From an uncultured Methanolobus sp. (GTDB lineage Archaea; Halobacteriota; Methanosarcinia; Methanosarcinales; Methanosarcinaceae), in NCBI GenBank assembly GCA_963675495.1, contig OY776215.1, positions 2,400,001 to 2,464,000 of the forward strand: a stretch of DNA of 64,000 nt, read 5' to 3'. The first letter of the stretch is position 1, and each line of letters begins with the position of its first letter. A program made the translations under genes and the position numbers. Below, piece after piece: positions 1 to 64,000 of this stretch. The notes beneath the pieces were generated by a model, which was not told the origin of the DNA, searched no databases, and was given only the letters and a program-made list of their open reading frames with translations.

Positions 1-462
1 ATTAATGTAGTTGGAACCGCTGCTGCTGATTCTGCTATCTCCATTACTGGTGGATCTGCAGAAGCAACTGGAACTGCTGATGGTTCCGGTGATTATAGTA
101 TTGAAGTCACTTTAACAACAGACAGTGTTAACACTTTAAGTGTGACTGCACAATCTGCTGGTGAGGTTGTTAGTGAAGCGGCTACTGTTGCTATCACTCA
201 TCAGACTCAGACTGCAACACCAACTATTACAACTGGAGCACAAACTGTTTCCACAGCAACTATTAATATAGTTGGAACCGCTGCTGCTGATTCTGCTATC
301 TCCATTACTGGTGGATCTGCAGAAGCAACTGGAACTGCTGATGGTTCCGGTGATTATAGTATTGAAGTCACTTTAATAGCAGACAGTGTTAACACTTTAA
401 GTGTGACTGCACAATCTGCTGGTGAGGTTGTTAGTGAAGCAGCTACTGTTGCTATCACTCAT
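1..462 (+). repeat. Intragenic tandem repeat, period 261 bp
   Basis: 1-201 vs 262-462 differ at 4 positions by eye. Confidence 0.95.
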
Positions 463-471
463 GCTTCCTAA
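1..471 (+). CDS. C-terminal part of a Thr/Ala/Ser-rich surface protein with tandem 87-aa Ig-like repeats (5' end outside window)
   Basis: Frame 1 is open from base 1 to TAA at 469-471 (INVVGTAAADSAISITGG...AITHAS); two near-identical beta-strand-rich repeat units. Confidence 0.8.
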   Translation: MNVVGTAAADSAISITGGSAEATGTADGSGDYSIEVTLTTDSVNTLSVTAQSAGEVVSEAATVAITHQTQTATPTITTGAQTVSTATINIVGTAAADSAISITGGSAEATGTADGSGDYSIEVTLIADSVNTLSVTAQSAGEVVSEAATVAITHAS

Positions 472-495
472 ATTTGACTTTGTAAATGCAAAGAG

Positions 496-530
496 AACCC
501 CCATCAAATCGGGGGTTATTTTTCTTTTTT
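496..530 (+). terminator. Hairpin plus T-tract terminator
   Basis: AACCCCC-ATCAAATC-GGGGGTT followed by ATTTTTCTTTTTT, between convergent genes. Confidence 0.7.
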
Positions 531-606
531 AAATATCAACAACAAAACCCAATAGTGTACCCTATGCAAAAACCACAGGCACACAAAAATAGAAAAGAAG
601 AAATCT

Positions 607-1089
607 TTAATTCTCTTTTATCTCTCTTAGCACATCAAGCACTTTTTGTGCATGCTCATTTGTCCTTACATTGTCCCATATTTTTGCAATATTGCCTTCT
701 GTATCAATTAAAAAAGTTGATCTGACAGTTCCCTGATATTCTTTTCCATAGTTTTTCTTTGTTCTCCATACATCGTACTTCTGGTGAACGGTTTTTTCTT
801 CATCTGAAAGAAGGGTGATACCAATTTCTTTCTTTTCAACGAAGTTGATATGTGATTTAACGCTGTCCTTGCTGGCTCCAAGTATCACTGCATTCTCAGT
901 ACCAAAATCCTCCTGCAAGGCTGTAAAATCCTGGGCTTCCTTTGTGCATCCTGAAGTGTTATCCTTCGGGTAGAAGTAAAGAACGATCCATTTACCTGAA
1001 AAATTCTTCAGGCATACTTCATTCTCATTCTGGTCAGGGAGACAAAAATCAGGAGCTTTTTGTCCTTCCTTAAGTGAGTTCTTGCTCAT
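607..1089 (-). CDS. bcp: Peroxiredoxin, Bcp/PrxQ family
   Basis: LYFYPKDNTSGCTKEA (PxxxTxxC) motif, RSTFLID. Confidence 0.93.
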   Translation of the reverse strand: MSKNSLKEGQKAPDFCLPDQNENEVCLKNFSGKWIVLYFYPKDNTSGCTKEAQDFTALQEDFGTENAVILGASKDSVKSHINFVEKKEIGITLLSDEEKTVHQKYDVWRTKKNYGKEYQGTVRSTFLIDTEGNIAKIWDNVRTNEHAQKVLDVLREIKEN

Positions 1090-1209
1090 GACATATGCTA
1101 TGTAAGTTCTTACTTAAAGCCTTTATACAATAATACAGAATATCCTTACTACAAATATAATGTTTAAAAGAACTTGTAATCGCTTCTTATAACTGGATGA
1201 AAAGGTACC

Positions 1210-1842
1210 ATGGAAATATTGAATATTCAAAATCTGTCTATCAGATTTGATGGAAATCCCATACTATCCAATTTCAATCTATCAGTTGTCAAAGGTGAAA
1301 AGATTCTTATAAAAGGGAGATCAGGAATTGGGAAATCCACTCTTTTCAGGTTGATAATGGGATTTGGCATACAAAATTCCGGTGTAATATCCTTTGATGG
1401 AGTTACTGTAGATTCCGAATCGGTCTGGGATATCAGGAAAAGAATAGCATATGTATCTCAGGATACTGATATTGCAGAAGGGAAAGTAGGTGACCTGATA
1501 GATGAGGTTTTTTCTTACAAGACGAACAAAGATATTTTTGACCCGAATCGACTTGAAGGCATGCTGTCTGATTTCTCGTTGTCTCTTGGTATTCTAAACA
1601 AGGATTATATGGATCTCTCAGGAGGGGAAAAGCAACGGGTTACCCTGATTTTGGCTTTGTTGTCAGGGAAGGGTATATTCCTGCTTGATGAGGTCACAGC
1701 AGAACTCGATGCTGCCTTGAAACAGAAGGTTGTGAATACATTCTTTTGTAATCCACAGTGGACCGTACTTTCTATTTCTCATGACAGAGAGTGGGAAAAT
1801 AAGGCAAGCAGAGTCATTGATCTTTCAGGATCGGTTGATTAA
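1210..1842 (+). CDS. ABC transporter ATP-binding protein (YbbL/FetA-like)
   Basis: Walker A GRSGIGKS, LSGGEKQR signature, LLDEVT; abuts a UPF0014 permease. Confidence 0.88.
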   Translation: MEILNIQNLSIRFDGNPILSNFNLSVVKGEKILIKGRSGIGKSTLFRLIMGFGIQNSGVISFDGVTVDSESVWDIRKRIAYVSQDTDIAEGKVGDLIDEVFSYKTNKDIFDPNRLEGMLSDFSLSLGILNKDYMDLSGGEKQRVTLILALLSGKGIFLLDEVTAELDAALKQKVVNTFFCNPQWTVLSISHDREWENKASRVIDLSGSVD

Positions 1843-2634
1843 ATGGAAACGTATGATATCAGTCTCTCAGGTATGTTTTTCTCATTCCTGTTGCTTATAA
1901 TTCCGGTTCTTATCAGCTATTATCTTGGCTTGAAGTTAATATCATCCACAGTTGAAAGTGCTATAAGAATGGTCCTTCAACTGGTTTTTGTAGGTGTTTT
2001 TCTTACTTTTGTTTTTGACCTTAATAATGTTTTTTTAAACGTATTATGGGTTTTTGTCATGGTCTTTGTGGCATCGCATTCCGTATTGAGGAATGCGGAA
2101 TTAAAAACCAGGTATTTGTTTCCAATGCTCATGATTTTCATGGCGGTGACAAATTATTCAATGCTGCTCTATTTCAACAAGTTCATAGTAGACCTGAATG
2201 ATCTTTTTGATGCAAGGTATTTCATTCCCATAGCAGGTATGGTTCTGGGTAATTCCCTGAAAGCAAATGTTATTGGAATGGAGAACTTCTGTACTGAAAT
2301 CCAGAGAAATGAAAACCGTTATCTGTTCCGTTTGTCTATGGGTGCTGAAAAGACAGAGGCGCTTATTCCATATCTTCGTAAGAGTCTCAGGGTTGCGCTG
2401 AAACCCACGATAGCAAATATGGCTACAATAGGCATCGTTTTTCTTCCCGGAATGATGACCGGACAGATACTTGCCGGTGCAAGTCCATTGGTTGCAATAG
2501 AATACCAGATAGCCATTATGCTTGCAATTTATGTGACAACCATGGTGAACGTACTTCTGGGTATACTTGTTCTAATTCAAAGGGGTTTTGATGAATATGG
2601 TCTGTTCAAAAAAGATATGCTCAGGGGTGCATGA
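1843..2634 (+). CDS. ABC transporter permease, UPF0014 (YbbM/FetB-like)
   Basis: Hydrophobic; RMVLQL, IPIAGMVLGN, GIVFLPGMMTGQILAGASPLVAIEYQI motifs. Confidence 0.9.
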   Translation: METYDISLSGMFFSFLLLIIPVLISYYLGLKLISSTVESAIRMVLQLVFVGVFLTFVFDLNNVFLNVLWVFVMVFVASHSVLRNAELKTRYLFPMLMIFMAVTNYSMLLYFNKFIVDLNDLFDARYFIPIAGMVLGNSLKANVIGMENFCTEIQRNENRYLFRLSMGAEKTEALIPYLRKSLRVALKPTIANMATIGIVFLPGMMTGQILAGASPLVAIEYQIAIMLAIYVTTMVNVLLGILVLIQRGFDEYGLFKKDMLRGA

Positions 2635-2674
2635 GCATGCTTCTATTTTGCGTGGTATGGAACTGGTATGCAGG

Positions 2675-2998
2675 TTAATTCACGCTGCTGCTCAGATGAA
2701 GTCCTATCACTCCAATACCTATCAGTGTCAGGAATGCTATCCTTATGGGTGGCAGGGGTTCGTTGAATCCAAAGTGCCCTATCAATGAGATCATGGCCAC
2801 TCCAAGCCCTGCCCAGATAGCATAGGCAACACTCACATCTATCTTTTTCAATGCAATAGTGAATGCTATGAAACTGATGCCGTAGAAAACAAATATTAAT
2901 GCAGATGGCAGTGGTTTTGTAAATCCTTCGGATAGTTTCATGCATGTCGTTCCACATATCTCAAATATTATGGCAAATGCCAGGTACAGGTAGCTCAT
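2675..2998 (-). CDS. Small multidrug resistance (SMR/DMT) transporter
   Basis: 107 aa, 4 TM, conserved TM1 Glu (FEICGT), AYAIWAGLG. Confidence 0.92.
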   Translation of the reverse strand: MSYLYLAFAIIFEICGTTCMKLSEGFTKPLPSALIFVFYGISFIAFTIALKKIDVSVAYAIWAGLGVAMISLIGHFGFNEPLPPIRIAFLTLIGIGVIGLHLSSSVN

Positions 2999-3131
2999 TT
3001 TTTCTCCCGATTTTCCCGTTTGAATAATTATTGTTATCAGCTGTGTTTATATCCATCCTGCTGTACGTAGCGCCAGATTATAATACTATCCGAATTCACA
3101 TTTTCTTAACTTTTCAAGGAGATGATATTTC

Positions 3132-3914
3132 ATGCCAGTACTGACTTTCATTGCCTGTAGAATGTTTGAAGATGAGATTGTCCATATAATTGAAAAAGAT
3201 AATTCAATTAACAGTTTGTTGGTCGTTGATAACGATGATTGTGCAGGACTCACGGGTAAACTGGACAATGCCGGTTGTGGATATACTCTTGTTTCAGAAG
3301 ACAGTTTATCAGTACATCTGAAAGATGATGATTATACCATAATTGTCGAAATACTGGAGATGGCTTTACATGCCAAGCCTGAGAATCTCAAAAAGGTCGT
3401 TTACGACAAAACTCGTGAAATGTCAGAGTACTCAGATGGTATTCTCCTGTTCTACGGTCTCTGTGGTAATGTTCTGGGTAAAGTCGATGAAGAACTTGCT
3501 AATCTTCCATGTCCTGTTCGCATACTCAAAGAGGACAATGGGGATGTTATAGACGATTGCATTGGTGCGGTACTGGGCGGCAGGGCTGCATATCTTGAGA
3601 AATTGACAAGTTTTCATGGTGTTGGTACTTTCTTCATGACTCCAATGTGGGCAGCCCACTGGCGTGAGATGCTTGTTTCGGCAGGTATGACTCCAGATTC
3701 TGGTGATACCAAACTTTCAAAGTTTGTTTTTGATTATGCAGGATACAAGAATGTTGCTAAAATGGACACGGGTCTTCATTATGAAAAACAGTTCGATTCC
3801 ATGGTAAATGAATTTGCAAGGCTCTTTGATTTCAATTTAATTGAAATGAAAGCAGGCCCGCAGTTAATGGTGCGCTGCTATGAACAATTGAAGGATAAAA
3901 TTATTTCTGGTTAG
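3132..3914 (+). CDS. DUF1638-family protein
   Basis: IACRMFEDE, ALHAKPENL, LLFYGLCGN, DDCIGAVLGG motifs typical of DUF1638 in Methanosarcinales. Confidence 0.8.
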   Translation: MPVLTFIACRMFEDEIVHIIEKDNSINSLLVVDNDDCAGLTGKLDNAGCGYTLVSEDSLSVHLKDDDYTIIVEILEMALHAKPENLKKVVYDKTREMSEYSDGILLFYGLCGNVLGKVDEELANLPCPVRILKEDNGDVIDDCIGAVLGGRAAYLEKLTSFHGVGTFFMTPMWAAHWREMLVSAGMTPDSGDTKLSKFVFDYAGYKNVAKMDTGLHYEKQFDSMVNEFARLFDFNLIEMKAGPQLMVRCYEQLKDKIISG

Positions 3915-4004
3915 AATTGAATATTTGTACTGATTATTTTCACTCAAAAAATAAATGGATAACTTATCATTATCCACTATTCAGGATTATGTTGTAAAGG
4001 AGCT

Positions 4005-4247
4005 TTATTCTCCTTTGCTGTATGTCCTCACAGATTCAATTTTGTCCCAGTCAAAGTAGGTATTGATCTTCTGACCGGTCTCTTCTTCTGTGATACGTAC
4101 GAACTGTTCCCCAAGGAAAATAACTGCTTTAGCGTAAATTTTTCCTTCGTTTACCTGAATATTCACTCCTTCTCTGAGTTTTCTGGACATCGTTCCATGA
4201 AGTGGGGATGATGCATACTCGAATACCTTTTCCCATGTGTCTTTCAT
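4005..4247 (-). CDS. Small hypothetical protein (80 aa)
   Basis: GAGGTGA RBS before ATG 4247; MKDTWEKVFEYAS...; normal protein composition. Confidence 0.75.
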   Translation of the reverse strand: MKDTWEKVFEYASSPLHGTMSRKLREGVNIQVNEGKIYAKAVIFLGEQFVRITEEETGQKINTYFDWDKIESVRTYSKGE

Positions 4248-4470
4248 TTTTTCACCTCTCAATTCAAAATGGTCTTTTCAAATCATTTCATGCATATTTA
4301 TTATGCATACGGATTCCTATGTGCTACTATGTTTTATAAAAACTTATCTACAAATTCAGCAAAAATAATTTAATAATATTTGCGCACAATTTCAGAAAAG
4401 AGTATGAATGGCTTAATTTGAAAGAGCCAATCTATATCTGAAAATAAAGAGGAAGTGGTAAATATCGTAG

Positions 4471-4794
4471 TTATTCCAGATACTCATCCCTTCGCGGTGA
4501 AAAAACTTCCACAGCCATGGAATCTTCAAGTATCTCAGCACAATGTGATACATTTGATGGTATGTTCCAGGAATCTCCGGGCACCACCTCATGTGTTTTA
4601 CCTCCGATGGTAAGCAACATCTTTCCTGTGATCATATATCCTGTCTGTTCATGGATATGCACATGTGCCGGGAGTATACTTCCCTTCTGTAAAATGAATT
4701 CTGTCATGAGTGTTTTTTCTCCGTGAACAGTTGTTTTCATTTTTATTCCGGGAAGTACTTCTTTGTAATCGGACTCATTGTGCTTGCTGAACAT
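4471..4794 (-). CDS. Cupin domain protein
   Basis: PAHVHIHEQTGY and IPSNVSH cupin metal motifs, VEVFSPRRDEY. Confidence 0.88.
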   Translation of the reverse strand: MFSKHNESDYKEVLPGIKMKTTVHGEKTLMTEFILQKGSILPAHVHIHEQTGYMITGKMLLTIGGKTHEVVPGDSWNIPSNVSHCAEILEDSMAVEVFSPRRDEYLE

Positions 4795-4852
4795 GAATAA
4801 GTTTAACATGTTCTGGTAATTTATTCTTTTTCGTCGTGGCATTAAAAATTAG

Positions 4853-4877
4853 TGAAAGGTGACTATTTCACCTTTCA
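4853..4877 (-). terminator. Perfect 10-bp inverted repeat, likely terminator of the upstream small ORF
   Basis: TGAAAGGTGA-CTATT-TCACCTTTCA, followed on the minus strand by CTAATTTTT. Confidence 0.55.
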
Positions 4878-4889
4878 TATGAGCTATAT

Positions 4890-5111
4890 TCACTGAATTG
4901 GTAATTGTGCCATATTTCTTACTTTTGTTTTTGTGGCTCCATCAAGGTTATTAATAGATGATGATTCCAAAGTCTTTGTATAATGGAACTTTTTTTCAGA
5001 TATAATTTCAGAAGCCGTTGATTTGCAGGATTCATCTGAACGATCTGTTGTACTCCACACTCTTAGATGCCTAAAGCGTTGATGTGTTCTTCTTGATAGT
5101 TTCCACCTCAT
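4890..5111 (-). CDS. Small basic hypothetical protein (73 aa)
   Basis: GGAGG 7 nt before ATG, upstream TTTATAT box, downstream hairpin; no recognisable domain. Confidence 0.4.
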   Translation of the reverse strand: MRWKLSRRTHQRFRHLRVWSTTDRSDESCKSTASEIISEKKFHYTKTLESSSINNLDGATKTKVRNMAQLPIQ

Positions 5112-5556
5112 GAAATAGCCTCCATTTTTGAAGATGAGTTATTAGCTCACCATTTGATTTTATGGTGGGTCCCCACGACCTACTTAATGTTCATATTTTT
5201 GACATATAAAATAAACTGATGTTAATTTCACATACTAATGTGTTTTTTAATGGTTCAAAGACAAGTGACCTATCTTAATTCAATTTACAATAAATTCAAA
5301 TAATAAGAAATTTTATTTCAAATATTTTGATGGAGCATAGTCTACCATTATATGTAATAACTATTATATATTATGCTCATAATATAAAGGGTCAAATAAA
5401 AATAAAACATAGTTTTGATTTGAAGTATTCATGCTTAAAGTGTAGTTGATAATCAAAGGAAATCAAAAGTTAATCTTTGTTGTGAGCAATGCTCAATTTA
5501 AATTAAGAAAAGAGGTTCATTGAATACATTGGTTTATTTTAATAGAAAGGTGTTGT

Positions 5557-7299
5557 ATGGTTACTGAAATACTTATAGCTCTGGTAAATAATGCAGCTTT
5601 ACTTCTTGCTATAGGTGTTCTGTACGAAGTTCTTTTCTTCAATATGGATACTAACACACTGTCAAAAAGTGTGGCTGCGGGGATTACTATTGGTCTCATA
5701 GGTATTGCCTTGATGCTGAATCCATGGGAACTTTCCCCCGGATTATTCTTCGATACACGTACTATTCTGCTAAGCATAGTCGGGCTTTTCTTTGGTTTTG
5801 TTCCCGCATTTGTTGGAGCATTAATCATCATTTTTTACCGTATCTATGAGGGCGGTGTTGGAACAATTGTTGGTATTGCCACAACATTAAGTTCTATGAC
5901 AATGGGGTTACTTTGGAGGCGTTTCCATGAAATATTTCAAAAAAAGTTTGGCATATTTGATTTATATATATTAGGTATTCTTGTCCACATTGTCATGCTC
6001 ATGTGTATTTTGTTACTTCCTTTATCGAATGCCTTCGAAGTTCTGAAATATATCAGTTTTCCAGTAATGTTAATTTATCCGATTGGAACTGTATTACTAG
6101 GAAATCTTCTGAAAAATCAACTATCACGTAAAAAAGCAAAAGAAGCACTGAAACAAACAGAATTGAAGTATCGACAGGCGTACAATCTCATGCAGGATGT
6201 GATTGAAAGCCCGAAAGATGTTATCATATTTGCTATTGACAGGGAATACAAATACATTGCCTTCAACAAAAATCATCAGGTAACAATGGAGCGTATATGG
6301 GATGCCAGGATCGAGGTTGGTGCTAGCATGCTCAGTTACATCATGGATCCTGATGATAGGGGGAAAGCAAAAGTGAATTTCGACAGGGCACTCGCTGGTG
6401 AAGCTTTTACTATTGTTGAAGAATATGGAAATGTTGACATCGAAAGAAGATGGTATGAGAATGTCTATAGTCCTCTTGAGGATGGCGAAGGAAATGTTAT
6501 TGGTCTCACATTGTTCCTGACAGACATCAGTGGACGTAAAGAGAATGAAATGGCTCTTGTCAAGGCTAAACTTCTTGCTGAAGAATCAAGTCGCACCAAA
6601 TCTGAATTTTTAGCAAATATGAGCCATGAGTTACGTACGCCACTGAATTCGGTCATTGGTTTTTCTCAAGTTTTGATTGATAAGATATCAGGTGATTTGA
6701 ATGAAATGCAAATTAATTATGTATCTAATATACAAAGAAGTGGGAACCATCTGCTGGAAGTTATAACTGATATACTCGATATGTCTAAAATTGAATCTGG
6801 GATCATTGAATATGAACCTGAAATAATAAATATTCAACAAATAATAGACGAAGTTGGGTCGCTAATGGGACCCATGATCAAAAAGAAATTTATTAATTTT
6901 GAAACTAATATAGAAGTGGAATCTCTGGAAATATATGGTGATGAAATAAAAATCAAACAAGTTATGTTAAACCTTCTTAGTAATGCAATCAAATTTACAC
7001 ATGAAGGCGGCAAAGTTTTGATTGATGTAACAAAAATGGACGATACTATTCAGATTTCAGTATCAGATACTGGTATCGGCATTCCTTTGGAAGAACAAAA
7101 AGTGATATTCAATCCATTTAAACAAGTTAATTCATCTGCAAATCGTGTTCATGGCGGAACTGGATTAGGACTTGCAATTGTTAAACATTATGTTGAGATG
7201 CACTCTGGGGAAGTACATGTTGAAAGTGAAGTGGGGAAGGGAAGTATATTCACGTTCACAATACCAATTGTGTATCCGATTGAAAAAAATACTTTATAG
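5557..7299 (+). CDS. Membrane sensor histidine kinase (5TM LytS/YhcK-type sensor, PAS, HisKA, HATPase)
   Basis: FFDTRTILLS TM region, FLANMSHELRTPLN H-box, NLLSNAIKFT, DTGIGI, GGTGLGLAI. Confidence 0.95.
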   Translation: MVTEILIALVNNAALLLAIGVLYEVLFFNMDTNTLSKSVAAGITIGLIGIALMLNPWELSPGLFFDTRTILLSIVGLFFGFVPAFVGALIIIFYRIYEGGVGTIVGIATTLSSMTMGLLWRRFHEIFQKKFGIFDLYILGILVHIVMLMCILLLPLSNAFEVLKYISFPVMLIYPIGTVLLGNLLKNQLSRKKAKEALKQTELKYRQAYNLMQDVIESPKDVIIFAIDREYKYIAFNKNHQVTMERIWDARIEVGASMLSYIMDPDDRGKAKVNFDRALAGEAFTIVEEYGNVDIERRWYENVYSPLEDGEGNVIGLTLFLTDISGRKENEMALVKAKLLAEESSRTKSEFLANMSHELRTPLNSVIGFSQVLIDKISGDLNEMQINYVSNIQRSGNHLLEVITDILDMSKIESGIIEYEPEIINIQQIIDEVGSLMGPMIKKKFINFETNIEVESLEIYGDEIKIKQVMLNLLSNAIKFTHEGGKVLIDVTKMDDTIQISVSDTGIGIPLEEQKVIFNPFKQVNSSANRVHGGTGLGLAIVKHYVEMHSGEVHVESEVGKGSIFTFTIPIVYPIEKNTL

Positions 7300-7404
7300 T
7301 AATATGAATGTTCCCATGTCTCATACTCTTTCCATGATATATGATATGAACAATGTTTTGTCATAATATTGCAGTTTTTTTACTATGGGGTAAAGTTAGT
7401 TAAT

Positions 7405-9411
7405 TTACGTGTCATCTGATGACCCTTTGAATAGTTCCCTTATTCCGTGTAGGTTCTCTGGTTTTCCAAAGACGATGCAACTATCACCTGAATATATGGG
7501 GATATCACCATCCGGATTTGTGATGGTTTCATCATCTCTATGTATGGCAAGAACAGTTGCCTTATGCTTTGTTCTTAGATTGAGTTCTTTGAGTGTTCTT
7601 CCGTCAACAGCGCAGCTTTCTCCAATTTTAAAGGTACTTACTTCCATACCTGGAAGCTCATCTTTTAAGTTAAAGCTCCTTTCCTGTTCCTCTGAATAAG
7701 ATTTTCTCAACATGCAGTATCCATTTGCCCGTATTTCTCTGGTAAATTTATCTATGTCGTCCTCAGGAACAAGGTACTTCTTTAGCAGGCGAACAAATAT
7801 CTCAACAGATGTTTCGTATTCCTCTGGTATTACTTCATCTGCACCAAGATCGTTGAGTATTTTCATTTCACTTATGTAACGGGTTCTGGCGATGATGTAT
7901 ATATCTGGATTCAGCCTTTTTGCCGTATCAATTATCTTTCTTGTGGCGACAAGATCCGATATACCTATTATCAGTATTCTTGCAGAATCAATGTTTGTAG
8001 AATTAAGCACCGCCTCATGGCTTGCGTCACCATAGTGTATATTTTCACCTTTTTTCTTTTCCTGACGTACCGTTTCAGGGTTTGTATCTATTATCACATA
8101 GGATATTCCTGCATTCCTTGCTGCATGTGATAAGGTCTTACCGTTGAATCCATATCCAATTATGATCAGATGGTCCTTTATTTTTTCATCTTCATTCTTT
8201 GCAGTGAGTCTACTTGCGTAGAATCCATTGATGAGTTTCTGGAATGGGACTGTCTTGATTACCTTGTCTGAAATTCCATTTGAAGATGCTGTTATGAAGG
8301 GAGTTAGTGCCATTGTGATGATGGAAACTGCCAGGAATTGCTGGTACATATTCTGGTCAAGAAGGGAATATTCAAGACCGACAGTTGAGAGTACGAATGA
8401 GAACTCTCCTACCTGTGCAAGTGTCAGCCCTGTGATGATTATTGTACGCAGTGGGTATCCCAGGATTAATGTTGCAAAACCAGCGGTGGCAGATTTTATA
8501 ATTACCACAGCAAGTGCCAGAACAAGCAGATAAACTAAATTACTTGTAAAGAAACTGATTTCCAATAGCATGCCGATGGAAACAAAGAAAAAACTCATGA
8601 AGATGTCCCTAAATGGCATTATGTTGCCCATGGCCTGATGGCTGTACTCTGATTCTGAAATTATAAGACCTGCCATGAAAGCTCCAAGGGCAAGTGATAG
8701 TCCTATACTGGAAGTGAGCCAGGCGGTAGCCAGACAAATAAATACGATGCTCAAAAGGAACAATTCCCTGTTCCTTGTTTTTACTATGTGGAACAGCAGG
8801 GCCGGAATTATCCATCTTGCACTTGCAATGACCAGTGCTATTGTCCCAATGGCTTTGAGCAGGAATAAGGGCAATGTGTCAATGGATTCTGTAGATGCAC
8901 CTGCTATGATTGGTGTTATAAGTATCATCGGGACGATGATCACGTCCTGAAATATCAGTATTCCAAGTGATGTTTTTCCGTGTGGCGTGTCAATCTCTGC
9001 TTTTTCCTGAAGTAGCTTGAGAACGATAGCCGTACTGCTCAATGATATGAGAAAACCAATGAATAGTGCTGTTCCTGAGCTTAGACCAAAAAAGATACAA
9101 ATATAGTAAACTACCAGGATCGTTGTTGTTACCTGCAGGGTTCCGCCAAGCAGTACTGACCTTTTTATATCCCAGAGTTCCTTGATAGACATTTCTACGC
9201 CGATAGTAAAGAGAAGAAGAATAATACCTATCTCTGCAAGTGCTTCTACTTCATGTACACTGCTGATTATTCCTAGCCAGTGTGGGCCTGCCAGCATACC
9301 AGTTACAAGGAATCCCAATACTGAGGGCAGTTTCATCCTGTTGAACAATAGCAATATGATTATAGAGAGTCCGAAAATTATCCCGATATCCGTGAACAAA
9401 GTTAATTCCAT
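7405..9411 (-). CDS. CPA2 cation:proton antiporter (Kef-type) with TrkA-N and TrkA-C domains
   Basis: SLSSTAIV, ILIFQD, LAQVGEFSFV, IIGYGFNG, C-terminal RCK_C. Confidence 0.93.
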   Translation of the reverse strand: MELTLFTDIGIIFGLSIIILLLFNRMKLPSVLGFLVTGMLAGPHWLGIISSVHEVEALAEIGIILLLFTIGVEMSIKELWDIKRSVLLGGTLQVTTTILVVYYICIFFGLSSGTALFIGFLISLSSTAIVLKLLQEKAEIDTPHGKTSLGILIFQDVIIVPMILITPIIAGASTESIDTLPLFLLKAIGTIALVIASARWIIPALLFHIVKTRNRELFLLSIVFICLATAWLTSSIGLSLALGAFMAGLIISESEYSHQAMGNIMPFRDIFMSFFFVSIGMLLEISFFTSNLVYLLVLALAVVIIKSATAGFATLILGYPLRTIIITGLTLAQVGEFSFVLSTVGLEYSLLDQNMYQQFLAVSIITMALTPFITASSNGISDKVIKTVPFQKLINGFYASRLTAKNEDEKIKDHLIIIGYGFNGKTLSHAARNAGISYVIIDTNPETVRQEKKKGENIHYGDASHEAVLNSTNIDSARILIIGISDLVATRKIIDTAKRLNPDIYIIARTRYISEMKILNDLGADEVIPEEYETSVEIFVRLLKKYLVPEDDIDKFTREIRANGYCMLRKSYSEEQERSFNLKDELPGMEVSTFKIGESCAVDGRTLKELNLRTKHKATVLAIHRDDETITNPDGDIPIYSGDSCIVFGKPENLHGIRELFKGSSDDT

Positions 9412-9647
9412 GATAAGACCACAACTTCAATTATTACTATAAATAATTTCATATTAACAGAGGTTGCCTTAATATAAAATAAGTTGTGACTGGATGACAT
9501 TCCTGGAAGATTGCACGGTAGAAGATAAGTTCTTCAAAATCATGGAGGATGTGAACAGTATCTGCTCAACACTGGATTGTTCGATGGAGATGGTGTAAAT
9601 GAGTCATATCTATGGACGTTGAACATAAAAATAGTAAAAAACACTGG

Positions 9648-11018
9648 TCAGTGCTCTTTGCGTCTTTTTCTTTTCCTATACAAAGCAAATGCAGCCATTG
9701 TTATCAGTGAAACTGATGCAAGTATTCCAAATCCTGGTGTTGATGTTTCGTCCTTACTACTAATTCCTGTTCCTTCTTCTATAACAGAGCCTAACAAAGT
9801 TTCTGCCATATCAAGGTTATCTGTGGCACGTTTCATATTATGAATTCCAAAGCTGCCGTCAGATTCCACTTCGCTTATGTAGAACAGTGCATTGTTGTAG
9901 TTTTCAAGTTGTGCATCATAACTTGCATTGTTGCTTATCATTGTAAGGGCCATGCTTGCATTTTCTTCAAGGACTTCCAGTTCTTTGAGTTTATTTTTAA
10001 TCGTTTCCTGATTTAAATCTAAAATGTTTGAAAGGGATACATCATGGCAGTCATCGCACTCGTTGTCCACCGGGACATCGTCATGGGACATAACATGGCA
10101 TTTTTTGCATATGTTGCCAGAATTGGGATCAGAAAGTAATGTCGGTTCGAAATTGAATGAGTGTCCTGTATTTGTTATTTCATCTTCTTTTGTCATCATT
10201 GCCATGTGACAATCAATACAGCCAAGGTTGACTGCATGCACCCCGTTGGTGTATATTGACCCGTTGTACATTTCCCACTGTGTGTACCTTACAATGGTTG
10301 TGTTCCCGTCCGGTTCAGCACCGGCGGAATTATGGCAGCTTGCACATAGTTGTGTTGGTGTGGTTCTTATCTTGGTGCTATGTGGATTATGGCATACAAT
10401 GCAGGTAATCCTCCATTCAGTTATGTCCTCTGTATCCGGCATACTGGCCTGGCTTCTGCCATATGGGTCAACATTTCCAATGTTCATCATGGCACCTTCA
10501 GTGCTCTTGCAGGATACACAGGTGCTCCGGTTAAGCACTATTTTGTCTTCAATATCAGATGGCTCCGAATGACTCGCCATCGTTTCCGGATCGAACTCAA
10601 TGCTATCGTATTCGTTCCACTCTTTGTAGACTTCTTCATGTTGTCCTGTATGGCAGTCTCCACAAAGTTCTGCAGATATGTTTGACTGTGGTATTGTTTC
10701 AGAAGGGTTTATGGTATGTGCGTCAAAACCCTCCACAGGAGGCTGGTGACACATTTCGCATTCAGGTGATTCCCACACCACTTCTCCATACTATTTGATG
10801 TATAGGCGTGCTGTACTGGCTCTGTGGCAGGGTAAGCATGATTCTGCATCTGGATTTTCACTACTTAACACTGGTTCGGCGTAGTGACGGGATCCATTCC
10901 ATGCATCATATTCTTCCAGATGGCAAATTTCACAATCTTCTGTCAATGCTGCAGTTACAACTGTTCCTGATAAAACAGCTAATAAAAGAGCAATAAAACC
11001 CCCAGTTACTGATTTCAT
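9648..11018 (-). CDS. Secreted multiheme cytochrome c (9 CxxCH + 1 CxxCK) with PGF-CTERM anchor, containing one in-frame TAG at codon 76 (pyrrolysine read-through or nonsense mutation)
   Basis: ORFs 10791-11033 and 9648-10781 are in the same frame: ...TAC ATC AAA TAG TAT GGA GAA GTG GTG TGG...; GGGTGA RBS and signal peptide only on the upstream part; TPGFG + TM + RKRKRRK tail. Confidence 0.85.
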
Positions 11019-11211
11019 AGCTATCACCCACACTTCTGTAATAAAAGATGTAAATGTCCGGTATATAGGTGTTTGTATGGATATTATGAAATAAACAGAT
11101 CAACGGGGGGATGTGGTGCAACGGAATATGAATTTAAAAAAGGGTATTGGCAAAGTATACGAATACTCTACCTTGAGTTGAAATGTAAATTGAATATCAG
11201 ATCAAATGCGT

Positions 11212-11442
11212 CTAATATCTCTTTGGTGGTCTGTGGTTCTGGAAGCATTCCCTGCAGTACACAGGTCTGCCTTCGGTTGGCTTAAAAGGTACTTCGGTTT
11301 CCTGTTTGCAGTCTGCACAGATTGCCTTGTGCATCTCTCTTGGACCGCTGGATCTGAAGTTTCCTCCGCCGTTTCCGCCTCTGAATCCGCCCTGATTCCT
11401 GTCGTTTCCGCCTCTGAATCCACCGCTTCTATTGTCTCTCAT
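11212..11442 (-). CDS. CxxC-x17-CxxC zinc-binding protein with N-terminal RGG repeats
   Basis: GGFRGGN repeats then MHKAICADCKQETEVPFKPTEGRPVYCRECF. Confidence 0.9.
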   Translation of the reverse strand: MRDNRSGGFRGGNDRNQGGFRGGNGGGNFRSSGPREMHKAICADCKQETEVPFKPTEGRPVYCRECFQNHRPPKRY

Positions 11443-11957
11443 TTATTTGATTTCCTTTGTTGTTTATTTGACCTGTTAACTTCGAGTTAAGATATTTCGC
11501 ATGATTCGTTCTATTTGATTCTTACCAAGTCTACAATTTTGCAGCCGGAACAAACCCACTAATCATAGGATACAAGCGATTGTATTATTTCTCTTGTTAT
11601 GTCTTTGATTGTGACAATGTAGCAGTTTCTATTGAGAAGGGAACCTTTTCCCGTATCTATACGACGCATTCTTTATTTTAGCAATTAACCTAAAAGAAAT
11701 GGCCAAATGGAATTTACTCTTTCTTAACCCGCCTGTAAGTTAACTGTCAATTCAAAATTAAGATTCACAAATATAAATAGCTATGCTTATTTGCTTCAGG
11801 ATGGATTGTATGGATTTTGAAAGAAAGGCTAATCATTATTCTTTTCAATTTTCAGCTTGCATCTATTTTTTTGTTCTATATAAGTGCTCATAAAAAATCA
11901 GATTTAAGTACGAATAATTAATAATGTAATCGAATAGCATTTATTTTGGTGGTATGA

Positions 11958-13259
11958 ATGAAATACAAAAACATAATAACGATATTATTGGCTGTGACTA
12001 TCCTCTTTTCAGGAATGGCTGCAGCAGTAACACTGACCGTTGACGGCAGTGGCGGACAGGATTATCTTACTATTTCTGATGCAGTGAATAATTCTGTTGG
12101 AGATGACATAATTCTTGTGTATCCAGGCGACTATAAGGAAAACGTTGTTATTAGCCATAATCTTTCGATAAAGGGCAAATCAGGCAATCCAGATGATGTT
12201 TCGATAATGGGTTTATCAAGTACTCTAGGTGATGTAACTGCAATGATAGATGATCATATTTTCTCAATTGTTCAGGGCAATGTCACCATCTCCAACGTTT
12301 CGATCAAAGAATATGATGATTACCCACTTCTGGGTTCAATTGATGATGACCGCAGAGCTATCTCTCTCTTTGGTGATGGTGCAAGTGTTACTTTGACCAA
12401 TAGTGTAGTTTCAGGATTCGGACTGGCCGTCGCAGCAACTACTGGCACAGATGCAAAACTGATCAATAATTCCTTTTATGATAATATACAGGCATTCGTT
12501 GGTACAAAATACGCTGTTCCAATAGCTTCTGATATAAGGCCTAGTGATAATCCGGTTGAATTTTCTGTTGTTAACAACAGTTTTTACCAGAATTTTGAAT
12601 GCATCTTTGTAGAACACGGTAACGAAGGATTAATAGCAGACAATGAGTTTGCAGATAATAATCTTGTGATACGCTTAGGTGGTTGCAATGCTAACACAAT
12701 TGAAAATAACACTTTTCAGAACAATTTAGATTCAATTGGGCTCTATGGTTCTTCCGGTGATATAAGAGGTAACTTGATCTTAGGGAACGTTTATGGTGTG
12801 TACGTTGATGATTCTTCTGCACAAATTACAGGGAACATTATATCTGACAACGGAATTGGTATCACGATGGGACGTACTGATGATTTGGAGGAAGTCATTG
12901 TCTATGATAATTACTTTGATAACGATGTCAATCAGGATGATCAAACTGGTGTTATCATCTGGAACACAACAAAGACAGAGGGAACCAACATCATAGGTGG
13001 TCCATATATCGGTGGTAACTATTGGTCAGATTATGAAGGAGTAGACACCGACAATGACGGGCTTGGTAACACACGACTACCTCACAATGGTGATATGTTG
13101 CCGCTGACGGAAGCAGGTTATTTTGAGGATGATGTTCCTGAAGACGATACTCCTGATGACGAGGTACCGGTTGAACAGATTCCGGAGTTCCCAACAATTG
13201 CACTTCCGATGCTGGCTATTATGGGAATTGCACTTGTTTTCGTGAGAAGGAAAGAGTGA
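11958..13259 (+). CDS. Cell-surface protein with right-handed beta-helix (NosD/CASH-like) and PEF-CTERM tail
   Basis: Signal peptide, Asn-rich parallel beta-helix repeats, GGPYIGGNYWSDY motif, IPEFPTIALP-TM-RRKE. Confidence 0.9.
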   Translation: MKYKNIITILLAVTILFSGMAAAVTLTVDGSGGQDYLTISDAVNNSVGDDIILVYPGDYKENVVISHNLSIKGKSGNPDDVSIMGLSSTLGDVTAMIDDHIFSIVQGNVTISNVSIKEYDDYPLLGSIDDDRRAISLFGDGASVTLTNSVVSGFGLAVAATTGTDAKLINNSFYDNIQAFVGTKYAVPIASDIRPSDNPVEFSVVNNSFYQNFECIFVEHGNEGLIADNEFADNNLVIRLGGCNANTIENNTFQNNLDSIGLYGSSGDIRGNLILGNVYGVYVDDSSAQITGNIISDNGIGITMGRTDDLEEVIVYDNYFDNDVNQDDQTGVIIWNTTKTEGTNIIGGPYIGGNYWSDYEGVDTDNDGLGNTRLPHNGDMLPLTEAGYFEDDVPEDDTPDDEVPVEQIPEFPTIALPMLAIMGIALVFVRRKE

Positions 13260-13372
13260 ATTTAGTTACTCATTCCTTTTTCTTTTTTTTAATAGAATGA
13301 TTTTTCTCACTTGTGCTTTAGTTTAATTTCCGATTTATGCCCTAAGCTAAACACAGCATGACATTGTCTAAG

Positions 13373-13444
13373 TGGACTCGGCGGGATTTGAACCCGCGGC
13401 CTTTACGTTGCGAACGTAACGATCTTCCCCTGATCTACAAGCCC
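13373..13444 (-). tRNA. tRNA-Ala (anticodon CGC), intronless, CCA not encoded
   Basis: Reverse complement GGGCTTG TA GATC AGGGGAA GATC G TTACG TTCGCAA CGTAA AGGCC GCGGG TTCAAAT CCCGC CGAGTCC A folds as a cloverleaf with G3-U70. Confidence 0.95.
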
Positions 13445-13500
13445 TAAAAAGTTATAATGTTTGGAAATTAATAAAAAAAAGAAAAAGTAAATGAGAGGTT

Positions 13501-13770
13501 TTAGACAGGTCTTCCGACTTCTGTCACTGTTACGCTCTCAACACCTTCAACTGCTGCAAAAGCCTGTTCTACTAATTCGGTACCGCCTTCGAGGTCACCT
13601 ACGATGACGACCATGATGATGGCCTTAAGTCCGAATGCGATAGGTTCTTCCTTGTGAGTACCGTATTCTGCGCCCTCTGGAAGTGATGCGATGAGGTTGT
13701 CTTTAAGCTCTTCGAGGTTTGTATCGACATCCACAGGCATTATCTTAATAGTTGCTGCAACTTCTCCCAT
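13501..13770 (-). CDS. ef1b: Archaeal elongation factor 1-beta
   Basis: MGEVAATIKIMP...EEPIAFGLKA...VEGVES. Confidence 0.95.
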   Translation of the reverse strand: MGEVAATIKIMPVDVDTNLEELKDNLIASLPEGAEYGTHKEEPIAFGLKAIIMVVIVGDLEGGTELVEQAFAAVEGVESVTVTEVGRPV

Positions 13771-13780
13771 TTAATTCACC

Positions 13781-13948
13781 TCATGCTCCTGAAAATCCGC
13801 ATTTCGGACATTTGTATGGGTTGCTCTGCTGCCTGCAGCTTATACATCTTCCAAGCTCGTTGCCACAAACAGGACATGGGAAGCGTACATAGCCGGTTTC
13901 CACAAGTCTCGTGTTGCATGTGGTACAATTATCGACTTTATTTGCCAT
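13781..13948 (-). CDS. Zinc-ribbon protein, HVO_2753/DUF1610 family (55 aa; not in ORF track)
   Basis: Manual translation [55 protein letters not shown]; four CxxC; conserved position upstream of EF-1beta. Confidence 0.92.
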
Positions 13949-14039
13949 TTAGAATCTCCTTACTATGAATAATATGTGATTAATATAAATACTGAAAAAT
14001 CAGCATGTCAGTGATTTCAGTACATACGCAGTATATAAT

Positions 14040-14672
14040 TTAAATATTCCCCTTGATGTGAGTCCCGATTACATTCTTTCCGATAACAGCGTCAATGACT
14101 CTTTCAGGGTACATTCCGTTGACAACGACACAATCCATCATGTTTTCCATCAAAAATACAGGCAGTGAGCTGTCAATACATGTAATTCCCATCCTTGAAA
14201 GCTCTCTGGCAGTCATCCACTTCTGAATAATATCATCGGCAATAACTCCATCAACATCAGTCACTTTAATAAAACGCGATCCAGTTTCCCGGGCAATCCA
14301 TGCTCCTATGGTATCTGATGTAACATTCCATGAATGTGGTAACTTATCGCTTTCCCTGAGCATTTTGTACGGTAACAACACAGAAACTCCACTTGGAACC
14401 TCCTCTATATTTTCAACAGAGTTGACTCCTGTCTTATCTACAATATAGTGGGCGTATTGTTCCATTGAAAGAATGGCCATCCAGTGAGCTGCATCATCTC
14501 CGATTTCGTATTTTTCACTGATAGTTCTGATAGAATCTGCAAAAACCCCACCACCGGGAACTATGAGTATCGAGTGATCGTTTCCGTTGCTTCTTTCCAG
14601 ATGCTTCAGAGAGTCAACGATAGAATGTGAATACTTCATAATACTTCCTCCAAGTTTCACGACGATCTTCAT
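14040..14672 (-). CDS. mfnE: Amino-acid-kinase-family methanofuran biosynthesis kinase
   Basis: VVKLGGS, PGGGVFAD, AHWMAI, LPHSWNVTSD, TDVDG; clustered with mfnF and mfnD. Confidence 0.85.
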   Translation of the reverse strand: MKIVVKLGGSIMKYSHSIVDSLKHLERSNGNDHSILIVPGGGVFADSIRTISEKYEIGDDAAHWMAILSMEQYAHYIVDKTGVNSVENIEEVPSGVSVLLPYKMLRESDKLPHSWNVTSDTIGAWIARETGSRFIKVTDVDGVIADDIIQKWMTARELSRMGITCIDSSLPVFLMENMMDCVVVNGMYPERVIDAVIGKNVIGTHIKGNI

Positions 14673-14731
14673 AGCAATTGAACCCCCAATATCTTAATTT
14701 CTCTCTTTAGATATGTATATTTCAATCGGAC

Positions 14732-15721
14732 TTATTCTTTTCCTGAAGCATTAGCTTCATCTTCAATAATCTTCGCTGCAGCATATGCAGGGAATACTTT
14801 TGAAACATCCGCTCCCCATTTACTGGCCACAGAAATACATTCAAAACCAAGTATTTCTGCCGCCTCTTTTATGAGAAATTCTCCAAGTCCGGCAGATACT
14901 ATCCTGTCAAGACCATTCCTTTCAGCAACAACTGATATAGCCTGGCTCAAAAGGCTTACCTGTCTTTCCTTGACCTGCTGGGCGATATGGTATATTTCAT
15001 CTGCTGAGATCTCTGTAAGGTCTGCGCATACAACACGTGCCAGTCTTCTCATAGCATCTGTTTTACTCTTGCCTGCGCCATCGGCAGTCTCGCAAGTATA
15101 CAGTTCTTCTGTGATATTTTCTAGTAGTAAGTACGCATCTGCAGTAGTTGAGAATAATTCTGATGCGATATGGCAGTCTCCATCCGCAACGTTTACTTTT
15201 TCAAGCAGGTATGCAAGGTTGGTCCTGAGTGTTCCTGCATAGAACAATTCACTGCGAACAAGCCTTGAGAAGTCAGTTAGGCCTGCCACATGTTTTCCAT
15301 TTTTGATAGGAATAATATCACTGGTCGTGCTTCCTACGTCTACAAAGATACAATCTCCTATCTCCGAGCCAATCAGTCTGGAAGATGCTGCCCAGTTTGC
15401 TGCAGCGAGGTCTCGCAGGTTTCCTGAACTTTCATGGAAATGTCCACTACTATCAATGTATTTAACTTCACAATCAAAAGCATCATTAACAGAACGCATG
15501 ATAAAATCGATACCCTTATCTTTATCTTCAAAACAATCCGCAAGTTCGCCGGTCATGACCACACTGACCTTATCAGGTTTCAATTCCTCTGCAATGTCTC
15601 TCAGAGATGTGGGCAATGTTGTGTCCTTCCACAACGGTATATAATGCAGTTCAATTATCTCTCCGTCAGCGGATGCTATCTTAGTATTAGCACCACCAAT
15701 ATCAATTCCGATTATTTTCAT
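14732..15721 (-). CDS. mfnF: Hydantoinase A-like methanofuran biosynthesis protein
   Basis: GIDIGGANTK, VMTGELADCF, AAANW, DVGSTTSDIIP, TADGAGK, RRLARVVCAD. Confidence 0.88.
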   Translation of the reverse strand: MKIIGIDIGGANTKIASADGEIIELHYIPLWKDTTLPTSLRDIAEELKPDKVSVVMTGELADCFEDKDKGIDFIMRSVNDAFDCEVKYIDSSGHFHESSGNLRDLAAANWAASSRLIGSEIGDCIFVDVGSTTSDIIPIKNGKHVAGLTDFSRLVRSELFYAGTLRTNLAYLLEKVNVADGDCHIASELFSTTADAYLLLENITEELYTCETADGAGKSKTDAMRRLARVVCADLTEISADEIYHIAQQVKERQVSLLSQAISVVAERNGLDRIVSAGLGEFLIKEAAEILGFECISVASKWGADVSKVFPAYAAAKIIEDEANASGKE

Positions 15722-16647
15722 ATGATGTCCTCAATATCATCTTTTGTGAAAGAGCATTCCCCTTCAAGAATTACTGAATCGGGAAGTTTACCAAATACAT
15801 TCATCAGCATAAGTTCTGCAATTTCGCCTTTTAGGGTCTGAACAAGTCCGAATATTGCAGTTGTAGGTCTGGGATTAACATCAATAACATAGGGTCTGTC
15901 CCCATAGACAATATCAATTCCTATGTACCCACTACACCCAAGTGCTTCAACAGTTTTTTTTGCGACCAGAAACACTTCCTCTTCGTAGTCTGTCTTGTAT
16001 GGTACCTGATTGCCTTTGTAATCAAAGATAGTATCATCATTTTCTTTTTTGATGTCGATAAGCTGTTTGTTCAGGCTCAGTGGAAGTGCTCGCTGTCCGC
16101 AGATCATACTCACACTAAGGTGTTCACCTTCAATGTATTCGGTTGCGATATATTCCTCTTCCTCAGTATCCATTTTTTCCGGAAAGGTCATTCTGACCCC
16201 CTCGGATGCGCATCCAAACCTTGGTTTCATGACATACTTCCCTTTGAATCCTTTACTTACTATTCTGGGTGTAGCTATGAAATTCGAGTCAAGGGTCTGT
16301 GTACACATAAGTTTATCAGCACATAGTCGCACAAACTCTGCCGGGCACCCGAGGTTAATAGTGTTCTTTTCTAGAATATCTGTCAGGTCTCCCAGAAGTT
16401 CATCTGGTCCAATTACAAGACCTGCATCATTATTCTTTGCAGCATTTTCAAGTACGTTTTCAAAGTTTTCTTCATTAGATATAATTGCAGTTCCGTTTTT
16501 AAGCTTGCTTTCTGCAGTGAGGTAGGTAACTTCATGCCCAAGGCGATGAAAACTGTCGGCAAGAGTGCTCAACATGGCTTTGCCTTCCAGCAACAGCGTG
16601 CCTTTAAGTCCGATTCCCATTGCATATTCTGCAAGCAGTATTTTCAT
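15718..16647 (-). CDS. mfnD: ATP-grasp tyramine--L-glutamate ligase
   Basis: MKILLAEY...EGKAML, CADK, KPRFGCAS, GYIGID, IDVNPRPTT; overlaps mfnF start. Confidence 0.85.
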   Translation of the reverse strand: MKILLAEYAMGIGLKGTLLLEGKAMLSTLADSFHRLGHEVTYLTAESKLKNGTAIISNEENFENVLENAAKNNDAGLVIGPDELLGDLTDILEKNTINLGCPAEFVRLCADKLMCTQTLDSNFIATPRIVSKGFKGKYVMKPRFGCASEGVRMTFPEKMDTEEEEYIATEYIEGEHLSVSMICGQRALPLSLNKQLIDIKKENDDTIFDYKGNQVPYKTDYEEEVFLVAKKTVEALGCSGYIGIDIVYGDRPYVIDVNPRPTTAIFGLVQTLKGEIAELMLMNVFGKLPDSVILEGECSFTKDDIEDII

Positions 16648-16918
16648 GTTGGTTGCAACTGCACTATTCGATATATCCTTTGCTATTATATGCCTGATCT
16701 TAGAAGGGTGTGTATTTATCAATGATGATAATTTCTTTACAGTGAAACGTCTTATATAGGTGTTGAACTCTACCTCTAAATCATAGAGGTTTTTAGATCG
16801 CTTTTTTCAATATTTCTAAATAATGCTTTCTGAAATTATAATGGCATTATAATTTGATACTGCGTAGTAAATTTTACCGGATTTATGTTATATATCAAAA
16901 ATGTTAATTGTTATATGT

Positions 16919-16938
16919 AGATTGAGTAAGTTCAATCT
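16919..16938. promoter_or_regulatory. Palindromic operator-like site immediately downstream of a TATA-like box
   Basis: AGATTGA-GTAAGT-TCAATCT, perfect 7-bp arms, right after TTATAT (16911-16916). Confidence 0.45.
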
Positions 16939-16939
16939 C

Positions 16940-17106
16940 AGTCGGATATATTTGCGGGTTGGGAAATGGGAGTTTCTCAAATAAAGAGTGGGGTCTTCGA
17001 AAATGCTATCTTTCTAAGCGAAGATAACGTTTTCATGGAATATGTGTACATCTTTTCGGTGGTACACTCAAAAGAGGCAGAGTGTGGTTTCACATCTGCC
17101 TCTTTC
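16940..17106 (+). ncRNA. Candidate structured small RNA or leader (boundaries approximate)
   Basis: Higher-GC island in an AT-rich spacer with three predicted stems, the last AAAGAGGCAGA...TCTGCCTCTTT terminator-like. Confidence 0.3.
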
Positions 17107-17157
17107 TATACTATATAGGTAAAATATCTCTATGGCTTAACTTAAGGGGTACTAAAA

Positions 17158-17292
17158 ATGGGGTTATTGAAGAAATGTCCGGAGTGCAATAATGCATTTC
17201 AGGATGATGGAAAAGACGTACAGTTTTGTAAGGTATGTGGGTACTGGACAAAGAAAAACACTGCAAGAATAGATTTTTTAGTGATGTGTTAG
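17158..17292 (+). CDS. Zinc-finger microprotein (44 aa; not in ORF track)
   Basis: MGLLKKCPECNNAFQDDGKDVQFCKVCGYWTKKNTARIDFLVMC; AGGGGT RBS; two CxxC. Confidence 0.7.
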   Translation: MGLLKKCPECNNAFQDDGKDVQFCKVCGYWTKKNTARIDFLVMC

Positions 17293-17308
17293 TGTGAATA
17301 ATTTAAAA

Positions 17309-17434
17309 ATGGAAACCGATGTAAAAATTTCCTGCACATTTTGCGGGAACGCATTGAAAAAACAAAAACTAGGTTCTAACTACATATATTATTGTTCGCA
17401 ATGTGGTAGTATGACCAGCTCTGATTTATTTTGA
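17309..17434 (+). CDS. Zinc-finger microprotein (41 aa; not in ORF track)
   Basis: METDVKISCTFCGNALKKQKLGSNYIYYCSQCGSMTSSDLF; two CxxCG; 16 nt after the previous ORF. Confidence 0.65.
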   Translation: METDVKISCTFCGNALKKQKLGSNYIYYCSQCGSMTSSDLF

Positions 17435-17699
17435 AATAGATTAAATAAATGATTAATTTCAGGGATTTCTTTTCATTTATTAATGAAAAATTCTAAAAGA
17501 TCAGCTGGTATATTTTCTTTTTATGTTTTCCGTGGTTTTGATTCATTATCGTGTGCCCATGGAAATGCTTATGTTGCTAGGTTACATAACTACAATTAAG
17601 GGGTTGCTGGGTAAAAGGCCTTCATAAGTTTCAGTCCATGATCTAAGGCAAGCCACATGCAATAGTTTCAAACTCGAACATTGGAATGGGGGTCGTTGT

Positions 17700-18485
17700 A
17701 TAAGACGTTCACTGCTTGATACAATATTCATGTCAGAAAAAAGGAAGAACCTTATGTTATTTCTCAGAGATGGTCCTCGGGAGATGGATGAGATACTTGA
17801 GGTTCTTGGCGTCACAAGGCATGCATTACTGCCTCAGATAAAGATATTGTCTGAGAAAAGGCTAGTGGTAAAAGAAAAAGGTGTGTGCCGGCTTTCAGAA
17901 ATAGGTGAGATTATAGTAGAGGATATGGTGCCGCTTGTAGGAACTTTAAAACTGCTTGAGGGTAATTTTGATTATTGGACAAAGCATGAACTCAGTTCAA
18001 TTCCTCCTCACCTTCTTAATAGAATACGGGAACTGGTACACTGCGAGATAATGGAGCCTGATCTAAATGACATGTTTGAACTTAATACTGATTTAATTGA
18101 AAAAGCGCTTGAGTCTAAATTTATTATGGGGGCTACAGCTTTTTTACACCCTGCTTATCCTTCATTTCTTTTGGATTTGGTGAAGAACGATGTCGATGTT
18201 TCTATTATCATGACTGAATCTGCATTGAAAAAACTTAAAGTAGATTACGAAGCTGAGTTCAAAATGTTCTTGAATAATGGGAACGCAAAATTATTCGTCT
18301 ATCCTGATGATATGAAACTTGCCTCACTTTTTCTTACGGAAAAGTATCTGATGATGTGCCTTTTTGACCAGAACGGCAATTATGATCGCAAGGACCTTGT
18401 ATTCTGCAATGAACTTGCATTGCACTGGGGCAAAGAATTGTTTGATCACTATCTTTCAAGATCACATCCAATATTGGACTTGTAA
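17700..18485 (+). CDS. Winged-helix transcriptional regulator with DUF1724-type C-terminal domain (first ATG at 17730; probable true start ATA at 17700)
   Basis: SEKRKNLMLFLRDGP...LLPQIKIL wHTH, YWTKHELSSIPPHLLNRIREL, ALHWGKELFDHY. Confidence 0.85.
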   Translation: MRRSLLDTIFMSEKRKNLMLFLRDGPREMDEILEVLGVTRHALLPQIKILSEKRLVVKEKGVCRLSEIGEIIVEDMVPLVGTLKLLEGNFDYWTKHELSSIPPHLLNRIRELVHCEIMEPDLNDMFELNTDLIEKALESKFIMGATAFLHPAYPSFLLDLVKNDVDVSIIMTESALKKLKVDYEAEFKMFLNNGNAKLFVYPDDMKLASLFLTEKYLMMCLFDQNGNYDRKDLVFCNELALHWGKELFDHYLSRSHPILDL

Positions 18486-18605
18486 TATCACGAAAAAGTT
18501 TTTCCTCTTTTAATTCCGAGTAATCACATACTGCTTTTTATATTTATAGTATGTAACTATATATTAACAATGGATATATACTATGATTACCGATAGAGGA
18601 CTGGG

Positions 18606-19019
18606 ATGAAAATGGATGTAAATACTGAAAACCCATTTGTACAGGCACTGGCAGTTTCTACAACGATGGCAATTTTTATGGTCGGTGTGGCATTTGGGCT
18701 GATGAGCATGGCAAAAAGTGGTTCAACACAGGTTCCGATGCCTGTTATGCTTCTTATTTTTGCGGTGATCTTCATAGCGGGTTCTGTTTATTTTGAATCA
18801 CGTGGTGCAGATTACATGGGATCTCTTGTAGGGGGCTCAATAGTATCTTTGACTGCAACGTTCTCAGCCACAGCTTTTTTTAGTGGTATAAAGTATGCCC
18901 TTGAAGGTGGCATCACTGCTGTTGGATTGGAACAGGTCATTTCTGCACTAGCCTTGTGCATGATAGCCAGCATGTTCCTGATACGTGTTTTGCAGCATAA
19001 GTTCAAAGGGTCTTTTTAA
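18606..19019 (+). CDS. Hypothetical membrane protein upstream of grpE
   Basis: 137 aa, about four hydrophobic segments, GAGG RBS. Confidence 0.75.
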   Translation: MKMDVNTENPFVQALAVSTTMAIFMVGVAFGLMSMAKSGSTQVPMPVMLLIFAVIFIAGSVYFESRGADYMGSLVGGSIVSLTATFSATAFFSGIKYALEGGITAVGLEQVISALALCMIASMFLIRVLQHKFKGSF

Positions 19020-19176
19020 AATAATTATTTTTTTATATGAGTGCTTATCTTTTCTCTTTTTTGTGGACTTCGTTTTGCTAAAATAACGCGATTGTACGAT
19101 AACTATTTATAGAACATCAAACAATCACTAGTTCGAATGCACATTACCGCGCACAGAACATGCGGAGAAATTAAGA

Positions 19177-19695
19177 ATGGCTGATGGACCAGAAAATTGT
19201 GAAGAATTAGATTCGAAACCAGTTGAAGACGGCAAAGTCGCAGGAAATCCTTCTGAGGATGAAGTTACAGAACTCAGGGATAAACTTCTGCGCATGACTG
19301 CAGAATTCGATAATTTCCGAAAAAGAAGTGCTCGTGAAAAAGAAGAATATCGTAAGTTCGCAGTTGAGCAGGTTATAATTGAGCTCCTTGAGGTTTATGA
19401 CAACTTCGAACGTGCACTTGAGTCTGCAAAGCAGGCCGATGATATCTCATCTATAATTAAAGGTGTTGAGATGGTCTTTAAACAGTTTACTGGAATACTT
19501 GAGAAGGAAGGCCTTCAAAAAATTGAGTGTGAAGGTACTGAATTTGACCCTTATTTACATGAAGCTATGATGCATGTAGAACACCCGGAGCATGATGAGA
19601 ATATTGTTGTTGATGTCTGTAAACCCGGATACTATTTGCATACAAAGGTGATAAGGCCTGCAATGGTTACAGTATCAAAGAAATCGGATAAATGA
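19177..19695 (+). CDS. grpE: Nucleotide exchange factor GrpE
   Basis: RMTAEFDNFRKR, FDPYLHEA, VIRPAMVTV. Confidence 0.97.
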   Translation: MADGPENCEELDSKPVEDGKVAGNPSEDEVTELRDKLLRMTAEFDNFRKRSAREKEEYRKFAVEQVIIELLEVYDNFERALESAKQADDISSIIKGVEMVFKQFTGILEKEGLQKIECEGTEFDPYLHEAMMHVEHPEHDENIVVDVCKPGYYLHTKVIRPAMVTVSKKSDK

Positions 19696-19794
19696 AACGG
19701 AAAAAAGGTTTCTATCCTGACAAGGATATATTCAATATAAATAACACACAATTATTAATAGCAATTAAAATTCATTCATAAATGAGGTAATAAA

Positions 19795-21648
19795 ATGGGA
19801 AAGATATTGGGAATTGATTTAGGAACTACAAATTCCTGTATGGCTGTTATCGAAGGAGGAGAACCTACTATTATCCCTAATGCTGAGGGAGGAAGGACTA
19901 CACCTTCAGTTGTAGGTTTTTCTAAAAAGGGCGAGAAACTGGTGGGGCAGGTTGCCAAAAGGCAGCTCATCACCAATGCTGACAACAGTGTTAGCTCTAT
20001 CAAAAGACACATTGGAGAGTCTGATTATCAGGTAACTCTCAATGGTAAGGGGTACTCTCCTCAGGAAATCTCCGCAATGATTCTACGTAAGTTAAAGGAA
20101 GATGCAGAGTCCTATCTTGGGGAAACTATCACACAGGCAGTTATTACTGTTCCTGCGTACTTCAATGACTCTCAAAGACAGGCTACAAAGGATGCAGGTA
20201 CAATTGCCGGTCTTGAGGTCATGAGAATTATCAATGAGCCTACTGCAGCAGCTCTTGCATATGGTCTTGATAAGGATGAAGAAGATCACAAGATTCTCAT
20301 CTATGATCTTGGTGGCGGTACATTTGATGTATCCATTCTTGAGCTTGGTGGTGGAGTATTTGAAGTTCTTTCAACCAGTGGTGACACTCACCTTGGTGGG
20401 GATGATTTCGACCAGAGAATCGTAGACTTCCTTGTAGAGGAATTCAATAAGGCAGAAGGTATTGACCTTTCCAAGGACAAGGCAGCACTACAGCGTTTGA
20501 AGGATGCTGCTGAGAAAGCAAAGATCGAGCTTTCAGGTGTAGCAACAACAAACGTCAACCTTCCGTTCATTACTGCAGATGCCAATGGTCAGCCAAAACA
20601 CATTGACATTGACCTTACAAGAGCACAGTTCGAGAAGATGACTTCCGATCTGCTCGACAAGACCATGGTGGCTGTCAATCAGGCAATGAAGGATGCAAAA
20701 CTCAGTGCAAAGGACATTGACAGGGTACTTCTGGTAGGCGGTTCTACAAGGATGCCTTCAGTTGCAGAAGCTGTGAAGAAGGCAACAGAAAAGGACCCAT
20801 ACAAGAACATCAATCCTGATGAAGCTGTTGCAGTTGGTGCGGCAGTACAGGCAGGTGTCCTTGGTGGAGAGGTTCATGATGTACTTCTGCTTGATGTAAC
20901 ACCATTGACCCTTGGTATCGAAACTCTTGGAGGGGTATCAACACCTCTTATTGAAAGGAACACGACTATTCCAACCAAGAAGAGTCAGGTCTTCTCTACA
21001 GCAGCTGACAACCAGCCATCTGTTGAGATCCACGTACTTCAGGGTGAGAGAGGTGTAGCATCTGCTAACAAGACTCTTGGAAGGTTCACTCTTGACGGAA
21101 TTCCACCTTCGCCAAGAGGTCTTCCACAGATCGAGGTAACATTCGATATTGATGCAAACGGTATCCTGCATGTCAATGCACAGGACAAGGGAACCGGTAA
21201 GGAACAGTCTATTTCCATCCAGAAGCCAGGCGGTCTTTCTGATGAGGAAATTGACCAGATGGTAAAAGATGCAGAATTGCATGCTGAAGAGGACAAGAAA
21301 CGCAAGGAAGAGGTTGAGATCAAGAACGAAGCTGAATCACTTGTTAATGCTGCTGAAAAGACTCTCAAGGAAGCAGACGATATTGCAACCGATGAGCAGA
21401 AGTCCAAGGTCGAAGCTGCAGTCAGTGATCTTAAGACTGCTCTGGAAACTGAAGATCTCGAAGATATCAAGGCAAAGACGGAAGCGCTCCAGACTGCTGT
21501 CTATGATGTTTCTGCTGCAATGTACCAGAAGGCACAGGAAGAAGCTGCGTCTGCAGCATCTGCTTCAGAAGAATCCGATTCATCTGCAGACTCCGACGAG
21601 GAGACTATTGTAGATGCAGATTATGAAGTAGTTGATGAAGACAAGTAA
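19795..21648 (+). CDS. dnaK: Chaperone DnaK (Hsp70)
   Basis: [27 protein letters not shown]. Confidence 0.99.
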
Positions 21649-21752
21649 ATATACATGGATCAACGCCTGGGTAAGATACTTTAATGTTAAAGGTATCTTA
21701 CCTACTTTTAGTTTCAATTTCATAACCATCATATGCATAACGGGAATCATCC

Positions 21753-22916
21753 ATGTCCACAACACGCGATTATTACGAAATATTAGGCTTATCCAAAGAT
21801 GCCACAGAATCCGAGATCAAAAAAGCTTATAGGAAGCTTGCAATGCAATATCATCCGGACAAAAATAAGGATGATGATGCTGAAGAGAAGTTCAAGGAAA
21901 TATCTGAAGCGTATGCTGTACTTTCTGATACTGAGAAAAGAGAGCAATATGACAGGTTCGGTCATGCAGGTATCGATGGCCGTTATAGTCAGGAAGATAT
22001 ATTCCGCAACGCAGACTTTGGTGGATTTGGTGACCTTGGTGATATATTTGGAAGCATATTCGGTGGTGGCGGTTTTGGAGGTTTTGGCGGTGGACAAAGG
22101 AGGCAGGGTCCATCCAGAGGGTCTGACCTTCGCTATGACCTGACAGTTACTCTTGAGCAGGCAGCAACAGGAGTTGATACAACTATCAATATCCCAAGGG
22201 CTGAGAACTGTGAGTCCTGTGGGGGTACCGGTGCAAAATCAGGTACTAGCCCTCATACGTGTTCTACATGTCATGGTTCAGGACAGGTTACACAGGCACG
22301 TAATACTCCATTTGGAAGATTCATGTCTACCAGTACATGTAATACATGTCATGGAAGAGGGCAGATCATTGAGACTCCATGTCCTGCATGTAAGGGTACT
22401 GGTAAGATCAAGAAAGTCCGTAAGATATCTGTTAAAGTACCCAAAGGAGCTGACAACGGCATTCGTCTCAAGATCAGGGGGGAAGGTGAAGAAGGAAGCC
22501 CAGGTGCACCATCTGGTGATCTTTATGTTGTAATTCATGTGGAGCCACATGACAAGTTCCAGCGTGTAGGCAATGACATACTCTACGAGCAGCTAATATC
22601 TTTCTCAATGGCAGCACTCGGTGGGGATGTAATGGTCCCGACACTTCATGGAAAAGTAAAAATGAACATTAAAGCCGGAACCCAGACGCATTCCATACTA
22701 CGTCTGAAAGGCAAAGGAATGCCTCATCTTCATGGTCATTCTCACGGTGATCAGCTTGTCAAGATCATTGTCAGAACGCCTACAAAACTATCAGGGGATC
22801 AAAAAGAACTCCTTAAAAAGTTCCAGAAGCTTGAAGATGGGTCAGATATGAAAAATCCAAAAGGTGGCAAAGGTATCTTCGAAAAAATGAAAGGTGCTTT
22901 TGAAGCTGGAATATAG
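21753..22916 (+). CDS. dnaJ: Chaperone DnaJ
   Basis: J domain HPD, G/F region, four CxxCxGxG. Confidence 0.99.
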
Positions 22917-22928
22917 TTATTTTCATAA

Positions 22929-23016
22929 GGAATCAATTTTTTTATTTTTAATTCGTAATCCTTTTTGGGCAGGGAATTAATTTTTTTATTTTTAATTCGT
23001 AATCCTTTTTGGGCAG
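22929..23016. repeat. Tandem duplication, 2 x 44 bp, in the dnaJ terminator region
   Basis: GGAAT(C/T)AATTTTTTTATTTTTAATTCGTAATCCTTTTTGGGCAG at 22929-22972 and 22973-23016, one mismatch. Confidence 0.92.
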
Positions 23017-23132
23017 TTATTTATATTGCTTCGTTAATTAAATGGTTAACCTTAAAAACCAATAAGCATATTATGCAGTTTTGATTTCAGTATCATATCA
23101 ATAATTTAATTATGACCTTTTGAAGGTATACC

Positions 23133-24467
23133 ATGAAGATCGTAATAATTGGTGCTGGTGAAGTTGGCTATCATATCGCTAAGGCTCTTTACCAGACAAA
23201 CGATGTTGTTATTATAGACCAGAATGAAGAAGCATGCGAACGTGCAGATGAGCTTGACGTTCATGTTTTGCATGGCAATGGTGCCAATGTATCCATTCTC
23301 CATGATATTCTGGAGGGAGCTGGTCTGTTGGTTGCTGTGACAGGCTCTGATGAGGTAAATATAGTTGCCTGTATGGGGTCCAAGCTCATTGCCAGGGACA
23401 AAGATAAATTAAAAACCGTAGCCAGGGTCAGCAATCCTGATTACATTGATCAACCTGTGACAAAAAGACCTCAAATAGGCATTGACATTATGGTATGTCC
23501 TGAACTATCCCTTGCTTCTGAGGTTGCCCGGATACTCGCAATTCCCTCTGCGATTGATGCAGAATATTTTGCAGATGGGAAAGTTGAGATGATGGAATTT
23601 GTAGTTCCCGAAAATCATTCTCTTGTGAATAAACATATGCAAGAACTCCACCTTGCAAATTGCTGTATTGTAAGTGCTCTTTTCAGGGATTCTGAAGTAA
23701 TAATCCCGCATGGTGAGGACGTAATAAAAGGCAATGATCATATCGTGGTAATTGGAAAACCGGCTTCAATGACCGAGGTCCGTGATATGTTCGGTGAAAA
23801 GGTCGGCAAAAGAAGTAAGGTGATGATAATTGGCGGTGGAATTGTAGGTTTCTATCTTGCAAAACTGGTCGCTAAGAGTGAGTTTGATCTGAAGATCATA
23901 GAGTCTAATAAGGAAAGATCTATGGTTATAGCTGAAGAACTTCCTGATGTATTGGTCCTCAATGGCGATGGAACTGATATTAATCTATTAAAGGAAGAAG
24001 GGATCTCTGAAATGGATGTTGTGATATCAGTCACTAATAGTGATGAAAAGAACCTTTTATGCTCATTGCTTGCCAAACAGCTTGGGGTGAAGAAAGTTAT
24101 AGCTCGATCAGACCGCTCTGATTATGTTTCCCTTTTTGAAATGGTTGGTGTGGACAGTGCTGTAAGTCCAAGGCAGGCTACGGTTAGTGAAGTTCTAAAA
24201 CTTACTTTTGGACAGGGAATTGAATCTGTCACAACCATAGAAGGCGAAAAAGCCGAGATCATTGAGTACACTACTTCTAAAAAATCAAAGATCGTGGGAA
24301 AACCTCTGAAAAGTGTGAAGTTTCCTCCCGGTGCGATTATCAGCATGGTTGTCCACAAAGGCAATACAGTGGTTCCACGTGGTGAATATGTTATAGAGGA
24401 AGGTGACAGGGTTGTTGTGTTTTCCCTGCAGTCCGCAAATTCAGAGGTAGAAAAACTTTTTAAATAA
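23133..24467 (+). CDS. trkA: Trk potassium uptake NAD-binding subunit
   Basis: Two RCK units (IIGAGEVG, IIGGGIVG). Confidence 0.96.
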   Translation: MKIVIIGAGEVGYHIAKALYQTNDVVIIDQNEEACERADELDVHVLHGNGANVSILHDILEGAGLLVAVTGSDEVNIVACMGSKLIARDKDKLKTVARVSNPDYIDQPVTKRPQIGIDIMVCPELSLASEVARILAIPSAIDAEYFADGKVEMMEFVVPENHSLVNKHMQELHLANCCIVSALFRDSEVIIPHGEDVIKGNDHIVVIGKPASMTEVRDMFGEKVGKRSKVMIIGGGIVGFYLAKLVAKSEFDLKIIESNKERSMVIAEELPDVLVLNGDGTDINLLKEEGISEMDVVISVTNSDEKNLLCSLLAKQLGVKKVIARSDRSDYVSLFEMVGVDSAVSPRQATVSEVLKLTFGQGIESVTTIEGEKAEIIEYTTSKKSKIVGKPLKSVKFPPGAIISMVVHKGNTVVPRGEYVIEEGDRVVVFSLQSANSEVEKLFK

Positions 24468-24479
24468 TCATCCATCGGG

Positions 24480-25922
24480 GTGGAGTATTTGAATCACGGT
24501 GTTATATTGAATGTTTTGGGAGGACTTCTCAGGTTCCTCGGGGCTATAATGATAATTCCTCTACTTGTTGCTCTTTACTACGGTGATTCTTTATATCCAT
24601 TTTTAGCAGCAGTTATTATTACTGGGTTAACAGGCATTTTGCTTTCTTATAGGTATAAAGCGACCGATGAGTGGAAGGCAAGGGAAGGGTTTGCCATTGT
24701 TGCATTTGGCTGGCTGGCAGCTGCCATTTTCGGTTCGATTCCTTTTATGCTGGATGGCTTCAGCCCTATAAACGCAATTTTTGAATCCATGTCTGGTTTT
24801 ACGACAACCGGAGCTACTATTTTACTGGATATAGAATCCCACTCCAAAAGTATACTCTTCTGGCGCAGTATGACCCAATGGATTGGAGGGATGGGTATCA
24901 TCATGCTTTTTATCGCCATTCTTCCAAAGCTTGGTGTTGCAGGAAGGCAGTTGTTCAGGGCAGAAGCTCCCGGTCCCACCGAAGATAAAATAAAACCAAG
25001 AATAAGGGAAACTGCAAAGATACTATGGATGGTATATTTGTTCATTTCTATAATAGAGGTCGCGGCTCTGATTCTTGCTAAAATGTCAATATATGATGCG
25101 GTCACACACACCTTTACCACAATGGCATGCGGCGGTTTTTCTCCCTATGCTAATAGTGTGGCAGCATTTAACAGTCCTCTTATAGAGGCCATAATAACTT
25201 TTTTCATGTTTATTGCAGGAGCTAACTTTGCGCTTCATTACAGAACACTATACACCGACAATCACAGTTTTTTGAAGGATGATGAGTTCAAATTCTATTC
25301 ATTCATAATTGCTCTTGCAACATTGGTATTGACTTTCAGTCTCTGGGGTGATATGGGGGAAACGATTCTTACGGCATTCAGATATGCTATTTTTCAGGTA
25401 GTTTCCATTACAACTACAACAGGATTTGCAACTGTGGAATTTGATCTGTGGTCTGATTCTGGAAAAATAGTACTGCTTGCAGTAATGTTTGTGGGTGGAT
25501 GTGCCGGTTCGACTTCCGGGGGTATAAAAGTAGTAAGGTTCTTTCTACTTCTTAAATACGCACAAAGGGCTTTGTTCAAATCAATACATCCAAGGGCTGT
25601 AAAACCAATAAAACTCAACGATAAGACCGTTCCTGACGATGTAATGCAGGCAATTGTATCTTTTGTAGTGATTTACTTTATGATATTTGCTGTATCCACA
25701 GGTCTTCTTTCACTATTGGGAATGGATCTTATTACTTCGATCACATCTTCCATAGCCACACTTGGAAACATTGGTCCGGGATTTGGTCTGGTAGGTCCAA
25801 TGGCAAGCTTTGACGTGGTACCATTCGTCGGAAAACTGTTATTGATAACAAATATGTGGATAGGCAGACTTGAAGTATTCACGGTAATCGTTATGCTGAC
25901 TCCTGAATTCTGGAAACGTTGA
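24480..25922 (+). CDS. trkH: Trk potassium uptake membrane subunit
   Basis: FESMSGFTTTGA, QWIGGMG, GGCAGSTSGGIK, GNIGPG, GRLE. Confidence 0.96.
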   Translation: MEYLNHGVILNVLGGLLRFLGAIMIIPLLVALYYGDSLYPFLAAVIITGLTGILLSYRYKATDEWKAREGFAIVAFGWLAAAIFGSIPFMLDGFSPINAIFESMSGFTTTGATILLDIESHSKSILFWRSMTQWIGGMGIIMLFIAILPKLGVAGRQLFRAEAPGPTEDKIKPRIRETAKILWMVYLFISIIEVAALILAKMSIYDAVTHTFTTMACGGFSPYANSVAAFNSPLIEAIITFFMFIAGANFALHYRTLYTDNHSFLKDDEFKFYSFIIALATLVLTFSLWGDMGETILTAFRYAIFQVVSITTTTGFATVEFDLWSDSGKIVLLAVMFVGGCAGSTSGGIKVVRFFLLLKYAQRALFKSIHPRAVKPIKLNDKTVPDDVMQAIVSFVVIYFMIFAVSTGLLSLLGMDLITSITSSIATLGNIGPGFGLVGPMASFDVVPFVGKLLLITNMWIGRLEVFTVIVMLTPEFWKR

Positions 25923-26139
25923 TTTACAGGTTGTTAATGTGGCTTCCTTGCAGGCCAGATATGTAACCTACATTTTTTTTTGTTTTTCTGCCGTTAAAAA
26001 ATAGCTTTTTTTGTCCATGCTGTTGTTCCACAGATTATGAATGTAGTAACTTTGGTGGCAGCAGTTAAAAGAACTTGTAACAAATCAGAATTCAAAATAA
26101 AAACAGAAAAAAGAATAAAGTGATTAAAAAATCACTTGA

Positions 26140-27354
26140 TCATTGTTCAAAGTCCAGTTCGTACTTCACAACGTTCTTAAAAAGTCCTCTTAGGTCCCAT
26201 AAGAGTTTCTTATTTGCCCTGAAGAGTGCATACAAAAGATCCAGCAGGCTCATACTGGTGAAATTTACATTTTCCAGTGAATGTGCCAGAGAATTCATTT
26301 CCTTGTCCGTAAAGTTGGTAAATGTATTTTTGACTATCAGGCTGTTATCTATTTCATAACCAATTGTTGTACGCCATTGACTCTCGTATTCCTGAAGGGT
26401 ATTGGTTGAGACATCATCTTTGGATATTGCCTTATATGCAACTTCTCCTGCAATCTTTCCAGCTTCCATTGCATTGATAATCCCACCGCCTGTTATTGGG
26501 TCGGATTGTCTGGCTGCGTCTCCGATAAGCATAAGCCCATTGGCAATTGTTTTCTCAATGGAACCACTAACTGGTACTCCACCAACATCCATTTCAAGGA
26601 TACTGGCATCAGGATATGTCTTTTTTACAAATTCATTCAGGTAGTCAACGGCCTTTTTTTCTCCGGATTTGCTGCCAAGAATGCCAATTCCGACATTTGC
26701 AAGATCATTTCCTTTTGGGAATATCCATACATAACCAGCTGGAGCTATCTCATTTCCAATATGGAAGTAGCAATAGTTCTGGTCGATACCTGTGCCGCTC
26801 ATAAGATACTGAGCACAGGTCTCAAGATCAGATGGTTTGATAGATGTGTCAATGCCTGCCCATCTGCCTACTTTTGATTCGACTCCATCTGCACCGATGA
26901 CGATTTTAGCTTTGATGTCGCATGTTTCCCCAAGGTGCATGATCTTTACGCCTTTTACAAAACCGTTCTCCATGATTAGGTCAGTTGCTCTTGTTTTGAC
27001 CATTACCTCTGCCCCGGCTTTTGCGCTTTCATATGCTAGTGCTCTGTCAAAGAGCTTGCGTTCAAGGACATATCCGACTTCTCCACCGGCAATCTCTTCT
27101 GCCATTTCGATCATAGTTCCATCGGGTGCATATATGCGTGATCCTTTCACGTCTGCACAGATCCAGCGGTGGTCAGGTTCTATGTGTTTCCTCAGCCATA
27201 TCTTGCTGACTCCCTCTGCACATCTGACGGGGTCGCCAATTTCCTGTCTTTTTTCTATCAGAAGGACATCAAGACCTTTCTGAGCAGCAGTTTTTGCTGC
27301 TATAGAACCGGCAGGACCAGCACCTATCACTACTACATCGTACTCACTCTTCAC
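26140..27354 (-). CDS. Digeranylgeranylglycerophospholipid reductase (archaeal geranylgeranyl reductase)
   Basis: [38 protein letters not shown]. Confidence 0.92.
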
Positions 27355-27527
27355 TTTTTCACCTCAATAGCTCCAACCGGGCATATCTTAGCACAGATTC
27401 CACAAGATGTGCATGTCTCATTGACCTCTATCCAGGTTTCAACCAATTCAAGCGCGCCAACCGGGCATACGCTTACACATGCACCACAATACCCGCATTT
27501 GAATTTGTTTACGTTGATGGTCACCAT
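27351..27527 (-). CDS. 2[4Fe-4S] ferredoxin coupled to the reductase
   Basis: [12 protein letters not shown] and [12 protein letters not shown]; 4-nt overlap with the reductase. Confidence 0.95.
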
Positions 27528-27643
27528 TATCACCTATAATTTGTATGATTCATCCCTCTGATTCAAGGGAAAATATATTTTTTTGATTAAAATTAAAATA
27601 ACATGATTAAGGAAGCCATTATAGTATAAGCACTATAAGTGGT

Positions 27644-28279
27644 TTATGCATCACAAGGGGCAGTTATTCTGGCTCTTGCCTTGCCTGTTTTCATATCAAA
27701 TCTTTCCATTATATATTTTCGGGAATTTCCATGTCCATGAAGCATTATTTCCACGAGGTCATGGGGTTCGTCGATATCTGTACTTAACAGGAAAGAATCA
27801 TAAATATGCACTGAACAGTTCTGTTCTTTTGCTATATTGCAGTGGTTAAGGAAACTGGATCCATAATATTTTACATGAAAATTCGAAGGGTCTTTTATGA
27901 ATACAACGTTTGTACCTCCGCCTTTCCCTGGAACGATCACTACGTCCTCTGGTCTTGCTGATATTTCCTCTATGTGTTCAGCTCTTACAAGGGGGAGATC
28001 TGCCATAATTATGAATATTGGCTCTTTTTCATTGACCAGATACTCATTGATGGCTTCGTTAAGGTCATGTTCACTAAGTACTACGTTTGTCTCCAGATCC
28101 TTGGGTACTCCGTTGTCAAGTGTCGTGAGTATGTCTACCTCTGTAATTTCAGCTTCCTTAAGGCTACCAACTACATCTCTTAACATCAGCTCTACGAATT
28201 CCTCCCGTTCTTCTTGGGTAAGCGCAGGTGAAAGCCTTGATTTGGCATTTTTCTTTTTGTACGGGATCAATGCTTTCAT
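27644..28279 (-). CDS. cofC: 2-phospho-L-lactate/PEP guanylyltransferase (F420 biosynthesis)
   Basis: MKALIPYK..AKSRLSP, IMADLPL, GGTN, DIDEPHDL. Confidence 0.94.
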   Translation of the reverse strand: MKALIPYKKKNAKSRLSPALTQEEREEFVELMLRDVVGSLKEAEITEVDILTTLDNGVPKDLETNVVLSEHDLNEAINEYLVNEKEPIFIIMADLPLVRAEHIEEISARPEDVVIVPGKGGGTNVVFIKDPSNFHVKYYGSSFLNHCNIAKEQNCSVHIYDSFLLSTDIDEPHDLVEIMLHGHGNSRKYIMERFDMKTGKARARITAPCDA

Positions 28280-29355
28280 AAAACTGCCTCATAGAGTGCA
28301 TTTCTTTGTTTTGGCGTTCTGCCTGTTTGGCGAATCAACCACTCAATTTCAGCTGCCGGGGTATATTCCCCGTTAGTTCCCCCGGAAGCAACTGTGATCT
28401 TATCTTCCATAAGGGTGCCACCAAGGTCATTAGCTCCACAGGACAATGCAACCTGTGCTAACTTCTTCCCAAGTTTCACCCACGGTGCCTGAATATTATC
28501 AATATACTTGTGCAGTATTATTCTTGAAATGGCCTGCAATTGGAGATCAATAATACCTGTGGTCATGAACTTACCTCTTTGCATCATTTCTTCTCCAATC
28601 CTGTTGTTGTATGGCATAAAAGCCATGGGGATAAACTCGGTGAATCCGCCGGTACGTTTCTGTATATTCTGGATAGTGAAGATGTGGTCTATTCTTTCCT
28701 CAGCAGTTTCCACGTGTCCATACATCATGGTAGCGTTTGTCTGAAGACCTTCATTATGTGAAGCTTCAATTGTGTCGATCCACTGTTGTTTTGTAATTTT
28801 GCTTGGGCAAATTATCTTCCTTACACGGTCTGCAAGTATCTCAGCAGACGTCCCGGTCAATGTGCCTACTCCGCATTCTTTCAAAATACTGAAAGCTTCA
28901 CCAACTGGTATTTTCTCCATTTTTGCAGCATGGAATACTTCCATCGGTGAAAGGGCATGTATGTTCATTGAAGGATAATTGGAACTGATGGCATCAAATA
29001 TCTCAGTATAGTAATCCATGTTGAGTTGTGGGATATATCCTCCCTGGACGCAAACCTCTATAGCTCCTGCACTTTGCGCCCTTTCGACCTCTTCGAGCAC
29101 TTTTTCAGTTGAAAGGATGTATCCTTCTTTTTCTTTAAAGGCACAAAAACCACAATTCCCTGCACACATATTAGTGAGGTATATATTGCGGTTAGTGATG
29201 TATGTGACATCATTTCCTACAGTTTTGTAGCGCAAGTCATCTGCAAGAGAAAAAAGTTCAAAAGGACTTGCATCCAGCAATTTCATGGCATCTTCTTTGC
29301 GAATCTCACCATTGTATGCCCTTTCGATAATATCGTCTGTAATGATAGAATACAT
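28276..29355 (-). CDS. cofH: FO synthase subunit CofH (paralog 2)
   Basis: Radical SAM CAGNCGFC, GTSAEIL, YGHVET, GANDLGGTLME. Confidence 0.88.
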   Translation of the reverse strand: MYSIITDDIIERAYNGEIRKEDAMKLLDASPFELFSLADDLRYKTVGNDVTYITNRNIYLTNMCAGNCGFCAFKEKEGYILSTEKVLEEVERAQSAGAIEVCVQGGYIPQLNMDYYTEIFDAISSNYPSMNIHALSPMEVFHAAKMEKIPVGEAFSILKECGVGTLTGTSAEILADRVRKIICPSKITKQQWIDTIEASHNEGLQTNATMMYGHVETAEERIDHIFTIQNIQKRTGGFTEFIPMAFMPYNNRIGEEMMQRGKFMTTGIIDLQLQAISRIILHKYIDNIQAPWVKLGKKLAQVALSCGANDLGGTLMEDKITVASGGTNGEYTPAAEIEWLIRQTGRTPKQRNALYEAVL

Positions 29356-29362
29356 TGTTTCC

Positions 29363-30481
29363 TCAGGCGACCTTGAGTTTCATCTGTTCATGGTTGCTGG
29401 CATCGATGATCGGTTTATATGATGTATTTCTTTGAAGTGCCTGTCTTCCTGATGAAACGATGAACCATTCCAATTCCTGTGCGGACATGAATTGACCATT
29501 TGTTGAACCGGCTGAACTTGATATCTTTTCTTCCATCAGGGTCCCTCCAAGATCATTAACACCACAGAATAAAGCTACCTGAGCAAGTTTCTTTCCGAGC
29601 TTGACCCAGCTTGCCTGGATGTTCTTTATGTGTGTATTAAGTATTATGCGTGCAAGGGCATATAATCGCAGATCTTCCATTCCAGGAGTTGCATACCTTC
29701 CGTCCTTTATCATTTCATCGCCCACTTTGTTATTGTATGGCATAAAGGTCAATGGCACGAATTCATGGAAGCCACCTGTCTCTTTCTGTATATCTCTTAT
29801 TATCATCATGTGGTCAATACGCTCTTCAATTGTTTCGACGTGTCCATACATAATGGTTGCAGTTGTGTTTATTCCTGTTTTGTGAGCCTTGGTGATCACA
29901 TCTATCCATTCGTCAGTCTTGAGTTTCTCAGGGCAGATTATATTTCTGACTCTGTCTGACAGGATCTCTGCAGCAGTTCCCGGCATGGTGTCCAGTCCTG
30001 CATTTTTAAGGCGCATGAGAGCTTCTTCAACAGTTATATCACTCTGCTTTGCAGCATGATATACTTCCATAGGCGAGAATGCATGTGTATGGATATGTGG
30101 AAATTCTGTTTTAACCGCCCTTATTATATCTGTGTAAAAATTGATGTCGGAATTAGGAAGCAATCCTCCCTGGATACAAACTTCTGTTGCCCCAAGGCTT
30201 TCTGCTTCTCTTACTTTTTCAAGTATTTGCGGAATCTCCAATACATATCCTGTATTGTCTTTGAATGCACAGAAACCACAAGTTCCAATACATCGGTTTG
30301 TAAAGTTTATGTTGCGGTTGACTACGTAAGTAACAGTATCACCTACTGTTTCCTGACGTAACTTATCAGCAAATTCGAAAAGTTTGAACGGAGGGATCGT
30401 CAAAAGAAAAAGAGCATCTTCCTTTGAAACCTTACCTTCATAGGCACGTTCAATAATGTCATTTGGAATAGTGGGGTTCAT
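29363..30481 (-). CDS. cofH: FO synthase subunit CofH (paralog 1)
   Basis: VNRNINFTNRCIGTCGFC, MPGTAAEIL, IQASWVKLG. Confidence 0.92.
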   Translation of the reverse strand: MNPTIPNDIIERAYEGKVSKEDALFLLTIPPFKLFEFADKLRQETVGDTVTYVVNRNINFTNRCIGTCGFCAFKDNTGYVLEIPQILEKVREAESLGATEVCIQGGLLPNSDINFYTDIIRAVKTEFPHIHTHAFSPMEVYHAAKQSDITVEEALMRLKNAGLDTMPGTAAEILSDRVRNIICPEKLKTDEWIDVITKAHKTGINTTATIMYGHVETIEERIDHMMIIRDIQKETGGFHEFVPLTFMPYNNKVGDEMIKDGRYATPGMEDLRLYALARIILNTHIKNIQASWVKLGKKLAQVALFCGVNDLGGTLMEEKISSSAGSTNGQFMSAQELEWFIVSSGRQALQRNTSYKPIIDASNHEQMKLKVA

Positions 30482-30533
30482 ATTTTCTCCGATACTTATC
30501 TCTTGTATTTAAATTGTATGCCCCGATCGTAAC

Positions 30534-31520
30534 TCATATTTTCCGATAGCCTTCTTCATCTGAAAGATCAGATATAAGGTCTTTCAGAACATCGCTGTAC
30601 CAACCTTTTTTTATGTATTGTGGGTAAATAGGCAACCTTTCCTTAAGTGTGACTTCCTGCACCATCTTTCTTAGCTCTGATACACTTGGCCACTCAGCTT
30701 CCGGATTTATCCAGTCAATAGTTGTCGGGGAAATTCCTCCAAGGTCATTGGCACCACATTGTATCAAAAGATAAGGATCAATAAGATTTGGTGCTACCTG
30801 AATGGCCACGTCACTTGGGAGTATTTCCCTTGCTATCAATATGATCTGCATCATTTCCTCTTCGGTAGGTGCGGGGAAATCTGCCATGGGGGTATCCGGT
30901 TTTGGCGTGAAGTTCTGTATGATCACTTCCTGTATGTGGCCATATTCTTCATGTAATTCTGCGATAGATAGCAGAGAATTGATCCTGTCATCAAGGGTTT
31001 CACCAATGCCCACAAGGATGCCAGTTGTAAAAGGAATGTGTAACTCTCCTGCATAGCGTATTGTCTTGATCCTCTGAGCCGGTACTTTTCCAGGTGACCC
31101 TTCATGTGCGGCAACCTCTGCGGTTGTCTCAAGCATCAGTCCCATACTGGAATTAAAGGTTTTTAGTTTTTCCAGTTCTGTATAGTTCAATATGCCCGCA
31201 TTAGTGTGTGGTAAAAGACCTTTATTTATTGCCAGTTTGCAAAGTTCACAAATATAATCAACAGTACTGGAATATCCCTGTTCATCTAACCATTTTTTAT
31301 ATTCCGGTACTTCCTCGGCATATTCTCCAAAAGTAAAAAGCACTTCTGCGCATCCTGCTTTCTTTCCCTGTTCAAGGATTGGCAGAATCTCTTCGATGTG
31401 CATCAGTTGTGCTTGTGGATCATCAGGGTCACGCCTAAATGTACAGTATGCGCACTTATTTCTGCAGATATTTGTGACAGGTACGAAAACATTTCGGCAA
31501 AATGTGACAAATTCATCCAT
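30534..31520 (-). CDS. cofG: FO synthase subunit CofG
   Basis: TNICRNKCAYCTF, LPHTNAG, SMGLMLE, DWINPEAEWP. Confidence 0.95.
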   Translation of the reverse strand: MDEFVTFCRNVFVPVTNICRNKCAYCTFRRDPDDPQAQLMHIEEILPILEQGKKAGCAEVLFTFGEYAEEVPEYKKWLDEQGYSSTVDYICELCKLAINKGLLPHTNAGILNYTELEKLKTFNSSMGLMLETTAEVAAHEGSPGKVPAQRIKTIRYAGELHIPFTTGILVGIGETLDDRINSLLSIAELHEEYGHIQEVIIQNFTPKPDTPMADFPAPTEEEMMQIILIAREILPSDVAIQVAPNLIDPYLLIQCGANDLGGISPTTIDWINPEAEWPSVSELRKMVQEVTLKERLPIYPQYIKKGWYSDVLKDLISDLSDEEGYRKI

Positions 31521-31578
31521 TGTAAATTCCTTGATACAACAATTACATAAGTTTAATCAATTTCATTTTTTATAATAA

Positions 31579-32859
31579 CTATTTCATTATTAATTGCATA
31601 CAGTTATTAACTCCAAGCGCAATGCCTTCTACTTCTATGCCACCTTCACCTTTTGCTCCATCTCCTACTACATAAAGGTTTGTTATTGGTGTTTTATTGT
31701 TAAGGTCTGCACCCGAGGGTGACCTGTTAACAGGCCATTCATTTGAATATGATTGTATCAGAAGTACTTCATATTCCTTTCCTGCAAAAATATCTCTTAG
31801 ATCCTCAAGTCCCAATTCAATTTCTTTATCGAGATTATCCATGTCACTCCAGTGAACACATTGATGAGCCATGGTAAGGTGTTTTCCTTCCGGGGCCAGT
31901 TTTGGATCTATGTTTGTGACCTCATTGATCCCGTTAACTCTCTTGGCATAGGGTGTGAGCAATACTCCTCCATGTCCTATAAGTGGTTTGTCTGAAGAGA
32001 GGCATATCTTGACTCCTGCCGAAGGCTTGAGAGTATCTGCTCTGTGGACATATTCTTCCATGCCAGGAATGCCTGTATTTCCGCCTATCATGCAGGATGT
32101 AGCCACATGGCCGATGTCACTGATAACAATGTCTGCAAGTTTCTCTTCCCCATTGAGAATAACGCCTTTGATAGTTCCACCTTCGATTTTAAAGCCTGTA
32201 ACCTCTGAGGATGTGTGTATTGTTCCTCCATTAGATTTAATCACACCTACAAGAGCATCTGTGATCGCCTTGCATCCTCCCATTGGGACGCCCGCTCCGC
32301 CAAAATGGTAGAGGTTCTCAATAATTGCAAAAGCTTCTTCTACAGGTACATCTGCTCCTTTCAGGCTGAGGGACCAACCAAAGAATGAATCAGAGATCCG
32401 ATAAGTCCAGTCCTGGGGGATATGCTCTTTACACCATTGCTCAAAGGATTTTCCAGAAGGGGGGTTTTTACGGGTGCTGATTACGTAGTACATCAGCTTT
32501 ATACGGTTCAGCAGGTTAAATGGAACCTTGAAGTTCTCGAAAAGAAGATCCTTGTGACCGTACTTGTAATCGGTGTCTCCTTTCTTTCTAGGAATCCTTA
32601 GCACTGAGACCGGTTTACCACGAACGATTTTCACATCTGCTCCGATCTCTTCAAGAAGTTGTGCAAGAGGTCCGGTGGGTCCATGCGGAAGCATATGTAA
32701 TGCACCGGTGCTTAGTTGGAAACCTTTGTATGGTATATTGGTGAACCTTCCACCTATTATCGGAAGACGTTCAAAGACCTCTACTTCATATCCTGAATTT
32801 GAAAGTTTAGCTGCGCTCAAAAGCCCCCCAAGTCCAGAACCGATAATTATTGCCTTCAT
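31579..32859 (-). CDS. Phytoene-desaturase-like FAD oxidoreductase (probable alternative geranylgeranyl reductase)
   Basis: IIGSGLGGL, GGRFTN, LSTGALHMLPHG, LYVVGD; lies next to cofG. Confidence 0.8.
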   Translation of the reverse strand: MKAIIIGSGLGGLLSAAKLSNSGYEVEVFERLPIIGGRFTNIPYKGFQLSTGALHMLPHGPTGPLAQLLEEIGADVKIVRGKPVSVLRIPRKKGDTDYKYGHKDLLFENFKVPFNLLNRIKLMYYVISTRKNPPSGKSFEQWCKEHIPQDWTYRISDSFFGWSLSLKGADVPVEEAFAIIENLYHFGGAGVPMGGCKAITDALVGVIKSNGGTIHTSSEVTGFKIEGGTIKGVILNGEEKLADIVISDIGHVATSCMIGGNTGIPGMEEYVHRADTLKPSAGVKICLSSDKPLIGHGGVLLTPYAKRVNGINEVTNIDPKLAPEGKHLTMAHQCVHWSDMDNLDKEIELGLEDLRDIFAGKEYEVLLIQSYSNEWPVNRSPSGADLNNKTPITNLYVVGDGAKGEGGIEVEGIALGVNNCMQLIMK

Positions 32860-32860
32860 T

Positions 32861-33016
32861 CTATGCCTCAATTGCTTTAACCGGACAGTATGCGATACAT
32901 GCCCTGCAGTCTACACAGGCAGTCGTTATAGTTGCCTTTCCTCTTACTTCAATAGCATCAAATTTACAAAAGGCAATGCATTGGCCGCATCCTACACATT
33001 TTTCGTTCACTTTCAT
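32861..33016 (-). CDS. 2[4Fe-4S] ferredoxin (51 aa; not in ORF track)
   Basis: Manual translation MKVNEKCVGCGQCIAFCKFDAIEVRGKATITTACVDCRACIAYCPVKAIEA, TAG stop. Confidence 0.92.
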   Translation of the reverse strand: MKVNEKCVGCGQCIAFCKFDAIEVRGKATITTACVDCRACIAYCPVKAIEA

Positions 33017-33200
33017 AGTATATTCACCGGATTTTATTGTATAACGTTTTCAACAATAAAAAGCCTTATTGTTCTTTATTTGATTTTGTTTTTTGCAGTG
33101 TTAGTTTTTCAGATGATATAATTTGTATGAAATCACATATTTTTTGATATACTACTTCAAACGGAAATATTTATTATTATGGACATATAATTATATTATC

Positions 33201-33650
33201 ATGGATGACGTTGACCTTGCGATACTGGAACGCCTTTGCAAGAATTCAAGGATGCATAGTACAGAAATAGCAACCGATCTTGGCCTGGCAACATCTACGG
33301 TGCATAAAAGAATCGAAAAAATGCGCGAAACAGGTACTATCCATGAGTTCACCGTCAAAGTGGATACCACAGAGGTTGGCCTGAATGTCACGACTTTTAT
33401 AGGGGTTAACATTGAGCAGAACAAAAGGATCAATATAATTAACCGCCTAAAGAATATCGATGACATATTGGAAATATATGAATTACTTGAGCCTTATGAT
33501 ATATTGCTGAAAGTGCGGACATTTGATATACATTCACTGAAGGAAAATGTTTTGCAGATACTTGGGAATATGGATGGTATAAAGGATTCTCACAGTATTC
33601 TGACAACAAAGTGCCATAAAGAAGTAAGTTGTATAATTCTTAAGAAGTGA
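33201..33650 (+). CDS. Lrp/AsnC family transcriptional regulator
   Basis: MDDVDLAILERL..NSR..EIATDLGLATSTVHKRIEKM HTH plus RAM domain. Confidence 0.92.
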   Translation: MDDVDLAILERLCKNSRMHSTEIATDLGLATSTVHKRIEKMRETGTIHEFTVKVDTTEVGLNVTTFIGVNIEQNKRINIINRLKNIDDILEIYELLEPYDILLKVRTFDIHSLKENVLQILGNMDGIKDSHSILTTKCHKEVSCIILKK

Positions 33651-33730
33651 TCACCATATGTAATGATTATTCGTTATGTATGTGCAAAATTTATATATAG
33701 TTACAGGTTAGTTTCGTTTTAGGTGGTTTT

Positions 33731-34150
33731 ATGAAGAAAGAAGTGATTCAGGTTGTCTCCAGAGAAAATGGAGAATTGTCATCTAAGCAAGTAAAGGCTG
33801 CGCCATATGAATTCACCATGGCCACCCGTGCAAAATGGGAAATGGTGATATCTAATGAGGATACTGAGGTGCGTGCAGGTGAATTCAAAAAAATCAATGT
33901 AAAAGAAATACACCTGGAACCGGACATGGTTGCTCTTCCATGTACTTTCACCCATCATGCAGTTGTTTCATTGGTCAAGGTAGGTACAAAGGGTGGTGCC
34001 AAGCCAGTTGATAATGAACGTGTAATAAATTCTGCCTACATACTGGGTCAGGAGTCTGGCAAGGTCAGGGAGGGTGACCTGCTGGCAGTGCTCAATATAT
34101 TCCCAATAATGTTTACTCGTGAGGCGATGACACCAAAGTCGCTCAAGTAA
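33731..34150 (+). CDS. DUF22-family archaeal protein
   Basis: RAKWEMVIS, PCTFTHHAVVSLVKV, GKVREGDLLAVLNIFP; GGTGG RBS. Confidence 0.7.
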   Translation: MKKEVIQVVSRENGELSSKQVKAAPYEFTMATRAKWEMVISNEDTEVRAGEFKKINVKEIHLEPDMVALPCTFTHHAVVSLVKVGTKGGAKPVDNERVINSAYILGQESGKVREGDLLAVLNIFPIMFTREAMTPKSLK

Positions 34151-34187
34151 GTATACAAAAAGAAAACAAAGAAGGGGAGGGTGTTAC

Positions 34188-34694
34188 GTGGAAACTTGTG
34201 ATATATGTGGTGAGTTACAGGACTTTAAACTTTATGAAGGGTACAATATCTGCACTACCTGCGCGGATATCATGGAAGATGTTATGGGTGAGTATTTTCT
34301 TCGCACGATATGGAAAAGCGAACCCAAGGCACATGGTGCTTATTTGAATTATCTCAATAACACTACGAAGTATATCTCAGATTACAAAAAGATCTCGCAG
34401 AAATCAGACAGACATACAAAAGAGGTCGGTGTTCGTGTTTCGGATGCACTTGTAAATGACACTGAGCATCCTTCAAAAAGACGCTATTTCGAGCACATGC
34501 AAAAGGTTCTTGAATGGTTGGAGGCAACTCCGCATTTCTATCATTACTACTTCAAGGATTATTATGTATGTCCTGGATGTAATGCTTCAATATTCGATAA
34601 ATACAAGCGCATGGATGTTGGTGACTGGATGGTCATCTCATGTTCTGAATGTGGCACTGTCATAAAGAAGTATTTCTCTCCGAAAAGAATGTGA
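34188..34694 (+). CDS. Hypothetical protein with N- and C-terminal zinc-ribbon motifs
   Basis: CDIC..CTTC and CPGC..CSEC; GGAGG RBS before GTG. Confidence 0.8.
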   Translation: METCDICGELQDFKLYEGYNICTTCADIMEDVMGEYFLRTIWKSEPKAHGAYLNYLNNTTKYISDYKKISQKSDRHTKEVGVRVSDALVNDTEHPSKRRYFEHMQKVLEWLEATPHFYHYYFKDYYVCPGCNASIFDKYKRMDVGDWMVISCSECGTVIKKYFSPKRM

Positions 34695-34970
34695 ACTATC
34701 TTTTTTCCAGTCACCAATTTTGATAAATTTCCTTTTTTTCTATACTACTATTTTTTGGTTTATTTTTCAGGCTTTCAACATCGTAATTAAGACAATTTAA
34801 ATATAATGAATTATTATCAACTACTAGCCAACACTATCTATTGAAAAATATGTCAACAGATATTGTTTATCTATCTGCATGTATTTGATATTTATTTGTA
34901 TTAGGTCCTTACACGAAGGTGTTTTATACAAATAGTCTATCTACATTTATAACTTTCAGGAGAATAGTTT

Positions 34971-35363
34971 ATGTCAGGAATAATCGATATTAGTAACATA
35001 GCCAATAGTTACATACCGGTTGCAATAATTCTCATAGTGGCACTAGTGATGCCTCCCATAACAATGCTTATCATTAAATTGGTAAGTCCGAGGAGTAAAG
35101 CATCAGCAAAGTACACGACATATGAAGCTGGTTCCTTACCAACAGGAAATGCCAGAATACAATTCAATGTCGAGTATTATCTATATGCCATTGCTTTTGT
35201 TCTATTTGATATTGAAGTCCTTTTCCTTTATCCATGGGCTACGATCTTCAAAGGACATAATATTGATTTTATAGCAACCGTTGAAATGTTAGTCTTTATT
35301 TTTGTTGTATTGTTTGGCTACGTTTATCTGATCAAGAAGGAGGCTCTTAAATGGATGAAATAG
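34971..35363 (+). CDS. fpoA: F420H2 dehydrogenase subunit A
   Basis: TYEAG, YYLYAIAFVLFDIEVLFLYPWA. Confidence 0.96.
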   Translation: MSGIIDISNIANSYIPVAIILIVALVMPPITMLIIKLVSPRSKASAKYTTYEAGSLPTGNARIQFNVEYYLYAIAFVLFDIEVLFLYPWATIFKGHNIDFIATVEMLVFIFVVLFGYVYLIKKEALKWMK

Positions 35364-35911
35364 AGCAGACGAATGTCGAACAAAATGATGTTTTAGACGT
35401 TGGATATACCGACGTTCCGGGAACGATGCTTACCGACTCAAATGCTATCTGTGAATTCATTAAGAAAACAAAGATCCAGGATGTTCTCAACTGGGGTCGT
35501 AAGAACTCTTTATGGTTCATGGTTAATGCAATGGGTTGTTGTGGTGTGGAACTGCTTGCTACAGGTATGGCTCACTACGATACTGACCGTTTCGGTATTA
35601 TCCCACGTAACTCCCCAAGGCATGCTGATGTACTGATCATCAGTGGCTATGTCACAAAGAAGTACCTGCCAGCTCTGAAGAGGGTCTGGGACCAGATGCC
35701 TGCGCCAAAGTGGGTTATATGCTTTGGAGACTGTGCCATCAGCGGTGGTCCTTTCTATGAATCATACAGTACCCACCAGAACGTTGATGATATCTTCCCT
35801 GTAGATGTTTTTGTTCCGGGATGTCCTCCAAGATGTGAAGCTCTCATTCAGGGATTTGTTGAGCTCCAGAAAAAGATCGAAGCAAAGAAGGACAAAGGTA
35901 CTGATTATTGA
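35351..35911 (+). CDS. fpoB: F420H2 dehydrogenase subunit B
   Basis: GCCGVE, SPRHAD, GDCAISGG, VPGCPP. Confidence 0.96.
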   Translation: MDEIEQTNVEQNDVLDVGYTDVPGTMLTDSNAICEFIKKTKIQDVLNWGRKNSLWFMVNAMGCCGVELLATGMAHYDTDRFGIIPRNSPRHADVLIISGYVTKKYLPALKRVWDQMPAPKWVICFGDCAISGGPFYESYSTHQNVDDIFPVDVFVPGCPPRCEALIQGFVELQKKIEAKKDKGTDY

Positions 35912-35920
35912 GGTGAATTG

Positions 35921-36397
35921 ATGGACGCTAATTCTATAATTTCTTCACTTACAGGCAAGTTCCCTGAAGATATCTATGATGCAGATATCGAGTCTGATAT
36001 AAGGGTCGTTGCCAAAGTGAAGCCGGAAAATGTAGTGGAAGTTTGCCGCTACCTCAAGGAAGACCTGTCATTCGGACACCTTTGCTGTGAATTTGGAGTA
36101 GACTATCCGGACAGGAATGAGATCGAAGTAATATACATAATAGGTTCCTACGAACACCCGGTAATCCTTACCATGAAGGCTCTCCTTCCAAGGGATAACC
36201 CGGAGGTCGAATCCGTAGTACCTGTTTACTGGAATGCTAATTGGTACGAAAGAGAAACGTACGAACTGTTTGGTGTGAAGTATCTTAATCACCCCGACCT
36301 TAAACCTCTTGTACTTCCAGAGGATATGCTCGGTGAGTGGCCTTTACGTAAGGATTACGAAGGCTTCCCAAACAAAACAGCCAGGAATTTGGTGTGA
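35921..36397 (+). CDS. fpoC: F420H2 dehydrogenase subunit C
   Basis: ANWYERETYELFG, HPDL, PLRKDY. Confidence 0.96.
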   Translation: MDANSIISSLTGKFPEDIYDADIESDIRVVAKVKPENVVEVCRYLKEDLSFGHLCCEFGVDYPDRNEIEVIYIIGSYEHPVILTMKALLPRDNPEVESVVPVYWNANWYERETYELFGVKYLNHPDLKPLVLPEDMLGEWPLRKDYEGFPNKTARNLV

Positions 36398-36406
36398 GGG
36401 TTAAAT

Positions 36407-37531
36407 ATGGATGAAACAGTTGGACCTTCTGAAATGATTGTACACCTCGGCCCGCAACACCCCATGCTGCCAGGCCCGTTCAGATTGAATGCAAAATTAA
36501 GTGGTGAGACCGTTGTGGACTCTGAGGTAGAAATGGGTTTTATCCACAAAGGTATTGAAAAGATCCTTGAAAGTAAAACATACCTTCAGGGAATTACCAT
36601 TGTGGACAGAATATGTTACCTTGAAGCACTTACCAACGAAGAAGCATACGTTGGTTGTGTAGAAAAACTTGCAGGCATTGAAGTGCCCGAAAGAGCTCAG
36701 TATATCCGTGTTATAATGGAAGAGCTTTCCAGGATACAGAGTCACATCCTCGGAATGGGTGAATATGCATCCTTTGTCGGATTTGTGAGTATGTTCATGT
36801 ATACCATCAGGGACAGGGAAGATCTTATGTCTCTTATGGACTCCGTAACCGGAGCACGTATCACACACAGTTTCCTGCGTTATGGTGGTGTAAAGGATGA
36901 CCTTCCTGAAAGTTTCAGGGACGATGTAAAATACGTCTTTGGAAACCTTAGAAAGGCTGTTGACCAATATGAGGAATTGTACAGTACCGATTCCATCTAT
37001 AAGGCAAGAACCAAGGGCATTGGAGTTCTTACAGCAGATGTTGCAAAGGACCTAGGTGTATCCGGTCCGCCACTTCGGGCAACAGGTGTTGCTTTTGATA
37101 TCCGTAAGGATGAACCTTACCTTGTCTACAAGGACCTTGACTTTAAGGTATGCACGGAGACAGATGGTGACGTTTACGCGAGGATCCAGGTACGTCTGGA
37201 TGAGATGCGTGAAAGCATGTACATCGTTGAGCAATGTCTTGACCAGATGCCTGCCGGACCACTCTTCCCCGAAAACACTCCGTATGGTAAGAGATCTCCT
37301 GTTATGAGAATTCCTGCAGGTGAAGTTTTCCACCGTGTTGAAGCTCCAAGAGGAGAAATGGGATTCTATATGGTATCCGATGGCTCGGACAAACCATACC
37401 GTGTGAAGATAAGAGGACCTGTGTATCCTACTCTTCAGACCCTGCCACCACTGCTTAAAGGTGTTACAGTTGCAGATATTGTTGCAATTGCCGGCAGTAT
37501 GGACACATGTACCAGTGAGGTTGACAGGTGA
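36407..37531 (+). CDS. fpoD: F420H2 dehydrogenase subunit D
   Basis: LGPQHP, HKGIEK, EAPRGE, EVDR; no NiFe CxxC pairs. Confidence 0.96.
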   Translation: MDETVGPSEMIVHLGPQHPMLPGPFRLNAKLSGETVVDSEVEMGFIHKGIEKILESKTYLQGITIVDRICYLEALTNEEAYVGCVEKLAGIEVPERAQYIRVIMEELSRIQSHILGMGEYASFVGFVSMFMYTIRDREDLMSLMDSVTGARITHSFLRYGGVKDDLPESFRDDVKYVFGNLRKAVDQYEELYSTDSIYKARTKGIGVLTADVAKDLGVSGPPLRATGVAFDIRKDEPYLVYKDLDFKVCTETDGDVYARIQVRLDEMRESMYIVEQCLDQMPAGPLFPENTPYGKRSPVMRIPAGEVFHRVEAPRGEMGFYMVSDGSDKPYRVKIRGPVYPTLQTLPPLLKGVTVADIVAIAGSMDTCTSEVDR

Positions 37532-37533
37532 TC

Positions 37534-38568
37534 ATGATGATGGATATAGAAGCAATCATCTACAACCCTCTTTTAAGAGGTATCCTCGGATTATGTATCA
37601 TGGGTGCCGTATTCGGTGGTGCCTGTGTAGCTGTCTGGTTCGAGCGTAAACTCTCTGCAGATGTGCAGCAGAGATACGGTCCTATGAGGGTAGGTCCTCA
37701 CGGATTACTTCAGCTTGTTGCCGATGCTATCAAGCTGTTCACAAAAGAAGATATCATACCAAAGAATGCTGACAAATTGTTGTTCGTTTCAGCACCGATC
37801 CTCCTTATGGGGTCCGTTTTCCTGATGCTTGTAGCAATGCCTTTTGGTGCTATTATTATAGATGGTCAGAGTTATGTGATCGCAGCAACAGAGATGGATA
37901 TAAGTATCCTTTATATTGAAGCAATGTCTGCAATATCAATTATCGGTATTTTCATGGTTGCGTACAGTGCGAACAACAAATTCTCTGTGCTCGGAGCTTT
38001 CAGGAACTTTGCACGTATGATCGGATACGAAGTTCCTCTTGGTATCTGTATCGTGAGTGCTGCTATAATGGCAGGTTCACTGAATATAGTAGAGATCGCC
38101 GAGGCTCAGAGTCCTCTGTGGTTCATAATAATGCAGCCTCTGGGAGCTATTGTATTCTTCATCGCCCTTATGGCTGATATGGGTCGTCTTCCCTTTGACC
38201 AGAACGAGTCTGAGGAAGAACTCATTGCCGGTTTTCTGACTGAATACACAAGTATGAGATTCGGTTATGTTTTCTTTGCAGAATACATCCATTTGATACT
38301 TGGTTCAATGCTTGTTGTATTGTTGTTCCTTGGCGGATGGAATCTGCCTGTATTCCTGACTGATATAACGATCCTTGGTATAATCCTGCCAACAGTATAC
38401 TTCCTGTTGAAGGTGGCTCTGGTAATGCTCTTTATAATCATGATCAGATGGGCTGTTCCAAGGTACAGGATCGACCAGGTAGTAGACCTGAGCTGGAAAA
38501 AACTTCTGCCGTTGTCCCTCCTTAACCTGGGATGGGTAATCGGACTTGGTCTGCTGGGGGTATACTAA
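37534..38568 (+). CDS. fpoH: F420H2 dehydrogenase subunit H
   Basis: ERK..Q.RYGP..VGPHGLLQ.VADAIKLFTKED, RLPFD..E.E.EL. Confidence 0.96.
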   Translation: MMMDIEAIIYNPLLRGILGLCIMGAVFGGACVAVWFERKLSADVQQRYGPMRVGPHGLLQLVADAIKLFTKEDIIPKNADKLLFVSAPILLMGSVFLMLVAMPFGAIIIDGQSYVIAATEMDISILYIEAMSAISIIGIFMVAYSANNKFSVLGAFRNFARMIGYEVPLGICIVSAAIMAGSLNIVEIAEAQSPLWFIIMQPLGAIVFFIALMADMGRLPFDQNESEEELIAGFLTEYTSMRFGYVFFAEYIHLILGSMLVVLLFLGGWNLPVFLTDITILGIILPTVYFLLKVALVMLFIIMIRWAVPRYRIDQVVDLSWKKLLPLSLLNLGWVIGLGLLGVY

Positions 38569-39012
38569 ATGGTTATTAAAAATATCATAACAGCAGTAAA
38601 GAACATTTATTTCGGCCCCCCTGTTACAAGAATGTGTCCGGAAGTACCAACAAAACTTTCAGACAGGTTCAGGGGCTTGCAAAAGTTAGATAAAACGAAA
38701 TGTATCGGTTGTGGAATATGCGCCAATACGTGTCCCAATAACGCTATTAAGATAGTAAGAGCACGTATCAATCCGGAAAGCGAGAAGCAGAGATGGTTCC
38801 CTGCAATAGATATTGGTCACTGTCTGTTCTGTGGTCTTTGTATAGACCAGTGTCCAAAGGACGCACTGTCCAGCACAAAGGTGTATCTGACAGGTGTTAT
38901 CCGCTGGAACCACGAGGATCTTCTCTTTACACCAGACATGCTGGCAAGGGAAGTAGACATTAATGCTGAGGCAGAAGCCGGTGAGGAGGTGAGCAGATGG
39001 ACCCCACAATAG
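38569..39012 (+). CDS. fpoI: F420H2 dehydrogenase subunit I
   Basis: RFRG, CIGCGICANTCP, CLFCGLCIDQCP. Confidence 0.96.
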   Translation: MVIKNIITAVKNIYFGPPVTRMCPEVPTKLSDRFRGLQKLDKTKCIGCGICANTCPNNAIKIVRARINPESEKQRWFPAIDIGHCLFCGLCIDQCPKDALSSTKVYLTGVIRWNHEDLLFTPDMLAREVDINAEAEAGEEVSRWTPQ

Positions 39013-39275
39013 GCTCTATAATTGAATTGGCAATTTTTGTGATACTGGCTGTTCTATCGATAATGTTCGCAGTATTCGTAGTGACAGCCAGAGATGTAGT
39101 AAGAGCTGCCCTTGCACTTGTGGTAACAATGTTCATTGTTGCAGCTTTCTACATTATGCTAAATGCACAGTTCCTTGGTGTTGCCCAGGTACTGGTATAC
39201 ATCGGTGCAGTAGGTGTATTGATACTGTTCGCTGTAATGCTTACTAAAAGGGAGTTTGGTACAGATGCTGAATAA
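38997..39275 (+). CDS. fpoJ: F420H2 dehydrogenase subunit J, N-terminal part (J1)
   Basis: AQFLGVAQVLVYIGAVGVLILFAVML. Confidence 0.93.
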   Translation: MDPTIGSIIELAIFVILAVLSIMFAVFVVTARDVVRAALALVVTMFIVAAFYIMLNAQFLGVAQVLVYIGAVGVLILFAVMLTKREFGTDAE

Positions 39276-39570
39276 GGAAATTTCATTTACGGCAATGGAT
39301 GTTATCACATCTGTGTATGACTACCTTAAACCACGCATATTTGGAATGTTAATCGCTGCTTTGTTCCTGTCAGTTATGGTAGTGGCAATCGCCTTTACAA
39401 GCTGGCCATCACTTGATCTGATTCCACAGAATATCGAGGATCAGAGTAACATCGAGGGTATTGGAGTGCTTATCTTCACAGACTTCGTGGTTCCGTTCGA
39501 AATAATGTCTATCGTACTGTTGTCCTCATTGATGGGTGCCATCTACATGGCAAAAGGAGATGATAACTGA
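39265..39570 (+). CDS. fpoJ: F420H2 dehydrogenase subunit J, C-terminal part (J2)
   Basis: [31 protein letters not shown]. Confidence 0.9.
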
Positions 39571-39872
39571 TGATACCGATCGTCGCTTACCTTGCTCTTT
39601 CCGCAGTTATCTTTTCCATAGGTCTCTATGGACTGATGACACAGCGGAGTGGTATTCGCATTCTCATGTGCGTGGAACTCATGCTCAATGCCGCTAACCT
39701 CAACCTTGTGGCATTTTCAAGCTACAACGGTGATCTTACAGGGCAGGTATTTGCTTTGTTCTCCATCGCACTGGCAGCTTGTGAGGCAGCAATTGGATTT
39801 GCTATATTGATGTCCATTTACAGAATGAAGGACACAATTAGTCTTGACTCTATTAACATACTGAGGTGGTAA
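39570..39872 (+). CDS. fpoK: F420H2 dehydrogenase subunit K
   Basis: [23 protein letters not shown]. Confidence 0.96.
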
Positions 39873-39874
39873 AA

Positions 39875-41887
39875 ATGGCAGTAGAAGATCTCGCATTCTT
39901 AATACCACTCCTGCCTGCACTGGCCTTTGTGCTGACTTTTTTCTTCGGGAAAAAGCTTCCAACAGGCGGTGCAATAATTCCAATAGCCGCTATTGCAACA
40001 TCATTTGTGCTATCATTATTGATAACATTGAGATTACTCGCAAACCCTGAAGAAGTTGTGACCCAGTCATACAGCTGGTTCGCCATGCTCAACATAGGTA
40101 TCCTTGTTGACCCACTGGCAGCTGTTATGCTTACAATGGTGACATTTGTCAGTCTGCTTATACACATATATTCATTAGGCTACATGTCACATGACAAGGC
40201 ACAATCCAGGTACTTTGCTGAAACAGCATTGTTCACAGCTTCAATGCTTGGTCTGGTTCTTTCAGACAACATCCTGCAACTCTTTATTTGCTGGGAACTT
40301 GTGGGTGTTTGTTCATACCTGCTCATCGGATTCTGGTTCCATAAGCCATCCGCTGCAACAGCAGCAAAGAAGGCTTTCCTGACAACCAGAATTGGTGACG
40401 TGATGTTCCTTACAGGAATAGTTGTCCTGTTCTCAGACCTCTTTAAGATATTCAACGGCGTCATTCCTGATGGTGTGTACATACTCAGGTTCGATGTAAT
40501 ATTTGCTCACATTCCTGAAATTGCAGCAATGAATGCAAACATTTTCGGAATGGAAGTAAGTCACATCACACTGATAACACTCCTGTTCTTCGGTGGTGCT
40601 GTTGGTAAGTCTGGTCAGTTCCCGCTTCATGTGTGGCTTCCTGACGCAATGGAAGGTCCAACAACCGTTTCAGCTCTCATACACGCAGCAACGATGGTTA
40701 CAGCCGGTGTCTACCTGGTCGCAAGAACATTCCCAATGTTCATCGCAGCTCCAAGTTCACTGATGATCGTAGCGTACCTCGGTGCTTTCACTGCAATATT
40801 CGCAGCAACAATGGGAATTGTCATGAACGACCTTAAGCGTGTACTTGCATACTCAACCATCAGTCAGCTCGGTTACATGATGCTTGGTCTTGGTGTTGGT
40901 GCAACTATCGGTGCTGAAGCAGTAGGTATATCACTCTTCCACCTGGTCAACCACGCATTCTTCAAGGCTCTTCTCTTCCTGTGTGCAGGCAGTGTTATTC
41001 ACGCCGTAGGTACACACGACATGAGACAGCTTGGTGGCGTTGCTAAAGTAATGCCAATAACCGCAGCAACAATGATTGCTGCAGCCCTGGCACTTTCAGG
41101 TATTGGTATTCCGGGAACATCCATCGGTACAAGTGGTTTCTTCAGTAAGGATGCGATCATCGAGAGCGCATATCTCTTCGGAGAAACGACCGGATCATGG
41201 ATCCCATACGCACTTTCTATCGCTGCAGCTCTGCTGACATCCCTGTATATCTTCAGGCTTCTGTTCATGACATTCTACGGAAAGCCACGTACAGATTACG
41301 GTGGACACGAGTCACCTGCATCAATGACGGTCCCACTTTCAATACTTGCAGTGTTTGCACTGTTCTTCGGTGGCCTGGCCTCAAAGACATTCAACACTTT
41401 TGTAAGTGATACCTTCATGAACAATTTCGTTCACGTGGACATTTCTGAACTTGCATCACTTGGTGGTTACCACCTTGCAGAACATGCAGGACATGAGCCA
41501 ATGCTTATACTCTGGATGCCACTGATTGTCGCAGTTGCAGGTTTCCTGATTGCTTTCCTTGTCTATGGACTGAAGATCGTCAATATGGACAGCCTTGTTT
41601 CAAGAAATAACCCAATTTACAAACTCCTGTACAACAGATACTACCAGAACTCTATCTTCACTAACTTCTTCTCGGTCAAGGTCATCTACGAAGGATTTGC
41701 CTTTGCAGGACGTGCCGCTGACAGAGGATTTGACTGGATAGTTAACTGGTTTGGTGACCTTACACTGGAGACTGGTGAATCACTACGTCAATTCCAGACA
41801 GGAGCTGTACAGAATTACGCCACTGCAGTGATAACCGGAGTAAGTCTTCTGGTCATACTTGTAACAGTGGTAATGGAGGTACTTTGA
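39875..41887 (+). CDS. fpoL: F420H2 dehydrogenase subunit L
   Basis: WELVGVCSYLLIGFW, KSGQFPLHVWLPDAMEGPT, HAFFKALLFL. Confidence 0.97.
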   Translation: MAVEDLAFLIPLLPALAFVLTFFFGKKLPTGGAIIPIAAIATSFVLSLLITLRLLANPEEVVTQSYSWFAMLNIGILVDPLAAVMLTMVTFVSLLIHIYSLGYMSHDKAQSRYFAETALFTASMLGLVLSDNILQLFICWELVGVCSYLLIGFWFHKPSAATAAKKAFLTTRIGDVMFLTGIVVLFSDLFKIFNGVIPDGVYILRFDVIFAHIPEIAAMNANIFGMEVSHITLITLLFFGGAVGKSGQFPLHVWLPDAMEGPTTVSALIHAATMVTAGVYLVARTFPMFIAAPSSLMIVAYLGAFTAIFAATMGIVMNDLKRVLAYSTISQLGYMMLGLGVGATIGAEAVGISLFHLVNHAFFKALLFLCAGSVIHAVGTHDMRQLGGVAKVMPITAATMIAAALALSGIGIPGTSIGTSGFFSKDAIIESAYLFGETTGSWIPYALSIAAALLTSLYIFRLLFMTFYGKPRTDYGGHESPASMTVPLSILAVFALFFGGLASKTFNTFVSDTFMNNFVHVDISELASLGGYHLAEHAGHEPMLILWMPLIVAVAGFLIAFLVYGLKIVNMDSLVSRNNPIYKLLYNRYYQNSIFTNFFSVKVIYEGFAFAGRAADRGFDWIVNWFGDLTLETGESLRQFQTGAVQNYATAVITGVSLLVILVTVVMEVL

Positions 41888-43374
41888 TGTTGCCGATACT
41901 ATCTTTGATCGTGCTGATACCTCTGATATTTGCAGCACTAACATTATTAACAAAAACAAAAGAACAGGCAAGGTCACTTGCACTGGTAGCTACAGTTTCT
42001 GTACTGTTACTTACAGTATACATGTACTTTAACTTCGACAGCAGTATAGCTGTTAATCAATTCGAGGAACTTGCGCAGTGGGTACCTTCTCTTGGAATTA
42101 CCTACCACCTCGGTGTTGACGGAATTGCAATGCCATTGATACTTCTCAATGCAATTGTTCTTCCACTTCTCGTTCTGTTCACATGGAACGATGAAAGGAA
42201 ATCACCGAACAAGTTCTATGCATGTATACTTGCAACAGAGGGTGCAGTAATTGGTGTATTCACCGCACTGGATTTCTTCCTGTTCTACGTGTTCTGGGAA
42301 CTTACACTCATACCGCTCTTCTTCATGGTGAGCATATGGGGAGGACCCAACAAACACAACGCAGCAATAAAGTTCTTCATATACACTCACGTGGCTTCTC
42401 TTGTGATGCTGCTCGGTATATTCGGACTTTACTTCGCAGCATGGGACATGACAGGAACTCCAACACTGGACATACCAACACTCATTGCCCAGTTCCAGTT
42501 CATTGAATCCGGAATCGCAAAGGATCTGATATTCCTTGCACTGCTCTTTGGTTTCATTGTCAAGATACCAAGTTTCCCATTCCATTCATGGCTTCCTGAT
42601 GCATATACTGAGGCACCAACTGCTGGCAGTGTGCTCTTTGTCATGCTCAAGATCGGTGGATACGGTCTCTTTAAGATAATGCTTCCAATGTTGCCATTCA
42701 CAGCATCACCAAATCTGATGATAACTATCATGGCAGTCCTTGGTTCTGTAAGTATACTCTACGGTGCATTCCTTGCACTCTCACAGAAGGACCTCAAGAA
42801 AATGGTTGCATACTCCAGTGTAAGTCACATGGGCTACGTAACACTTGGTGCAGCCGGTCTGGTGTCACTCTCCGTTTCAGGAGCAATGTTCCAGCAGTTT
42901 TCACACGGACTTATCATGAGTATTATGTTCATGTCATGTGGCGTGATCAACAATGCAACAGGCACAAGGATCATTAATGATCTCGGAGGCCTTGCGCAGA
43001 AGATGCCAAAACTGGCAACTATCATGGTATTTACCTTTATGGCATCCCTTGGACTCCCAGGACTTACTGGTTTCATTGCAGAGGTTTCAGTACTTGCCGG
43101 AGCATTTGTGAACCTGCCAATATACGTTATTATCGCGCTTCTGGCAATCGTAATAACAGCGGCTTATCACCTGTGGGCTCTCCAGAGATCAATGTTTGGT
43201 GTTTACAATGAGAAGCTCGGTACGGTTTTTGATATCAATAGTTATCAGACACTTTCAATGGGTATCATTGCGATTCTCATACTGTACTTCGGACTTAACC
43301 CAAGCCCGGTGCTTGATATGATGTTGACTAATTCAGAACAGATAATCAGCCTAATGGCTGTCATGGGGGTGTGA
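41887..43374 (+). CDS. fpoM: F420H2 dehydrogenase subunit M
   Basis: FYVFWELTLIP, PFHSWLPDAY, AYSSVSHMG, LGLPG. Confidence 0.97.
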   Translation: MLPILSLIVLIPLIFAALTLLTKTKEQARSLALVATVSVLLLTVYMYFNFDSSIAVNQFEELAQWVPSLGITYHLGVDGIAMPLILLNAIVLPLLVLFTWNDERKSPNKFYACILATEGAVIGVFTALDFFLFYVFWELTLIPLFFMVSIWGGPNKHNAAIKFFIYTHVASLVMLLGIFGLYFAAWDMTGTPTLDIPTLIAQFQFIESGIAKDLIFLALLFGFIVKIPSFPFHSWLPDAYTEAPTAGSVLFVMLKIGGYGLFKIMLPMLPFTASPNLMITIMAVLGSVSILYGAFLALSQKDLKKMVAYSSVSHMGYVTLGAAGLVSLSVSGAMFQQFSHGLIMSIMFMSCGVINNATGTRIINDLGGLAQKMPKLATIMVFTFMASLGLPGLTGFIAEVSVLAGAFVNLPIYVIIALLAIVITAAYHLWALQRSMFGVYNEKLGTVFDINSYQTLSMGIIAILILYFGLNPSPVLDMMLTNSEQIISLMAVMGV

Positions 43375-43377
43375 ATA

Positions 43378-44829
43378 ATGGATCTAATGTTATTTGCACC
43401 TGAACTATCCCTTGTGTTAACAGGGCTGGCAGTATTGCTTATCGGGCTTTTCATCCCGACAGAGTCAAAGAAGATACTGGGTTACATCGCAACACTGGGT
43501 GTAATTGTTGCCCTGTTCTTTACGGTTTCAAGCCTTGGAACCCAGGCAACAGCGTTCAACGACACAGTATCTATCGATGCCCTGTCCCAGTTCTTCAAGA
43601 TAGTGTTCCTTGTGGTCGCATTACTCTTTACGATCTCAGGTATAAAGTACACTGAAGGCAACAGTAACACTGAAGAGTTCTTCGTACTCGGATTATTCGC
43701 AACCATAGGCATGATGTTCGTTGCATCTGCAAACGATCTCATGGTATTGTTCATTGCATTCGAACTTGCAAGTCTTGCAACCTATGCACTTGCAGGTTTT
43801 GAGAAGAAGAACCCCAAGTCACTGGAAGCTGCTCTGAAATACTTTATCATAGGTTCACTTTCAGCGGCCCTTATGCTCCTTGGTATATCCTATCTCTACG
43901 GAGCAACAGGCACAACCAGCATTCCGGGAATTGCAGCCAACGCAGGTGTACTTGTATCTAGTCCAATGGGACTTGTGGCAGTGGTTCTTCTGATAGCAGG
44001 ATTTGGTTTCAAGATCGCTCTTGTACCATTCCACATGTGGGCACCTGACACATACCAGGGTTCACCTTCAGTAGTATCTGCATTGCTTGCAGCCGGTTCA
44101 AAGAAGATGGGTATTGTAGCAGCTCTTAAGGTATTCGTAGTTGCACTCATAGCCCTTCAGGCTGAATGGCAGATCGCATTTGCAGTACTTGCAGTTGTCA
44201 CAATGACATACGGTAACGTTGTAGCTCTTAACCAGACAAGTGTCAAGAGAATGCTTGCATACTCCTCACTTGCACAGGCAGGTTACATCACAATGGCATT
44301 TGTGGTACTCACTCCTATGGCACTTGGTGGAGGTATCTTCTATGCACTATCACACGGTTTCATGAAGGCGGGAGCTTTCATTGCAACTGCAGCTGTGACA
44401 TACATGATACTTTCAGAGAACAAGGATTCTACCGACCCGGACCACATTGATAATTTCAGAGGTCTTGGAAGGAGAATGCCAATAACTGCTCTTTCAATGA
44501 CAGTGTTCGTATTTGCACTGGCAGGTATCCCGCTCACAGCAGGTTACATGAGCAAGTTCATTCTGTTCTCATCCACCATCCAGTCAGGATTTGCATGGCT
44601 CGCAGTAATTGCAATACTTAACAGTGCAATTTCACTGTACTACTATGCAAAGATCGTCAAATACATGTACTTCCTCCCAACAGAGAGTGAAAAGATATCA
44701 GAACCACTCCCATACACCATTGCAATGGTAATTGCTGTGCTTGGTGTACTTGTGCTTGGTTTCTGGCCTGAACCATTCGTCTACTGGGCAATGGAAGCTG
44801 CAAAAGTATTGATTCCTGGAGGTTTCTAA
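43378..44829 (+). CDS. fpoN: F420H2 dehydrogenase subunit N
   Basis: EAALKYF, FKIALVPFHMWAPDTYQG, KRMLAYSS, LAGIPLTAG. Confidence 0.97.
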   Translation: MDLMLFAPELSLVLTGLAVLLIGLFIPTESKKILGYIATLGVIVALFFTVSSLGTQATAFNDTVSIDALSQFFKIVFLVVALLFTISGIKYTEGNSNTEEFFVLGLFATIGMMFVASANDLMVLFIAFELASLATYALAGFEKKNPKSLEAALKYFIIGSLSAALMLLGISYLYGATGTTSIPGIAANAGVLVSSPMGLVAVVLLIAGFGFKIALVPFHMWAPDTYQGSPSVVSALLAAGSKKMGIVAALKVFVVALIALQAEWQIAFAVLAVVTMTYGNVVALNQTSVKRMLAYSSLAQAGYITMAFVVLTPMALGGGIFYALSHGFMKAGAFIATAAVTYMILSENKDSTDPDHIDNFRGLGRRMPITALSMTVFVFALAGIPLTAGYMSKFILFSSTIQSGFAWLAVIAILNSAISLYYYAKIVKYMYFLPTESEKISEPLPYTIAMVIAVLGVLVLGFWPEPFVYWAMEAAKVLIPGGF

Positions 44830-44830
44830 A

Positions 44831-45193
44831 ATGGCAGATTGTGATCTTTGTGGAGTTGCTATCCCAACAGTAGTTCCTGTGAGGATATTCAAGCCAAAGT
44901 ACGCACATTCCTATCCACATGGCATGTGGCAGGGTCTTTGCGAAGGTTGCCTTGATGCAGGAAAGAAAAGCTTCGACAAGCAATCTGAATCCCCAAGCTG
45001 TGGCTCAGCAGGCAAATGCGAATTCTGCGGTGCTATAGCACAGTTGTATGATGTAACCATCAGCAGACCTTCATTCTCAAAGGGTGCTGAGGAAGACACA
45101 GTGCAGCTCTGCAAGAAGTGCCTTGGATCAATCAATGAGGCACATGCGGCATGGGAAGAGCAGAAGGCTGAAGAAGAACACGAACATCATTAA
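44831..45193 (+). CDS. fpoO: F420H2 dehydrogenase subunit O
   Basis: MADCDLCGVAIPTV..WQGLCEGC..CEFCG..LCKKC; last gene of operon. Confidence 0.93.
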   Translation: MADCDLCGVAIPTVVPVRIFKPKYAHSYPHGMWQGLCEGCLDAGKKSFDKQSESPSCGSAGKCEFCGAIAQLYDVTISRPSFSKGAEEDTVQLCKKCLGSINEAHAAWEEQKAEEEHEHH

Positions 45194-45207
45194 GTATTAA
45201 ATTAGAA

Positions 45208-45241
45208 GACCGGTTAAGCCGGTCCTTTCTTTTCTTTTTTT
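45208..45241 (+). terminator. fpo operon terminator
   Basis: GACCGG-TTAAG-CCGGTC then long T-rich tract. Confidence 0.75.
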
Positions 45242-45281
45242 GATTGATTTTACTGTTTTTTTAGTTGATCTTGGTCAGTTC

Positions 45282-46568
45282 TCAATAAAATAGTATATAT
45301 GCTACACTCGTGAACGCCAGACTTGTAATACCCATCACAACACCACCCAGTGTATAACTTTTCAGAACCTCGGCAGTTTCCAGCTCAGCTAGATCCTTGT
45401 ATATCCAGAAGAACGGATCATTGAAGTGTGATATGAGGAAGGTTCCCGAGGCCATTGAAAATAGCACTATCTCCGCTGGCAGTCCAAGTGTAGGGACAAG
45501 TGGTATCACAATTGAAGGTGCCACCAGCATTGTGACAACCCTTGAACCCTGGACACTCTGTATGGCAACCGCAATAAGAAAAGGAACAAGTATTGCAGGC
45601 AATGGTAGTACTGCAAGGAGCGTTCCCATATCCTGACCTACTCCTGTCATAGCAAGAGTGGCTCCAAGAGCTCCTCCACCGCACATGTCCAGAATGACCA
45701 CACCGCTTCTTTTGATAGCTTTTTCAATCCATTGCCTTACAGGAGTGAATGTGTACTGCCTGTAAGCAAAGAAAATAGCCATGACAACTCCAATTAGTAG
45801 AGCCATGTCCGGCTCACCAATTATATTGAATATGGGGATATTTGTAAAAACATCCGTAAGGATCAATGCAACAGGAATTACAATTGGAAAGTAGGCTGCT
45901 ATTCTTCCAGGCAGTTCCAGATTCTGATCATTGTTTTCGTTTTCATTGTCTACAATAAAACCGGACATGTCTCCGGTACTGCAGAATTTAATCGCATAAA
46001 GGTATCCAATCATTGAAACTACAAGTGCAATGATAATTCCCGGAATCAGTATATCGCTACTATTGATTCCCAGTTCGGATACTGCAGAATAAACAACCGG
46101 GGAAGGATAAACAAGGTTATACGATGCCAGTGTTCCAAAAACAAGTGCAGATGCGGTGAGTACTTTTGGAAGTTGTTCTTTGGTCTTGATCTCCCTTGCT
46201 ACCGGGATAAAAATCACATAGGCAAGAATACAGCACATGAGAGGCACTGAGAATATGAATCCAAGTATATTCAGTCCAAAAAGAGGCTTTCTTGATATTT
46301 TGATAATATCACTGGCAATAAGTCTTGCTCCACCTGTCCTTTGTAATATTATCCCTATTATGCTGCCAGCAGCTATTATGATGGCAAAATGAGAGAATAC
46401 TCTTCCCATTCCACTTGTTATGGCTTCAATGGTGCCTGTCGCTTCACCTGCAAGTATTCCCGTTATGATCGATGTTAAAATAAGGCCTAAAAAAGGGTGT
46501 ATTCTCAGCTTTGCAGTAAGAATTAGTATAATTAACAGTGAAAAAACAAAGACTATCAGGGAGTTCAT
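45282..46568 (-). CDS. GntP-family permease
   Basis: KLRIHPFLGL, VQGSRVV, SHFNDPFFW; about 12 TM. Confidence 0.9.
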   Translation of the reverse strand: MNSLIVFVFSLLIILILTAKLRIHPFLGLILTSIITGILAGEATGTIEAITSGMGRVFSHFAIIIAAGSIIGIILQRTGGARLIASDIIKISRKPLFGLNILGFIFSVPLMCCILAYVIFIPVAREIKTKEQLPKVLTASALVFGTLASYNLVYPSPVVYSAVSELGINSSDILIPGIIIALVVSMIGYLYAIKFCSTGDMSGFIVDNENENNDQNLELPGRIAAYFPIVIPVALILTDVFTNIPIFNIIGEPDMALLIGVVMAIFFAYRQYTFTPVRQWIEKAIKRSGVVILDMCGGGALGATLAMTGVGQDMGTLLAVLPLPAILVPFLIAVAIQSVQGSRVVTMLVAPSIVIPLVPTLGLPAEIVLFSMASGTFLISHFNDPFFWIYKDLAELETAEVLKSYTLGGVVMGITSLAFTSVAYILFY

Positions 46569-46647
46569 TAAAAGGAAATCGGTTGTAGAGTAGTATAAGC
46601 CTTACCCTGTATAAGGTATTCTACTCTAAACCAGTTTAACTTATTCT

Positions 46648-47022
46648 TCAACGTAAAGTAGGTAAAGACAGCTGTTCTCTCTCATTTCCATGAATCCCTG
46701 GATTTTGGAAATTCCTGCTTTTTCCAGCAAACTTTTTTCCATGATTCAGAGGAAGTGCTATCTTTTCGGTATATGCTTTTAAAGCATAGACATATCCAAT
46801 GACATCTCCGTTTTTGTAAGTGATAGTAAGATCGGTTTGTACATAGATAACTCCTTCTACGGTTAGTGATGTTCTTCTATTTTTTATTGCTACATTAAAA
46901 GCGGCCCACACCACATGCTTCTTTTTCCATTCTCTAAGTATAGTTTTGACCTACACAAAGCTAATATTCTAAAACACATTCGGTCCCTTCTTTGCTGACT
47001 ATATGTCATTAGCAAGTGAATA
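46648..47022 (-). pseudogene. Possible degraded gene remnant (PAS/PAC-like fragment)
   Basis: YKNGDVIGYVYALKAYTEK resembles a PAC motif; the frame upstream is broken by three TAGs and lacks a clear start. Confidence 0.25.
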
Positions 47023-47141
47023 TTATGCAATGTCCATTATGATTCTAGGTCTGCTTTGCATTGAATCAGTAAATACACTATATTTGGACATTAATGGCAA
47101 TTATAGTTTGTAATCTCCACAATTGAATTTACTATATTATA

Positions 47142-47672
47142 CTAAAGTTTTGATATTTTAATCCATTTTAATTCTGGGTTTTGCGGATACAATTGTTCAG
47201 TGGTTGCATTATCTTCTTCTATTATCTGTATAGCTTCACTTTCTGACTTAACCGTCATCTCAAAAGGACTCTCACCTCTAACCTCATATCTGAGAAAAAG
47301 CCGTCCCTCTTCTGCCATCAATAGTCTTACATGATCCTGCTTTAAAGACTCAAGTCCGATTTCGTGTCCTTTTTGGCTTTTTGCTGTCCATACATTAAGC
47401 TCAGTCTCTGCTACATATGAAGCTTTAATAACTCCATTGTTAAGTCCGGTTATCTTGTCTTCTTCGACTGGATTAATATCCACGTCATCTACAATAGAAT
47501 AAGATAGATCGTTTGAAGTGGTATTCCTTGAAAATAATAATTTGCTTGATACAGAGTCATCTGTGTTTGCACCTGTTCTTACAAGCGAATGCAGCATCTT
47601 AGTGAATCTAGTTCCCTTGTCACTATCTTCAGTGTTTGATCTTTCCAGATGCTGTGTCCAGATATTTGTCAT
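47142..47672 (-). CDS. Hypothetical protein (176 aa)
   Basis: Long ORF in AT-rich context, GGTTGA before ATG 47672; no family recognised. Confidence 0.65.
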   Translation of the reverse strand: MTNIWTQHLERSNTEDSDKGTRFTKMLHSLVRTGANTDDSVSSKLLFSRNTTSNDLSYSIVDDVDINPVEEDKITGLNNGVIKASYVAETELNVWTAKSQKGHEIGLESLKQDHVRLLMAEEGRLFLRYEVRGESPFEMTVKSESEAIQIIEEDNATTEQLYPQNPELKWIKISKL

Positions 47673-48232
47673 AAAAGTCAACCGTTAGAAAGTCAATTAT
47701 TATTAAAAACCAAGCTCATCCCAGCACATTCATAATAAAACCTTGCATTTTATCGGGTGATTGTGGGTATTTTTGTATGGGAGCGAGCCCATCGATGCAC
47801 TCGCCTACCACTTAATGATTATTTTCATTTAGTATATCCTTAATGACTATGCGCATAAATGCAGAGCATCTACAATCTCTTCATGTCTCCCATATTTGAT
47901 ATTGTACTCATGTGTAAAATTTGCACTACACTTTAGTATAACATGGCAGCATTATTATTTTATTATATAATGATTAGTATAATATATTAAATTATTGTTT
48001 GTCCCGATGTATCCAAGTTTCAAGAATATAGTATTTTACTTTCTGTGCAATATAAAAAACATGGAGCTTTATACTTTATATTGTAAAGTCCCAGTTGCAT
48101 TTTTAGTGTGTTTATATATATATATATATTTATGATTGTATTGATGTATATGTAATTATCTTACATAAGAATTTGAAAATATGGTCATTAAAAAAAGCGA
48201 ATTATATTAACTAAGCATCAGAAAACCTATTT

Positions 48233-49168
48233 TCATGCTATTGATAGAAGTATTATCAGGATACAAAACCTGACTAGTATACTGATTCCCGTAGAGAAAG
48301 CTACAATTCTGATTCCTATACGTGGACCAAATATAGATACATAGCGTGGTAAAAGGGACCTTATACTGAATACAGGGAGCATGAACATACTTCCCAGCAT
48401 AAGTACTATCATTGCCTGGATATACGATATTCCATTATTACTTATCATAGGGCCTAATAGTGATATTCCAAGAATTGGGCTTGCAACGTAGCTTGTGAGC
48501 GGCACAATACTTTCAGAAGGGATACCGAAAAGATCAGCAAGCGGCAATACATTAAATAATTCAAAAGCTCCTCGTTCCCTGAGTATGAAAACAAGCGTGG
48601 TCATCGATAGATAAATGACCGCTATCTTGGTGAACAGTTTGCGATTGCGCTTAAGAGATTTTTTGATCGCATCTTTCAGGGTGACCTTCTTTGATGAAAT
48701 ATTTTCTTCATACTGGCACCTATTCTTTTTGAGGAATATCCTACTAAGTATTATAACTGCACTGACCTTTATAACTGCAGTCAGTATAAATACCATTACG
48801 TAAAAACCACCGACAACCGGTCCAAGTGCCGGGAGGACTATGGGTATTTGATAGGTTATGATTTCCCTTACATATGCAGGTGTGCTGTTGAGCAATGCAC
48901 AGAGCATAGTTTCTCTCTCATTGATGCATCCTCCTTCTTTAAAATTCACAACCATGCTGTTTGCAGCAACAGTAGAACCCAGTGCCACCATAAAAGATGA
49001 TGCGCATGTGTCGGGGAGGTTTGTATACTTGAAAAGTGGTTTTACGAGTCCTGAAAATTTCTGCATGAACCCAAGTTCTATAAGGACTCCGGTTCCAAAA
49101 AGCCCCAAGAATATCATAATCAAAATGGGAATTGCGAAGTCCAGAACTTTAAGGAAAATGGAAAACAT
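48233..49168 (-). CDS. Nucleoside-recognition (Gate) domain membrane protein
   Basis: Hydrophobic, KPLFKYTNLP, LPRYVSIFGPRIG. Confidence 0.75.
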   Translation of the reverse strand: MFSIFLKVLDFAIPILIMIFLGLFGTGVLIELGFMQKFSGLVKPLFKYTNLPDTCASSFMVALGSTVAANSMVVNFKEGGCINERETMLCALLNSTPAYVREIITYQIPIVLPALGPVVGGFYVMVFILTAVIKVSAVIILSRIFLKKNRCQYEENISSKKVTLKDAIKKSLKRNRKLFTKIAVIYLSMTTLVFILRERGAFELFNVLPLADLFGIPSESIVPLTSYVASPILGISLLGPMISNNGISYIQAMIVLMLGSMFMLPVFSIRSLLPRYVSIFGPRIGIRIVAFSTGISILVRFCILIILLSIA

Positions 49169-49316
49169 GGATTATTGTACGGATAAGGAAGTAAATTAAT
49201 CTATCTCTTATCTTAAATACTCATAAATGGAATTATCATGATTAGCAATATGGTTTTGATTTAGATGATAGAAAAACCTTATATTGATTGTAACGTATTC
49301 AAAGGTGGTGATCGAG

Positions 49317-49499
49317 TTGAAAAAGAACCTTATGGATATTCTTGCCTGTCCTGTATGTAAAGGAGATCTTGTCCTTAACATCGAAAAGGAAGATGCCAAT
49401 GAGGTTATATCGGGCACCCTGTACTGTTCTGTATGCAATGAATACTATCCTATAGAGGAGGGTATACCAAATATGCTTCCTCCTGATCTAAGGGAATAA
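49317..49499 (+). CDS. trm112: Methyltransferase activator Trm112 family
   Basis: LMDILACPVCKGDL..LYCSVCNEYYPIEEGIPNML; GGTGGTGA RBS before TTG. Confidence 0.92.
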   Translation: MKKNLMDILACPVCKGDLVLNIEKEDANEVISGTLYCSVCNEYYPIEEGIPNMLPPDLRE

Positions 49500-49518
49500 A
49501 ACTGGTGAGGAAATTCAA

Positions 49519-50205
49519 TTGCAACAGGTTCATATCAACAGGCTTGGTGTAAATTCACTGGAATTCGAAACGGATACTGTTGAATTACCTTTATCCCCCG
49601 GTGAAGAACGCAGTTTTGAAATAGTTTTGATAAACTATGGCGCACCAACACATGTAAATTTATCAGTAAGTGATTCTATAAGGGAGAACATCACTGTTCT
49701 TGAAGACAATCCTTATGTTAAGCATGAGGAATACATACCTTTTATTGCAAGAATCCCATATGATGGCAGAGTCTACAGCAAAGGACAACTCTATATTACT
49801 GTGGGCTATGGTTCCAAAAGACAGGGATTTGATCTGAACCTGGGTCATCTAAGCCCAAATGATAAGAGTTTTTCAGTTGATGTTGACGAATCCTTATATA
49901 ACCTTCAAAAATCCAAACCCTCAAAATCCCCTTCTTCCGCAATATCTGACGGGGAACACTGGAGCGCTCAACTTCCTTCCATATCATTTGAAATGCTAAG
50001 ATCAGCTTTAGGTCTGGCAGCTCCGCATTCTGTTAATATATTCAGGGTAGTTATATTGCTGCTATTCGTTTCTGTTCTTGCTTTTATAGTTCTGTCCATT
50101 GACTTTGGCCAGTTCTTTGGTTTTTATCAATCTGTATTGTATGCAATTATTCTTACATTTTTTATGGCTTATCTATTACTGAGACTTCCTAAATCTAAGA
50201 GATAA
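49519..50205 (+). CDS. Hypothetical protein with two C-terminal TM helices
   Basis: [28 protein letters not shown]; operonic between trm112 and pyrG. Confidence 0.8.
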
Positions 50206-50219
50206 TCAAGGTGAATAAT

Positions 50220-51803
50220 ATGAAATATATCATAGTGACCGGCGGAGTAATGAGTGGGCTTGGAAAGGGAATTACCACTGCTTCTATTGGGCGTAACCTG
50301 AAGAACAAGGGGCATAAAGTTACGGCCATCAAGATCGATCCTTATATCAACATTGATGCAGGTACTATGAGTCCTTTCCAGCATGGCGAGGTTTATGTTC
50401 TTAAAGATGGAGGTGAGGTAGACCTTGATCTTGGAAATTATGAACGTTTCCTTGATACGGAACTTACAAGGGAACACAACCTGACCACCGGAAAGATCTA
50501 CGAATCTGTGATCTCCAAGGAACGTAGAGGGGAGTATCTGGGAAAGACCGTACAGATAATTCCTCACATAACCAATGAGATCAAGGACAGGATTCGCAGA
50601 GTTGCTGCAAAGAGTGGCGCTGATATTTGTATGATAGAAGTCGGTGGTACAGTTGGTGACATTGAAAGTATGCCTTTCCTGGAAGCTGTAAGACAGATGC
50701 ACAGGGAGGAGCCAAAGGAAAATCTAGCATTTGTGCACGTGACCCTTGTTCCCATGGATGCGCAAGGTGACCAGAAAACAAAGCCAACACAACATTCTGT
50801 AAAAGAGTTAAGGCAGCTAGGTCTCAAACCTAACATCATAGTTACCAGATGTAAGGAACCCTTGCTTGAAGGCACAGTCTCTAAAATATCGCATTTCTGC
50901 GATGTATCCGAGGAAGCGGTCATAAGTGCTCATGATGCAAAGGATATTTATGAAGTACCTCTTATGATGGAGGAAGAAGGACTCACTGATTTTTTGGTGA
51001 AACATCTGGACCTGAGTTCTTCAGGAGCAGATGATGCCTGGGCTAAGATGGTTGACAGAATGCACAATCTTAAAGGTGAGGTGAAAATAGGCATTGTTGG
51101 AAAATACACCCATCTTGAAGATTCATACCTGAGTATAAGTGCTTCTATCAAACATGCTGCCATCGAGTGTGGTGTTAATTACGAAGTATGCTGGATAACT
51201 GCGGAATCCTTTGAAGAAGAGCCTGATACAATATCATGTCTTTCAGAATATGATGGTATACTGGTTCCCGGTGGTTTTGGGGAAAGAGGCACTGAAGGTA
51301 AGATTAAAGCCATACAGTACGCCAGAGAGAACGATATCCCGTATCTTGGTCTTTGTCTTGGAATGCAGTTGTCTGTAATAGAGTTTGCCAGAAATGTGGC
51401 AGGTCTTGAGAATGCCAACAGCACAGAATTTGATGAAAACACACCGTATCCTGTGATAGATATACTTCCTGAACAGGAAAATGTAGTTGACATGGGTGCA
51501 ACTATGAGACTTGGCGATTACTATGCAGACTTAAAAGCAGGTTCACTTGCCGAGAGTATTTACGGCCAGTCCCAGATAATAGAACGTCACAGGCATAGGT
51601 ATGAAGTAAATCCTAATTATGTCGAAAAGATAGAAAACCACGGAATGGTTTTTTCCGGTAAGAACAGGAACAGAATGGAAATCGCTGAGATTCCCGGTAA
51701 GAAATTCTTCTTTGGATCACAATTTCATCCGGAATTTAAATCCCGCCCTGGAAATCCATCACCACCTTTCAAAGCTTTCATTCAGGCAATGATAGGGAAG
51801 TAA
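50220..51803 (+). CDS. pyrG: CTP synthase
   Basis: [35 protein letters not shown]. Confidence 0.99.
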
Positions 51804-51835
51804 GATCAAAATTCAATTTGAAAGTAAGAAAGATG

Positions 51836-51856
51836 AAGCCCACTCTAAGTGGGCTT
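51836..51856. terminator. Hairpin between convergent pyrG and truD
   Basis: AAGCCCACT-CTA-AGTGGGCTT perfect 9-bp stem. Confidence 0.65.
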
Positions 51857-53168
51857 AGCTCATTTTCAATGGTTCAACTTTCATGTATTCCCTGAGAACA
51901 GTTGTTGCATAACTTCCCTTTGGCAAAGAAAAAGTGAGTATTGCCTTGCTTTTTCCAGGGTTTAGTTCGTCTTCTCCGGTTTCAAATACAGGATCGCAGT
52001 AGAGTAACATTTCCCTGCGTAGTCCTTTTGATGCAAGAGCCGACATTTGTTTCATCCGGAATGCTTCCTGTGCCATACCAGTTTCATTATATATCTCTTT
52101 TTCAATATCCCCCGGAACATTGGATGCGAATTCAGTATTGTATCCTACCAGAGGTGCAGTCACAAATGCTCTCCTTCTTCTCAGGAGATTGTTCATGCCG
52201 TCTACATTATCCTCGGTGGACTTCTGCATCTTTGTGACATCAGGCAGACCTTCCTTATTCTTGAAACAGATAATGTCTCCCGGGCGGGCTTCATCAAGGG
52301 GAAGTCCGAGTTCTATTCTTTTACAGATTATGCGGTTGAAGATGTATGATTGGTAAGCGTGTATGAACATCCTGCTGATGTTTTCAGAAAGCACACTAAA
52401 TGACCCCGTAAAATCTCCTGGATTTTCCACAAGGTAATGCATCATTGCCCTCTCATATCTGAGTCGTAATGGATATGTTTTAAGTCCTTCCACAAAATCC
52501 CTGGTTTCACATACATGATCTCTAGCTTCTTTCACGTCATCCTGTTCATCAGGAAAGGACTGTGCAATATATATAAGTGAAGCTTTTTCAAAATCACCTT
52601 GAAGAAGCTGTTCTCCAACCATGTGCGTAATAGGTCTGATGGCACCGAACCTCTGGATCCCAAAAAAGTTAGGAACACCGCCAAACGTATTTATCTCATC
52701 TGTTGTTCTTTTGAGATTTTCTTCCAGTTCATCAGGTTTAAGATCAATATCTCTTATGGTAATACGGAATTCATTACCGTACAGGTCACCAAGTCCAAGA
52801 GACCTGTTTGACCTTCCTATGATTTTTAGTTCTACGTCTTTGAGGTAGAAGTTCTCAATATCTTCTTCCGACATATCGTATATGCTGATCTTCTGGGTTG
52901 TCTTTGCCCTTTTATCCTTCGTACCGGCAAACCCGATTCTCTTCTGGCTGATACCAAGTTTACGTGACATATCTCTAATAAGATGATGCATATCCCAGTT
53001 GGTCTTGGTTATCTCCAGGACAAGGTACTTTCCGCTGTCACCTTCTTCACGGTTTGTTATTTCCCTGACAATAAAATCATCTGTTTCCTGTCTAAGTACG
53101 CCTCCAATTCCATTGGTATCTGTACAGTACAGGTCTATTCCCATCTTTCTTTCAACTGCTGGTATCAT
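51855..53168 (-). CDS. truD: tRNA pseudouridine(13) synthase
   Basis: FAGTKDKRA.T.Q, GNEFRI, PNFFGIQRFG, LPKGSYAT. Confidence 0.97.
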   Translation of the reverse strand: MIPAVERKMGIDLYCTDTNGIGGVLRQETDDFIVREITNREEGDSGKYLVLEITKTNWDMHHLIRDMSRKLGISQKRIGFAGTKDKRAKTTQKISIYDMSEEDIENFYLKDVELKIIGRSNRSLGLGDLYGNEFRITIRDIDLKPDELEENLKRTTDEINTFGGVPNFFGIQRFGAIRPITHMVGEQLLQGDFEKASLIYIAQSFPDEQDDVKEARDHVCETRDFVEGLKTYPLRLRYERAMMHYLVENPGDFTGSFSVLSENISRMFIHAYQSYIFNRIICKRIELGLPLDEARPGDIICFKNKEGLPDVTKMQKSTEDNVDGMNNLLRRRRAFVTAPLVGYNTEFASNVPGDIEKEIYNETGMAQEAFRMKQMSALASKGLRREMLLYCDPVFETGEDELNPGKSKAILTFSLPKGSYATTVLREYMKVEPLKMS

Positions 53169-53179
53169 TTTAAATCATC

Positions 53180-54358
53180 CTAATTTTGGGGTGCGATATC
53201 GATCACTGTGACTTTGCTGGTGTTCAGGAAAGTCCATCCATCGTCAGTTGGGGCTGTTCCTCCTGCTAGCCCTCCTGCATATATACTGGACGTAGGGTCC
53301 AGCATCAACCACGAACCATACTCATCTGTAGCATAATATATTGGTACAGGTCCGTAGTATTCTCCGATTGCAGTTCCGATATCTTCTGTATTGTTTCCTA
53401 CATATACTGCTGCAAAGGCATGGGTGTCTGTCAGGTAGATCCTTGAGGTTCCGCCGATGGATTCTACCAATGATGCCAGAAGGATCGCATAGTCGTCACA
53501 ATCTCCTGCACCTATTTTCAAAGTGTCACCCGGAGTGGACCACAGATCTTTTCCTCTGGGATCGCTGATGTATTGTATGTTCTTTTTTGTATCATCGAAT
53601 AACGAGCATATCTGGTATATGTTGTATTGCCCTGGGTATTTTTTTGCAGATGCTGCAGCAATTGTCCGCACTTCCAGATCAAATGGTTCTATTTTATCAT
53701 TTATCTGAGTGAATATACTCTCGGGGTTTAATGCGTATTCTGGCTCCTGAATTATAGCTTTATCCGAAACTTCAATTACGATCTCTTCAAAGTATTGTTT
53801 CTTGTAATCATGCCAGGTGTCTGATTTCGTCTGCACAAACAAGGACATCTGTGGCTGGAGTTCAAGCTCTTCAATATTTTCGGGAACATCTATTGATATG
53901 GTTCCAATATTCTTTTCTTCCCCGGGAAGTATGGTTATGCCTGCTTCATGCGAAGCAAGCTCCTTTTCTGCTATTAAGTAAAAACCGAACTGGTATATGT
54001 AAACAGGTGTATTGCCACTGTTTTTGACATATACGCTGACAACACTCTCACTTCCTTCGTAAAATTCAGTATAGTAGTAGTAACTTGAAACCTCAAAACC
54101 AGGTAAATGGCTTGATAATTCATCTGGCGTATCTTCATAGAATGATATTGGAGTAGCTGGAATAATGGGTATTGTCAGTTCATCGGTATTTATTTGATAA
54201 TAGTCCTCTCCCTGGAACAATTTAACAGAGGATGGGTTGAAAATATCCCCTACTTTGTTAAGTGGTTCGGAAAGGCACCCTGCTGACAGGGTCATCCCAA
54301 TTAATGTTACATATAATATTGCATGCAATATCCAATTATTTTTCCCCAGTTTTTTCAT
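53180..54358 (-). CDS. Lipoprotein with transglutaminase-like domain
   Basis: LSAGC lipobox; GDCDDYA, HAFAAV, WLMLDPT (Cys-His-Asp). Confidence 0.85.
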   Translation of the reverse strand: MKKLGKNNWILHAILYVTLIGMTLSAGCLSEPLNKVGDIFNPSSVKLFQGEDYYQINTDELTIPIIPATPISFYEDTPDELSSHLPGFEVSSYYYYTEFYEGSESVVSVYVKNSGNTPVYIYQFGFYLIAEKELASHEAGITILPGEEKNIGTISIDVPENIEELELQPQMSLFVQTKSDTWHDYKKQYFEEIVIEVSDKAIIQEPEYALNPESIFTQINDKIEPFDLEVRTIAAASAKKYPGQYNIYQICSLFDDTKKNIQYISDPRGKDLWSTPGDTLKIGAGDCDDYAILLASLVESIGGTSRIYLTDTHAFAAVYVGNNTEDIGTAIGEYYGPVPIYYATDEYGSWLMLDPTSSIYAGGLAGGTAPTDDGWTFLNTSKVTVIDIAPQN

Positions 54359-54389
54359 GCTAAACTCCAATGTAGCATAAGGTCCAAAC

Positions 54390-54737
54390 TCAGAGCAGCT
54401 TCAAATTTCCTGTGACCTTATCGAGTTCATCTGCCTTTGCGGGTCCTATGCCAAGTACTGTAACAGTTCCCGGTGAAATCTCAGTAAGTCCTGCGTCCTG
54501 TATAAGTGCAGTAGGAAGTCCCTGTCTTCTTGCTACTTCTTTTAGCTGGAACATGTCTTTTAATGCTGTCACTCTAAGGACCACTTTTTTTTGGCCACCT
54601 TCTTTCCACTTATCGAGGGTTGTACGGTCTGCCCATTCAGAAGCAGATACTGCTGCGTGTGCAACCTGAACAGCAAGTTTTCCTTTTGATAATTTGAGGT
54701 CATCCCTGATAACAATACATTGTTTATATTCGGTCAT
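54390..54737 (-). CDS. pth2: Peptidyl-tRNA hydrolase Pth2
   Basis: [35 protein letters not shown]. Confidence 0.97.
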
Positions 54738-54759
54738 TGTTCTTCCTGATCCCAGATAT

Positions 54760-55674
54760 TTATAGCCGGTTTTCAATGGTATCTATCATATGCTCTGCTA
54801 CATTGATATTCAGAGACTTATATATGCCTGCTCCTGATGGAGTTGCATTTACTTCCAGAACAAAACACCCTTTTTCCCCTTCAATAATATCTACACCAGC
54901 AAATACTGCTCCTATGGCTTTAGCAGCACCAATGCACATTTCTTCCTGTTCCTTTGTAAGTTTACATTTCTGGGGGGTGCCGCCCTGACTCAGATTGTTC
55001 AGCCACCAGCCATCCGGTGCTTTTCTATAGATGGCACCTATGACTTTCCCGTCAACAACAAATGCACGAATATCCTGTCCGGGATTTTCTATGAACTCCT
55101 GTATATAAACCATTCCTTTTTCATTTATTGAGCCGGAAATTAGGTCATATACTGTTGTTTTTTCAGGAGTTCCATCTGGTCCTACCACTTTATTATTTTT
55201 TATGCGTTTGATATCTATCCCCTTATATCCGAACACTGGTTTAATTACAGCATCTTCCCAGGTTTCTAACCTCTTAAGGGCTGGTTCTACATCCTGTGTG
55301 ACGAAGGTCTCAGGTGTATTGATCCCGGCTTTTGATATCAGACAGCTTGCATAGAACTTATTTGCTGCATTCTGTATGGCAGCAGGAGGATTAATCATGA
55401 TGACTCCGCTTTCCTCCAGTTCACGGAGGACATCAAAGCGGAACACATGAGCATCGTTCGTTCCTGGTCCCATGTCCCTTATGATAATTGCGTCCAGCTC
55501 AGACAGGTTAATCATGTCTGCACGATGCTCAATATCTTTCCCAATGAAAGTTTCCAGCTTTCCAAGATTCGGGGAAAAAGTTTCAAATCCTTTTTTTCTG
55601 GCTTCCCGTATAAGCGCATCTGCAGTCCAGTCATTTTGATCTGTAACAACTATTCCCAGTTTTTTCATGTGCAT
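54760..55674 (-). CDS. mptN: RimK-family ATP-grasp ligase, tetrahydromethanopterin:alpha-L-glutamate ligase
   Basis: [53 protein letters not shown]. Confidence 0.8.
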
Positions 55675-55731
55675 TCCTTAAGTATCCTGTATTATTAGAC
55701 TTATTGCCATTATTAGATTAAGACTTCTGCT

Positions 55732-56403
55732 TTACTCCTCGTTACATTTTCTGTAGATACATGCAGGAATATCAATAACATTCTTTACAGAATCGATAAT
55801 AATTCCGTCAGCTGTGGCGATGACATATGAAGGTTGGCAGTTCTTTAGGTCATAGTCTACATTTCTTGATGTTTTTGCCTCTCCTTTTATTGACAGTTCC
55901 TTCATTCTCTTTCTGATGAATGCTGCCAGCTCTCCACTGTGCTTCATCTGGCTATCCAGAAGCACATCCGTTTTCTTTACATCAGCATTTAAAAGGAAGG
56001 ACAGCATCTCTTCAACAGCCTGGAATGTAAGCTTTTCATTGCTGTGGTTATTAAAAACTCCCTGTATATCCCGCAGGAATGAATCATCTGCGATCCACAT
56101 TCTTTCCCCACCGAGCATACTTTCCAGTGTAATAAGTACATTGTACCCATCTACAAGGAGTGTTTTTCCTTTCAGTTCCTCGCAGTGTAGTTTCTTTTTT
56201 TTGCGAGCCTTTGAGGTGTGGGATGAAAAAACCGTACGTGCAAGTATATATCTATCATATTTATCGAGTCTGTAATGATCACCGGCAAACCTTATTGAAC
56301 TATTTCTTTTGTATCCTCTCTCAAGAAGATAGCGAATATCCGTTGCAGCATCATTCATCCTTTTTTGCTGGATGTCTTTTGATTCGGAGTCTTCTTCGAT
56401 CAT
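55732..56403 (-). CDS. DUF434-family protein
   Basis: DIRYLLERGY, GDHYRL, VDGYNVLITLES, LRDI, IATAD..IID. Confidence 0.85.
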   Translation of the reverse strand: MIEEDSESKDIQQKRMNDAATDIRYLLERGYKRNSSIRFAGDHYRLDKYDRYILARTVFSSHTSKARKKKKLHCEELKGKTLLVDGYNVLITLESMLGGERMWIADDSFLRDIQGVFNNHSNEKLTFQAVEEMLSFLLNADVKKTDVLLDSQMKHSGELAAFIRKRMKELSIKGEAKTSRNVDYDLKNCQPSYVIATADGIIIDSVKNVIDIPACIYRKCNEE

Positions 56404-56640
56404 TCGATATCTATCTGTAATTCTGTATTTCAGAAGAATTATATGTGTCGGAATAGTGGAGATTTAAACGTTAGTATGCGAGCATGAATTATTGGCTATG
56501 GTTCCTGTTGGCTATCATTTATTCTTGTTCTTTATATTCGGGTTCCATTTATATAGCTTAAATAATATACTGTCTGTGAACATTGATATCTGTTCGTCTG
56601 GTCAAATAGACGCTAACAGAACTTTTTACGAGTGACAGGG

Positions 56641-58287
56641 ATGAATAGAGAAAAAAAGGGAAAAGTGCTGATAGTCGATGACGAATCACTGAACGTCAAG
56701 CTGCTTGAAGCTTATCTCATGCATGAATACGATATAATTTCCGCATCTGGTGGAATTGAGGCGCTGGAAAAAGTGGAGTTACATAGTCCGGACCTTATTC
56801 TGCTTGACTTGATGATGCCTGATATCACTGGTTATGAAGTATGCAAAACATTGAAAGATTCGGAAAAGACCCGCTTTATTCCTATTATAATGGTCACAGC
56901 CCTTTCCAGTCTGGAAGATCGTATAAAAGGTATCAATGTCGGTGCAGATGACTTTTTAACAAAGCCACTTGACAGGATCGAGATTAAGACGAGGGTAGGT
57001 TCTCTTTTAAGAATCAAGAAACTTCATGATGAGCTTGTGGCTGAAAGGGATCAGGCACAGAATTATCTCGATCTTGCAGGAGTAATGCTTCTCGTTCTTG
57101 ACGAAAACGGTATTATCCAGTTAATCAACAGGAAAGGTTGTGAAATACTTGGATACGGTGAAGATGAGATTATTGGGAATGATTGGTTTGATAGCTACGT
57201 GCCTGATATTTTCAGAGAAAATGCCAGAGACGCATTTAACAAGTTAATATCTGGTGAAAGCACTGGAAACGGAGATTTCGAAATACCATTTCTCAACAAC
57301 AAACAACAAAAAAGGATAATGAGCTGGAGCAATATTGCTACAAATGGCCCAGGATCTAATGTAAATGGCTTGCTTATTTCAGGTGAGGATATTACAGAAA
57401 GACTTGAAGCTGAATCTAAAATAAGAAGGGCAAACGAATATTTAGATAATCTTTTAAAAGCATCACCAATTGCAATATTGTCTCTTGACAACAAAAAAAG
57501 GATCATTACTGCAAATAAAAATGCTGCAGATCTCCTTGGTTATTTAGTTAGTGAGCTAATTGCCAGACCTATAAGGGATTTTGCAGAAACTGTTGATCTG
57601 CTGGATTTTGCTGACAAAAAAGATTTTGAGATGATATTTTTCACAAAACATGGTGAAAAGGTCAGAATGAATGTTTCAACTTCTCTTCTTACAGATGAGG
57701 ATGGGGAACAGGGACTCATTGTTACATTACAGGACCGTTCCCGGTTAAGAGGAATATTCATCACTCCTCTTACTGAAGATGTTGAAGGGAACCCGATGAA
57801 TAATGAAGTCGAGATGGAAAGTGGTTATACATATCTTTCAGACTGTGAGGACCCTGTAAAAAGTTACAAGTTGTTCTCTGATCTTGTCAGGAGTGGAAAA
57901 CCAGGTCTTTGTATTACAAGACATAACCCGGATAAGATTCGCAACACGTATGGTATCGCAAAGACACCAATTGTCTGGCTGACAAAAAACAAGATGAATG
58001 GTCAACAATCTATCGATTCAACTGAACTTTTCAAGATATATCCTACAATAGCTGATTTTGTTAGTAAGATAGATGATGGTGTCGTTCTAATGGATGGTCT
58101 GGAGTATTTGATACTTGATAATGACTTTCTCTCTGTGGTGAAACTGATAGAGCAGACCAATGATGCTATTATGGCTTCCAGTTCAAGAATGGTTTTACAG
58201 CTTGATGCAAATGTACTGGATAAGAAGGAGTTCCACTTGCTTAAAAGGTGGATGAGATCTGCATCCGGAGATTCTATCTGTTTATAA
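56641..58287 (+). CDS. Response regulator with REC, two PAS and C-terminal DUF835 domain
   Basis: LIVDD/LLDLMMP/KP receiver; two PAS; GLCITRHNP..WLT..VVLMDGLEYLILDNDF. Confidence 0.88.
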   Translation: MNREKKGKVLIVDDESLNVKLLEAYLMHEYDIISASGGIEALEKVELHSPDLILLDLMMPDITGYEVCKTLKDSEKTRFIPIIMVTALSSLEDRIKGINVGADDFLTKPLDRIEIKTRVGSLLRIKKLHDELVAERDQAQNYLDLAGVMLLVLDENGIIQLINRKGCEILGYGEDEIIGNDWFDSYVPDIFRENARDAFNKLISGESTGNGDFEIPFLNNKQQKRIMSWSNIATNGPGSNVNGLLISGEDITERLEAESKIRRANEYLDNLLKASPIAILSLDNKKRIITANKNAADLLGYLVSELIARPIRDFAETVDLLDFADKKDFEMIFFTKHGEKVRMNVSTSLLTDEDGEQGLIVTLQDRSRLRGIFITPLTEDVEGNPMNNEVEMESGYTYLSDCEDPVKSYKLFSDLVRSGKPGLCITRHNPDKIRNTYGIAKTPIVWLTKNKMNGQQSIDSTELFKIYPTIADFVSKIDDGVVLMDGLEYLILDNDFLSVVKLIEQTNDAIMASSSRMVLQLDANVLDKKEFHLLKRWMRSASGDSICL

Positions 58288-58399
58288 AGAATTGAACCAT
58301 ATTCCGGTAATTATATAGTTTTCTCCATTAAACATTTATATTATTTTAACTCTATTATTATTACTTCTTCTTTAAATGTATGAAAGAAAGAGGGGTATA

Positions 58400-59098
58400 A
58401 TGCGATTTGTGGACACTATAGATGGTTTGAATGAGGTTTTTGAGACTGATATACCCAAAAACAGTGTTGTGCTTGTAACCGGTGCAGCAGGTACTTTAAA
58501 GTCAGGTTTTACTTTCCAGGTTCTTTCTAATTATCTGGAACAGCAGGGTGAATATGGGTTATATGTGACATTTGAGCAAAGCAAAGAGAATCATCTTCAG
58601 AATATGAATAGCATGGGGATTACCCTCTCTAAAAAGCTACATATTTCAGATTTTAGTGACTACAGGGTCATTTATGATGATTTTTCAGATGACCTTTTGA
58701 CTATTCTGGAGGAGAATATACTTAAGTTCAAAAAGGAAATCGGAGAAAAATGCACATGTGTAGCTATAGATTCCCTTGGTGCGCTATACTCTCTTTTGAA
58801 TGTAGAGCCTCAGGACTTAAGAAAAAAAATGTATAAAATGCTTGAAACCCTGAGACGCGAGGAACTCACTACATTTCTCATCCTTGAAGAAGAGAAACTA
58901 TCCGGTATATTTGATCCATCAACTGGTATGGAAGGTTACCTTGCAGATGGTATAATTGAGTTGGGACTGCACCTTAAAGGTAATGTTGCAAACAGGTATC
59001 TTAGAGTAAGAAAAATGCGTTCTGCTTCTCATAGTATGGAACCCTGGATTTTGACAGTATCAGAAAATGGCCTAAAAGTCTACAAGGGTAATTTCTGA
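58400..59098 (+). CDS. KaiC-like (RecA superfamily) ATPase
   Basis: GAAGTLKS Walker A-like, YVTFEQS, VAIDSL, YLADGIIEL, VRKMR. Confidence 0.88.
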   Translation: MRFVDTIDGLNEVFETDIPKNSVVLVTGAAGTLKSGFTFQVLSNYLEQQGEYGLYVTFEQSKENHLQNMNSMGITLSKKLHISDFSDYRVIYDDFSDDLLTILEENILKFKKEIGEKCTCVAIDSLGALYSLLNVEPQDLRKKMYKMLETLRREELTTFLILEEEKLSGIFDPSTGMEGYLADGIIELGLHLKGNVANRYLRVRKMRSASHSMEPWILTVSENGLKVYKGNF

Positions 59099-59160
59099 AA
59101 ATCGGATACGAATATTTTTATATATTCCATACTAAGCATATTGTTGCTATTAATAGGGGT

Positions 59161-59589
59161 GTGAAGGATATGTTCTCAGAATTCAATAATGCTTTTATGA
59201 ATCTATTGTTACAATTTCTGTCTGTTATTATACTGGCCATTGCCCTGTCCCAGGTATCGAAAGATCCTTCCGGGAAGCATTGCAACCTTGTAAGTGTTGC
59301 TGTATTGCTTCAATTTCTCTCTATAATTGCGTTCATGTTCCCTTCTATGTCAACACTTAATGAGATTGGTGTAGGCTCTTTCCTGAAGACCCAGATGTAT
59401 CTTCATCATTTTGCAGGCTTGCTGGTTATTTTTTTCTCAATATACATCAAACTTGCAGTTGATGGCAGGATAAGATCCATCGTGAATCCGTTCAATCTCA
59501 TGAAAATAACCCTTGCAATATGGGTGCTTGTTTTCATCGGTGGCATCAGTCTTTATCTTTCGCTCTGGGAAGGCATATCGTTTTTCTGA
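59161..59589 (+). CDS. Hypothetical 4-TM membrane protein
   Basis: Four hydrophobic segments, His at KHCN and LHHFAG. Confidence 0.75.
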   Translation: MKDMFSEFNNAFMNLLLQFLSVIILAIALSQVSKDPSGKHCNLVSVAVLLQFLSIIAFMFPSMSTLNEIGVGSFLKTQMYLHHFAGLLVIFFSIYIKLAVDGRIRSIVNPFNLMKITLAIWVLVFIGGISLYLSLWEGISFF

Positions 59590-60951
59590 CTAACGTCTGT
59601 CTACGATACGTTTTGGTCTTCCCTTGACACGGTAGAAGTCCAGCTCCCCGGGTTTTACGTAGTTAAAGAGAATGTTCAGACTTCCGTCAATATATGAATT
59701 TTCCAGGTTTTTCTTATAGGCAAAAAAAGACCTGAGGAAATTTTCTTTTATCAGTTCTTCATCACATTTCAGAAGATCATTGCACTCCATGCCGACTCTA
59801 AGGGTTGTTTCTCCCTCATCATCCCCACCATAAAGGAATGCCTCATATTCGCCGGTCAGGTACTCCATGTTCTCTCTCTGGAATACACCTTTTTCGACAT
59901 CGACACGATTAAAAGGGGTTCCTGATATCCAGAAAGTTTCCGCTTCCCTTTCAGGAGTCATTATCTTCATATGGGTCCTTCCACAGGCGCACTCGTCACG
60001 GTTAAGCACTACGGTCGTATCTTCAGTATCATAGTTAAGAAGTACGTTTGCACTCTTGGCTCCAACAGGTAACAACGTTGTAAGTACAACCCTGCCGCAT
60101 TCCCCGTCCTTCACAAATTTATCCATATGCGGGTCATATACATCCAGGTGAACAAGGTCCTCGGGAACATGCAAACCACTTATGTCCGTGCATTCTCCAC
60201 ACATGGTCCCTTCGGTGCTTCCGTATGTGTTGTAGACTTCACAATCCCATATTTCCGCAACGTATTTTCTTGATTCTTCCGCAAAGCTTTCTCCACCTAT
60301 AACAAGACGTTCAATGCTGGATCTTGCAGGATCCATTCCCTGTTCTTTCATTCTTTTTGCAAGATGTATCAGCTTGAAGATGCTTCCAACAATGGAAGTT
60401 GGTTTGTATGCTTCCATGATCCTGACGGGGAAAGTACATTTCCCTTCGGGGATGATGGTCATTCCAATATTTCTGGCTGCAAGTGTCATTGTGTTTGCAC
60501 CTACATTCATTCCATAGGAGGCACAAACAATAACGCGGTCGTTCGTTCCAAATCCCTGTGACTGGAAGCTTCTGGCATATTTTTCTGCATATCTTTCCCA
60601 GTCCTCCCATGTAAGGAAAAATGATTTTGGTGTTCCGCTGGTGCCGCTGGTTTCGTGTACTGTGAACACATCTTTCCAGTCCACCATCCTGAATCCGAAA
60701 TCATCTTTCACAGGTGGCTGATTTTCACGAATGGTGTTCCCGGATATGATAGGAAGTTCAAGGAGATCTTCATGTGACCTGATGTCAGAAGGTTTAACAC
60801 TGTGCTCTCTAAACCATTTCTTGTAGAACAATGAATTCTCTGATGCATATTTAACAGTGTACTTGATCCTTTCATCCACAAGGGAATCAAGTTCACTTCT
60901 ATCCATGGTTTCAATATCCGGGTTGTAGAATTTTCTGTTTGACATATTCAT
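59590..60951 (-). CDS. ftsA: Coenzyme F390 synthetase (PaaK-like adenylate-forming enzyme)
   Basis: HETSGTSGTPKSFFLTWEDW, SYGMNVGA, YGSTEG, KGRPKRIVDRR. Confidence 0.8.
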   Translation of the reverse strand: MNMSNRKFYNPDIETMDRSELDSLVDERIKYTVKYASENSLFYKKWFREHSVKPSDIRSHEDLLELPIISGNTIRENQPPVKDDFGFRMVDWKDVFTVHETSGTSGTPKSFFLTWEDWERYAEKYARSFQSQGFGTNDRVIVCASYGMNVGANTMTLAARNIGMTIIPEGKCTFPVRIMEAYKPTSIVGSIFKLIHLAKRMKEQGMDPARSSIERLVIGGESFAEESRKYVAEIWDCEVYNTYGSTEGTMCGECTDISGLHVPEDLVHLDVYDPHMDKFVKDGECGRVVLTTLLPVGAKSANVLLNYDTEDTTVVLNRDECACGRTHMKIMTPEREAETFWISGTPFNRVDVEKGVFQRENMEYLTGEYEAFLYGGDDEGETTLRVGMECNDLLKCDEELIKENFLRSFFAYKKNLENSYIDGSLNILFNYVKPGELDFYRVKGRPKRIVDRR

Positions 60952-60963
60952 CAGCCTTACTCT

Positions 60964-63081
60964 TTAAATGTGCGAAAGTGTTTCTATCTGCTCCTTTATC
61001 TTATCTATATCATTAGAAGGCAGTTTACAGCTGTGATTCTGGCATATATGTACTGTAGTCTTAGTATCTATCATTTCCATGTCCTTAGTGTAGACCGCAA
61101 TATCTGTTATTCTTTCACTGTTTTTTTCCGGTTTCAAAAGCAGAACCTTTCCGGGTATGAACCTGTCATTTATGAATGATATCATATTTTTGGTTTCGGC
61201 ATTTTCGAGATTGCCAACAATGACTATCTCCAGGGAATCTCTCATGGAAAAGTCCAGAGCAGACATAAATTGGGTGTATCCAATTGGAGTCGCATTTACT
61301 TTTTCCGAGAATGCCTGTATCGTTCTGTTGCCCACACTCTCAAGTTCGTGGTCTGCTGTTATCTTTGAAAGCTTCAGGATGTTTAAAGCGCATACAGAAT
61401 TTCCTGAAGGTAGAGCACCGTCATATACTTCCTTACTCCGGAATATGAGCTCTTCTGCTTCATCGGATGTATGGAAGAATCCTCCATTCTCACTGTCATT
61501 GAAATGTGCTATAAGGTAGTTGTTCAGTTTCAGTGCATGCTCCAGGTAATCGGTATCAAAGTTTGTCTGGTAGAGTTCTATAAGTCCCCATATGAAAAAT
61601 GCGTAATCTTCAAGGAAAGCATCTATTCCAGCTTCTCCATCCCGATAGCGGTGCTGCATCTTTCCATCGCTGTCTGTTATTTCCTTAAGGAAGAAATCTG
61701 CTGCATTTTCAGCAATTTTTAAGTACTCTGTATCATTGAAAGCTTGTGCAGCTTTACAGAGTGCAACAATTACAAGTCCATTCCAGTCAGTGAGTATTTT
61801 GTCATCCTTGGAAGGATGGATACGTTTTTCGCGTTCATTGAATAGTTTTTGTCTTGAATGTTCAACAGACTCTATAATGTCTTCCACATGGTCCGTTCTT
61901 TTGGAAATAATGTCCTGCATGTTCTTTGTCATGTGGGGTATATTGGTTCCAGTAAGTTCTTTTTTGTGTTCTTCAGCGAAATTGCCTTTTTTTTGAATGT
62001 TGAAAATACTTGAGAATAGAGTGGCATTTTCTTTTCCAAGCATTTCTTCAACCTGTTCTTTTGTCCAAAGGTAAAACTTGCCTTCTTCTCCTTCACTATC
62101 TGCATCCTCGGCTGAGTAGAATCCTCCTTCTGGTGAAAGCATATCTCTTTTAAGGTAGGTCACTATTTCTTTAGCGGTAGTTTTGTATTGTGGTTCTGAT
62201 GTTGCCTGATATGTTTCTGCCAGAGCGATCACCATCAATGCCTGGTCGTACAACATTTTTTCAAAATGTGGAACAAGCCATTGCCTGTCTGTTGAATATC
62301 GGTGGAATCCAAAACCTATCTGGTCGAAGATTCCTCCCTTACGCATCTCAATTAATGTTCTTTCCACCATTTCCAGTGCATTTGAATTGCCTGTTCTTTT
62401 CCAGTATCTCAGGAGGAATGTAAGGTGATGTGGTGTTGGGAATTTGGGTGCCCTTCCAAAACCTGCATGGGTATTATCAAAGTTGTCTGACAGTTGGTCG
62501 AATGCTTTTTTCAGTATATCTTCATTGATGGCAACAACCTGTTGCTTTTCCCCGGAGGCTGATACTGCAGCTGTTATGGCTTTGGCACTATTGAGAAGTT
62601 CTTCTTTTTTGTTGATCCACAGGTCTTTTATGGCAGGGATCAGTTCAAGCATTCCCGGATTCCCATATCGGCTTTCTCTGGGGATGTAGGTGGCGGCATA
62701 GAATGGCTTTTTTCCCGGTGTCATGAGGATTGTCAGTGGCCAGCCTCCACTACCAGTGAGTGCCTGACAAACTGACATGTATATATTATCAATATCCGGC
62801 CTTTCTTCACGATCCACTTTAATAGAAACGAACGATTCATTCAGGACTGCTGCAACGTCATAGTTTTCAAATGACTCCTTTTCCATAACATGGCACCAAT
62901 GGCATGTAGAATAGCCAATTGAGAGGAATATCGGTTTATTCTCTTCTCTTGCTTTCTTAAAAGCCTCCTCTCCCCATGGGAACCAATCTACAGGATTTTG
63001 GGCATGTTGCAGCAAGTAAGGGCTTTTTTCCTTAATTAACCTGTTATTTTTTTCTGAAGAATTATTTTTTTCCGTCGTCAA
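60964..63081 (-). CDS. Thioredoxin-domain protein, YyaL/SSP411 (DUF255) family
   Basis: [38 protein letters not shown]. Confidence 0.95.
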
Positions 63082-63315
63082 TTTATCACTCCCCTTTTAA
63101 AATTAGGTTGTTAAGGATATATACTCTTTTAGTTTGAAATGCTCTTTTCGCGAAAAGATATTGTCAGCTATGTTTTAATTCTCCACCTACTTCCAAAAAA
63201 CTATATATAATGATAATGGTGATTTACTGGCGTGTACAAAAATTTATATAGCACTCGCTGCTTATACATTTTTAATAATAATAATAATATTGATGATTAA
63301 AAAGGTGGTACTATT

Positions 63316-64000
63316 ATGGATAGACGATTGATTTTGCCCGTTGCTATCATGTTTGCATCGGTTTTGCTTTTGAGTGGCCTGATGACTTTCCAGGCAGGTT
63401 CTGCACAGGAATCCCCTGCTCCTGGTAATTCAGGTCCGGTACTGGAAGATTCGGCGACTATTACTCAGAAAGCAGATTCTAAGCCTGCTACAGCAACATC
63501 TTCTGAACCCTCTGAGAATAAAGCCCCTGCACCAACACCTACTATGGTTTATGTCGCGAGTAAGGGTCATAGTACCGTTAGTTATTCTACATTTCCCAAT
63601 GACTCTCCACAGAAGATATCTTCAGATTCTGTGAATAATGAGTCTTCTCCCGTTAAAGCTGATTTCTATGTAGAAATAAATTGTCTGACTGCCAATTTCA
63701 CTGACATGTCAGAGAATGCAACATCATGGGAATGGGATTTTGGAGATGATACAAGCTCAACTTTGCAGGGTCCAGGGCATACTTATGCAGAAAATGGTAC
63801 TTACATAGTGAACCTGACAGTTTACAATGATGATGGCCACAGTGATTCTGTAGAAGACTTCTTGTATGTCGAGGGATGCACAGTATCTGCGGACCCTGAA
63901 GTAGAGGACGAAGAACTTAAAACTGAGTATCCTGAACAGGAAGTTCCTGAGTTCCCTACAGTTGCGATCCCGATGCTAGCAATTATTGGAATGGCATTCT
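63316..64000 (+). CDS. Secreted PKD-domain protein with PEF-CTERM tail (3' end outside window; not in ORF track)
   Basis: Manual translation: signal peptide MDRRLILPVAIMF..., FTDMSENATSWEWDFGD..HTYAENGTYIVNLTV, EVPEFPTVAIPMLAIIGMAF. Confidence 0.9.
   Translation, partial: MDRRLILPVAIMFASVLLLSGLMTFQAGSAQESPAPGNSGPVLEDSATITQKADSKPATATSSEPSENKAPAPTPTMVYVASKGHSTVSYSTFPNDSPQKISSDSVNNESSPVKADFYVEINCLTANFTDMSENATSWEWDFGDDTSSTLQGPGHTYAENGTYIVNLTVYNDDGHSDSVEDFLYVEGCTVSADPEVEDEELKTEYPEQEVPEFPTVAIPMLAIIGMAF

Follow-up and report, generated by a model that had tools for sequence, protein, structure and literature searches.

The locus analyzed here lies on the minus strand of a window of 64,000 nucleotides (the whole stretch of DNA that was studied) from an uncultured Methanolobus, where it occupies positions 9648..11018 and comprises 456 codons followed by a TGA stop. 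These codons form one frame only with the TAG at codon 76 read through: from the ATG at 11018 to the TGA at 9650-9648 there is exactly one internal stop, the TAG at 10791..10793, a candidate pyrrolysine (Pyl) codon placed 11 residues past His65 of the second heme motif in the context RLYIK-TAG-YGEVVWESPECEMCH, and read-through would give a product of 456 aa. In the list of open reading frames the gene is split in two (10791..11033 and 9648..10781), and the public annotation also divides it, into a 75-aa protein and the rest, with the TAG taken as a stop. The preliminary description had joined the two listed frames into a single one of that length whose sole internal stop is the TAG at 10793-10791, and our analysis agrees with it, as it does with the ribosome-binding site claimed there: the Shine-Dalgarno-like GGGTGA is found at 11024..11029, 5 nt upstream of the ATG, and its GGGTG is conserved among the source genome (G000) and two relatives (G001 and G019). 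Further upstream, the block CATACAAACACCTATATAC (11061..11079) resembles a BRE/TATA element and holds most of the invariant columns in an alignment of six orthologue upstream regions; it may act as a promoter, and T-rich runs directly after the stop (9626..9643) are a possible archaeal terminator, judging from the sequence only. The adjoining genes, which encode a Na+/H+ exchanger with TrkA domains, a sensor kinase, a NosD-like protein and a zinc-ribbon protein, offer no functional link.

Several other contigs cover parts of this region. One of them (X1) is identical to the gene region and is possibly the source itself, and codon 76 lies outside the coverage of another (X7). In a second sample, a contig piece (X4, covering 10742-10843) has the TAG and no differences, the organism label and the study of that sample being the same as those of the source, so that it is not fully independent. 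A cold-seep metagenome contig (X5), about 95% identical, extends across the gene.

Architecture and superfamily of the cytochrome

A Sec-type signal peptide of about residues 1-24 (MKSVTGGFIALLLAVLSGTVVTAA; 10947..11018), read by eye from the sequence, and two heme motifs (C29EICH and C61LPCH; 10824..10934) precede the TAG, as had been described before. The eight heme motifs previously counted after it were also found (CEMCH, CGDCH, CVSCK, CIVCH, CASCH, CIDCH, CKKCH and CDDCH; 10044..10760), with the correction that one of them is CxxCK and not CxxCH; the seven CxxCH motifs in this part begin at C87, C119, C206, C225, C267, C304 and C321, which brings the protein to nine CxxCH motifs and one CxxCK. 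The latter, CVSCK (C167-K171; 10506..10520), is a Lys-ligated heme motif of the type of NrfA and the octaheme nitrite reductases (ONRs), and at its position in a 73-sequence family alignment CxxCH occurs in 44/73 and CxxCK in 20/73. In the C-terminus (9651..9737) a PGF motif is followed by a hydrophobic stretch and then by a basic tail, RKRKRRKEH. This region had been called a membrane anchor; it is there, and it is more probably a sorting signal of the PGF type for an archaeosortase. Archaeosortase A (ArtA) is encoded in the genome (265.9 bits). Scanned alone, the tail scored 24.4 bits with the Heimdall-CTERM model (cut-off 24), and PGF_CTERM (TIGR04126) gave 15.1 bits on the C-terminus, under its cut-off of 24.5. 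The genome also holds two Cytochrom_C_asm genes.

The protein belongs to the superfamily of NrfA, the octaheme nitrite reductases and OcwA. A profile compared with PDB sequences matched OcwA (6i5b, E 2.6e-20) and 6qvm (E 1.2e-18). An AF2 model made with 16 sequences was unusable (pLDDT 42.7) and one made with 73 sequences reached a pLDDT of 83.5, with helices at 329-358, 365-387 and 395-424; residues 66-78 have a pLDDT below 50, so that this model does not show how residue 76 is placed with respect to heme 2. The VIA-align Z scores were 19.5 for TvNiR, 18.8 for OcwA (323 residues, 27% identity) and 18.8 for NrfA, with the structural matches overall at 18.4-19.5 across 270-327 residues, and the fold shared by the superfamily, a heme core and then a C-terminal three-helix bundle, is present. 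The CxxCK motif of the catalytic heme in NrfA/ONR enzymes is found as C167VSCK171. All NCBIfam NrfA models stayed far under their cut-offs (18.1 bits where 595 is required, 16.8 where 692.5 is), and the family motif HHPQxEM reads R244-Y245-T-Q-W-E-M here by alignment. In NrfA and the ONRs the catalytic His belongs to the HP motif over the active heme; by alignment, the second His of the family motif is a Tyr in the cytochrome. With the ONRs (TvNiR and the Trichlorobacter ONR) and NrfA, which are the top structural matches, the cytochrome has the CxxCK motif and the C-terminal helical bundle in common, and a Methanococcoides homologue carries the NCBI name NrfA subunit, but its ten hemes compare with eight in the ONRs and five in NrfA.

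OcwA is the best profile match and has the highest identity among the structural matches. It comes from Thermincola potens (PDB 6i5b) and is a terminal reductase of the cell surface with nine hemes, in which hemes 2 and 5 are described as having open coordination under His-His motifs (PMC6703420). All nine OcwA-equivalent heme motifs are present in the cytochrome, in the same order of a c554-like four-heme module followed by an NrfA-like five-heme module and the three-helix bundle, and a cell-surface site is predicted for the cytochrome as well. The two proteins differ at heme 5, which is CxxCH in OcwA and CxxCK in the cytochrome, and in the His-His motifs over OcwA hemes 2 and 5, which by alignment correspond to H127-E128 and R244-Y245. 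The cytochrome moreover has one heme more (C304KKCH), is archaeal, and carries a probable PGF-type anchor and the TAG codon.

Pyrrolysine machinery and conservation of codon 76

The preliminary description had left it to a search of the genome whether the pyl genes exist in this organism. The Pyl machinery is complete in the source organism: tRNA-Pyl(CUA) lies at C1:1714997-1715068 (anticodon cta), and pylS (381.8 bits), pylB (553.3), pylC (518) and pylD (353.1) all matched their profiles over the cut-off. The mttB gene of the same genome has one in-frame TAG, split ORFs resembling mtmB and mtbB are also present, and pylS occurs in all nine relatives with the cytochrome locus. TAG terminates about 10% of crude ORF proxies in the genome (244/2379), which indicates that UAG is still often a stop in G000.

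Across the genus set of 36 genomes (G000 and 35 relatives), this type of cytochrome locus was found in 10. Intact genes have TAG at codon 76 in G000, G001 (82% identity), G019 (66%) and G010 (49-50%), and ATG (Met) at the same position in G009, G033, G026 and G006, so that the amber codon, whose fate in the orthologues the preliminary description had asked about, is kept in three other intact genes and replaced by ATG in four (TAG in 4/8 overall). G016 has a truncated copy with TAG at the codon 76 position, and the copy of G012, broken around codon 76, was left out of the codon scoring. The homologues without a stop run across the codon 76 site. This occurrence of TAG at the identical codon in other species is what weighs most heavily against chance or error. 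Judged by the orthologues, the TAG is neither a recent lesion nor a sequencing error; the fallback of the preliminary description, which named those two possibilities, is excluded by this conservation. Real decay looks different from the intact TAG genes: in the pseudogene L049 a TAG stands at a Trp 2-3 residues off and a second stop destroys the CxxCK motif, L008 has three other stops and L016 is truncated. In L050 a TAG occurs elsewhere, at a Gln-aligned site. Metagenome contigs scanned with an 8-sequence alignment gave six relatives, none of the TAG/ATG locus type, and a search with the 75-aa piece had P0119 as its sole match. A scan of genome contigs returned three records of the locus type (M. 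profundi, M. bombayensis and M. vulcani), but near the site these have the same translations as L007, L017 and L027 and are thus not independent.

Purifying selection acts on the coding part beyond the TAG, in which no heme motif is damaged. The dN/dS downstream of the TAG, proposed before as a check, was 0.09-0.25, that before it 0.12-0.55. All the computational checks named in the preliminary description thus came out in its favour. Synonymous sites are saturated between the TAG lineages, with pS at 0.64-0.73 when G000 or G001 is compared with G019 and G000 with G010; UAG has been kept across Methanolobus species while nearby synonymous sites turned over. In the gene tree the A+B clade has a support of 100/100 and the four ATG genes have the TAG gene of G010 as their sister, which points to an ancestral TAG and a single switch to ATG.

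Readings of the amber codon

We consider it likely that the gene is live and that its product is a ten-heme c-type cytochrome, exported and anchored at the surface, which would reach full length only if Pyl-tRNA(CUA) decodes UAG 76; as judged by the conservation of the codon, the TAG very probably encodes pyrrolysine. A release factor acting at codon 76 would leave a 75-residue precursor and, minus the signal peptide, a diheme peptide of about 50 residues without the anchor, whereas Pyl insertion would lead to a mature decaheme protein of about 430 residues, which may cross the membrane through Sec, receive its hemes from the Ccm system and be held at the surface by its PGF-type C-terminus. 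With termination and insertion as the two outcomes at this codon, the yield of full-length cytochrome would depend on the pool of charged tRNA-Pyl. We infer both that Pyl is inserted at codon 76 and that its supply gates the full-length protein. The retention of the TAG suggests that the residue itself, the requirement for read-through, or both are selected. Since Met takes the position in four species, the site seems to need a long, flexible side chain; ATG in these orthologues and Gly at column 76 in 45/73 sequences of the family alignment also mean that Pyl cannot be essential to the fold or to the family chemistry. Residue 76 would sit in the accessory heme-2 module, whose counterpart heme in OcwA is five-coordinate and open to substrate. 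A PYLIS-like RNA element was sought over about 120 nt from the TAG in the four TAG genes, and 0/20 predicted pairs had a compensatory change, in an alignment in which L007, one of four references, was offset by about 22 nt; such an element finds no support in this comparison.

Other readings of the codon have to be weighed against this one. That the TAG is an inactivating nonsense mutation in a dead gene, or an assembly error, would accord with the public annotation, which ends a 75-aa protein there, and with the true decay of the locus in some relatives (L016 and L008), but it is very improbable in view of the three other intact orthologues with TAG, down to 49-50% identity, the low dN/dS after the codon, the TAG in second-sample contigs, and the lack of damage to any of the ten heme motifs, to the signal peptide, to the promoter-like block or to the C-terminal signal. 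It is equally improbable that termination is the intended outcome, the secreted diheme peptide being functional and the rest either dispensable or translated anew from GTG codons 80/81, with the GGAG of TATGGAGAA ahead of them. Lacking a signal peptide, a protein begun downstream of the TAG could not reach the Ccm heme attachment outside the membrane, yet its eight heme motifs are under purifying selection. The GGAG-bearing TAT GGA GAA that follows the TAG or ATG is indeed identical in 8/8 orthologues, GTG GTG comes next in G000, and UAG does close a share of the ORF proxies; the ATG orthologues, however, have the same TATGGAGAA with no need of re-initiation, and in those four species both parts are plainly one protein.

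Two further readings accept Pyl at codon 76 and differ from the preferred one in what it does there. According to one of them, the TAG drifted into a permissive loop and is read through well enough, so that neither Pyl chemistry nor gating would matter. The four lineages that keep the TAG argue against such a tolerated, unselected Pyl, as they share only 15/60 identical fourfold-degenerate sites, and the probability that three neutral positions all survive is roughly 0.016, a rough value from four related sequences only. Furthermore, of the nine codons one base away from TAG eight stand for an amino acid, so that a neutral site should have drifted, and the sole replacement seen, ATG, lies two base changes away with no intermediate codon among the orthologues. 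We regard this reading as unlikely, even with the site in a variable, low-confidence loop of the AF2 model, the Gly of most family members and the Met of four orthologues, the TAG at other sites in the homologues L050 and L049, and the mention of native proteins whose Pyl probably came from neutral drift (PMC12626013). It is also doubtful, and at best a tentative proposal, that Pyl76 is a working part of the heme site, either as sixth ligand of heme 2 or through an imine that binds small nitrogen compounds. Residue 76 would then lie in the loop after heme 2, whose counterpart in OcwA, cytochrome c554 and MccA has five ligands and is open to substrate; the electrophilic imine of Pyl could take up compounds such as ammonia, hydroxylamine or methylamines in the distal pocket, and the Met thioether could take the ligand role in the four ATG species. 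The neighbouring His-His motif is His-Glu in clade A. In the HMMER alignments, position 76 stands opposite Ala in OcwA and Thr in 6qvm, neither of which is a heme ligand. If true, this heme-site role would give Pyl a redox or heme function, and a catalytic use outside methyl transfer, of a kind that searches of the pyrrolysine literature did not bring up.

Known pyrrolysine and recoded proteins

Pyrrolysine has firm links to a single chemistry, the transfer of methyl groups from methylamines, and the few other Pyl proteins on record are thought to have originated by drift or are poorly conserved. In MtmB, MtbB and MttB it is the catalytic residue. The cytochrome resembles these methyltransferases in having a single in-frame UAG in an otherwise intact gene, conserved among Pyl-decoding Methanosarcinaceae, but they are cytoplasmic corrinoid-dependent enzymes of unrelated fold, whereas the cytochrome is an exported heme protein in which Pyl can be replaced by Met. 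The gating proposed for the cytochrome rests on analogy with M. acetivorans, where its direct precedent is the sensor kinase RdmS, a non-methyltransferase with an internal UAG which is shown to be read either as a stop or as Pyl, giving short and long forms (PMC12626013). The Pyl-dependent truncated and full-length forms of RdmS offer a model of amber gating, with the differences that RdmS is a cytoplasmic signalling protein while the cytochrome is exported, and that the cytochrome TAG comes so early (codon 76) that termination removes about 83% of the protein together with the anchor. In M. acetivorans, the pyl genes are reported to be at least 4-fold higher on TMA (PMC12626013, PMC13663744). 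Searches of the literature on pyrrolysine yielded no Pyl-containing cytochrome; per-genome tables of putative Pyl proteins (PMC12626013) might list one.

Multiheme cytochromes of the ExtKL type in Geobacter have been described with selenocysteine, a conserved in-frame stop and a gene split by annotation (PMC1914089). The Geobacter case differs in that it is bacterial and uses UGA and Sec with their own insertion machinery, and the match of the cytochrome to NF040886, the model of the Geobacter Sec cytochrome, is 11.7 bits against a cut-off of 250, so that this case is an analogy and not a membership. Within the source genome, two other multiheme candidates with a TAG in their stop-to-stop frame were set aside, as the TAG lies upstream of their start. 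The long TAG "extensions" found genome-wide outside the methyltransferases, on crude ORF proxies, were same-frame neighbour genes and not single interrupted domains.

An exported cytochrome with Pyl would, if true, put this rare amino acid to an unusual purpose beyond the methylamine enzymes. The gene makes it testable whether Pyl has a function beyond the methyltransferases, and whether ambiguous reading of UAG can set the amount of a protein by Pyl supply in Pyl-decoding archaea. Because pipelines cut the gene into a 75-aa "cytochrome" and a remainder, surveys of multiheme cytochromes miscount it, and the same miscount affects surveys of the potential for extracellular electron transfer in methylotrophic methanogens.

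A single reading frame with one internal amber codon

Translation of the minus strand from 11018 to 9648 bore out the preliminary description of the cytochrome gene as one frame, running from ATG 11018 to TGA 9650-9648, in which the only internal stop is the TAG at 10793-10791 (codon 76); ORF listing splits this frame into two separate ORFs. Before the TAG, the N-terminal piece carries two CxxCH motifs behind a typical signal peptide. The eight heme motifs previously described after the TAG stand in number, one of them being a CxxCK beside seven CxxCH. The C-terminal tail consists of PGF, a hydrophobic stretch and RKRKRRKEH, and gave only a marginal match to archaeal exosortase-type sorting signals; two cytochrome c assembly genes and archaeosortase A are encoded in the genome. 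A ribosome-binding-like site (GGGTGA) lies 5 nt before the ATG, and an upstream block, CATACAAAyAnCTAWATA, about 45-60 nt before the start, is kept in all six aligned orthologues; it resembles an archaeal BRE/TATA element and may function as a promoter. Contigs from a second sample under the same organism label cover window 10742-10843 with zero differences, and a contig from a cold-seep metagenome, ~95% identical, extends across the gene. Directly upstream is a small treble-clef zinc-ribbon gene (Pfam PF23477, window 11212-11442, minus strand), and such a gene is also visible in upstream translations of the orthologous loci; since the arrangement is repeated in other species, the synteny is conserved. 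Directly 3' of codon 76, TAT GGA GAA (window 10782-10790, minus strand), which contains GGAG, is nucleotide-identical in 8 of 8 orthologues, against only 5 of 44 fourfold sites identical across all eight.

Public annotation splits the gene at the TAG, the 75-aa piece appearing in M. bombayensis as 'NapC/NirT family cytochrome c', and as 'hypothetical protein' in another Methanolobus. No report of a pyrrolysine-containing cytochrome was found in the literature searched; the supplementary lists of putative pyrrolysine proteins of PMC12626013 may include it.

Family and fold of the cytochrome

The Pfam matches include the multiheme families Cytochrome_C7, Cytochrom_C552 and Cytochrome_C554. A profile of 16 homologues matched best OcwA (6i5b, E 2.6e-20), followed by the Carboxydothermus S-layer undecaheme cytochrome (6qvm, E 1.2e-18) and then MccA, octaheme nitrite reductase and NrfA. 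An AF2 model built from a 73-sequence alignment (pLDDT 83.5, pTM 0.79) ranked OcwA first in Foldseek (E 2e-9), and VIA-align gave Z scores tied within 1 Z for TvNiR (19.5), Trichlorobacter ONR (19.2), NrfA (18.8) and OcwA (18.8), the last with the highest identity (27%). From these sequence and structure matches, the cytochrome is a member of the NrfA/ONR/OcwA superfamily; it scores far below the cut-offs of the NrfA family models, and is therefore not called a nitrite reductase. Its architecture comprises a c554-like module (hemes 1-4), an NrfA-like module with a three-helix bundle (hemes 5-9) and an additional heme, C304KKCH308, whose insert also contains His312. At heme 5 (window 10506-10520), the family alignment of 73 sequences has CxxCH in 44 and CxxCK in 20; the CxxCK set includes the Methanosarcinaceae group, a pattern that looks like a lineage-specific switch to an NrfA-like Lys ligand. 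In the sister subgroup with Met76, heme 5 is deleted altogether. PMC6703420 describes OcwA hemes 2 and 5 as five-coordinate and lying beneath His-His motifs; in the present protein, H127-E128 and R244-Y245 align with those motifs. Another multiheme cytochrome candidate, with 8 CxxCH and a PGF-type C-terminal signal (LPGFESLL...RKRV), lies at C1:476339-477943 of the same genome.

Pyrrolysine decoding and the history of codon 76

The window belongs to a complete 2.87-Mb genome (G000), in which the search for pyl genes proposed in the preliminary description found tRNA-Pyl(cta) at C1:1714997-1715068 (ARAGORN) and pylS, pylB, pylC and pylD clustered at C1:1740133-1743825, all four above curated cut-offs. 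The mttB gene has one in-frame TAG, and mtmB- and mtbB-like ORFs are split by TAG in a crude scan; in this organism, UAG is read as pyrrolysine. Some 25 kb separate the pylSBCD cluster from the tRNA gene, which sits among methylamine methyltransferase genes and not directly upstream of pylS.

When the read-through protein was searched against 60 relatives and G000 and the matches were translated, 10 of the 36 Methanolobus genomes proved to have the locus type. The orthologues, whose codon 76 and dN/dS the preliminary description had proposed to compare, keep the TAG in some genomes (G000, G001 at 82% identity, G019 at 66%, G010 at 49-50% and, in a truncated copy, G016) and carry the sense codon ATG in others (G009, G033, G026, G006), the region being broken by three other stops in G012. 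The ML tree supports the locus type at 100/100 and places (G019, (G000, G001)), all TAG, on one branch and G010 (TAG) as sister to the four ATG genes on the other; the TAG is thus ancestral, with one replacement by ATG. This replacement takes two base changes, and no orthologue showed an intermediate codon. All nine relatives carrying the locus have pylS, so the ATG lineages kept pyrrolysine decoding. In the codon alignment, the codons flanking the TAG change synonymously while it persists, pS being saturated at 0.64-0.73 (G000 or G001 vs G019; G000 vs G010), and dN/dS is 0.09-0.25 downstream of the TAG and 0.12-0.55 upstream, where sites are few. The TAG is old and conserved.

Proposed read-through of the amber codon and its alternatives

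The gene is live, and its full-length product can be made only if a conserved UAG is read through; the organism has the pyrrolysine machinery. By analogy with the Methanosarcina acetivorans sensor kinase RdmS, made in long and short forms through demonstrated competition at UAG (PMC12626013), Pyl-tRNA and release factor may compete at codon 76; termination would yield a small anchorless diheme peptide, and read-through the anchored decaheme cytochrome. In M. acetivorans, the pyl genes are reported to be at least 4-fold higher on trimethylamine (PMC12626013), and tRNA-Pyl charging to track demand (PMC13663744). The closest parallel is a Geobacter multiheme cytochrome containing selenocysteine, whose initial prediction rested on an in-frame UGA that is conserved (PMC1914089).

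Among the rivals, most weight was given to a neutral, tolerated pyrrolysine, which we regard as unlikely. Residue 76 follows His65 (heme motif 2) by 11 residues and falls in a loop that is specific to the locus type and modelled with pLDDT <50. The heme-2 module is an accessory one within the family, and one subgroup (L014, L026, L015, L052) lacks it. In the wide alignment, 45 of 73 sequences have Gly at this column, beside a conserved aromatic residue, and the HMMER alignments place residue 76 against Ala of OcwA and Thr of 6qvm; judged from these aligned residues, pyrrolysine is not a conserved ligand of the family, though in this lineage pyrrolysine or Met might reach the distal face of heme 2. 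The four TAG genes share the same base at only 15 of 60 fourfold-degenerate sites and the same residue in 173 of 402 amino-acid columns; were the codon free to drift, the chance of all three bases surviving would be ~0.016, a rough value from four related sequences. Retention of the TAG argues for selection on the residue, on gating, or on both.

That the gene is a pseudogene is highly improbable. Decayed copies among the homologues differ from it, L016 being truncated and L008 having several stops, and L049:2941-4356 (Methanohalophilus euhalobius WG-1MB) shows by contrast what decay looks like: this pseudogene has a TAG at a conserved Trp, 2-3 residues from the studied site, and another stop by which the CxxCK motif is lost. 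Equally hard to credit is termination as the intended outcome, with re-initiation downstream, for the downstream part is under selection yet has no export signal. 

We regard the cytochrome as a probable UAG-encoded pyrrolysine protein; comparative evidence that its TAG is under selection is unusually strong, and the gene lends itself clearly to experiment. An otherwise intact homologue in Methanococcoides sp. FTZ1 (L050:2911-4308) has one in-frame TAG at another site, aligned with Gln in '...SYDAQLENY...'; it may represent another amber codon that arose independently in the family, or a nonsense mutation of recent origin.

Of 2379 ORFs in a crude proxy set for G000, 244 end in TAG, and reading through these would add a median of 10 aa. 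One group of long, coding-like extensions comprises five methylamine methyltransferase genes. Seven frames have at least three CxxCH, and only the studied cytochrome has a TAG within its coding part. Besides the methyltransferases, the crude scan gave no clear case of another single domain architecture interrupted by TAG; it also yielded two short candidates, C1:7500-8087 and C1:1122662-1124722. A second group of eight long extensions, considered as interrupted genes, turned out to be adjacent genes that share a frame. At eight spots (C1:1032071-1034797, 2258699-2262022, 1174693-1177599, 2725639-2727276, 1523244-1524917, 2520874-2522544, 1626991-1628136 and 1966935-1967816), two coding regions in the same frame are parted only by TAG plus 0-42 codons: URO-D/MtaA-like and histidine kinase, T2SSE and T2SSF, two ADP-PFK/GK copies, inositol monophosphatase and NAD kinase, ABC ATPase and CbiQ, tetrapyrrole methylase and HemD, an unknown region and HhH-GPD, and an RVT_3-like case. 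Pyrrolysine read-through would fuse each pair.
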